From positions 68,812 through 100,811 of the forward strand of contig JAQTOB010000002.1 of NCBI GenBank assembly GCA_028713575.1: a stretch of DNA of 32,000 nt. The letters run 5' to 3'. Made by a program: the position numbers and the translations under genes. Source of the stretch: Patescibacteria group bacterium. Its GTDB lineage: Bacteria > Patescibacteriota > Patescibacteriia > UBA2591 > UBA6264. This document shows, piece by piece, positions 1 through 32,000 of this stretch (positions are counted from its first letter, which is position 1; every line of letters begins with the position of its first letter). The notes under the pieces were generated by a model, which saw only the letters and a program-made list of their open reading frames with translations, was not told the DNA's origin and did no database searches.

Positions 1-655
1 AACCATTAACAAAAGATGGGAAAAATTAAAGAAAGAGGCGAGGTCCGGTGACAAAAAGATTGTTAAAGAATTAGAAATTATTACTAAAGCGAAAAAAATT
101 TTAGAACAAGAAAAAACTTTATTTAGCCAGGTTTGGGAAAACGAAGAAATAAATTTTTTAAAGACCTGCCAGTTTTTAACTTTTAAACCTTGTCTTTATT
201 TATTGAACGGAGAAGAAAAAGGGGGAAATGATAATTTTATCCAAGAATTTAAAAAAAATAATTGGCCATTTTTAATCATTGATATTTTATCCGAATTGGA
301 AGCCATAGATTTTTCTTTAGAAGAAAGAGAATCTTTTGGTTTATCTAGGGATTCGGAATTAGACATTTTAATAAAAAAAACTTATCAAATGCTTGATTTA
401 ATAACTTTTTTTACTACTGGCGCGGACGAAACCCGGGCTTGGACCTTGAAAAAAGGGGGAAAAGCGCCACAAGCCGGCGGAGTTATTCATACTGATTTTG
501 AAAATTATTTTATTAAAGCCGAGGTTATTAATTGGCAAACATTAATCAACGCCGGTGGTTTTAGTCAGGCTAAAATTAAGGGATTATTAAGAACCGAAGG
601 AAAAGAATATGTAGTTCAAGATGGCGATGTAATTGAAATAAAATCAAACGTTTAA
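1..655 (+). CDS. ychF: Ribosome-binding ATPase YchF/OLA1, C-terminal part (5' end lies upstream of the window; in frame from nt 2)
   Basis: Frame is open from nt 2 (TINKRWEKLKKEA...KPCLYLLNGEE). C-terminal TGS-type segment RAWTLKKGGKAPQAGGVIHTDFENYFIKAEVI...EGKEYVVQDGDVIEIK is typical of YchF. TAA stop at 653-655. Confidence 0.9.
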   Translation, partial: TINKRWEKLKKEARSGDKKIVKELEIITKAKKILEQEKTLFSQVWENEEINFLKTCQFLTFKPCLYLLNGEEKGGNDNFIQEFKKNNWPFLIIDILSELEAIDFSLEERESFGLSRDSELDILIKKTYQMLDLITFFTTGADETRAWTLKKGGKAPQAGGVIHTDFENYFIKAEVINWQTLINAGGFSQAKIKGLLRTEGKEYVVQDGDVIEIKSNV

Positions 656-715
656 AAAATTTATTTTATTATTACGAAAAAAACGAAAAAAATTATTATT
701 ATTTGCCTCATTGTT

Positions 716-1561
716 TTGACCTTATTGTTTCTTTTTGTTTTTTTAAGAAGCAATGAAGATGCTTGGATTTGCGAAAATGGAATTTGGGTTAAACACGGCA
801 ATCCTTCAGTCAAAAAACCAAATAAGCCATGCGGTGTCATTGAGGAAAAAATAAAAATTGAGCAACCCCAAATAAATGAAATTATTGCCAGTCCTTTGGA
901 AATAAAGGGAAAAGCTAGAGGATTTTGGTTTTTTGAGGCCTCTTTTCCCATTGAACTAAGGGATGAGAACAAAAATCTAATCGCGCAAAGTTTAGGAGAG
1001 GCTCAGACCGATTGGATGACTGATAATTTTGTTCCTTTTGAATCAACAATGGAATTTTCCGTGCCAGAAACAGAAAAAGGCGTTTTAATTTTTAAAAAAG
1101 ACAATCCTTCAGGTTTACTTGAAAACGATGAACAATTAGAAATTCCCGTGATTTTTAGCAAACCAATAACAGAAATGATAAAAATAAAAGTATATTTTAA
1201 TAACAGCAATCTTGACCCAGAAATATCTTGTAATAGGGTTTTCCCCACGGAAAGAGAAGTGGTCAAAACATCAACCTTGGCCAGAGCGACTCTAAATGAA
1301 TTATTAAAGGGCGTTTCCGAAGAAGAAAAAATTCAAGGGTTTTTTACCAGCATCAACTCAGATGTGATAATTCAAAAATTGACTATTGAAGACGGCGTGG
1401 CTAAAGTAGATTTTAATGAACAAATGGAATATCAAGTGGGCGGTTCATGCCGGGTTTCAGCCATTCGGGCGCAAATTACCGAGACCTTAAAACAATTTCC
1501 CAGCGTTAAAGAAGTGATTATTTCCGTAAATGGCCGAATTGAAGATATTTTGCAGCCCTAA
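716..1561 (+). CDS. Secreted Gmad2 Ig-like + GerMN domain protein (start codon uncertain, probably further upstream)
   Basis: SPLEIKGKARGFWFFEASFPIELRDENKNLIA...WMTDNFVPFESTMEF...KDNPSG matches the Gmad2 Ig-like domain pattern. VYFNNSNLDPEISCNRVFPTEREV...ATLNELLKG...GVAKVDFNEQ matches GerMN. The in-frame upstream codons encode a KKTKK + hydrophobic signal anchor. Confidence 0.8.
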   Translation: MTLLFLFVFLRSNEDAWICENGIWVKHGNPSVKKPNKPCGVIEEKIKIEQPQINEIIASPLEIKGKARGFWFFEASFPIELRDENKNLIAQSLGEAQTDWMTDNFVPFESTMEFSVPETEKGVLIFKKDNPSGLLENDEQLEIPVIFSKPITEMIKIKVYFNNSNLDPEISCNRVFPTEREVVKTSTLARATLNELLKGVSEEEKIQGFFTSINSDVIIQKLTIEDGVAKVDFNEQMEYQVGGSCRVSAIRAQITETLKQFPSVKEVIISVNGRIEDILQP

Positions 1562-1585
1562 AATTCTGAATTTGATAAAATAATA

Positions 1586-1594
1586 TGATATTTT
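1586..1594 (+). promoter_or_regulatory. Extended -10 element TGaTATTTT ending 6 nt before the rarA ATG
   Basis: TG at 1586-1587 and TATTTT at 1589-1594, with the ATG at 1601. No Shine-Dalgarno motif lies in between. Confidence 0.35.
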
Positions 1595-1600
1595 TTTATT

Positions 1601-2827
1601 ATGACCGCATTAAACAACAGCCCATTGGCCGATCGGATAAGACCCCTGTCTTTTAATGATTTTTTGGGCCAAGAAGAAATTATCGGACCAAAAACTCTTT
1701 TAAGAAGAGCGATTGAAATTGACCAATTGCCGTCTATGATTTTTTGGGGACCGCCGGGTAGCGGTAAAACTACTCTGGCTTTTATTATTGCTCAACAAAC
1801 TAAGTCTGATTTTCATCAATTAAGCGCGGTTAACACCGGCTTAAAACAATTAAGAGAAATTATTAAAACAGCGGAAAATAATAAAAAGAACGACAAAAAA
1901 ACAATTCTTTTTATTGATGAAATTCATCGTTGGAATAAGGCGCAACAAGACGCGCTTTTGCCTTACGTAGAAAAAGGAGTGATTATTTTAATCGGCGCGA
2001 CCACGGAAAATCCAAGTTTTGAAATAATCGGCGCTCTTTTATCTCGTTGCCGAGTTTTTGTTTTAAAACAATTAAACCAGGAACAGTTGGTTAAGATTAT
2101 AAAATCGGCATTAAAAGATAAAAAAAAAGGATTAGGGATGTTTAAAATAAAAATGGACGAAAAAACAATAAATCTTTTGTCCCAAATGAGCAATGGCGAC
2201 GCGCGGACCGCTTTGAATGTTTTAGAATATGCGGTTTTTTCTCAAAATACTTTAGAAAAAAAGATAATTGAAATTAATTTGGAAACAATTAAACAAGCTT
2301 TTCAAAAATCATATCTTTTTTATGACAAAAACGGAGAAGAACATTATAATATCATTTCCGCTTTACATAAATCAATGAGGGGGTCGGATGCCAACGCCAG
2401 TCTTTATTGGCTGGCGCGAATGATTGAAGCCGGCGAGGACCCTTTATATATCGCCCGACGTTTAATTCGTTTTGCTTCAGAAGACATTGGGCTATCTAAT
2501 TCCAAGGCCCTGGAGCAGGCTGTAGCCGCTTATCAGGCCTGTCATTTTATCGGCCTGCCAGAATGTAATATAATTTTGGCCCAGACCGTGGTTTATATGG
2601 CTAAGTGTAAAAAATCAAATGATTTATATGTTGCTTACGAAAAGGCGGCAAATGACGTAAAAACTTACGGCAATTTGCCCGTGCCCTTGCATATCCGCAA
2701 CGCCCCGACAAAATTAATGAAAAAATTAGGTTATGGTAAGGGGTATAAATACAGTCCGGATTATGATTATGAAGAAAAACAAGAATATCTGCCGGATAAA
2801 TTAAAAAACAGAAAATATTTAAAATGA
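1601..2827 (+). CDS. rarA: Replication-associated recombination protein A (RarA/MgsA AAA+ ATPase)
   Basis: Walker A WGPPGSGKTTLA, Walker B LFIDEIHRWNKAQQDALLP, and the MgsA C-terminal region YDKNGEEHYNIISALHKSMRGSDANASLYWLARMIEAGEDPLYIARRL...HIRNAPTKLMKKLGYGKGYKY. Confidence 0.95.
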   Translation: MTALNNSPLADRIRPLSFNDFLGQEEIIGPKTLLRRAIEIDQLPSMIFWGPPGSGKTTLAFIIAQQTKSDFHQLSAVNTGLKQLREIIKTAENNKKNDKKTILFIDEIHRWNKAQQDALLPYVEKGVIILIGATTENPSFEIIGALLSRCRVFVLKQLNQEQLVKIIKSALKDKKKGLGMFKIKMDEKTINLLSQMSNGDARTALNVLEYAVFSQNTLEKKIIEINLETIKQAFQKSYLFYDKNGEEHYNIISALHKSMRGSDANASLYWLARMIEAGEDPLYIARRLIRFASEDIGLSNSKALEQAVAAYQACHFIGLPECNIILAQTVVYMAKCKKSNDLYVAYEKAANDVKTYGNLPVPLHIRNAPTKLMKKLGYGKGYKYSPDYDYEEKQEYLPDKLKNRKYLK

Positions 2828-3534
2828 TATTACCAGAATCAATTAAATTAAAAAAAGAATTGAAAAGAGTGGCTAATCCAAAGCGGGCAAAAACATCCCA
2901 ACGATTTTTTAAAACAGGGAGAGGAGAGTATGGAGAAGGGGATGTATTTCTGGGAATCAATACTCCTCAACAAAGGAAAATAGCCGCGAAATATAATAAT
3001 CTTAGTTTAACAGAAATAAAAAAACTTTTAAAAGAAAAAATTCATGAATGCCGTTTTATCGCTTTAGTCATTTTGATTAAAAAATATCAAAAGGTTGAAC
3101 AAAAAGAAAAAAAACAAATTTTTGAATTTTATTTAAATAATTCTAAAAAAATAAATAATTGGGACTTAGTTGATATTTCTGCGCCAAAAATTATCGGCGA
3201 TTATCTTTTAGATAAAAAAAACAAAAAAATTCTTTATCAGTTAGCCAAATCAAATAATCTTTGGCAAAAAAGAATCGCTATTTTGGCCACATTTTCTTTT
3301 ATTAAAAATAATGAATTTGAACATACTTTTAAAATCAGTAAACTTTTATTTAATGACCAACATGATTTAATTCATAAAGCAATTGGTTGGATGTTAAGAG
3401 AAGTGGGGAATAAAAATCAAAAACAAGAAGAATTATTTTTAAAAAAATATTCAAAACAAATGCCGCGAACGGCCTTGCGATACGCAATTGAAAAATTTGA
3501 CGAAAAAAAAAGAAAAGAATATTTAGAACCGTAA
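2824..3534 (+). CDS. DNA alkylation repair protein (AlkD-like HEAT-repeat family)
   Basis: RAKTSQRFFKTGRGEYGEGDVFLGINTPQQRKIA...NNWDLVD.SAPKIIG...LWQKRIAILATF...HDLIHKAIGWMLREVG follows the family pattern. ATGA overlap with the rarA stop. Confidence 0.85.
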   Translation: MILPESIKLKKELKRVANPKRAKTSQRFFKTGRGEYGEGDVFLGINTPQQRKIAAKYNNLSLTEIKKLLKEKIHECRFIALVILIKKYQKVEQKEKKQIFEFYLNNSKKINNWDLVDISAPKIIGDYLLDKKNKKILYQLAKSNNLWQKRIAILATFSFIKNNEFEHTFKISKLLFNDQHDLIHKAIGWMLREVGNKNQKQEELFLKKYSKQMPRTALRYAIEKFDEKKRKEYLEP

Positions 3535-3596
3535 TCTTTAATCTTTGAAAAATTGTATTCTTAGATTTTTTATTTTGACTTTTTTATAAATTTTAC

Positions 3597-3625
3597 TTGC
3601 ATAAAAATTATTTATGCAGTATAAT
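3597..3625 (+). promoter_or_regulatory. Sigma70-type promoter TTGCAT-17-TATAAT whose spacer carries the inverted repeat TGCATAAA-N5-TTTATGCA
   Basis: -35 TTGCAT at 3597-3602, a 17-nt spacer, and -10 TATAAT at 3620-3625. Perfect 8-bp inverted-repeat arms span 3598-3618. The element lies 25 nt upstream of the ATG at 3651. Confidence 0.6.
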
Positions 3626-3650
3626 ATCAATGATTATATAAATAAAAATT

Positions 3651-3755
3651 ATGAATAGAAAAAAATCCAGAAAAATCGCTAAAATTTTAAAACAAAGAGG
3701 CGTCAAAAAGCTGTCCAAGGCGCAAAAAACAAAACTTAAAAATCAATTTAAATAA
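3651..3755 (+). CDS. 34-aa highly basic small protein (below the ORF-track cutoff), function unknown
   Basis: ATG..TAA ORF encoding MNRKKSRKIAKILKQRGVKKLSKAQKTKLKNQFK, which is Lys/Arg rich. A strong promoter lies directly upstream and there is no competing ORF in the 255-nt gap. Confidence 0.45.
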   Translation: MNRKKSRKIAKILKQRGVKKLSKAQKTKLKNQFK

Positions 3756-3789
3756 AGTCGTATTAATTAATATACATTATTTAAAGTTT

Positions 3790-4023
3790 ATGAAAAAAAT
3801 CAGAATTTTCGGCTTAGTTTTAATTCTTGGTTTAATTTTGGTTTTAAACGCCGCCTGCGTTCAAAAATCAGAGACAGAAGTAAATCAAGAAGAATTAATG
3901 CCCGAAGGCGAATCAATGGAAACTGAATATGAATTAATGCCCGAAGGCGAATCAATGGAAACTGAATCTTTGACAGAACCTTCAATGGAAATGAACTTAG
4001 AATCAGAAGAAGTTTCCGAATAA
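3790..4023 (+). CDS. Small secreted/lipoprotein-like acidic repeat protein
   Basis: Signal peptide MKKIRIFGLVLILGLILVLNAAC with a Cys after the hydrophobic core. The mature part is Glu/Met rich and has a duplicated ELMPEGESMETE unit. Confidence 0.6.
   Translation: MKKIRIFGLVLILGLILVLNAACVQKSETEVNQEELMPEGESMETEYELMPEGESMETESLTEPSMEMNLESEEVSE
3892..3969 (+). repeat. Two tandem 39-nt copies inside the acidic lipoprotein gene
   Basis: 3892-3930 and 3931-3969 differ at a single base (gaattaatgcccgaaggcgaatcaatggaaactgaata/ct). Confidence 0.95.
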
Positions 4024-4044
4024 TTCATATCCTTATTATTCAAA

Positions 4045-4083
4045 ATAATCCCATTAGAATTTTTTTAATGGGATTATTTTTAA
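4045..4083 (+). terminator. Rho-independent terminator
   Basis: Perfect 12-bp stem ATAATCCCATTA (4045-4056) / TAATGGGATTAT (4066-4077) with a 9-nt loop, followed by a TTTTT run. Confidence 0.8.
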
Positions 4084-4114
4084 AATAAATCATCTTTTAT
4101 TTTAATTGTTTTTA

Positions 4115-4123
4115 TGATATAAT
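4115..4123 (+). promoter_or_regulatory. Extended -10 promoter TGaTATAAT ending 7 nt before the kinase ATG
   Basis: TG at 4115-4116 and TATAAT at 4118-4123, with the ATG at 4131. Confidence 0.5.
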
Positions 4124-4130
4124 AAAGGAC

Positions 4131-6467
4131 ATGAAAAAAATAAGAATTAATTTAACGACTAAATTTATTATTCTATTTTTAACCGTTTCTTTGGCTCCTT
4201 TATTGATTGCCATTTATGTTAGTTATGACAGTTCAAGAAAGGTTTTGGAAGAAAAAACCGCTTATTATTTTTACGGGATTATTGATAACAAAATAAATCA
4301 AATAGAATCATATTTTTTAAATCGAAAAAATGAAATTGCCAATCTGATTAAAATTCCGACTATTATTGAAGCAGTAGAAAAATTTAATGAAGTTAAAAAA
4401 AAGAACGGAATAAATTCTTCAGCTTATAAAAAAATTGACGACGAAATAAGACCGATTTTAACCTATTTTAAAGAATCATTAGATTACCATGACTTGATAT
4501 TAATCTCAATTGACGGGCAATTACTTTTTTCAATTGAACAACAAATAAATGACCTTTTTTTAAAAAACGAAGAATTAAAAATTCTTTTTAATAAATCAAA
4601 GGCATTGCTGACAACAGAAATGTCTTCTTTTAAATATGACGAAACAAAGCAAAAACTTTATGCTTTTATTATTACGCCAATAATTCAGGAAAGCAATTTA
4701 ATCGGTTTTGGAATTTTTAAAATAGATCATGAGGGCATTTATAATATTATTCAGGATTATGCCGGCTTGGGTATCAGTGGCGAAATAATCTTAGCCTTTA
4801 ATCATAATAATAATGCTGTTTTTATCGCCCCTTTAAGACAAGAGCCTGGAGCTCCTTTTACAAAACAAATTGCTTTTAATTCTGATAAGCAAATTGACAT
4901 TCAAAAGGCCTTGCAGGGATTGAGGGGCTGGGATATTACCGTTGATTATAAATCAGAAAAAACTTTAGCCGCTTGGAGCTATTTACCGGCTTTTCATTGG
5001 GGAATGACCGCAAAAATGGATTTATCGGAAATTTTAGAAATGGCAGAAGATTTAAAAAATAGACTTTTAATCATTGCTTTAATTCTTTTAATAATGACAA
5101 TTTTGATTACAATTTTAATGGTTTTTTCCGTTTCCAAGCCAATTAAAAAACTTACTTCTGTCGTTGCAGATATTTCTCAGGGAAATTTATCGGCTCGCGT
5201 TTTTATAAATTCCAATGATGAAATTGAAGATTTAGCCGTATCATTTAACCAAATGACTGATAATTTATTAAAAACGCAAAATGATTTAAAAAATAAAAGC
5301 AATCAATTAACCATTAATTTAAAAAATTTAAACGAGGAAAAAGAAAAAGTTGTTCAAGCAAAAGAAAAATTAGACACCATTCTTTACGGCATTGGTGAAG
5401 GGGTGTTTGTTCTTAATAAAGAAAAAAAAATAAACATTTTTAATCGCGAAGCGCAAAATATTTCTGGTTTTACGTCTGAAAAAATAACCGGAAGAAAATA
5501 TAATCAATATTTAAAATTTGTAATTGAAGATAAAAATAAAAATGTTATTGATAGTGATTTTATTCAAAAAATTTTAAATCCTGAGAAAATCATAAATTTT
5601 CCAAATGGATCTTTTCTAATCAACAAAAACGGCAAAAAAATACCAATTCAGGGAAGCATTGCTCCGCTTAAAAATAACTTCAATGAATTAATCGCTTATG
5701 TAATTGTTTTTCGGGATATAACCAAAGAAAAAGAAATAGACCAGGCAAAAACAGAATTTGTTTCTTTAGCTTCTCATCAATTAAGAACGCCCTTGTCTGC
5801 CATTAATTGGTATTCGGAAATGCTTTTAGACGAAGAGATAGGAAAAATAAATGAAAATCAAAAAAAATATTTAAAATCTCTTTCTGAAGCGAGTAAACGT
5901 ATGGTGGAATTGGTTAATTCTTTATTAAATGTTTCCCGTATTGAGTTAGGAACCTTTGTTATTAATCCAGAACCGACTAATTTTTTAGAAATTGCCGACA
6001 GTGTCATTAAAGAGCAAGGTCAGCAAATTAAAGAGAAAAAATTAAGACTTGAAAAAAAATATGATTTAAATTTGCCAATTGTCAACGCAGACCCAAAGCT
6101 TTTAAGAATGATTTTTCAGAATTTAATTTCCAATTCCGTCAAATATACGCCGGAAGGAGGAAATATTGACATTATTGTTAAAAAACAAGAGAAAAATATT
6201 TTGATTAATGTTATTGATTCGGGATATGGAATCCCCAAAAACCAACAAGGGAAAATTTTTACTAAATTATTTCGCGCGGATAATGTTTTAGAAAAAGATA
6301 CCGATGGCAATGGTCTCGGCTTGTATATTGCCAAATCCGTGACAGAACAATCGGGTGGAAGGATTTGGTTTGAATCAGAAGAAAATAAAGGCACATCCTT
6401 TTTTGTCACCATTCCTTTTGAGGGTATGCGGAAAAAGAGAGGTAATAAAATTTTAATTAATAATTAA
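4131..6467 (+). CDS. Sensor histidine kinase (extracytoplasmic Cache-like domain, HAMP, PAS, HisKA, HATPase_c)
   Basis: Two TM segments flank a ~290-aa external domain. HAMP segment PIKKLTSVVADISQGNLSARV..NDEIEDLAVSFNQM, PAS segment LDTILYGIGEGVFVLNKE, H-box FVSLASHQLRTPL, N-box NLISNSVKYT, and G-boxes DSGYGIP and GNGLGLYIAK. Confidence 0.9.
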   Translation: MKKIRINLTTKFIILFLTVSLAPLLIAIYVSYDSSRKVLEEKTAYYFYGIIDNKINQIESYFLNRKNEIANLIKIPTIIEAVEKFNEVKKKNGINSSAYKKIDDEIRPILTYFKESLDYHDLILISIDGQLLFSIEQQINDLFLKNEELKILFNKSKALLTTEMSSFKYDETKQKLYAFIITPIIQESNLIGFGIFKIDHEGIYNIIQDYAGLGISGEIILAFNHNNNAVFIAPLRQEPGAPFTKQIAFNSDKQIDIQKALQGLRGWDITVDYKSEKTLAAWSYLPAFHWGMTAKMDLSEILEMAEDLKNRLLIIALILLIMTILITILMVFSVSKPIKKLTSVVADISQGNLSARVFINSNDEIEDLAVSFNQMTDNLLKTQNDLKNKSNQLTINLKNLNEEKEKVVQAKEKLDTILYGIGEGVFVLNKEKKINIFNREAQNISGFTSEKITGRKYNQYLKFVIEDKNKNVIDSDFIQKILNPEKIINFPNGSFLINKNGKKIPIQGSIAPLKNNFNELIAYVIVFRDITKEKEIDQAKTEFVSLASHQLRTPLSAINWYSEMLLDEEIGKINENQKKYLKSLSEASKRMVELVNSLLNVSRIELGTFVINPEPTNFLEIADSVIKEQGQQIKEKKLRLEKKYDLNLPIVNADPKLLRMIFQNLISNSVKYTPEGGNIDIIVKKQEKNILINVIDSGYGIPKNQQGKIFTKLFRADNVLEKDTDGNGLGLYIAKSVTEQSGGRIWFESEENKGTSFFVTIPFEGMRKKRGNKILINN

Positions 6468-6478
6468 AATATATTCGT

Positions 6479-6865
6479 ATGACTACCTTAGCAAGAAAAA
6501 AAATTCTTATTGTAGAGGATGAAATTTCCTTGCGTCAGGCTTTATTTGATAAATTTACAAGGGAAAATTTTCAGGCCTTAGAGGCAAAAAACGGAGAAGA
6601 AGGATTAGAGGTCGCCCTTAAAGAACGTCCGGATATAATCCTTTTAGACATTATAATGCCCAAGGTTGACGGTTTAACCATGCTAAAAAGTTTACGCCGA
6701 GATGAATGGGGAAAAGATGTTCCAGTCATTATTTTGACTAATCTTAATGATGCAGAAAATGTTTTCCACGCCGTAGAAAATAATGTTTATGATTTTTTAG
6801 TAAAAAGCGATTGGCGATTAAATGAATTGGTGGAACGAGTTAAAAATAAATTGCAGATTTCTTAA
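6479..6865 (+). CDS. Stand-alone response-regulator receiver (CheY-like, no output domain)
   Basis: KKILIVEDE, phospho-acceptor context IILLDIIMPKVDG, then VIILTNL and FLVKS. At 128 aa it is a receiver domain only. It starts 12 nt after the kinase. Confidence 0.9.
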   Translation: MTTLARKKILIVEDEISLRQALFDKFTRENFQALEAKNGEEGLEVALKERPDIILLDIIMPKVDGLTMLKSLRRDEWGKDVPVIILTNLNDAENVFHAVENNVYDFLVKSDWRLNELVERVKNKLQIS

Positions 6866-6884
6866 ACAATTTTTATTTTTAAAT

Positions 6885-8384
6885 ATGAAATTGAAATCAG
6901 TCCTTGGTTTAAATATTTCTGACCAAAAAATAGAAATTTTATCCTTGTCTTCTTGGTCAAAAATTAAAAATTTTGGCGAAATTATTTTAGAACAGGATAT
7001 TGTCAAGGGTGGCTTTATTTTAAATAAAGAAAAATTAATCAAAAAACTTGAAGAGCTTATTAGTAAAACGAAAATTGAATCAAAGCAAGCAATCGTCTCC
7101 TTGCCGGATTCAAAAATTTTCGTTCATGTTTTTCAAGTGGAAAAAAATTTAAAAGGAAAAAAATTAAGAGAAAAAATTATTACTGAAGCAACAAAAATAT
7201 TTTCTTTAAAACCAGAAAATGTTTATTGGAGTTATCAAATAACTTCTATTGATTCAAAAATGAAAGAAGTTCTTTACACAGCGGTTTTTAAAAATATAAT
7301 TGATGATTATTTAGAAGTTTTATCAGAAATAAAACTTAAGCCCGTTGTTTTTGAACCGGAATCATTGGCCTTGGGCAGAATTTTGTTAGAAGATTCACAA
7401 AACGCTGTCATTATTAATTTAACGGAAAGAACAACAAATATCAGTATTTTTTATCAACAAAAATTAAAACGGTCCTTAACTAAATTAACAGGTGAAAATA
7501 ATTTTATCCAAGATATCAGCGATGAATTAAAAATATCTTCTTCTGAAGCGAAAGACCTTGAAAAAATTGGCTGGAAAGAAAAACAAATAGCAGTTATTTT
7601 AGAAAAAGGATTAGAGGAATTAATTAGAGAAATAAAAAATATTTTAGATTATAATTTTGATTTAATTGAGGAAATAATTTTAACCGGCCGTTTTTCTTCA
7701 ATTTTTGGCCTTGATTCTTATTTATCGTCTGTTTTTAAAAAAAATGTTGTTTTTAAAAATTCAATAAATAAAAAATTGAAATTGGAAAATGATTCTTCTT
7801 ATCATGTTGTTATTGGTCTGGCTACAAGGGGTTTAAATAAAAAAACAAACAAAGAAATAAATTTACTGCCTGATAAAATTAAAATAAAAAATTTGATTAA
7901 TAAACCAAAAAGAAACAAAATTCAAGTTCTAAGATATGCTTTTCTTTTTTTGTTTTTAATTTTTGGCGCCGGTCTGATTATAAATTATGTCATTTCTCTA
8001 AAACAAACACCAAAAAACACAGAAAAAATTATCCCCTTAGAAAAACAATTGACTTTAAATGAAGCCGAGACAGAAAAAGAAATTGCCGGAGAAACAGAAG
8101 AAATTGCCGGAGAAACAGAAGAAATAAAAGAACCAAAAGAAAATGAAATCAAGAAAGAAAAAATAGATGAGACAGACGAACCGATTATTTCTCAAATATC
8201 AGTTAAAGAAGACGTTGATGTTTTAAACGTTAGAAGCGGACCGGGGACAAATTATGCCATTGTAACAAAAATTCACGCCGAAGAAATTTATTCACTTTTA
8301 GAAGAAAACGAAAATTGGTGTAAAATAAAAATAAATGACCAAGCGGAAGGGTGGGTTTTCGCTGATTATATTATTAAAAAATAA
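6885..8384 (+). CDS. pilM: PilM-like pilus assembly ATPase-fold protein fused to a TM segment, acidic repeat linker and C-terminal SH3b domain
   Basis: The N-terminus MKLKSVLGLNISDQKIEILSL and the following ~330 aa are PilM/actin-like. TM segment VLRYAFLFLFLIFGAGLIINYVISL. The EIAGETE repeats are followed by VNVRSGPGTNYAIVTKIHAEEIYSLLEENENWCKIKINDQAEGWVFADYI, a bacterial SH3 pattern. I prefer the ATG at 6885 to the track start at 6822, which overlaps the regulator. Confidence 0.75.
   Translation: MKLKSVLGLNISDQKIEILSLSSWSKIKNFGEIILEQDIVKGGFILNKEKLIKKLEELISKTKIESKQAIVSLPDSKIFVHVFQVEKNLKGKKLREKIITEATKIFSLKPENVYWSYQITSIDSKMKEVLYTAVFKNIIDDYLEVLSEIKLKPVVFEPESLALGRILLEDSQNAVIINLTERTTNISIFYQQKLKRSLTKLTGENNFIQDISDELKISSSEAKDLEKIGWKEKQIAVILEKGLEELIREIKNILDYNFDLIEEIILTGRFSSIFGLDSYLSSVFKKNVVFKNSINKKLKLENDSSYHVVIGLATRGLNKKTNKEINLLPDKIKIKNLINKPKRNKIQVLRYAFLFLFLIFGAGLIINYVISLKQTPKNTEKIIPLEKQLTLNEAETEKEIAGETEEIAGETEEIKEPKENEIKKEKIDETDEPIISQISVKEDVDVLNVRSGPGTNYAIVTKIHAEEIYSLLEENENWCKIKINDQAEGWVFADYIIKK
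8079..8125 (+). repeat. Tandem 21-nt repeat (two identical copies plus a partial one) encoding EIAGETE
   Basis: gaaattgccggagaaacagaa at 8079-8099 is identical to 8100-8120. A partial third copy, gaaat, follows. Confidence 0.95.
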
Positions 8385-8388
8385 ATAT

Positions 8389-8841
8389 ATGAAATTAAAA
8401 TCATTTACTTTTATTCAAGTTTTAATCGGCTTGGGGATAGTTGCCATTTTTGCCGCCATTATCATAGTGATTATCAGTCCGGCTCAACAATTTTCCCGCA
8501 TCAGAGATTCTCAACGCTGGAGCGATATTAATCTTATTTTAAACGCCATTAATCAGCGAATTGTTGACAATAAAGGAAGCTTTAATGAAGGGGGAGTCTG
8601 TGACTCTTTGCCGACTATAGAAAAATTAATTACCAGCATTGATAATGAAAATAATATTGACCTCTGTGCTTGCTTAGTGCCCGACTATTTATCCCTTATG
8701 CCATACGATCCATTAATAAATGACGGTTATACGGATTGCCATAATTATAACAGCGGTTATACGATTTTTAAAAATGAAATTGGTAAGATTACGATTGCGT
8801 CTCCTAGTGCGGAATTGAATATCATTAGTATTACGCGTTAA
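8389..8841 (+). CDS. Type IV pilin-like / pseudopilin protein with a divergent N-terminal motif
   Basis: MKLKS/FTFIQVLIGLGIVAIFAAIIIVII resembles the class III signal plus hydrophobic helix of pilins, but has Ser at -1 and Gln at +5 instead of Gly and Glu. Four Cys residues occur in the C-terminal globular part. The gene lies 4 nt after pilM. The ATG at 8389 is preferred to the track start at 8335. Confidence 0.55.
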   Translation: MKLKSFTFIQVLIGLGIVAIFAAIIIVIISPAQQFSRIRDSQRWSDINLILNAINQRIVDNKGSFNEGGVCDSLPTIEKLITSIDNENNIDLCACLVPDYLSLMPYDPLINDGYTDCHNYNSGYTIFKNEIGKITIASPSAELNIISITR

Positions 8842-8859
8842 AAAAGTTATTATTTTATC

Positions 8860-9495
8860 ATGAATATTAAGCCGGGAATTTTCGCCTTTTATAAGCCCAA
8901 AAAAATTTCTTCTTTTAAATTTTTGGAAAAAATAAAAAAAAATTCCAGTATTAAAAAAATTGGACATGCCGGCACTTTAGATCCTTTAGCTTGCGGTGTT
9001 TTAGTGGTTGGTTTGGGTGGAGAAAATTGTAAAAAATTGAATGAAATAGTTAAAAAAGAAAAAGAATATATTGCAATTATAAAATTGGGAATGAACAGCG
9101 TTACAGATGACGAAGAAGGAGAAAAAACAAAAATTTCGCTAAGCCAAAAGCCCGATTTGGAAAAAATTAAAAATACTTTAAACAAATTTAAAGGAGAAAT
9201 AAAGCAAAAACCTCCTATTTTTAGCGCCATTAAAATCAAGGGTTTACCTGCTTATAAATTGGCACGACAAGGAAAAAAAGTTAAAATAAGGGCCAGAACA
9301 GTTGAATTAAAAGATTTTAAAATCTTAAAATATCATTGGCCCTATTTAAAAATAAAAATTATTACTGGTTCCGGATTTTATGTCCGTTCTTTGGCAAAAG
9401 ATTTGGGCAGAAAATTAAAAACGGGCGCTTATTTAAAAGACTTAGAGAGAATTAGGGTAGGGGATTTTTCAAAAAATAAATGCTTGAAGATATAA
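8860..9495 (+). CDS. truB: tRNA pseudouridine(55) synthase TruB (short form without PUA domain)
   Basis: GHAGTLDPLACGVLVVGLG catalytic Asp motif, then PPIFSAIKIKG.PAYKLAR.G and GFYVRSLAKDLG. Confidence 0.9.
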   Translation: MNIKPGIFAFYKPKKISSFKFLEKIKKNSSIKKIGHAGTLDPLACGVLVVGLGGENCKKLNEIVKKEKEYIAIIKLGMNSVTDDEEGEKTKISLSQKPDLEKIKNTLNKFKGEIKQKPPIFSAIKIKGLPAYKLARQGKKVKIRARTVELKDFKILKYHWPYLKIKIITGSGFYVRSLAKDLGRKLKTGAYLKDLERIRVGDFSKNKCLKI

Positions 9496-9663
9496 CGCTT
9501 TCAATCATTATTCCTCTCCATAATGAAGGAAGGTTATAAAAGCAAAGCAAAAATTAATAAAAACTTTTCAAAAATTGATATTTTAGGTACAATATCTTCA
9601 TATAAACTAAACAATAAAATAGTAAAATCAGTTAATCGCTGTTTTTATTTTAACCATTGAGAC

Positions 9664-10908
9664 ATGTTTTCTAAAGGAAAAAAAGAAATTAAAATCAGAA
9701 AGATTCTATCTCTTCTTATTATTTCATTAATTATTATTTTTGTCCCCGTTCTAATCAGTGGTTTATATAATAAAAAAGAGGCGAATGTTAACGAAATCTC
9801 GTTGATAAAGGAAGATTTTTTTTCTTATCATCTTAATGAACATATTATTAATTCCGGAGAGGTTTTTGTTAAATTAAACACGGCCTTAAATTTAAATAGT
9901 CAACAATTGCAAGAATTATTAGAAATTTCAAAAAATGTTTATAATCTGTCGCAAATCAAGGTCGGCAACGGCATTAAGGCGTTTTTTGACCCCAATAATA
10001 ATGAATTTCAAAAACTGGAATATGAAATTGATAAAGATAATATTTTAGTGATTGAAAAACAAGAAAACGGCCAATTAAAAGCTGAAAAAAGAACAATTGA
10101 ATATGAAGTTAAGTTGGATAAAATAGACGGCAAAGTAGAAAACAGTCTTTATCAAGCTGGCCAAAAAGCGGGATTAAAAGATAAAACCATTATGGAGATG
10201 GCCGATATTTTCGCCTGGGACATTGATTTTGGCATAGAAGTGAGAGAAGGTGATGAATTTGAAGTTTTATATGAAAAAAAGTTTTTTGACGGAAAAGAGG
10301 TTTATGTGGGCAAAATTTTAATGGCTAAATATAAAAATAATAACAAGGATTATTGGGCCATTTATTACAAGGATGCGGAAAACAGAGAAGATTATTATGA
10401 TTTAGAGGGCAATTGTTTAAGAAAACAATTTTTAAGGGCGCCGGTTAATTATAAATACATCAGTTCTGGTTACAGTTTAAGCCGTTTTCACCCGGTTTGG
10501 GGCGTTTACACCACTCATCAGGCAATTGATTATGCCGCGCCTTGTGGCACGCCAGTATCCGCCTCCGGGGCAGGAACAGTTATTTTTGTGGGATGGAAAA
10601 ACAATGTCTATGGACGAACAATTGAAATTCGTCATAACGGCGTTTATACCACTCGTTATGCTCATCTTTCCGGTTATGCCAAGGGAATCAAATATGGGAC
10701 AAAAGTGGTTCAAGGACAAATTATTGGTTTTGTCGGCACTTCAGGAACTTCTACGGGCTGCCATTTAGATTACGCCATGAAAAAATACAACAGTTTTGTC
10801 AACCCATTAACGCAAAATTTTGAACGCTCCGAACCTATTAAGGAAATCCATAGAGAAAATTTTAATATTTATAAAGAGGCCTTATTAAGATTATTTAATT
10901 CCGGATAA
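9664..10908 (+). CDS. Membrane-anchored M23 family metallopeptidase (peptidoglycan endopeptidase-like)
   Basis: N-terminal TM segment. HQAIDYAAP (HxxxD), YAHLSGY, and GTSGTSTGCHLDYAM, where HLD replaces the usual HxH. Confidence 0.85.
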   Translation: MFSKGKKEIKIRKILSLLIISLIIIFVPVLISGLYNKKEANVNEISLIKEDFFSYHLNEHIINSGEVFVKLNTALNLNSQQLQELLEISKNVYNLSQIKVGNGIKAFFDPNNNEFQKLEYEIDKDNILVIEKQENGQLKAEKRTIEYEVKLDKIDGKVENSLYQAGQKAGLKDKTIMEMADIFAWDIDFGIEVREGDEFEVLYEKKFFDGKEVYVGKILMAKYKNNNKDYWAIYYKDAENREDYYDLEGNCLRKQFLRAPVNYKYISSGYSLSRFHPVWGVYTTHQAIDYAAPCGTPVSASGAGTVIFVGWKNNVYGRTIEIRHNGVYTTRYAHLSGYAKGIKYGTKVVQGQIIGFVGTSGTSTGCHLDYAMKKYNSFVNPLTQNFERSEPIKEIHRENFNIYKEALLRLFNSG

Positions 10909-10914
10909 AAACTA

Positions 10915-10942
10915 TTGCTAAATAAAAAAATAAATGTATAAT
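10915..10942 (+). promoter_or_regulatory. Sigma70-type promoter TTGCTA-16-TATAAT
   Basis: -35 at 10915-10920 and -10 at 10937-10942, 30 nt upstream of the ATG at 10973. Confidence 0.55.
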
Positions 10943-10972
10943 AATATTATTAATTAATAATAATTTAATACT

Positions 10973-11128
10973 ATGGAAGCTTATTGTGTTAAATGTAAAG
11001 CCAAAAGGGAAATGAAAGACGCCAAAGAAGTCTCAATGAAAGGGAAGGGCGATGTTAAACGCAGAGCCATGACTGGCACTTGTCCCGTGTGCGGAACAAA
11101 AATGTTCCGAATTTTAGGCAAAGCCTAA
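10973..11128 (+). CDS. 51-aa zinc-ribbon miniprotein (DUF5679-like), below the ORF-track cutoff
   Basis: MEAYCVKCKAKREMKDAKEVSMKGKGDVKRRAMTGTCPVCGTKMFRILGKA has CxxC...CxxC pairs. It has its own promoter and a downstream hairpin. Confidence 0.7.
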   Translation: MEAYCVKCKAKREMKDAKEVSMKGKGDVKRRAMTGTCPVCGTKMFRILGKA

Positions 11129-11136
11129 ACTAATTA

Positions 11137-11160
11137 AACGATTTTTATCGTTATTTTTTT
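11137..11160 (+). terminator. Weak rho-independent terminator
   Basis: AACGAT (11137-11142), tttt loop, ATCGTT (11147-11152), followed by aTTTTTTT. Confidence 0.45.
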
Positions 11161-11198
11161 ATTACTTTTTAATTAAAAGGTAATGTTTTTGTTGTTTT

Positions 11199-12200
11199 AT
11201 GATTATTGGTAATCAATGGCCTAAAAAAAGCGTTGGTCGAAAAATGATTTTTAAAGTACCCATAATTAGGTCCGGGCAAACATTAGAACAAGCCCGAGAC
11301 ATTCTTTTTTCCCAAAAAGATATAGAAACCATAAATTATTTTTATGTCGTTGATGAAGAAAAAAAATTATTGGGAATTTTTTCTATTAAAGAAATTTATC
11401 ATTTGCCAAAAGAAACAAAAGTTGAAAAAATAATGGAAAAGGCGGTAATAAAAATCAATCCGGAAACAGATCAAGAACAAGCCGCTTATTTAGCCATAAA
11501 AAATAATATTAAATCAGTACCCATTATTGATAAAAACAACGTTCTTTTGGGTATTTTGCCCAGTGATCAAATACTTAAAATTATTTATAAAGAAACACAA
11601 AAAGACATTTTGCAATTAGGAGGAATTTCTCGCGCAGAAATTAATTTAGAAGAAGATTTTTCATTATCAAAAATATCTTTTTTAAAATCAGTTTTAAAAT
11701 CATTTACACATCGTATTCCCTGGCTTTTGCTTGGATTAATTGGCGGATTATTAATCGCTAAAATCATCGGATTCTTCACAACTTCATTAGAAAAGAATAT
11801 TCTTTTAGCCGCTTTTATTCCATTAATTGTTTATATCAGCGGAGCGGCGGGCACACAAATACAAACTTTAATTATCAGGGAATTGGCTTTATCGCCAAAA
11901 TTATTATTTAAAAAATATTTTTTAAAACAATTAGTAACAACAGTTTTAGTCGCCATAGTGTGCGGATTTTTGCTTTCCCTGATCACTTTTGTGATATATC
12001 AAAAAATTTCTTTAGGAATTATTTTGGGAATTTCAATATTTTTTGCCATTTCTTCCGCTATTTTTAGCGGTCTAATTATTCCTTACATATTTAATAAAAT
12101 AAAAATTGACCCGGCCATTGCCAGCGGACCCTTAGGAACAATAATTCAAGATACCTTAAGCGTGGTTATTTATTTCAGTGTGGCCAATTTTTTATTGTAA
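11199..12200 (+). CDS. mgtE: Magnesium transporter MgtE-type (CBS pair + MgtE membrane domain, no N-domain)
   Basis: CBS-like repeats ([20 protein letters not shown] and [20 protein letters not shown]) are followed by a 5-TM region with [15 protein letters not shown] and [23 protein letters not shown]. Confidence 0.85.
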
Positions 12201-12205
12201 ATAAT

Positions 12206-13264
12206 ATGAAAAAGAAAACCATTGGCGTTCTTTTTGGCGGTCGTTCATTTGAACATGAAGTTTCTTTAGTTTCAGCTCGCTCAGTGATTAGGGCTTTGGA
12301 TAAAAACAAATATAAGATTGTTTTAATCGGCGTTGATAAAAAGGGCCACTGGTTAAAAGGACAAATGGCAAAAAAATTGTTAAAAGGAGAAGCAACAAAT
12401 AAGGGAGAATTTGTTCCCGGTTTTCTTTCTTCAATTGATATTTTTTTTCCTGTATTACACGGACCGTTCGGCGAAGATGGTTCAATTCAGGGTTTTTTAG
12501 AGACCATAAACAAGCCCTATGTCGGCGCCGGCATTCTTGGTTCTGCTCTGGGGATTGATAAAATCATGCAAAAAATTATTTGGCAAAAATATAAATTGCC
12601 AATTGTTGATTTTATTTGGTTTTTTAAAAACGAGTGGCAAAAAAATCAAATATTATTAATTAAAAAAATCAAAGAAAAAATAAAATTTCCCTGTTTTGTT
12701 AAGCCGGCAAATGCCGGTTCAAGCGTGGGAATTTCCAAAGCGCATAATCAAAAAAATTTGATTAAAGCAATAAATTTAGCCGGCAAATATGACCAAAAAA
12801 TTTTAATTGAAAAAGCAGTGAAAAAAGTAAGGGAAATTGAAATAAGTATTTTAGGCAATGAATTTCCAATCGCTTCTTGCCCCGGAGAAATAATTCCCAG
12901 TAATGAATTTTACGATTATGAAGCAAAATATATTAACGGAAAATCAAAAATCATTATTCCGGCTAAAATAAACAAAGAAATAAAAGAAAAAATAAAAAAA
13001 ATAGCGATTTTAGCTTATAAAACAATTGATTGTCGGGGCTTGGGACGCGTAGATTTTCTTTTAGATAAAAAAAGAATTTATTTGAATGAAATTAATACTA
13101 TCCCGGGATTTACCTCCATTAGCATGTATCCTAAATTATGGAACGTTTCCGGACTGTCTTATTCAAGTCTTTTAGATAAATTAATTGATTTGGGATTTAA
13201 ATATTTTAAAGAAAAACAAAAGATTTATTATTCTTATCAACCTAAACATCAATGGCATGTCTGA
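12206..13264 (+). CDS. ddl: D-alanine--D-alanine ligase
   Basis: [48 protein letters not shown], and GRVDFLLD...[21 protein letters not shown]. Confidence 0.95.
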
Positions 13265-14174
13265 CAAATACAGAAAAACCTTTAATCATCATTCTTCTCA
13301 TTTCCATAAAAAAAATGAGGGGAGATTAAGACAATCAAGACAATATATTTTAAAGAAAAAAAAATCAAAGATTAAATTTTTTCTTTTGGCTTTTTTGATA
13401 ACTTTATTTTTTTTATCAATTGTTTATTTCTTTTTTCTTTCCAAATTTTTTAGAATTAAAAATATTGAAATCAATAGAACAGAAGATAATCATTTAATTT
13501 CCAACGAAGAAATAAAGCAAATTGTTTGTTCTATTGCTTTAATTGCCGAAACATCTTCTGAAGATAGGGGATTCTTAAAATTTCAAGATAATATTTTTCT
13601 TTTTAAAAAGAAATTTTTGGAAGAAATGTTAGAAAGAGATTCAAGAATTAAAAGTTTTGTTATAAAAAAAGACTTAAAAAATACTTTATTAATTGAGATT
13701 GCGGAAGCAAGGCCAATCGCTTTATTAATCAGTTCTATTAATAATAAAAAATACTATTTAAATCCAGAGGGTAAAATAATTTATGTTAATTCTTCTGATT
13801 TTACGACGCCAGAAGAACAAAATTTACCAATTTTTTATGACCAAACAGACATTAATTATGACGAAAAAGACATTAATGCAGATAATCAAGAATATATAGG
13901 GCTTTTTAGGGCTATTTTGGGCCTTATAGGCGGTTTAAGCGAGCAAAATGGCATTATGACCAAAACAGTTAAAATCTTGGAAAAAACAGGCATTTTTGAG
14001 GTAGAAATAACCACTAATGAAGAATGGAGGATTCTAATAAACTCTGAAGTTGATTTTGACAGACAAAAGGAAAGCTTAAGCCTTATTCTTCAAAATGAAA
14101 TAAATGATCGTTATAATTTAGAACAAATTGATTTAAGATTTGATGAGAATATTTTTTATACATTAAAAAAATAA
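13257..14174 (+). CDS. ftsQ: Cell division protein FtsQ/DivIB-like (TM + POTRA)
   Basis: ATG at 13257 overlaps the ddl stop (ATGTCTGA). A basic N-terminus precedes the TM segment FFLLAFLITLFFLSIVYFFFL and a POTRA-like segment FRIKNIEINRTEDNHLISNEEIKQ. Position after ddl is typical for ftsQ. Confidence 0.65.
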   Translation: MSDKYRKTFNHHSSHFHKKNEGRLRQSRQYILKKKKSKIKFFLLAFLITLFFLSIVYFFFLSKFFRIKNIEINRTEDNHLISNEEIKQIVCSIALIAETSSEDRGFLKFQDNIFLFKKKFLEEMLERDSRIKSFVIKKDLKNTLLIEIAEARPIALLISSINNKKYYLNPEGKIIYVNSSDFTTPEEQNLPIFYDQTDINYDEKDINADNQEYIGLFRAILGLIGGLSEQNGIMTKTVKILEKTGIFEVEITTNEEWRILINSEVDFDRQKESLSLILQNEINDRYNLEQIDLRFDENIFYTLKK

Positions 14175-14194
14175 TATAATCAAATAATAATATA

Positions 14195-14225
14195 GAAAAA
14201 GGGTTTATGGCCCTTTTTCTTGTTT
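14195..14225 (+). terminator. Rho-independent terminator between convergent genes
   Basis: Perfect 9-bp stem GAAAAAGGG (14195-14203) / CCCTTTTTC (14211-14219) with a 7-nt loop, then TTGTTT. Confidence 0.75.
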
Positions 14226-14300
14226 ATATAAATATGTGGCGTAAAAGGGATATTGTGCGAACCATAATAAGCTTTATTTCCCCTTGGGCGGCCCTTAATA

Positions 14301-14546
14301 TTAAGGATTGACAATGTCTTGAAAACGCATATCTTCTGTCTTTTCTTTACTCATTTTTTGAATATCTTCTATAAAAAATCCTTGATTTTGCTTTTGTGAT
14401 ATCTCTGACCAAACATCCAAATATTGTTTTATAAATACAACAGCTACGGCAAAAAAAATCAACAAAAATATGATTAAGGAAAAAAAGGAAACCGTTGGAT
14501 TAATTTCTTTTTGCCACCATTTTTTATCCTTAATTTCCATAATCAA
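14301..14546 (-). CDS. 81-aa single-pass membrane protein, unknown function
   Basis: One TM segment, VSFFSLIIFLLIFFAVAVVFI. It is co-oriented with the preceding membrane-protein gene and starts 17 nt after it. Confidence 0.5.
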   Translation of the reverse strand: MIMEIKDKKWWQKEINPTVSFFSLIIFLLIFFAVAVVFIKQYLDVWSEISQKQNQGFFIEDIQKMSKEKTEDMRFQDIVNP

Positions 14547-14563
14547 TTAATAATTAATCAATT

Positions 14564-14857
14564 TTATTTATTGCCATGATTATTTTCTTCTTTTTGCGGC
14601 AAGGGAGGGACGGCAAAAGTACCCGCTAAAATAAAAATTAAACCAAAAACAATCATTCCTCCGGATATGTATAACTCTTTAATGATTAAGGCATGAGGGG
14701 AAAGAATAAATTCCTCTGGCGCTTCCTGTGGAATAGTAAAATAATTATAAAGACTGATCGCAAGAATGGTAATGCCGACAATCGTTAATAAGGCCCCCAG
14801 CCAAGTTAATTGACTCTTTACTCCTCCTTCTTTTAAATAAATTTTAAATGATTTCAT
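14564..14857 (-). CDS. 97-aa two-pass membrane protein, unknown function
   Basis: Two TM segments, LTWLGALLTIVGITILAISLY and GGMIVFGLIFILAGTFAV. It lies downstream of the coiled-coil M23 gene. Confidence 0.5.
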   Translation of the reverse strand: MKSFKIYLKEGGVKSQLTWLGALLTIVGITILAISLYNYFTIPQEAPEEFILSPHALIIKELYISGGMIVFGLIFILAGTFAVPPLPQKEENNHGNK

Positions 14858-14893
14858 TTTATTTTATTTTAAAGCTATTAATTAAGTATTTAA

Positions 14894-14921
14894 ATTATAA
14901 TGGAATATATTTAAATTACAA
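14894..14921 (-). promoter_or_regulatory. Possible internal promoter TTGTAA-16-TATAAT for the small membrane-protein genes
   Basis: On the minus strand, TATAAT lies at 14899-14894 and TTGTAA at 14921-14916, overlapping the M23 stop codon. Confidence 0.3.
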
Positions 14922-16136
14922 GAGATGGTCCTCCGGATTAACGGGCAGGCCGTTTAATCTTATTTCAAAATGCAAATGAGGACCAGTAGAAAAACTTCCC
15001 GCCCCTGGTGTTCCCGGTAATCCTCCGCTCAAAGCAATTACCGTTCCTCGTTTGACATACTCTCCTTCCTGCACTAATATTTTGCTTACGTGGCCATAAA
15101 GACTGGAAAAAGAATCATTATGAATAATCATAATATAACTGTAGCCCAAACCGCCGTGTTTTGCCCTGGCTACATAACCAGAAGCCGCCGCTCTTATTGA
15201 TGTCCCCTGTTTTGCTCTCAAATCAAGGCCTGAATGTTCGCCAATCCAATTTTTATAAGGATAATCAGGGTCATGAAAACGACAAGTAATACCTTCTGTC
15301 GGCACGGGCCAAGAAAAAACAATTGTCCCCTCTTTTTCTAAAAACTCGGCCTTTTTTTCTTTTTCTTCGGCAATTTTTTCCCTTACTTCTTTTTCTAAAA
15401 AATTAATTTCGTTTTCTATTTGTTTTTGTTCAGTAATTGTTTCAGCTAAAAGACTTTGGAATTTCCACTCCACTCCCCTGGTTTCGTCCAGGATTGTTTC
15501 TTTGGTTTGTTTATTTGCCAATAATTTACTTTTTTCATTGTTAAGTTGCGATTTTAAATCAACCAATGTTTGGAGCTGGACCCTTAAGTCTTTTTCCTGA
15601 ATTTCTAATCCTTCTTTAATTAATTCTATTCTTTTTAAAGATTGGGCCAATTCTCCCTGTAAAGTGGATAAATAACGAACATGATTAAAAACTTCAGAAA
15701 GAGAATTTTTAAGAAAAATCATTTCTAATAAATTCTTTTGATCGTATTGGTTGATTGCTTTTAATAATCCTTTTATATCGTCTTTTAATATTTTTTCTTC
15801 TTGTTTTTTTTCTAAAATTTTAAATTGGATTTTTTTAACAGAAAGATTAGCAGAAGAAATCTCCATTTCTTTTTCTTGTATTTCTATTTCTCTTTTCACC
15901 ATTTGATCAGTTAAAATAGAAATTTGATTTTTTAAATTAACGGCTTCATTTCTTTTAATTTCTATTTTTTCTTGATATATTTTTTTTTGTGTTTCTAAAT
16001 CATTAATAATTTTTTGTTGTTCTTCTATTTTTTTTTGAATATCTTCTATTTCTTGAGAATAATCATCAGCCAAAACAAAAACAGGCTGAAAAAATAAAAA
16101 TAAAGTAAAGAAAAAAAATAATAATGATTTTTTCAT
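14916..16136 (-). CDS. EnvC-like coiled-coil M23 peptidase with intact catalytic motifs
   Basis: A signal peptide is followed by ~250 aa of heptad-rich coiled coil (QKKIEEQQKIINDLETQKKIYQEK...). The C-terminal M23 domain has HSGLD (HxxxD), YGH and GPHLHFE. Confidence 0.85.
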   Translation of the reverse strand: MKKSLLFFFFTLFLFFQPVFVLADDYSQEIEDIQKKIEEQQKIINDLETQKKIYQEKIEIKRNEAVNLKNQISILTDQMVKREIEIQEKEMEISSANLSVKKIQFKILEKKQEEKILKDDIKGLLKAINQYDQKNLLEMIFLKNSLSEVFNHVRYLSTLQGELAQSLKRIELIKEGLEIQEKDLRVQLQTLVDLKSQLNNEKSKLLANKQTKETILDETRGVEWKFQSLLAETITEQKQIENEINFLEKEVREKIAEEKEKKAEFLEKEGTIVFSWPVPTEGITCRFHDPDYPYKNWIGEHSGLDLRAKQGTSIRAAASGYVARAKHGGLGYSYIMIIHNDSFSSLYGHVSKILVQEGEYVKRGTVIALSGGLPGTPGAGSFSTGPHLHFEIRLNGLPVNPEDHLL

Positions 16137-17572
16137 TGCCTTGCCCTTTTTATCTTATTAATCGCCAAATCAATTCTTTTTAGAGTTTTTTCTTGGCCCA
16201 TAATTTCCGCCATAGCTTCCGGAGGAGGTGAAGATTTTTGCCCGCTTAAACAAACCCGTAAAGGCCAAAATATTTCACCGGTTCCTTTTTCTTTGGCTAA
16301 AATATTTAATTTTTTAAGAATGATTTTCGCCTTAAATTGAAAACAGGGAATTTTTTTTAAAAGAAATTTAATTTTTATTAAATTATCTTCCGTTTCTTTT
16401 GAACTTGTTTTTCCCCAAAATAAAAGACCAGGCTCATACTCCAAATCATCAAGAAAGAAAAAATTCGCTAAATCCCCTATTTGATTAAGTCTTTTCAGTC
16501 TTTCCTGTTCCAAAAAAATAATCTTTTTTATTTTTTTACGATTAATCGGAAAACCAAGTTGATTTAAATAAGGAATACATAATTTAACTAATTTATTAAT
16601 CGGCATTTGTCTAAGATAATAACCATTCAGCCAATCTAATTTTTCCCGATTAAAAATAGCGCCTGATTTTTGAATTTTTTCCAAGGAAAACTCTTTAATT
16701 AATTGCTTTAAATTAAAAATTTCTTGATTATTCCCGGGATTCCAGCCCAAAAGAGCTAAGAAATTGATTAAAGTTTTAGATAAATATCCTTGGGCTAAAT
16801 AATCTTCTGCCGCCACATCGCCCTGGCGTTTTGATAATTTTGAGTGGTCAGGGTTGAGTAATAATGGTAAATGAGCAAATTCAGGAATAGACCAATTAAA
16901 AGCTCGATAAATCAGAATGTGTTTGGGTGTAGAGGACAACCATTCTTCCCCTCTAATCACATGAGTAATTCCCATAAAATGGTCGTCAACAACATTGGCT
17001 AAATGATAAGTCGGCCAGCCGTCTGATTTTAATAAAATTTGGTCATCAATATTCTTTAAATCAAATTCTACATCATTTCGGATTAAATCTCTAAATTTAA
17101 TACTCCCTTGGTTTGGCACTTTTAACCTTATCACATAGGGTTGCCCTGAGCGAAGTCGAAGAGATATTTCTTCTTCATTCAAATTTCGACATCTGCGGTC
17201 ATATCGCGGAGCTAATTTATCGGCAATTTGTTTTTGTTTCATTTTTTCTAAAATATCAGGTGAACAAAAACAATAATAAGCGTGGCCATCGTCAACCAAT
17301 TTTTGCGCCAGGCCTTGATAATTACCCATTTTTTGCGATTGAATAAAAGGACCCTTATCCCATGGTAAACCGATTTTCTTTAAGGTTTCAATCAGGCTTT
17401 CCGTAGCGCCTTCAACATAGCGTTGGCGATCCGTATCTTCAATTCTTAAAATAATTTCTCCTTTATTTTTTTTAGCAAAAAGCCAATTGTATAAATAAGT
17501 GCGCAAACCGCCGATATGCAAATAGCCGGTCGGGCTGGGGGCAAATCTTACTTTAATTTTATTCTTTTTCAT
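16133..17572 (-). CDS. gltX: Glutamate--tRNA ligase
   Basis: RFAPSPTGYLHIGGLRT (HIGH motif), KLSKRQG (KMSKS motif) and VDDHFMGITHVIRGEEW. ATGA overlap with the downstream M23 gene. Confidence 0.95.
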   Translation of the reverse strand: MKKNKIKVRFAPSPTGYLHIGGLRTYLYNWLFAKKNKGEIILRIEDTDRQRYVEGATESLIETLKKIGLPWDKGPFIQSQKMGNYQGLAQKLVDDGHAYYCFCSPDILEKMKQKQIADKLAPRYDRRCRNLNEEEISLRLRSGQPYVIRLKVPNQGSIKFRDLIRNDVEFDLKNIDDQILLKSDGWPTYHLANVVDDHFMGITHVIRGEEWLSSTPKHILIYRAFNWSIPEFAHLPLLLNPDHSKLSKRQGDVAAEDYLAQGYLSKTLINFLALLGWNPGNNQEIFNLKQLIKEFSLEKIQKSGAIFNREKLDWLNGYYLRQMPINKLVKLCIPYLNQLGFPINRKKIKKIIFLEQERLKRLNQIGDLANFFFLDDLEYEPGLLFWGKTSSKETEDNLIKIKFLLKKIPCFQFKAKIILKKLNILAKEKGTGEIFWPLRVCLSGQKSSPPPEAMAEIMGQEKTLKRIDLAINKIKRARQ

Positions 17573-17588
17573 ATTTTAACATTATTTT

Positions 17589-18443
17589 TTATTTTGTGCT
17601 TTCAATTGTTTGCCAAATTTTTTCAAATTTTTCTTTTTTAATTTTTATCCGCCAAAATATTCTTAACCAAAGATAAAGGCGAAGAAAATAAAGTAAAAGA
17701 AGTTGGAAATACTCTCTAAACGTTTGAGGATAGGTAAAAAATAATTTGAATCCGAAAAAAATTTCTTGGAAAATATTTCTTTCTTTTTGACTTTGTTTTT
17801 GCACATAACCGCCAGTGGAACGAGTTTTTTGCCTTAACCAGTCCTGAAGATTATCTGGATATTTCACGTAAACTTCGGCCGTCGGTGCATAATTAACTTG
17901 ATAACCCTTTTTTCTAATTATTTGAGTAATGATTCCATCTTCAGCTAAAACATTTTTCGGTATTTTTCCAATAACATTGCGAATGGCGTATAAATAACCG
18001 GAACAAGGAAATAAGCCGCCTTTTAGTCGCCACTGATGCGCGGCTTGGGTCAAAAAATGAGACCAAAACCCGAATAAAGTATTTCGTGAATTTATGCTAA
18101 TCGGCCGTCCGCTTACTGCTCCTATTTTATCATTTTTAAAAGATTTTAACAAATCATTTAAAACATTTTCTTTGATTAAAACATCGCCATCGGTTAAAAT
18201 TAAAATTTCTCCTTTTGCCTTTTCAAATCCTAAATTAAGAGCCGAAGGCTTTCCTTTTCCTTTGTCTTTTAAATATTTAATTTGCGGATATTGAAAAAAA
18301 TTTTTAACAATTTTTTTAGTTCCTTTATCCGGTCCAATTACTAAAATCTCATATTCTTCTTTTAAGTTTTGATTTAAAACCGAATAAATTGCCCGAGACA
18401 ATGTTTTCTCTTCTTGATAAGTGGTAATAATAATAGAAATCAT
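17589..18443 (-). CDS. Family 2 glycosyltransferase with C-terminal membrane segment
   Basis: ISIIITTYQEEKTLSRAIYSVLNQ, the ILILTDGDV (DxD) motif, and a C-terminal hydrophobic stretch LLLLYFLRLYLWLRIFW. Confidence 0.8.
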   Translation of the reverse strand: MISIIITTYQEEKTLSRAIYSVLNQNLKEEYEILVIGPDKGTKKIVKNFFQYPQIKYLKDKGKGKPSALNLGFEKAKGEILILTDGDVLIKENVLNDLLKSFKNDKIGAVSGRPISINSRNTLFGFWSHFLTQAAHQWRLKGGLFPCSGYLYAIRNVIGKIPKNVLAEDGIITQIIRKKGYQVNYAPTAEVYVKYPDNLQDWLRQKTRSTGGYVQKQSQKERNIFQEIFFGFKLFFTYPQTFREYFQLLLLYFLRLYLWLRIFWRIKIKKEKFEKIWQTIESTK

Positions 18444-18454
18444 AATTTATCTGT

Positions 18455-19006
18455 TTAAATCCTAAATTCTAAAACTGGAAATTTTTTAATAATCGTATAA
18501 ATCGGACCGCTTATTTTTAGTTCGCTTTTCATTAAATCAATTGAGGTAATAAAAAATTCTTTTTCTTCTATTTTTTGATTTAAAAAAGAATCAGATATGC
18601 TAATAGATGTTTTTGCCCGACCGAACGTTAAATGCATTTGCCAGGGTCTTTGGTCTATTTTAAGTCCGATTTTTTTTAATTCTTGACCAATGTTTTTTTG
18701 CAAATCAAATATTTTATGTTCCTCAACTTCTCGGCACTTAAAAAACAATATCCGCGAGAAATGCCCAATTTGCCCGATTTTTAACCTAATTTTGTCCGAA
18801 ATAACCATTTTTCTTAAAATATCTTTGACTTTTTCTATTTCCCTGTTCTCCAATTCGCCCAAAAAATGCAAAGTTAGATGAAGATTTTCTTTTTTTACCC
18901 ATTTTATCCCAATTTTTATTTCCTTTTTAATTTCTTTTATTCTTTTTTCTAAAATCTCTTTTACTTCCATGGGCAAATTAACAGCAATAAAACTTCGTAT
19001 TTTCAT
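18455..19006 (-). CDS. thpR: RNA 2',3'-cyclic phosphodiesterase (2H phosphoesterase, ThpR/LigT family)
   Basis: Both HxT/S motifs are present: HLTLHFLG and HLTFGR. The ~180-aa size is typical for the family. Confidence 0.85.
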   Translation of the reverse strand: MKIRSFIAVNLPMEVKEILEKRIKEIKKEIKIGIKWVKKENLHLTLHFLGELENREIEKVKDILRKMVISDKIRLKIGQIGHFSRILFFKCREVEEHKIFDLQKNIGQELKKIGLKIDQRPWQMHLTFGRAKTSISISDSFLNQKIEEKEFFITSIDLMKSELKISGPIYTIIKKFPVLEFRI

Positions 19007-19012
19007 AAAATT

Positions 19013-19021
19013 ATTATAACA
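19013..19021 (-). promoter_or_regulatory. Extended -10 promoter TGtTATAAT ending 6 nt before the thpR ATG
   Basis: The minus strand reads TGTTATAAT (19021-19013), then aatttt, then ATG (19006). Confidence 0.5.
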
Positions 19022-19030
19022 TTTTCTAAA

Positions 19031-19065
19031 ATTAAAAGTAGTCTGAGATTAAACTCTAGACTACT
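19031..19065 (-). terminator. Rho-independent terminator of the upstream ncRNA (minus strand)
   Basis: AGTAGTCT-A-GAG, tttaat loop, CTC-AGACTACT (19065-19037). This gives 8 + 3 bp with one bulge, followed by TTTAATTTT. Confidence 0.7.
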
Positions 19066-19074
19066 TAATTTTGA

Positions 19075-19266
19075 GGCCCTGGCTGGACTTTCACCAGCGA
19101 CCCTCCTTTTTTCAACAAAACAACAATTAAGATATAGTTCCAAGATTTTGAAAAAAAATCCTAATCGTTTTGGTATCATATTACAAGGCGCTCTTAATTA
19201 GCCGGCTCCTTTTTCCGAACAACTAAGTTGGGAAAAGGCACAAAAACGAACTAAGCTATCAGGGCC
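19075..19266 (-). ncRNA. Unclassified structured RNA with tRNA-like acceptor/T-arm geometry (~192 nt)
   Basis: No ORF occurs in the 362-nt gap. The 5' GGCCCUG (19266-19260) pairs perfectly with the 3' CAGGGCC (19081-19075). It abuts the hairpin GCUGG-UGAAAGU-CCAGC (19098-19082). The 5' AUAGCUUAGUU resembles the tRNA D-arm consensus. The region has internal hairpins, is locally GC-rich in an AT-rich genome, and carries a dedicated terminator. Confidence 0.6.
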
Positions 19267-19332
19267 ATTTGTTTATAATTTTTTCTTTTTTTATGTTTTT
19301 GAAGAACAAATATATTTTAAATTTTTCTTCAT

Positions 19333-19361
19333 TTGTCAAGTTCTCTTTTTTTGTGTAAAAT
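19333..19361 (+). promoter_or_regulatory. Promoter TTGTCA-17-TAAAAT ending 7 nt before the radical SAM gene ATG
   Basis: -35 at 19333-19338 and -10 at 19356-19361, with the ATG at 19369. Confidence 0.5.
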
Positions 19362-19368
19362 ATGAAAT

Positions 19369-20370
19369 ATGAAAGAGGCGTTACTTTATAAAAAACTGAA
19401 TAACAATGATGTCAAATGCCTTGTTTGTCATCATCAATGTCTGATTTCTCAGGGACAAAGAGGATTATGCGGAGTCAGGGAAAATCAAGGGGGCAAGTTA
19501 TACAGTTTAGTTTATAATAAAATTATTGCTTTTCACCTTGACCCGATTGAAAAAAAACCGCTTTTCCATTTTTTACCTAACACTTATTCTTTATCTGTTG
19601 CCACTATGGGTTGTAATTTTTTTTGCCTTCATTGCCAAAATTATGATATTTCTCAAGGACTAAGAAAAAACAAAAAAATTATGGGTGAAAAAATAAGCCC
19701 GAAAAAAACCGTAAGTTTGGCTCTACAATACAAAGTTCCCAGTATTTCCTATACTTATACTGAACCGACGATTTTTCTTGAATACGCCTTAGAAACAATG
19801 AAACTGGCAAAAAAACAAGGGCTAAAAAACGTCTGGGTCAGCAACGGTTATTTTTCATCTCAAACCTTAAAACTTATCACCCCTTATCTTGACGCCATTA
19901 ACATTGACCTAAAATTTTTTGATTCTAATTTTTATCAAAAAATCTGCGGAGGCAAACTAAAACCCATTTTAAATAATTTAAAATTATTGAAAAAATCAAA
20001 AATTTGGCTGGAAATAACCACTTTGTTGATTCCCGGATATACCGACAAAAACAAACAATTGGAAGAAATCGCTCTGTTTATAAAAAAAGAATTAGGAGAA
20101 GATGTCCCTTGGCATATTTCCGCTTTTTATCCTGTTTATAAAATGAATAATATATCCCCTACTCCTTTGAGGTTGATTGAAAAGGCCGTGGACATTGGGC
20201 AAAAAACCGGATTAAAATATGTTTACGCCGGCAATTTGAACATTAATGAAGATACTTTTTGTCCTCAATGTCAAAAAAAAGTGATTGAACGAAAAAATTA
20301 TAACATAAAAATTCATCTTAAAAACGATTTTTGCTCTCAATGTGGAAATAAAATTCCCGGCATATTTTAA
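19369..20370 (+). CDS. AmmeMemoRadiSam-system-type radical SAM enzyme (PflA-like activase fold)
   Basis: N-terminal Cys cluster VKCLVCHHQCLISQGQRGLCGVREN. Radical SAM motif GCNFFCLHCQNYDIS (CxxxCxxC). C-terminal CPQC...CSQCG. The overall pattern matches this family as I recall it. Confidence 0.8.
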   Translation: MKEALLYKKLNNNDVKCLVCHHQCLISQGQRGLCGVRENQGGKLYSLVYNKIIAFHLDPIEKKPLFHFLPNTYSLSVATMGCNFFCLHCQNYDISQGLRKNKKIMGEKISPKKTVSLALQYKVPSISYTYTEPTIFLEYALETMKLAKKQGLKNVWVSNGYFSSQTLKLITPYLDAINIDLKFFDSNFYQKICGGKLKPILNNLKLLKKSKIWLEITTLLIPGYTDKNKQLEEIALFIKKELGEDVPWHISAFYPVYKMNNISPTPLRLIEKAVDIGQKTGLKYVYAGNLNINEDTFCPQCQKKVIERKNYNIKIHLKNDFCSQCGNKIPGIF

Positions 20371-20390
20371 AATTAATTCTTCTAAAAGAA

Positions 20391-20419
20391 TTGACGATTA
20401 AATGTTTTTTTTATATAAT
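20391..20419 (+). promoter_or_regulatory. Sigma70-type promoter TTGACG-17-TATAAT for clpB
   Basis: -35 at 20391-20396 and -10 at 20414-20419, about 90 nt upstream of the clpB ATG. Confidence 0.6.
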
Positions 20420-20436
20420 ATAGTAGATAAATCCCA

Positions 20437-20464
20437 TAAAAATCTTTGTGTTAAAAGATTTTTA
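20437..20464 (+). promoter_or_regulatory. Perfect 11-bp inverted repeat in the clpB leader (operator or RNA hairpin)
   Basis: TAAAAATCTTT (20437-20447), gtgtta spacer, AAAGATTTTTA (20454-20464). It begins about 18 nt downstream of the -10 element. Confidence 0.5.
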
Positions 20465-20508
20465 ATCGGAATATCAAAAAATCAATTTATCATATTTTTT
20501 ATAACAAA

Positions 20509-23118
20509 ATGAATAATTTTACCCTTAAGGCCCAAGAGGCCTTGCAAAATGCCCATAATTTGGCGATGGAGAACGACCAACAACAAGTTGATGTTTCTCA
20601 TTTGCTTTTAGCCTTAGTTGAACAAGAGGAAGGCGTTGTTTTGTCTTTATTTAAAAAATTAGAAATTAACATTGAACAATTTAAAGGAAAATTGATTAAA
20701 ATAATTCAATCTTTACCCCAAATCAAAAATCTTTCACCGGGCGCGTTGGCAGAAGTCTATATCACTCCCCTATTACAAAAAACAATTTTACAAGCCACTA
20801 AAGAGGCGGTTCGTTTAAAGGACGAATATGTAAGTACAGAACATTTGCTTTTATCCTTATTAATTATTCCTTCAAATATAAAAAATCTTTTAAAGGAATT
20901 TGGCTTGGATTATGAAAAAATTTTAAAAGTTTTGGCAGAAATAAGGGGTAATGAAAGAATAACAGAAAGAGAACCGGAAGATAAATACCAAGTTTTAGAA
21001 AAATATACCATTAATCTGACCAAAATGGCTCGTCAGGAAAAACTTGATCCAATTATCGGACGGGAAGAAGAAATTAGAAGGATTATTCAGGTCCTTTGTC
21101 GCCGAACCAAAAATAATCCTGTTTTAATCGGCGAAGCCGGAGTGGGGAAAACCGCTATTGTTGAAGGATTAGCTCAAAGAATCGTTGACGAAGATGTTCC
21201 TGAATCGTTAAAGGCAAAGGAATTGATTTCTCTTGATTTGGGAAGTTTAATTGCCGGCACAAAATTCAGAGGAGAATTTGAGAATCGCTTGAAAGCGGTT
21301 TTAAAAGAAATAAAAAGGTCTGGTAATTATATACTTTTTATTGATGAATTGCACACTTTAGTCGGCGCAGGTAGCGCTGAAGGGTCAATTGACGCTTCAA
21401 ATATGCTAAAACCGGCTTTAGCGCGAGGAGAATTACACTGCATTGGCGCCACCACTTTAAAAGAATATCAAAAATACGTAGAAAAAGACGCGGCCTTGGA
21501 GCGCCGTTTTCAACCGGTCTATGTAACAGAGCCGTCGGTAAAAGATACAATTGCCATTCTTCGTGGCATCAAAGAAAAATATGAAGTCCATCATGGCATT
21601 AGAATCACAGACGAAGCCTTAATTGCCGCGGCCAATCTTTCAAAAAGATACATTACTGATCGTTTTTTGCCGGATAAAGCGGTTGACTTAATGGATGAAG
21701 CCGCTTCGGCTTTACGGATGGAAATTGAAAGCCAACCGGAAGAATTAGATAAAATGAAAAGAAAAATGAAAAAATTAGAAATAGAAGTTACGGTTTTTAA
21801 AAAAGAAAAAAATGAAAAACAATTACAAAAATATAAAAAAGAAATGGCTGATTTAAAAGAAAAAATTCAGGATTTTACTTTGCGCTGGAAAACGGAAAAA
21901 GATATTATTGCGGAAATCCATAAATTAAAAGGTGAAATTGATAGATTCAAACAAGAAGCAGAAATTGCCGAGAGGGAGGCTAATTTGCAGAAAGTGGCAG
22001 AAATCAAACATGGACAAATCCCGGAATGGGAAAGAAAAATTGCCCTTAATCAAAAAAAATTGGCCAAAATTCAAAAAGATTACCGCATTTTAAGAGAAGA
22101 AATTGGAGCAGAAGAGATTGCTCGCGTCGTTTCTCTTTGGACCGGTATTCCTACTATGAAAATGCTGGAAGAAGAAAGTAAAAAATTAGTTAGGATGGAA
22201 CAGGAAATACATCAAAGACTAATTAATCAAGAAAAAGCCGTACAGGCCGTAGCCAATGCCATTCGGCGTTCACGTGCTGGTATTGCTGAAGAAAATCGAC
22301 CCATTGGCTCATTTATTTTTCTCGGCCCCAGCGGGGTAGGAAAAACAGAATTGGCAAAATCCTTAGCAGAATTTCTTTTTAATGCAGAATCCTCTTTGGT
22401 GCAATTAGACATGTCGGAATACATGGAAAAACATACAGTTTCAAAAATGATTGGCTCACCGCCGGGTTATGTGGGATACGAAGAAGGCGGTCAATTAACG
22501 GAAATTATCAGGCGTCGGCCATACAGCGTGATTCTTTTTGATGAAATTGAAAAATCTCATCCAGAGGTTTTTAACATTCTTTTACAAATTTTAGATAACG
22601 GACGATTAACCGACGCAAAGGGCCGAATCGTTAATTTTAAAAATACGGTAATCATTATGACCTCAAATCTCGGCAGCGATCTGATGAAGGATCATGCGCA
22701 AAAAGCAAGTTTTGGTTTTATTTCAGCTGAAGAAAAAAATGGGGCGCAAGAAATTATTGAAGAAAAAATTCATCAAGTTTTAAAGGAAACTTTTAAACCA
22801 GAATTTCTAAATCGTATTGATGAAATTATAATTTTTAAGCCCTTAAATAAAAATGATATTAAACAAATTATTGAACTTCAATTAAAAAAAATTTTTGAAA
22901 GGTTAAAAGAAAAAAAAATAAATTTAAAAGTTAGTGAAAGAGTTAAAAATTTTATTGCGGAAATCGGTTTTGACCCTCTCTACGGCGCTCGACCGCTAAA
23001 GAGAGTTATTCAGCAACATATTCTTAATCCCTTATCTTTAAAAATCGTCAGCGGGGAAATAAAGTCATCTAAAACATTTAGGGTGGAAATAAAAAATAAA
23101 AAAATTATTATTATTTAA
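20509..23118 (+). CDS. clpB: ATP-dependent chaperone ClpB
   Basis: Clp N-domain repeats, NBD1 [15 protein letters not shown], a long M-domain coiled coil, NBD2 [15 protein letters not shown], and the [10 protein letters not shown] sensor motif. Confidence 0.97.
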
Positions 23119-23119
23119 C

Positions 23120-24601
23120 ATGAATCCCGTTCTTTTCAAATCTCAAAATATTTCTAAAAAACAAATTTCTTTCAGTTGTTCCAAATTTAAATATAATTTT
23201 TTAAATCATAAAAAAGGCGGGATAAGATTTAGGTTGTTTTTAGTCTCCTTTTTAATGTTGATTATTTTTCAACTTGATAATTGCCTTGCCCAAGAAATAA
23301 TTTTTGACCCAGAATACATTATTTCTGACCACCAATTAACTGACCATCAATCAATGGACTTTGACCAAGTTCAAAAATTTTTAAATCAAGCAAATGGGGC
23401 TTTAAAAGATTATCGCGCCGTAGATGTAGATGGCCGAGAAAAAAGTGCGGCAGAAATAATTTATCGCGCCAGTCAAGAATATAAAATTAATCCTCAAGTA
23501 TTAATTACTTTGTTGCAAAGAGAAAAAAGTTTAATTACAAAAAAATCACCAACCAATGATGACTATAATTGGGCAACCGGATTTACTTGTTATGATTATG
23601 CCTCCCCTGTCTCCCGTTTTAGAGGATTTGCCCGCCAAGTAGACCGCGCTGCTTGGCGTTTTCGTTATTACCTTGAACACCCTTGGCAATTCCAATTTAG
23701 AGTCGGTATTACCACTAAAACCTTAAGCAATTCAAAAGATAGAACATTAATTAATAAATTCGGCCGTTTTATAATTCCCAAAAATATGGCCACCGCTAGT
23801 TTATACATTTATGCTCCTCATCTTTACGATAATTGGCTTTTTTGGCAAATCTGGCAAAATTGGTTTGCAGACAAGCAACAAGAATATCCGGAAGGAAGTT
23901 TATTGAGAATAAAAAACGAAAAGGGAGTTTGGCTTATCCAAAACGGCCAACGAAAACCGTTTTACTCCAAAACAGTTTTTCTTTTAAGTTATAAATTTGA
24001 AAACGTTAAAGACATTGAAGCGGAAAATTTACAAAAATATCCCATAGGAGCGGCCGTGAGTTTTCCAAATTATTCTTTAGTTAAATCTAAAAATGAAATT
24101 TTTATGTTAATAGATAATATTAAAAGGCCAATTTCTGAAAAAATGTTTAAAAATATAGGCTTTCATCCGGAAGAAGTGATTTTGGTTGAAGACTCTGATT
24201 TATCTTCTTATCAAGAAGGCAATCCTGTTCTTTCGCCATATCCTAGCGGAGCCCTTTTACAGGACAATAATACCAATGCAGTTTATTATGTAAAAGACAA
24301 TTTTAAATATCCCATTATTGATATCAGTATTTTGCAGGCCAATTATCCTTACAGTCATATTATTAAAGTCAATCCAATGGAATTGGCTGATTTTGAAACA
24401 AAAGAACAAATCAAATTCAGAGACGGCACTCTAATTAAATCTTTTAATTTGCCAACAGTCTATATTATTATTCAGGGGAAACGCTTGCCAATTATTTCGG
24501 CCGAAGTTTTTGAAGCCCTTGGCTATCAATGGGATAATATTATTCAGGTTGACGAATCAATTTTAAACACTTATTCTTTAGGTGAATCCTTAAACATTTA
24601 A
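23120..24601 (+). CDS. Secreted/membrane-anchored protein of unknown function with four C-terminal ~50-aa repeats
   Basis: TM segment FRLFLVSFLMLIIFQL. A conserved-looking N-domain reads SAAEIIYRASQEYKINPQVLITLLQREKSLI...NWATGF.CYD...GFARQVDRAAWRFRYY. Four repeats follow the pattern vy.I.nGkR.PI.s..vF...gy....i..V....l..Y..G. The gene starts 1 nt after the clpB stop. Confidence 0.6.
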   Translation: MNPVLFKSQNISKKQISFSCSKFKYNFLNHKKGGIRFRLFLVSFLMLIIFQLDNCLAQEIIFDPEYIISDHQLTDHQSMDFDQVQKFLNQANGALKDYRAVDVDGREKSAAEIIYRASQEYKINPQVLITLLQREKSLITKKSPTNDDYNWATGFTCYDYASPVSRFRGFARQVDRAAWRFRYYLEHPWQFQFRVGITTKTLSNSKDRTLINKFGRFIIPKNMATASLYIYAPHLYDNWLFWQIWQNWFADKQQEYPEGSLLRIKNEKGVWLIQNGQRKPFYSKTVFLLSYKFENVKDIEAENLQKYPIGAAVSFPNYSLVKSKNEIFMLIDNIKRPISEKMFKNIGFHPEEVILVEDSDLSSYQEGNPVLSPYPSGALLQDNNTNAVYYVKDNFKYPIIDISILQANYPYSHIIKVNPMELADFETKEQIKFRDGTLIKSFNLPTVYIIIQGKRLPIISAEVFEALGYQWDNIIQVDESILNTYSLGESLNI

Positions 24602-24602
24602 T

Positions 24603-25400
24603 ATGATTTGTTTCGCTTCTATTGTCCCCCACTCTCCTTTGCTTATTCCAAATATAAATCGGGACAATTTAATAAAAAATAAAAAAACCATTGAAGCCCT
24701 GAATAATCTTGCTGATGATTTAGCAAAAATCAAACCGGAAATCTTAGTAATGATTTCATCACACGGGCCAATTTTAGAAGACGCCTTCTCCTTAAATCTT
24801 TCTCCTCAATATTCCGGCGAATTTAAAACATTTGGCGATTTAACCAATAAAATTGAATTAGACGGCAACATGGAGTTGAATTATAAAATAAAAGAATTTT
24901 TTGAAACCGATTCCCCCGATATCCCATTAATAATGGTAACTGAGCCAAATCTGGATTACAGTTTTTCCGTTCCTTTATATTATTTTACAAAAAAATATAA
25001 AAATTTTTCTCTTGTTCCAATTGGTTCTTCCAAATTAGACATTCAAAAACATTTTGATTTTGGCAAAAAATTAAAAGAAGAATTAATTTTAAATAATAAA
25101 AAAATCGGCCTTGTTGTTTCTGCTAATTTTTGTTATTGCTCAGAGGAATCCGGAGAAAAAAATGTTTTCTTAGGTAAAAAATTTGACCAAAATTTGATTA
25201 AATTGATTCAAAACGAACAAATAGGTCAATTTTTAAACTTAGACCAAAAATTAGTGAAAAAATTCCAGGAAATAAGTTTACCGGCGATTCTGATTCTTTT
25301 AGGAATCTTAAAAGATTTAAAATATAAAACAGAAATTCTCTCTTATGAAATTCCTTTTGGTAGCGGTCAAGCAGTAATAAATTTTAATTTTAATAAATAA
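24603..25400 (+). CDS. LigB/Memo-superfamily (class III extradiol dioxygenase subunit B-like) protein
   Basis: ICFASIVPHSPLLIP and ILVMISSHGP match the N-terminal His motifs of LigB-like proteins. LDYSFSVPLYYF aligns to the LDHG..VPL motif, with Tyr in place of His. Confidence 0.6.
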   Translation: MICFASIVPHSPLLIPNINRDNLIKNKKTIEALNNLADDLAKIKPEILVMISSHGPILEDAFSLNLSPQYSGEFKTFGDLTNKIELDGNMELNYKIKEFFETDSPDIPLIMVTEPNLDYSFSVPLYYFTKKYKNFSLVPIGSSKLDIQKHFDFGKKLKEELILNNKKIGLVVSANFCYCSEESGEKNVFLGKKFDQNLIKLIQNEQIGQFLNLDQKLVKKFQEISLPAILILLGILKDLKYKTEILSYEIPFGSGQAVINFNFNK

Positions 25401-25420
25401 TAAATAATTTAATTAAATCT

Positions 25421-25978
25421 ATGTCTATTTATTTATGGATTATCATTATCGCTTTGGTTCTTTTAATTCTTTGGTTGGTCGGTGTTTATAACAATTTAAT
25501 CCGTTGGCGAAATCGCGTCAAAGAATCTTGGTCGGATATTGATGTTCAATTAAAACGTCGCTATAACCTTATCCCGAATTTAGTTAATGCGGTTAAGGGC
25601 TATGCGGCTCATGAAAAAGAAGTTTTTACCAATGTTACTGAGGCCCGGACAAAAGCAATGGGAGCAACGACGCCTGAAAGAAAATCTGACGCGGAAAAGG
25701 GATTAAATGGCGCATTAAAAACATTATTTGCAGTAGCGGAAAATTACCCCCAACTTCGCGCTTCAGAAAATTTTCAAAAACTTCAAGATGAATTAACCGA
25801 TACGGAAAACAAAATTCAAGCGGCAAGAAGATTTTATAACGGAAATGTTCGAGATTTTAACACTAAACAAGAAATTTTCCCCGCCAATTTGATTGTTTCG
25901 GCTTTAGGTTTTAAAAAAGCCGAATTTTTTGAATTAGAAGAAAAAGAAGCGAAAAATGTACCTACATTAAATTTCTAA
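25421..25978 (+). CDS. lemA: LemA family membrane protein
   Basis: An N-terminal TM segment is followed by YNNLIRWRNRVKESWSDIDVQLKRRYNLIPNLVN.VKGYAAHEKEVF..VTEAR and ENYPQLRASENF..LQDEL. Confidence 0.9.
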   Translation: MSIYLWIIIIALVLLILWLVGVYNNLIRWRNRVKESWSDIDVQLKRRYNLIPNLVNAVKGYAAHEKEVFTNVTEARTKAMGATTPERKSDAEKGLNGALKTLFAVAENYPQLRASENFQKLQDELTDTENKIQAARRFYNGNVRDFNTKQEIFPANLIVSALGFKKAEFFELEEKEAKNVPTLNF

Positions 25979-25997
25979 AAATCTTAATTAAAAATAT

Positions 25998-26996
25998 ATG
26001 AATAAAAAATTAATTAAAACAATTATCATATTGTTAATAATTATCGTTGTAATATATATATTTTTTTCAATAAAATCAAAAAGGGAAGAAATTTATCATG
26101 TGGGCATTTTATCAGGACTGGATTATGTTGCTGAAATGTCAGATGGTTTTAAATCCAAAATGGCAGAATTGGGCTATTTTGAGGGGGAAAATATTGTTTA
26201 TGATTTACAAAAAACAAACTTTGACATAACCGCTTACCAAAATATTCTTAAAAAATTTATAAAGAACAAAGTTGATTTAATTTTTGTTTTTCCAACCGAG
26301 GCCTCTTTGGAGGCAAAGACCGCCACTCAAGAAACCAATATCCCTGTTCTTTTTAGTTTTGCCAACATAGAAGACGTTGATTTGATAGAAAATATTCGTC
26401 ATCCGGGAGGAAATATCACCGGAGTTCGTTATCCCGGACCTGACCTTGCTGTCAAACGTTTTGAGGTTATGAAAGAGCTGGTTCCTCGGGCTAAACAAAT
26501 ATTAATCCCTTATCAACGGGATTATCCGATTGTTGCCAGTCAATTAAAAGTTTTGTCCCCGGTGGCTGAAGCCGCAAATATAACTTTAATTGAATTGCCG
26601 GCTGATAATGCCATTGAATTGCAAAATTTATTAGAAAAATATATCTCCTCTGGCATTGACTTTGACGCTATTATGGCTTTGGCCGAACCCCTTTTTGTTA
26701 CTCCTGACGCTTTTACAGTGATTGCCAAATTTGCGTATAAATATAAAATTCCTTTTGGTGGCGCCTATATGATGATAGATAATTACGGATCAATTTTTGG
26801 AGTAAATATTAATATTTTTGAAACCGGAGAACAGGCCGCAATTTTAGCTGACAAAATTCTTAAAGGCACGCCAGCCGGGACCATTCCTGTAATTTCTTCT
26901 GAAAGTTTTTTCCAAATTAATTACAATGTGGCGCAAGAATTAGATGTTATTGTTCCCGAAGGATTATTAAACACGGCAGATGAAATAATTCATTAA
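25998..26996 (+). CDS. Membrane-anchored ABC-type substrate-binding protein (ABC_sub_bind family) with no adjacent permease or ATPase
   Basis: HVGILSGLDYV...GFKSKMAELGYFEGENIVYDLQ...VDLIFVFPTEASLEAKTAT..IPVLFSFA...HPGGNITGV follows the family pattern. Its stop lies 1 nt before the kinase ATG. Confidence 0.8.
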   Translation: MNKKLIKTIIILLIIIVVIYIFFSIKSKREEIYHVGILSGLDYVAEMSDGFKSKMAELGYFEGENIVYDLQKTNFDITAYQNILKKFIKNKVDLIFVFPTEASLEAKTATQETNIPVLFSFANIEDVDLIENIRHPGGNITGVRYPGPDLAVKRFEVMKELVPRAKQILIPYQRDYPIVASQLKVLSPVAEAANITLIELPADNAIELQNLLEKYISSGIDFDAIMALAEPLFVTPDAFTVIAKFAYKYKIPFGGAYMMIDNYGSIFGVNINIFETGEQAAILADKILKGTPAGTIPVISSESFFQINYNVAQELDVIVPEGLLNTADEIIH

Positions 26997-26997
26997 A

Positions 26998-29241
26998 ATG
27001 TCTTCTGTTAAAACAAAAAAATTTAGAAGTTTGCTTGTTACTTTAACCATTGTTTTTTTGTTATTAGGCCTTATAATTTTTTTGGTTTCTACGGGGTTTG
27101 AAATATACTTTAATATAGAGTCCCAGGGAAGGATGGTAAATGACCAGCAACATCTTATTGCACAAAATGCGGCCGATGCCGTCAAGAATTTTATTGAAAA
27201 CAAATTCAATTTATTAGAAACTACTGTTAAAATAGGAAATCTGTCAGTTATTGAAAAAGAAGAATATAAATTAATTTTAACAAAATTAATAGGATTTGAA
27301 TCTTCTTTCCGGCAATTAGCTCTTTTGGACGCACAAGGAAAAGAGCTGAGCACGGTCTCTCGCCTCTCCTCTCAATTAACCCCTGTTATTGACGAATTCA
27401 AAAAACAGATTGGAGAGGACCTTTTTGTTCAAATAGATAAGGGAGAAAAATATATTAGCCAAGTATATATTGACCCGACAACCGGCGAACCGATGATAAT
27501 AATGGCAACGCCGGTTAAAAATGTTTTAGGCGATTTAAAAGGAACATTAATCGCAGAGTTAAATTTAAAATTCATCTGGGATTTGATGGATGAAATTAAA
27601 ATTGGCAAAAACGGCTTAGCTTATGTGGTTGACAAACAAGGCGATTTAATCGCCTTTAAAGACATTTCTCGCGTTTTACAAAATGAAAACCTCGCTCACT
27701 TAAAAGAAGTAAATGAATTTATAAAAAAAGAAAATTCTTTAAATCAAGATGAAGCGGAAATTTTAAGAGGTATTGACGGCAATTTAGCAGTTACTAACCA
27801 TATTGGTCTTAATTTTCCCGATTGGGCAATAATTGTTGAACTGCCTGTTTCTGAGGCATATAGCAACACTATCAGGACAATAAAATTATCAGGATTACTC
27901 ACAATTTTAGGCATTATTTTAATTACCATAATCAGCATTTCTCTTTCAAAAAAAATTACAGACCCAATAATAAAATTAAAAAATGCGGCCAATGAGATTA
28001 GTGGGGGCAATTTAAAAATGAAAATAAACATTGAGTCCAATAATGAAATCGGTGAATTGGCTAAAAATTTTAATCAAATGACCGCAGAATTATATTCTTA
28101 CACGCAAAATCTTGAAAAAAAAGTGGCGGAAAAGACTTTTGAATTAAAAAAAGAAAAAGAAAATGTTGAACGAAAAGTTGAGGAACGAACACGCGAACTT
28201 AAGGAAGAACAAGCAAGATTTTTAGCTTCCGTTTACAGCCTATCTCTGGGATTTGTTCTTTTTAACAAACAACACCAAATCATGTTGAAAAATGACGCCG
28301 CAAAAAATATTCTTAAATTATACGGCGACGACCTTAATGTAGAAATAATTACTAAAACTTTAGAAAATAAAGTTAATATTAAGAAAAGGGCTGAAGAATG
28401 CATGGAAAAAGGGAAAACCATTGAATTAAGCGAAGTGGAGCATGGCGAGTTTTTCATTCATTTATTATTTGTTCCCATTGTTATGATTAAGGATTCCAAT
28501 GAAGTAATTGGCTATGTGCTTTTAATAGAAGATGTAACGCGGGAAAGAAAAATAGACCGAGCAAAAAGTGAATTTGTTTCTCTTGCTTCTCATCAATTAA
28601 GAACGCCATTGGCGGGCATTAAATGGTTCATTGAACTCTTAATGAAAGGCAAGGGAGGGAAAATGGATAAAAAGGCTTTGGATTATTTACAACAAATATA
28701 TATTAGCAATGAAAGAATGATTAAATTGGTTCGTGACTTATTGGATATTTCTCGCATTGAAACCGGTAAAAAATTTGAAATAAACAAGCAAAAAATCAAA
28801 ATTAAAGATATTTTGGAATCGTCATTAAAAGAAACTTTTTCTTTAGCTAAAAAAAGAAAAATAAAAATTATAAAAAATGATTTAGGCGACAATTTTGAAT
28901 TATGGGTTGACCCCGATAAATTAAAACAAGTTTTAGATAATTTAATTACTAATGCCATTAAATATAATAAAGAAAACGGAAATATAGAAATTAATTGCCA
29001 AAAAGAAAAAGATAAGATAATATTTTCAATAAAAGATAATGGTGTTGGCATTCCCAAAAATCAACAAAAAAGAATTTTTGAAAAATTTTTTCGTGCAGAT
29101 AATGCTATTTTTAAAGAAACCGACGGCAATGGTCTCGGTCTTTATATTGCCAAAGCCATTGTTGAGGCTCATGGCGGGAAAATTTGGTTTAAATCAAAAG
29201 AAAATAAAGGCGCAACTTTTTATTTCTCTTTAGCAATATAA
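26998..29241 (+). CDS. Sensor histidine kinase (dCache-like, HAMP, PAS, HisKA, HATPase_c); paralog of the 4131-6467 kinase
   Basis: The external domain contains GLAYVVDKQGDLIAF. HAMP segment ITDPIIKLKNAANEISGGNL..NNEIGELAKNFNQM, H-box FVSLASHQLRTPL, N-box NLITNAIKYN, and G-boxes DNGVGIP and GNGLGLYIAK. Confidence 0.9.
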   Translation: MSSVKTKKFRSLLVTLTIVFLLLGLIIFLVSTGFEIYFNIESQGRMVNDQQHLIAQNAADAVKNFIENKFNLLETTVKIGNLSVIEKEEYKLILTKLIGFESSFRQLALLDAQGKELSTVSRLSSQLTPVIDEFKKQIGEDLFVQIDKGEKYISQVYIDPTTGEPMIIMATPVKNVLGDLKGTLIAELNLKFIWDLMDEIKIGKNGLAYVVDKQGDLIAFKDISRVLQNENLAHLKEVNEFIKKENSLNQDEAEILRGIDGNLAVTNHIGLNFPDWAIIVELPVSEAYSNTIRTIKLSGLLTILGIILITIISISLSKKITDPIIKLKNAANEISGGNLKMKINIESNNEIGELAKNFNQMTAELYSYTQNLEKKVAEKTFELKKEKENVERKVEERTRELKEEQARFLASVYSLSLGFVLFNKQHQIMLKNDAAKNILKLYGDDLNVEIITKTLENKVNIKKRAEECMEKGKTIELSEVEHGEFFIHLLFVPIVMIKDSNEVIGYVLLIEDVTRERKIDRAKSEFVSLASHQLRTPLAGIKWFIELLMKGKGGKMDKKALDYLQQIYISNERMIKLVRDLLDISRIETGKKFEINKQKIKIKDILESSLKETFSLAKKRKIKIIKNDLGDNFELWVDPDKLKQVLDNLITNAIKYNKENGNIEINCQKEKDKIIFSIKDNGVGIPKNQQKRIFEKFFRADNAIFKETDGNGLGLYIAKAIVEAHGGKIWFKSKENKGATFYFSLAI

Positions 29242-29289
29242 AAGACAAAAAAAACGACGCCCCATAATATTAAGTTTAATTATTAATTT

Positions 29290-29661
29290 ATGTCTAAAGA
29301 AAAGAAAAAAATTTTAATTATTGAGGACGACAAAATATTATCAAACGCAATTTCCATCGCTTTAATTGATGCCGGGTTTGAAGTGATTGCCGCTTTTAAC
29401 GGTGAAGAAGGATTAGAAAAAGTAAAGCAAGAAAATCCAAATTTAATTCTTTTGGATTTAATAATGCCCAAAAAATCAGGGGAAGATGTTTTAAAACAAA
29501 TTCGCAAAGAAAATGAAGTCCCTATTTTAATCTCCACGGCAAAAGAAGACCCGGAAACAGTCGCCCGATGTTTGGAAAACGGCGCCACTGGTTATTTTGT
29601 TAAGTCGGCCTGCACCCTGGATGATATTATCAGAAAAATAAAAGAATCTTTTGAACAATAA
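29290..29661 (+). CDS. Stand-alone response-regulator receiver
   Basis: KKILIIEDD, LILLDLIMPKKSG, ILISTA and YFVKS. At 123 aa it has no output domain. Confidence 0.9.
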   Translation: MSKEKKKILIIEDDKILSNAISIALIDAGFEVIAAFNGEEGLEKVKQENPNLILLDLIMPKKSGEDVLKQIRKENEVPILISTAKEDPETVARCLENGATGYFVKSACTLDDIIRKIKESFEQ

Positions 29662-29711
29662 ATATTTTTGTTAAATTAAATAACTAATATTAAAATTATT
29701 TTATTTTAATT

Positions 29712-30098
29712 ATGTTTAGAGAAAAGAAAAAAGTTTTAATCATTGAAGATGAAAAAATCCTGTTATATGCTCTTAAAGAACAATTGCAAAGAGAAAATTT
29801 TGAATTAATATTTGCCTCTGACGGAGAGGAGGGATTGAAGTCTGTTTTGGACAATAAACCCGATTTAGTGCTGTTGGATTTAGTAATGCCGAAAAAAAAC
29901 GGCTTAGAAGTATTAAAAGAAATGAAAAAAAATAAAAATCCGGAAATTCAAAACATTCCGGTAATAATCCTTTCTAGTTTAGGACAAGAATCTGAAATTA
30001 GAGAAGGACTAAAAACAGGGGCGGAAGAATTTTTAGTGAAAACCGAATTCTCTATGCAAGAAATTACGGAAAAAGTCAAAAAATTATTAAACAAATAA
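29712..30098 (+). CDS. Stand-alone response-regulator receiver
   Basis: KKVLIIEDE, LVLLDLVMPKKNG, VIILSSL and FLVKT. At 128 aa it has no output domain. Confidence 0.9.
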   Translation: MFREKKKVLIIEDEKILLYALKEQLQRENFELIFASDGEEGLKSVLDNKPDLVLLDLVMPKKNGLEVLKEMKKNKNPEIQNIPVIILSSLGQESEIREGLKTGAEEFLVKTEFSMQEITEKVKKLLNK

Positions 30099-30107
30099 AT
30101 TATTTCA

Positions 30108-31373
30108 TTACTTAAATCCCCAATGTTCCAACGCTTCTTTTAATTCTAAATGGTCGCGAGCATAAATCTTTAAAGGAATTTTTTTTATAGTCGCCTCTAT
30201 GGCCTGTTTGGCGGCGCGGGCGCCAGCCAAACTTCCCCGTGGATGTCCGTGAATACCGCCACCAAAATTAATGATTAAATCATGTCCTAAAATTTTCATT
30301 AATTTATCAGTTAAACCGGGATGCAAACCGCCGGAGGCAATGGGTAAAACAGGCCTAAGCTTCCCCCAATTTTCTCTTAATTTATTAAATTCTCGCCAAT
30401 CTTCTTTCAATAATTCATTAATTTTAATGACTTCTTCTTCCTCTCCTTCCATTTTCCCCACCACGGTTCCGGTATGAAATTGGTCTACCCCGGCCAAGCG
30501 AGCTAAATTTGCCAAAACTAACATGGAAATGCCGTGTTTTTTATTTCGCGTAAAAGTTGAATGCCCAGCGCGATGACCATGAATGATTAGGCCTAAATCC
30601 GCATTTCTTAAAGATTGAACTCCGGCCCAACCGGCAGTAATAACATCTATCATCACACATTGCCCCCCTATTTTTTTAACAAAAGCCGATCTTTTTAGCA
30701 TTATTTCCGTTGGAGCCGTCACGTTAAAAACATAAATTTTCTTTTTGCCCGTCTGTTTTTCAACTTGTTTTTTAAGAAGTAAAACTTTTTTTACCCTGTC
30801 AGTAAATCTATTAAAAGATAAATCCGTCAGGTTTTCGTCATCTTTTATTACGTCAACTCCATTTTTAAAAATCTGGGCGGCCAATTCGGCATTTTGAGAC
30901 GAGGTTAAACCTAATTTCGGTTTTATAATACAACCAATTAAAGGCCGATTGTAAATGCCCGTTATTTTTCTAATGCCACTTATTCCCCATTTCGGCCCGG
31001 GATATTTATTGATGTATTTTTCAGGAAACTCTATGTCTTCTAATCTTAGATTTTTTACCGCCTTCATGCTGAAAATATTGCCGGCAATGCTGGAAAGAAG
31101 TTGTGGAATGCTTGCCGGTTCAAACAAGGCCAAAGGATAAGCGATTTTGAAAATGCCTGTTTTCACGTTGACATAAAAAATACGCGCGGCCAATCTTTTT
31201 AAAATATCTGATGATAATGTATTTATTTTCGTCCAGGTGCCAATAGAAGATTCTTCTGCTGTTTTAATGGCCAATTCCTTCAAGGATAATCTTGATTCTC
31301 CGTAAAAAGTGGCAACAATTTCATTCTGATAATTTGGCTTATAATTTAATTTTAAATAATCGTTTTTTGTCAT
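30108..31373 (-). CDS. rbcL: Ribulose-1,5-bisphosphate carboxylase/oxygenase large subunit, form III-type (or II/III)
   Basis: Catalytic motifs are intact: EESSIGTWT, GNIFS, IIKPKLGL, VIKDDEN (carbamylated Lys), IHGHRAGH, FHTGTVVGK, ASGG and FGGGIHGHP. At 421 aa with no small subunit gene, it looks like the archaeal/CPR type. Confidence 0.9.
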   Translation of the reverse strand: MTKNDYLKLNYKPNYQNEIVATFYGESRLSLKELAIKTAEESSIGTWTKINTLSSDILKRLAARIFYVNVKTGIFKIAYPLALFEPASIPQLLSSIAGNIFSMKAVKNLRLEDIEFPEKYINKYPGPKWGISGIRKITGIYNRPLIGCIIKPKLGLTSSQNAELAAQIFKNGVDVIKDDENLTDLSFNRFTDRVKKVLLLKKQVEKQTGKKKIYVFNVTAPTEIMLKRSAFVKKIGGQCVMIDVITAGWAGVQSLRNADLGLIIHGHRAGHSTFTRNKKHGISMLVLANLARLAGVDQFHTGTVVGKMEGEEEEVIKINELLKEDWREFNKLRENWGKLRPVLPIASGGLHPGLTDKLMKILGHDLIINFGGGIHGHPRGSLAGARAAKQAIEATIKKIPLKIYARDHLELKEALEHWGFK

Positions 31374-31416
31374 ACAAATTGTTAATATGATTATTTATAT
31401 TTTTAAATTACTCTGT

Positions 31417-31811
31417 TTATAATGCAACTGGTAGAAAATATCTTTTTTTCTTATCTAAAAATTCTTCTAATGTCCAGTAAGGTTGGGAATATTTTTCCGT
31501 TATTCCTTTTGTAATTTTAGTAATGACAATAATGTCCGGTCTGAGGTCTTCCCGTAAAGCAAGGCGTTCTCTTCTTGACCCAGATTTGTCCAAAAAACAT
31601 AATCCACGCCCTTGATTCCGTCAACCGCTTCTACTCTCTATCTTTGATTGTTGATCGGCCTCTTACTCCCCCTTTCCCTCTTGGTTAAATAATCTAATTA
31701 AATAAAAATAATAATTATGTCGGATAATTTTTTAAATTGTTTGATGGTATAAATATGCCCGGGATGAATAATATCAAAAACGCCCTTTTTTATTAAAATC
31801 TTTTTATTTCT
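31417..31811 (-). pseudogene. Cytidylyltransferase-fold (RibL/TagD-like nucleotidyltransferase) pseudogene with two in-frame stops and no canonical start
   Basis: A single minus-strand frame reads KKILIKKGVFDIIHPGHIYTIKQFKKLSDIIIIFI*LDYLTKRERGSKRPINNQR*RVEAVDGIKGVDYVFL...LRPDIIVITK.... It is colinear with G.FD..HPGH...L..AK.LGD.L.V.V.RD...K.K.R.PI..E..R...V.A...VD. The TAA is at 31698-31700 and the TAG at 31638-31640. Confidence 0.7.
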
Positions 31812-31824
31812 TTAGTGGAAATAA

Positions 31825-32000
31825 TCATAAAAAAGGGTAAATTTTTTTAAGGTGTTTTTTGATTTCCTGGGGTTTGATAATTCCCGCCTCGCAAATGATT
31901 CCCTTAATGAATTTTGCCGGAACAATATCAAAAGCGAAATTTATGATTTTTAAACCATTAGGGGCGTTAAGCCAAATCTCTTTTGGCGGACGTTTTTCAA
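31825..32000 (-). CDS. eIF-2B alpha/beta/delta-like isomerase (ribose-1,5-bisphosphate isomerase/MtnA family), C-terminal 57 aa; 5' part lies beyond the window
   Basis: The minus frame from 31998 reads [57 protein letters not shown]. The N.AFD..PA..I.GIIcE.G motif is the family's C-terminal signature. Confidence 0.7.

Follow-up and report, generated by a model that had tools for sequence, protein, structure and literature searches.

A conserved tRNA-like RNA upstream of thpR in Patescibacteria

Organization of the locus

The window (the whole stretch of 32,000 nt that was analysed) encodes a tRNA-like RNA on its minus strand (19266–19074), followed on the same strand by thpR (18455–19006). 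The product of thpR is a 2H phosphoesterase (Pfam LigT_PEase, E = 9.5e-18) and matches, at 100% identity, a Patescibacteria protein that carries the annotation RNA 2',3'-cyclic phosphodiesterase. The RNA belongs to a transcription unit of its own, with a promoter at 19314–19339 and an intrinsic terminator at 19028–19064. Homologues were found at the syntenic site in two other lineages of Patescibacteria (L001 and L003) and in a strain variant of the window (L055, 99.7% identical), and the conserved RNA measures about 125–190 nt across its carriers. The original prediction of a structured and conserved minus-strand RNA was thus borne out: every helix that it listed was found where it had been placed, and the syntenic homologues keep the pairs.

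Fold of the RNA

The RNA forms a cloverleaf-like four-way junction, and the terminator follows. In the window, its minimum free energy (MFE) is −75.2 kcal/mol with a z-score of −4.4, and 0/200 shuffled sequences folded as well; therefore, the fold is better than expected by chance. The z-scores of the homologues in L001 and L003 are −3.0 and −2.3. The cloverleaf that includes the D-stem is the unconstrained MFE structure in L003 and comes within 2–4 kcal/mol of the MFE in the window and L001.

The 5' strand of the acceptor stem, GGCCCUG (19260–19266, tRNA positions 1–7), pairs with CAGGGCC (19081–19075), and this plain 7-bp acceptor-type helix closes the RNA; all seven pairs are kept in the three lineages. 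The 3' strand is followed by a single discriminator base, U (19074), so that the segment spans 19074–19081. CCA is not encoded, and the next bases are CAAAA. The T-arm (19082–19098) consists of GCUGG, a UGAAAGU loop and CCAGC and directly abuts the 3' acceptor strand; its five pairs are kept and its loop is invariant. An extra A, U8-A9, the 5' strand of the D-stem (GCUU, 19256–19253) and A14-G15 occupy 19251–19259 and are also invariant in the three lineages. They form most of a D-arm-like segment, GAUAGCUUAGUU, at 19260–19249. The tRNA-type stacking of the acceptor stem on the T-arm and the tRNA-like D-arm segment at the 5' side had both been proposed beforehand, and their pairs and core nucleotides are retained in all three lineages. 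The same is true of two irregularities already noted then, the additional nucleotide before U8 and the T-loop that lacks UUC.

A single insert of about 125 nt had been proposed to replace the 3' strand of the D-stem. That strand, GAGC, is present at 19193–19190, between A21 and G26 (19189–19194), and all four D-stem pairs are kept. There are instead two separate expansions. Arm A (19195–19250) is an irregular hairpin of about 55 nt inside the D-loop, where it takes the place of G18/G19; it includes the CCUUUUCC/GGAAAAAGG hairpin at 19238–19208 and is a hairpin in all three lineages. Arm B (19105–19188) takes the position of the anticodon arm. Its base is formed by CCUU (19188–19185) and AAGG (19108–19105), and about 63 nt of it (~19183–19120), including the AGGAUUUU/AAAAUCUU hairpin at 19162–19142, are specific to the window. 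An origin of these 63 nt from a repeat or MITE was rejected, as no other copy occurs in the window or the related loci. The variable-loop analogue AGGGUC (19099–19104) runs from A44 to C48; these two nucleotides and their partners G26 and G15 are invariant.

Conservation in related lineages

The acceptor stem, D-stem and T-stem retain all 16 pairs in the three lineages (48/48 pair cells are standard). The loss of helix conservation among homologues, which had been set beforehand as grounds for giving up the RNA, was not seen. Both partners have changed in three pairs and one partner in two, and sliding the partners against each other lowers the pairing to 18–60%. All three double changes lie in the acceptor stem and T-stem (12/12 pairs kept). 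In L003, C4-G69 of the acceptor stem is replaced by U-A and U6-A67 by U-G, and GCUU/GAGC of the D-stem becomes GCUU/AAGC (U13-G22 to U13-A22). The T-stem has two pairs changed on both sides, reading GCUGG/CCAGC in the window and GCCGG/CCGGC or GCCAG/CUGGC in the other lineages. The covariation statistics are thin because the RNA is carried by three lineages only, and 14/500 shuffles reach the observed values.

The core of the RNA is more conserved than the neighbouring coding DNA, with identities of 94, 80 and 83% against 67–68% for thpR and 70–79% for GT2 and gltX. The arms diverge freely. Arm A is 75% identical between the window and L001 and 46–52% identical in comparisons with L003, and the counterparts of arm B in L001 and L003 are 24–25 nt long with the loops UAUCAAG and AUGUCCCAAC. 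Even the strain variant differs from the window in arm B (T19114G).

The RNA was present at 3/12 informative related loci. At the other nine, thpR occurs without it, in one case with a ThpR protein that is 58% identical; the RNA is dispensable there. A search with a covariance model of the RNA (R1) covered the window and 14 Patescibacteria loci and detected no additional copy. A metagenome scan with the T-arm pattern gave 113 matches, and the real copies among them came only from the three known lineages, the rest being hairpins of group II intron domain 1 (D1) or coding DNA. A genome scan with a three-block pattern returned only the L001 contig and one chance match; this pattern cannot match the long arm B of the window, and exact-match patterns miss diverged copies. 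No copy was found in viral contigs, phage records or plasmid records.

The narrow and patchy range, the large and variable insertions, the strain-level changes in the promoter and arm B and the missing anticodon would all suit a functionless relic, i.e., a tRNA pseudogene in decay. However, the core is better conserved than the flanking coding DNA, and every stem pair is retained, with compensating double changes. The ThpR proteins of the carrier lineages are only 53–64% identical, yet the UGAAAGU loop, which is not that of a tRNA, is invariant, and this is not expected of decay. We therefore regard a pseudogene as improbable.

Conservation as a protein-coding gene was also considered. The gap upstream of thpR had been described as free of ORFs, which holds only in part: a 58-aa ORF (19179–19003), whose stop codon overlaps the ATG of thpR, appears in the ORF list. 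Its ATG lies in the insertion specific to the window, the frame is interrupted by stops in L001 and L003, and the product has no Pfam match. A micro-ORF could also begin at the GUG of the T-loop, 6–10 nt after an SD-like AAGGAG(G) in all three lineages. However, it would encode 9, 10 or 20 aa, and its variable residues (Q/R/W and G/E) coincide with the compensated stem positions. No reading frame conserved across the homologues was found, and a small protein as the product of this region is exceedingly unlikely.

tRNA features kept and lost

Much of a canonical class-I bacterial tRNA can be recognized in the RNA: a 7-bp acceptor stem stacked on a 5-bp T-stem with a 7-nt loop, a 4-bp D-stem, a short RGGUC-type variable loop and one discriminator base. 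The core nucleotides U8, A14, G15, A21, G26, A44, C48, G53-C61 and U54/A58, whose roles in tRNA have been described (PMC4810234), are invariant in the alignments of the three lineages, and A9 is also present. The RNA differs from such a tRNA in the extra A before U8, the ~55-nt D-loop hairpin, the UGAAAGU T-loop, the lack of an encoded CCA, and the absence of a G19-C56 elbow and of a conserved anticodon. A hairpin stands where G18/G19 belong, and positions 55/56 of the T-loop are G/A instead of U/C in all copies. A 7-nt loop with U33 and a conserved anticodon is likewise missing; the anticodon position holds an 84-nt arm in the window and the short arms described above in L001 and L003.

Neither ARAGORN nor the tRNA model of Rfam detects the RNA. 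ARAGORN with default settings gave no prediction in its tRNA, tmRNA and intron modes, and a scan of the whole window against Rfam at gathering scores gave no match. At E ≤ 10, the regions around the three homologues gave noise only, including HPnc0260 (antisense of a tRNA 3' end), SpF41 and group II D1, with no match to tRNA or Y RNA/YrlA. The earlier view that this is not a standard tRNA, tmRNA, SRP RNA or RNase P RNA agrees with these results.

An insertion-bearing functional tRNA, such as tRNA-Phe(GAA) spliced to about 75 nt, had been suggested because UUGAAAA, the sequence of a Phe-GAA anticodon loop, occurs in arm B of the window (19115–19109). The acceptor stem, the D-stem, the variable loop and the T-stem keep the register of a tRNA, and ARAGORN with introns allowed and the threshold at 80% reports a "tRNA" across the element, with predicted ends that are the exact ends of the element in all three sequences. 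However, these relaxed predictions assign a different anticodon to each homologue: Ser(tga), Leu(taa) and Val(aac). Neither L001 nor L003 contains UUGAAAA, and L055 has a G in place of its U33. Removal of the inserts still leaves no G18/G19 and no U55/C56, and the inserts have neither group I nor bulge-helix-bulge features and no Rfam match. The proposal is largely refuted, and hardly any likelihood remains for it. Judging from the sequences, the lost elbow and the lost anticodon argue against a decoding tRNA, while the acceptor/T stack and the core are retained.

Transcription unit of the RNA

The promoter consists of TTGACA (19339–19334) and TAAAAT (19319–19314). Both boxes and the ATATATT that follows are conserved among the window, L055, L003 and a further related locus, L007. 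The spacer is 14 nt in the window and 16 nt in L055, L003 and L007, with a 2-bp indel relative to L055. Expression of the RNA in the window may be weak because of this short spacer. The terminator, GUAGUCUAGAG/CUCAGACUAC, forms a hairpin at 19064–19038 and is followed by UUUUAAUUUU (19037–19028). It is conserved in L001 and L003 with compensating changes, in agreement with the earlier proposal that the RNA has its own terminator. A simple terminator scan overlooked it; the bulged stem is the most likely reason.

Homologous loci contain small genes in this unit. In L001 and L003, the RNA starts 8–9 nt past the stop codon of a small gene (gene B), with no promoter or terminator between them, whereas in L007 the same terminator lies directly 3' of another small gene (gene A) and the tRNA-like RNA is absent. 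The conserved 5' leader of the window, AUUAUAAACAAAU (19267–19279), aligns with the last codons and stop of gene B in L001 and L003; on this alignment, it is a remnant left by the deletion of genes A and B. The RNA is intact although both genes are lost. Proteins A and B have no Pfam match and no homologues beyond themselves. An exhaustive search with them returned only WD40-repeat proteins, through a short blade-like motif, and gave no functional lead.

The joint transcription with gene B raises the possibility that the RNA acts in cis, as a 3'-UTR module of the mRNA of the small genes, i.e., a block to exonucleases or a "punctuation" site for RNase P or RNase Z, with no independent role. In the window, ~20 nt from the end of gene B still directly precede the RNA, and the tRNA-Other of B. 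cereus is also a tRNA-like element inside a longer RNA (PMC3399842). However, the RNA and the promoter persist in the window with no gene left for such a module to serve. The terminator hairpin already guards the 3' end, and in L007 it does so alone; paralogues of gene B in the related locus L005 are followed by plain terminators and lack such an RNA. A simple roadblock would also require less than selection on eleven positions of the tRNA core. A 3'-UTR module is unlikely on balance, but it deserves consideration.

Relation to thpR

The gene thpR has its own promoter past the terminator of the RNA. Its extended −10 box, TGTTATAAT (TGnTATAAT, 19013–19021 on the minus strand), is located 6 nt before the ATG at 19006, and the same box is found at the same distance in L001, L003, L005 and L008. 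The thpR mRNA is probably leaderless, as far as this arrangement indicates. An attenuator of thpR was ruled out on account of this separate promoter and of L007, which uses the terminator but lacks the RNA. A T-box or riboswitch-type leader of thpR-GT2-gltX was rejected on the same grounds, as the −10 box lies past the terminator; in addition, Rfam gave no T-box match, and inspection by eye showed no competing partner for the 5' strand of the terminator.

LigT/ThpR enzymes act in vitro on tRNA-type RNA ends. In three of three copies, thpR follows the RNA immediately and in the same orientation, so that a tRNA mimic serving as substrate, decoy or scaffold of the phosphoesterase, in the manner of YrlA, can be envisaged. 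In addition to the separate promoter, the nine relatives that have thpR but not the RNA argue against it; their slot upstream of thpR holds unrelated cargo (a KH-domain protein or Z1/NERD genes) or nothing. A Pfam scan of 27 ORFs across the 32-kb window found no TROVE (Rsr) or RtcB domain, and the RNA had no Y RNA match in Rfam at the relaxed cutoff. The functional tie to thpR that had been suggested from their adjacency is not supported, as the RNA has a separate cassette. From the gene arrangement, the RNA is not clearly linked to thpR, and we consider a role as client or partner of ThpR very unlikely.

Comparison with known RNAs

The tRNA-Other of B. cereus is a tRNA-derived element not used in translation, located in a longer RNA with its own promoter and terminator and found in few related genomes (PMC3399842). 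It has a regulatory role in oxidative stress and the cell wall (PMC3399842), which cannot be transferred to the present RNA. The two are alike in being tRNA-derived, non-translating, embedded in a longer transcript and narrow in range. However, tRNA-Other is a cloverleaf of normal size with a Trp anticodon, tRNA predictors recognize it, and the two RNAs have no sequence similarity.

Y RNAs, including YrlA, are also non-coding and contain a tRNA-like module. In YrlA, the stem that binds Ro (Rsr) is formed by the 5' and 3' ends of the RNA, the D- and T-loops of the tRNA-like part are canonical, and the gene adjoins rsr, which encodes the Ro/TROVE protein and often occurs with rtcB. The present RNA instead has an acceptor stem formed by its ends and non-canonical loops, with no rsr gene in its vicinity, and it matches no Rfam model. 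The identity as a 6S-like or Y RNA/YrlA-like RNA that had been considered at first is thus not sustained. As for 6S RNA, the conserved and predicted fold is a four-way junction, not a rod with a central bubble resembling an open promoter, and Rfam gave no match. RNase P RNA, prompted by the strings GAAAGUCC, AAGAGCGC and CCGGCUAA, was rejected, as their order and the size are wrong and there is no Rfam match.

In the tRNA-like domain of tmRNA, the 5' and 3' ends also form an acceptor stem abutting the T-arm, with a large insertion between. The present RNA, however, has C-G rather than G-U at pair 3:70, lacks a resume codon and a tag ORF, carries a non-canonical T-loop and is half the usual size. 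The tmRNA mode of ARAGORN (-m) found nothing even at a relaxed threshold; there was no Rfam tmRNA match and no conserved ORF.

Longer transcripts that end in a tRNA mimic are also known, with mascRNA (MALAT1) and the 3' tRNA-like structures (TLSs) of plant viruses as examples of such mimics. These are recognized by tRNA enzymes via the acceptor side. They are eukaryotic or viral, however, and processing of the present RNA is only putative. The elbow, which viral TLSs go far to retain (PMC4810234), is lost from this RNA.

The T-arm region shares an identical 20-nt hairpin, UCGCYRGUGAAAGUCYRGCC, with the 5' hairpin of group II intron domain 1 (RF02003). Both probably have the same T-loop-type loop geometry. 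The likeness is confined to this hairpin; the D1–D4 model scores 10 bits in L001 against a threshold of 49 bits.

Discussion

Our tentative preference, held with slightly less than even confidence, is that the RNA is a lineage-restricted, non-decoding mimic derived from a class-I tRNA and under selection as an RNA. A conserved sigma-70-type promoter would drive a cassette composed of the optional genes A and B, the RNA in the last position and the terminator; in the window, deletion of the two genes would have left the RNA alone. The fold retains a 12-bp acceptor/T stack and the nucleotides of the core contacts U8-A14-A21, A9-A23-U12, G15-C48, G26-A44, G53-C61 and U54-A58. Both parts that are read in translation have been replaced, the G19-C56 elbow by the D-loop hairpin and the UGAAAGU loop, and the anticodon loop by a freely varying arm.

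Such a molecule could be bound by readers of the acceptor/T minihelix, such as the catalytic side of RNase P, enzymes that trim 3' ends and CCA-adding enzymes, and perhaps by some further tRNA-binding protein, such as a synthetase. It would no longer be recognized by the ribosome, by T-box leaders or by other readers of the elbow. We infer that a stable, tRNA-shaped small RNA would build up, either cut from the cassette transcript or remaining as its structured 3' end. Excision by RNase P is uncertain on the present sequences because the G19-C56 elbow, a main contact for the bacterial enzyme (PMC4810234), is lost.

A more specific proposal, to which we give only a slim chance, is that the RNA acts through its acceptor arm alone as a CCA-tailed "tRNA" outside translation, either as a non-ribosomal aminoacyl carrier or as a natural client of ThpR. 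In favour of the carrier, its G1-C72, G2-C71, C3-G70 and U73 match the acceptor signature that bacterial CysRS reads. If the proposal is correct, the RNA would represent a new class of bacterial tRNA mimics with a defined enzymatic partner in CPR bacteria.

To our knowledge, few bacterial tRNA look-alikes outside translation are known, namely tmRNA, YrlA, tRNA-Other and the cell-wall tRNAs, and each of the earlier ones exposed an unexpected use of the tRNA shape. The reach of the present finding is limited by the narrow distribution of the RNA. It would be a "half-mimic", in which selection maintains the acceptor/T stack and the core, and variable hairpins take the place of the elbow and anticodon. 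This design predicts which tRNA-binding factors see the RNA and which do not, so that the RNA may serve as a simple test system in CPR bacteria, a poorly understood group.

Structure of the tRNA-like RNA

The tRNA-like RNA occupies positions 19266–19074 of the minus strand, upstream of thpR, a 2H phosphoesterase gene (18455–19006, minus). The sequence elements described in the original prediction were all found on the minus strand: the terminal 7-bp helix (GGCCCUG, 19266–19260, with CAGGGCC, 19081–19075), the abutting hairpin GCUGG-UGAAAGU-CCAGC (19098–19082), the tRNA-like 5′ segment GAUAGCUUAGUU, the sequence UUGAAAA (19115–19109), and the two internal hairpins of the insert (19238–19208 and 19162–19142). 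The bulged terminator hairpin is located at 19064–19038 and is followed by UUUUAAUUUU. The MFE of the 251-nt region is −75.2 kcal/mol (z = −4.4 against dinucleotide shuffles), and none of 200 shuffles was as good.

Two relatives, L001 (202–331; ThpR 64% identical) and L003 (2808–2933; ThpR 53% identical), carry homologous RNAs immediately upstream of thpR. The three RNAs (193, 130, and 126 nt in the window, L001, and L003, respectively) share a cloverleaf-like four-way junction. All seven acceptor pairs are kept, with C4-G69 changed to U-A and U6-A67 to U-G in L003. The D-stem GCUU/GAGC becomes GCUU/AAGC in L003 (U13-G22 to U13-A22), and the T-stem (GCUGG/CCAGC, GCCGG/CCGGC, and GCCAG/CUGGC) is changed on both sides in two pairs. 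Standard pairs fill 48 of 48 pair cells across the alignment, with double changes in three pairs, and pairing falls to 18–60% when the partners are slid by 1–3 columns. Based on just three sequences, the shuffle control for covariation is modest, the observed values being reached by 14 of 500 shuffles. Unconstrained MFE folding of L003 gives the D-stem cloverleaf, which lies only 2–4 kcal/mol above the MFE in the other two; the competing register CUUAGUU/AAUUAAG, chosen in the MFE structure of the window, is broken in L003.

In tRNA numbering, U8, A9, A14, G15, A21, G26, A44, C48, G53-C61, U54, and A58 are invariant in the three lineages. In tRNAs, these nucleotides form the core, with the 15-48 pair and the T-loop fold among its elements (PMC4810234). 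The departures from tRNA are also consistent. One extra A precedes U8 in all copies, and an irregular hairpin of ~55 nt in the D-loop (arm A) occupies the place of G18/G19. The T-loop UGAAAGU is invariant and lacks U55 and C56; therefore, the G19-C56 elbow pair cannot form. In the arm at the anticodon-arm position (arm B), the basal CC/GG pairs are kept and the remainder is variable, with a 7-nt loop (UAUCAAG) in L001 and a 10-nt loop in L003. Arm B of the window is 84 nt long, of which 63 nt occur only in the window and its near-identical strain variant L055; this stretch is not repeated elsewhere. A perfect Shine-Dalgarno-like AAGGAGG (19094–19110, minus) makes up the 3′ strand of arm B; it pairs with CCUU and lies 7 nt upstream of the T-loop GUG. 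L003 and L001 retain AAGGAG or AAGGAA, although the micro-ORF downstream is not conserved.

Selection on the RNA

In the core, which comprises the acceptor, D-stem, T-arm, and linkers, identity between lineages is 94%, 80%, and 83%, compared with 67–68% for thpR DNA and 70–79% for gltX and the family-2 glycosyltransferase (GT2) gene; the identity of arm A is 46–75%. No reading frame is conserved across the homologues. These comparisons indicate that selection targets the RNA and not a protein. The gap had been described as free of ORFs, which was inaccurate because a 58-aa ORF (19179–19003) overlaps the element. Its start lies within an insertion specific to the window, and the frame is broken in L001 and L003; it was rejected as a gene. 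A micro-ORF starting at the T-loop GUG, with an AAGGAG box upstream, was also rejected; it encodes 9, 10, or 20 residues, and those that vary coincide exactly with the compensated positions of the stems. We give almost no credence to a small protein as the product of the locus.

The T-loop is invariant yet unlike that of tRNA, and the stems carry compensating changes. A decaying pseudogene is thus quite unlikely. The fold is tRNA-derived and under purifying selection; the anticodon and elbow have been lost, and the acceptor/T stack and core have been kept.

Comparison with known RNA families

The original prediction had read UUGAAAA as a Phe anticodon loop. This reading did not hold, because the sequence is missing from L001 and L003, and U33 is changed to G in L055, which differs from the window by only three substitutions over 1.6 kb. 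ARAGORN with default settings reported nothing on the element, with or without introns, and no tmRNA; no tRNA or tmRNA gene was found in the 32-kb window. At a threshold of 80%, it reported a "tRNA with intron" at exactly the ends of the element in all three sequences, and the assigned anticodons disagree: Ser(tga), Leu(taa), and Val(aac). The frame is tRNA-like and the anticodon is absent; an intron-bearing Phe-tRNA fails on this point, and an intron-bearing tRNA of any kind is hardly credible.

A decoding tRNA was ruled out by the missing anticodon, the missing elbow, and the failure of gene finders to detect the element. The RNA has neither the G3-U70 pair nor the tag ORF of tmRNA, and YrlA was ruled out by the lack of an rsr neighbour, a match to the Rfam model, and canonical loops. 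Its shape is not rod-like, as in 6S RNA, and it did not qualify as a T-box-type leader. No Rfam family reached its gathering score in the 32 kb. The 20-nt T-arm hairpin UCGCYRGUGAAAGUCYRGCC (window 19080–19100) has the same sequence as the first (5′) hairpin of group II intron domain 1 (RF02003), which accounts for most of the other metagenome matches (L010–L122, soil metagenome contigs). However, the tRNA-like RNA has no other part of a group II intron, and the two hairpins are probably the same T-loop-type module with independent origins. The RNA behaves as a pseudo-tRNA, or tRNA mimic, and belongs to no described family.

Distribution

The loci of thirteen ThpR relatives were fetched, among which the gene order thpR-GT2-gltX-M23 is conserved. 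L130, cut too near thpR, was left out of the presence count. The RNA is carried by 3 of 12 informative lineages and also by L055 (99.7% identical), and it is absent upstream of thpR in L005, L007, L008, L009, and L125–L129. The contig of L001 (also L123), CAZAGY010000070.1, is labelled "uncultured Gammaproteobacteria bacterium"; its genes and their order match the Patescibacteria window, and it is probably mis-binned.

A T-arm pattern gave 113 matches in the JGI metagenomes, of which the true ones come from the same known lineages and the remainder are group II intron domain-1 hairpins or coding DNA. In 185,579 species genomes, a three-block pattern matched nothing but the L001 contig and, by chance, one other sequence; these scans demand exact matches, so diverged members could be missed. 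No copy was found in viral contigs, phage records, or plasmid records, and R1, a covariance model derived from the three RNAs, detected no additional copy in the window or in other Patescibacteria loci. These wider searches yielded nothing further, and the family is real but narrow.

Cassette organization and gene neighbourhood

Between the radical-SAM gene and thpR lies a slot (window 19007–19368; also in L003, L005, L007, and L125–L129) whose cargo varies with the lineage and whose promoter and terminator are conserved. The promoter, TTGACA-16 nt-TAAAAT/TAAGAT, is common to L055, L003, and L007. The spacer is 14 nt in the window (19320–19333), owing to a 2-bp deletion, and 16 nt in L055 (1051–1066) and other lineages; the short spacer may weaken RNA expression in the window strain. 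In L003, the promoter is followed by gene A (86 aa), gene B (100 aa), the tRNA-like RNA 8–9 nt past the gene B stop, and the terminator. L001 has gene B and the RNA, its contig being cut upstream, and in L007 the same terminator comes immediately after gene A, the only element of the cassette there. The window has neither gene; the last ~20 nt of gene B are fused to the 5′ UTR, followed by the intact RNA. The slot holds a KH-domain (KhpA-like) protein gene in L128 and L129, Z1/NERD genes and two gene-B paralogues with plain terminators in L005, and just a promoter, an RBS-like stretch, and a terminator in L125 and L126.

Gene B products (~100 aa; L003 2498–2800, L005 2148–2462 and 2585–2887, L001 3–194) have no Pfam match. 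An exhaustive search found only WD40-repeat proteins, over residues 16–52 (a blade-like motif), and the L005 paralogues have a CxxC pair. A conserved AT-rich motif, CTGYTATAATTAAATTRTTATTTAATTTCAAG, is found upstream of thpR in several lineages without the tRNA-like RNA (L005 ~2930–2975, L008 ~1950–2010, L125 ~790–830), and it may be a second promoter or operator.

An extended −10 box, TGnTATAAT, lies exactly 6 nt upstream of the thpR ATG in the window (19006–19021, minus), L001 (~375–398), L003 (~2978–3001), L005, and L008, and no Shine-Dalgarno sequence precedes thpR in these five lineages, which suggests that the thpR mRNA is leaderless. thpR has its own box, and the cassette has its own promoter and variable content; therefore, the tRNA-like RNA is part of a separate, variable transcription unit. 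The functional tie to thpR suggested originally has nothing beyond adjacency in its favour, and no Ro/Rsr or RtcB gene is present within the 32-kb window. A repair RNA linked to ThpR is accordingly very unlikely.

A protein encoded in a Patescibacteria (CPR) genome matches the window ThpR at 100% identity. GT2, gltX, and an M23 peptidase gene follow thpR on the same strand; upstream of thpR are the divergent radical-SAM gene and clpB. Genes for TruB, Ddl, and two-component systems and a RuBisCO-like gene are more distant, and the window is ordinary CPR housekeeping DNA. The radical-SAM gene (19369–20370, plus) and a Memo/LigB-like gene (24603–25400, plus), 4 kb apart, may be parts of an AmmeMemoRadiSam-type set. 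A 493-aa ORF without a Pfam match (23120–24601, plus) sits between clpB and the Memo-like gene. The RuBisCO large-subunit homologue is located at 30108–31373 (minus; Pfam E = 3e-87); RuBisCO-like genes are commonly carried by CPR genomes.

Possible function

The flat G19-C56 elbow face is read by the ribosome (L1 stalk and L5), T-box leaders, and the RNase P specificity domain (PMC4810234). Because this face is missing, the RNA should be invisible to these elbow readers. Its 12-bp acceptor/T minihelix, which is followed by a lone discriminator base (U) without CCA, would be the part seen by end-processing and CCA-adding enzymes. The RNA could be excised from the cassette transcript or could remain part of it as a structured 3′ end. 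The latter has a precedent in tRNA-Other of B. cereus, a tRNA-like element that remains embedded in a larger RNA (PMC3399842), and a purely cis-acting 3′-UTR module is conceivable but unlikely. We tentatively favour a non-translational tRNA mimic that would accumulate as a stable tRNA-shaped small RNA, a reading to which we give slightly less than an even chance, because elbow readers would be excluded and the acceptor/T minihelix is still presented. Although it occurs in few genomes and is dispensable in close relatives, the RNA is a real and tidy example of a tRNA-derived non-coding RNA.
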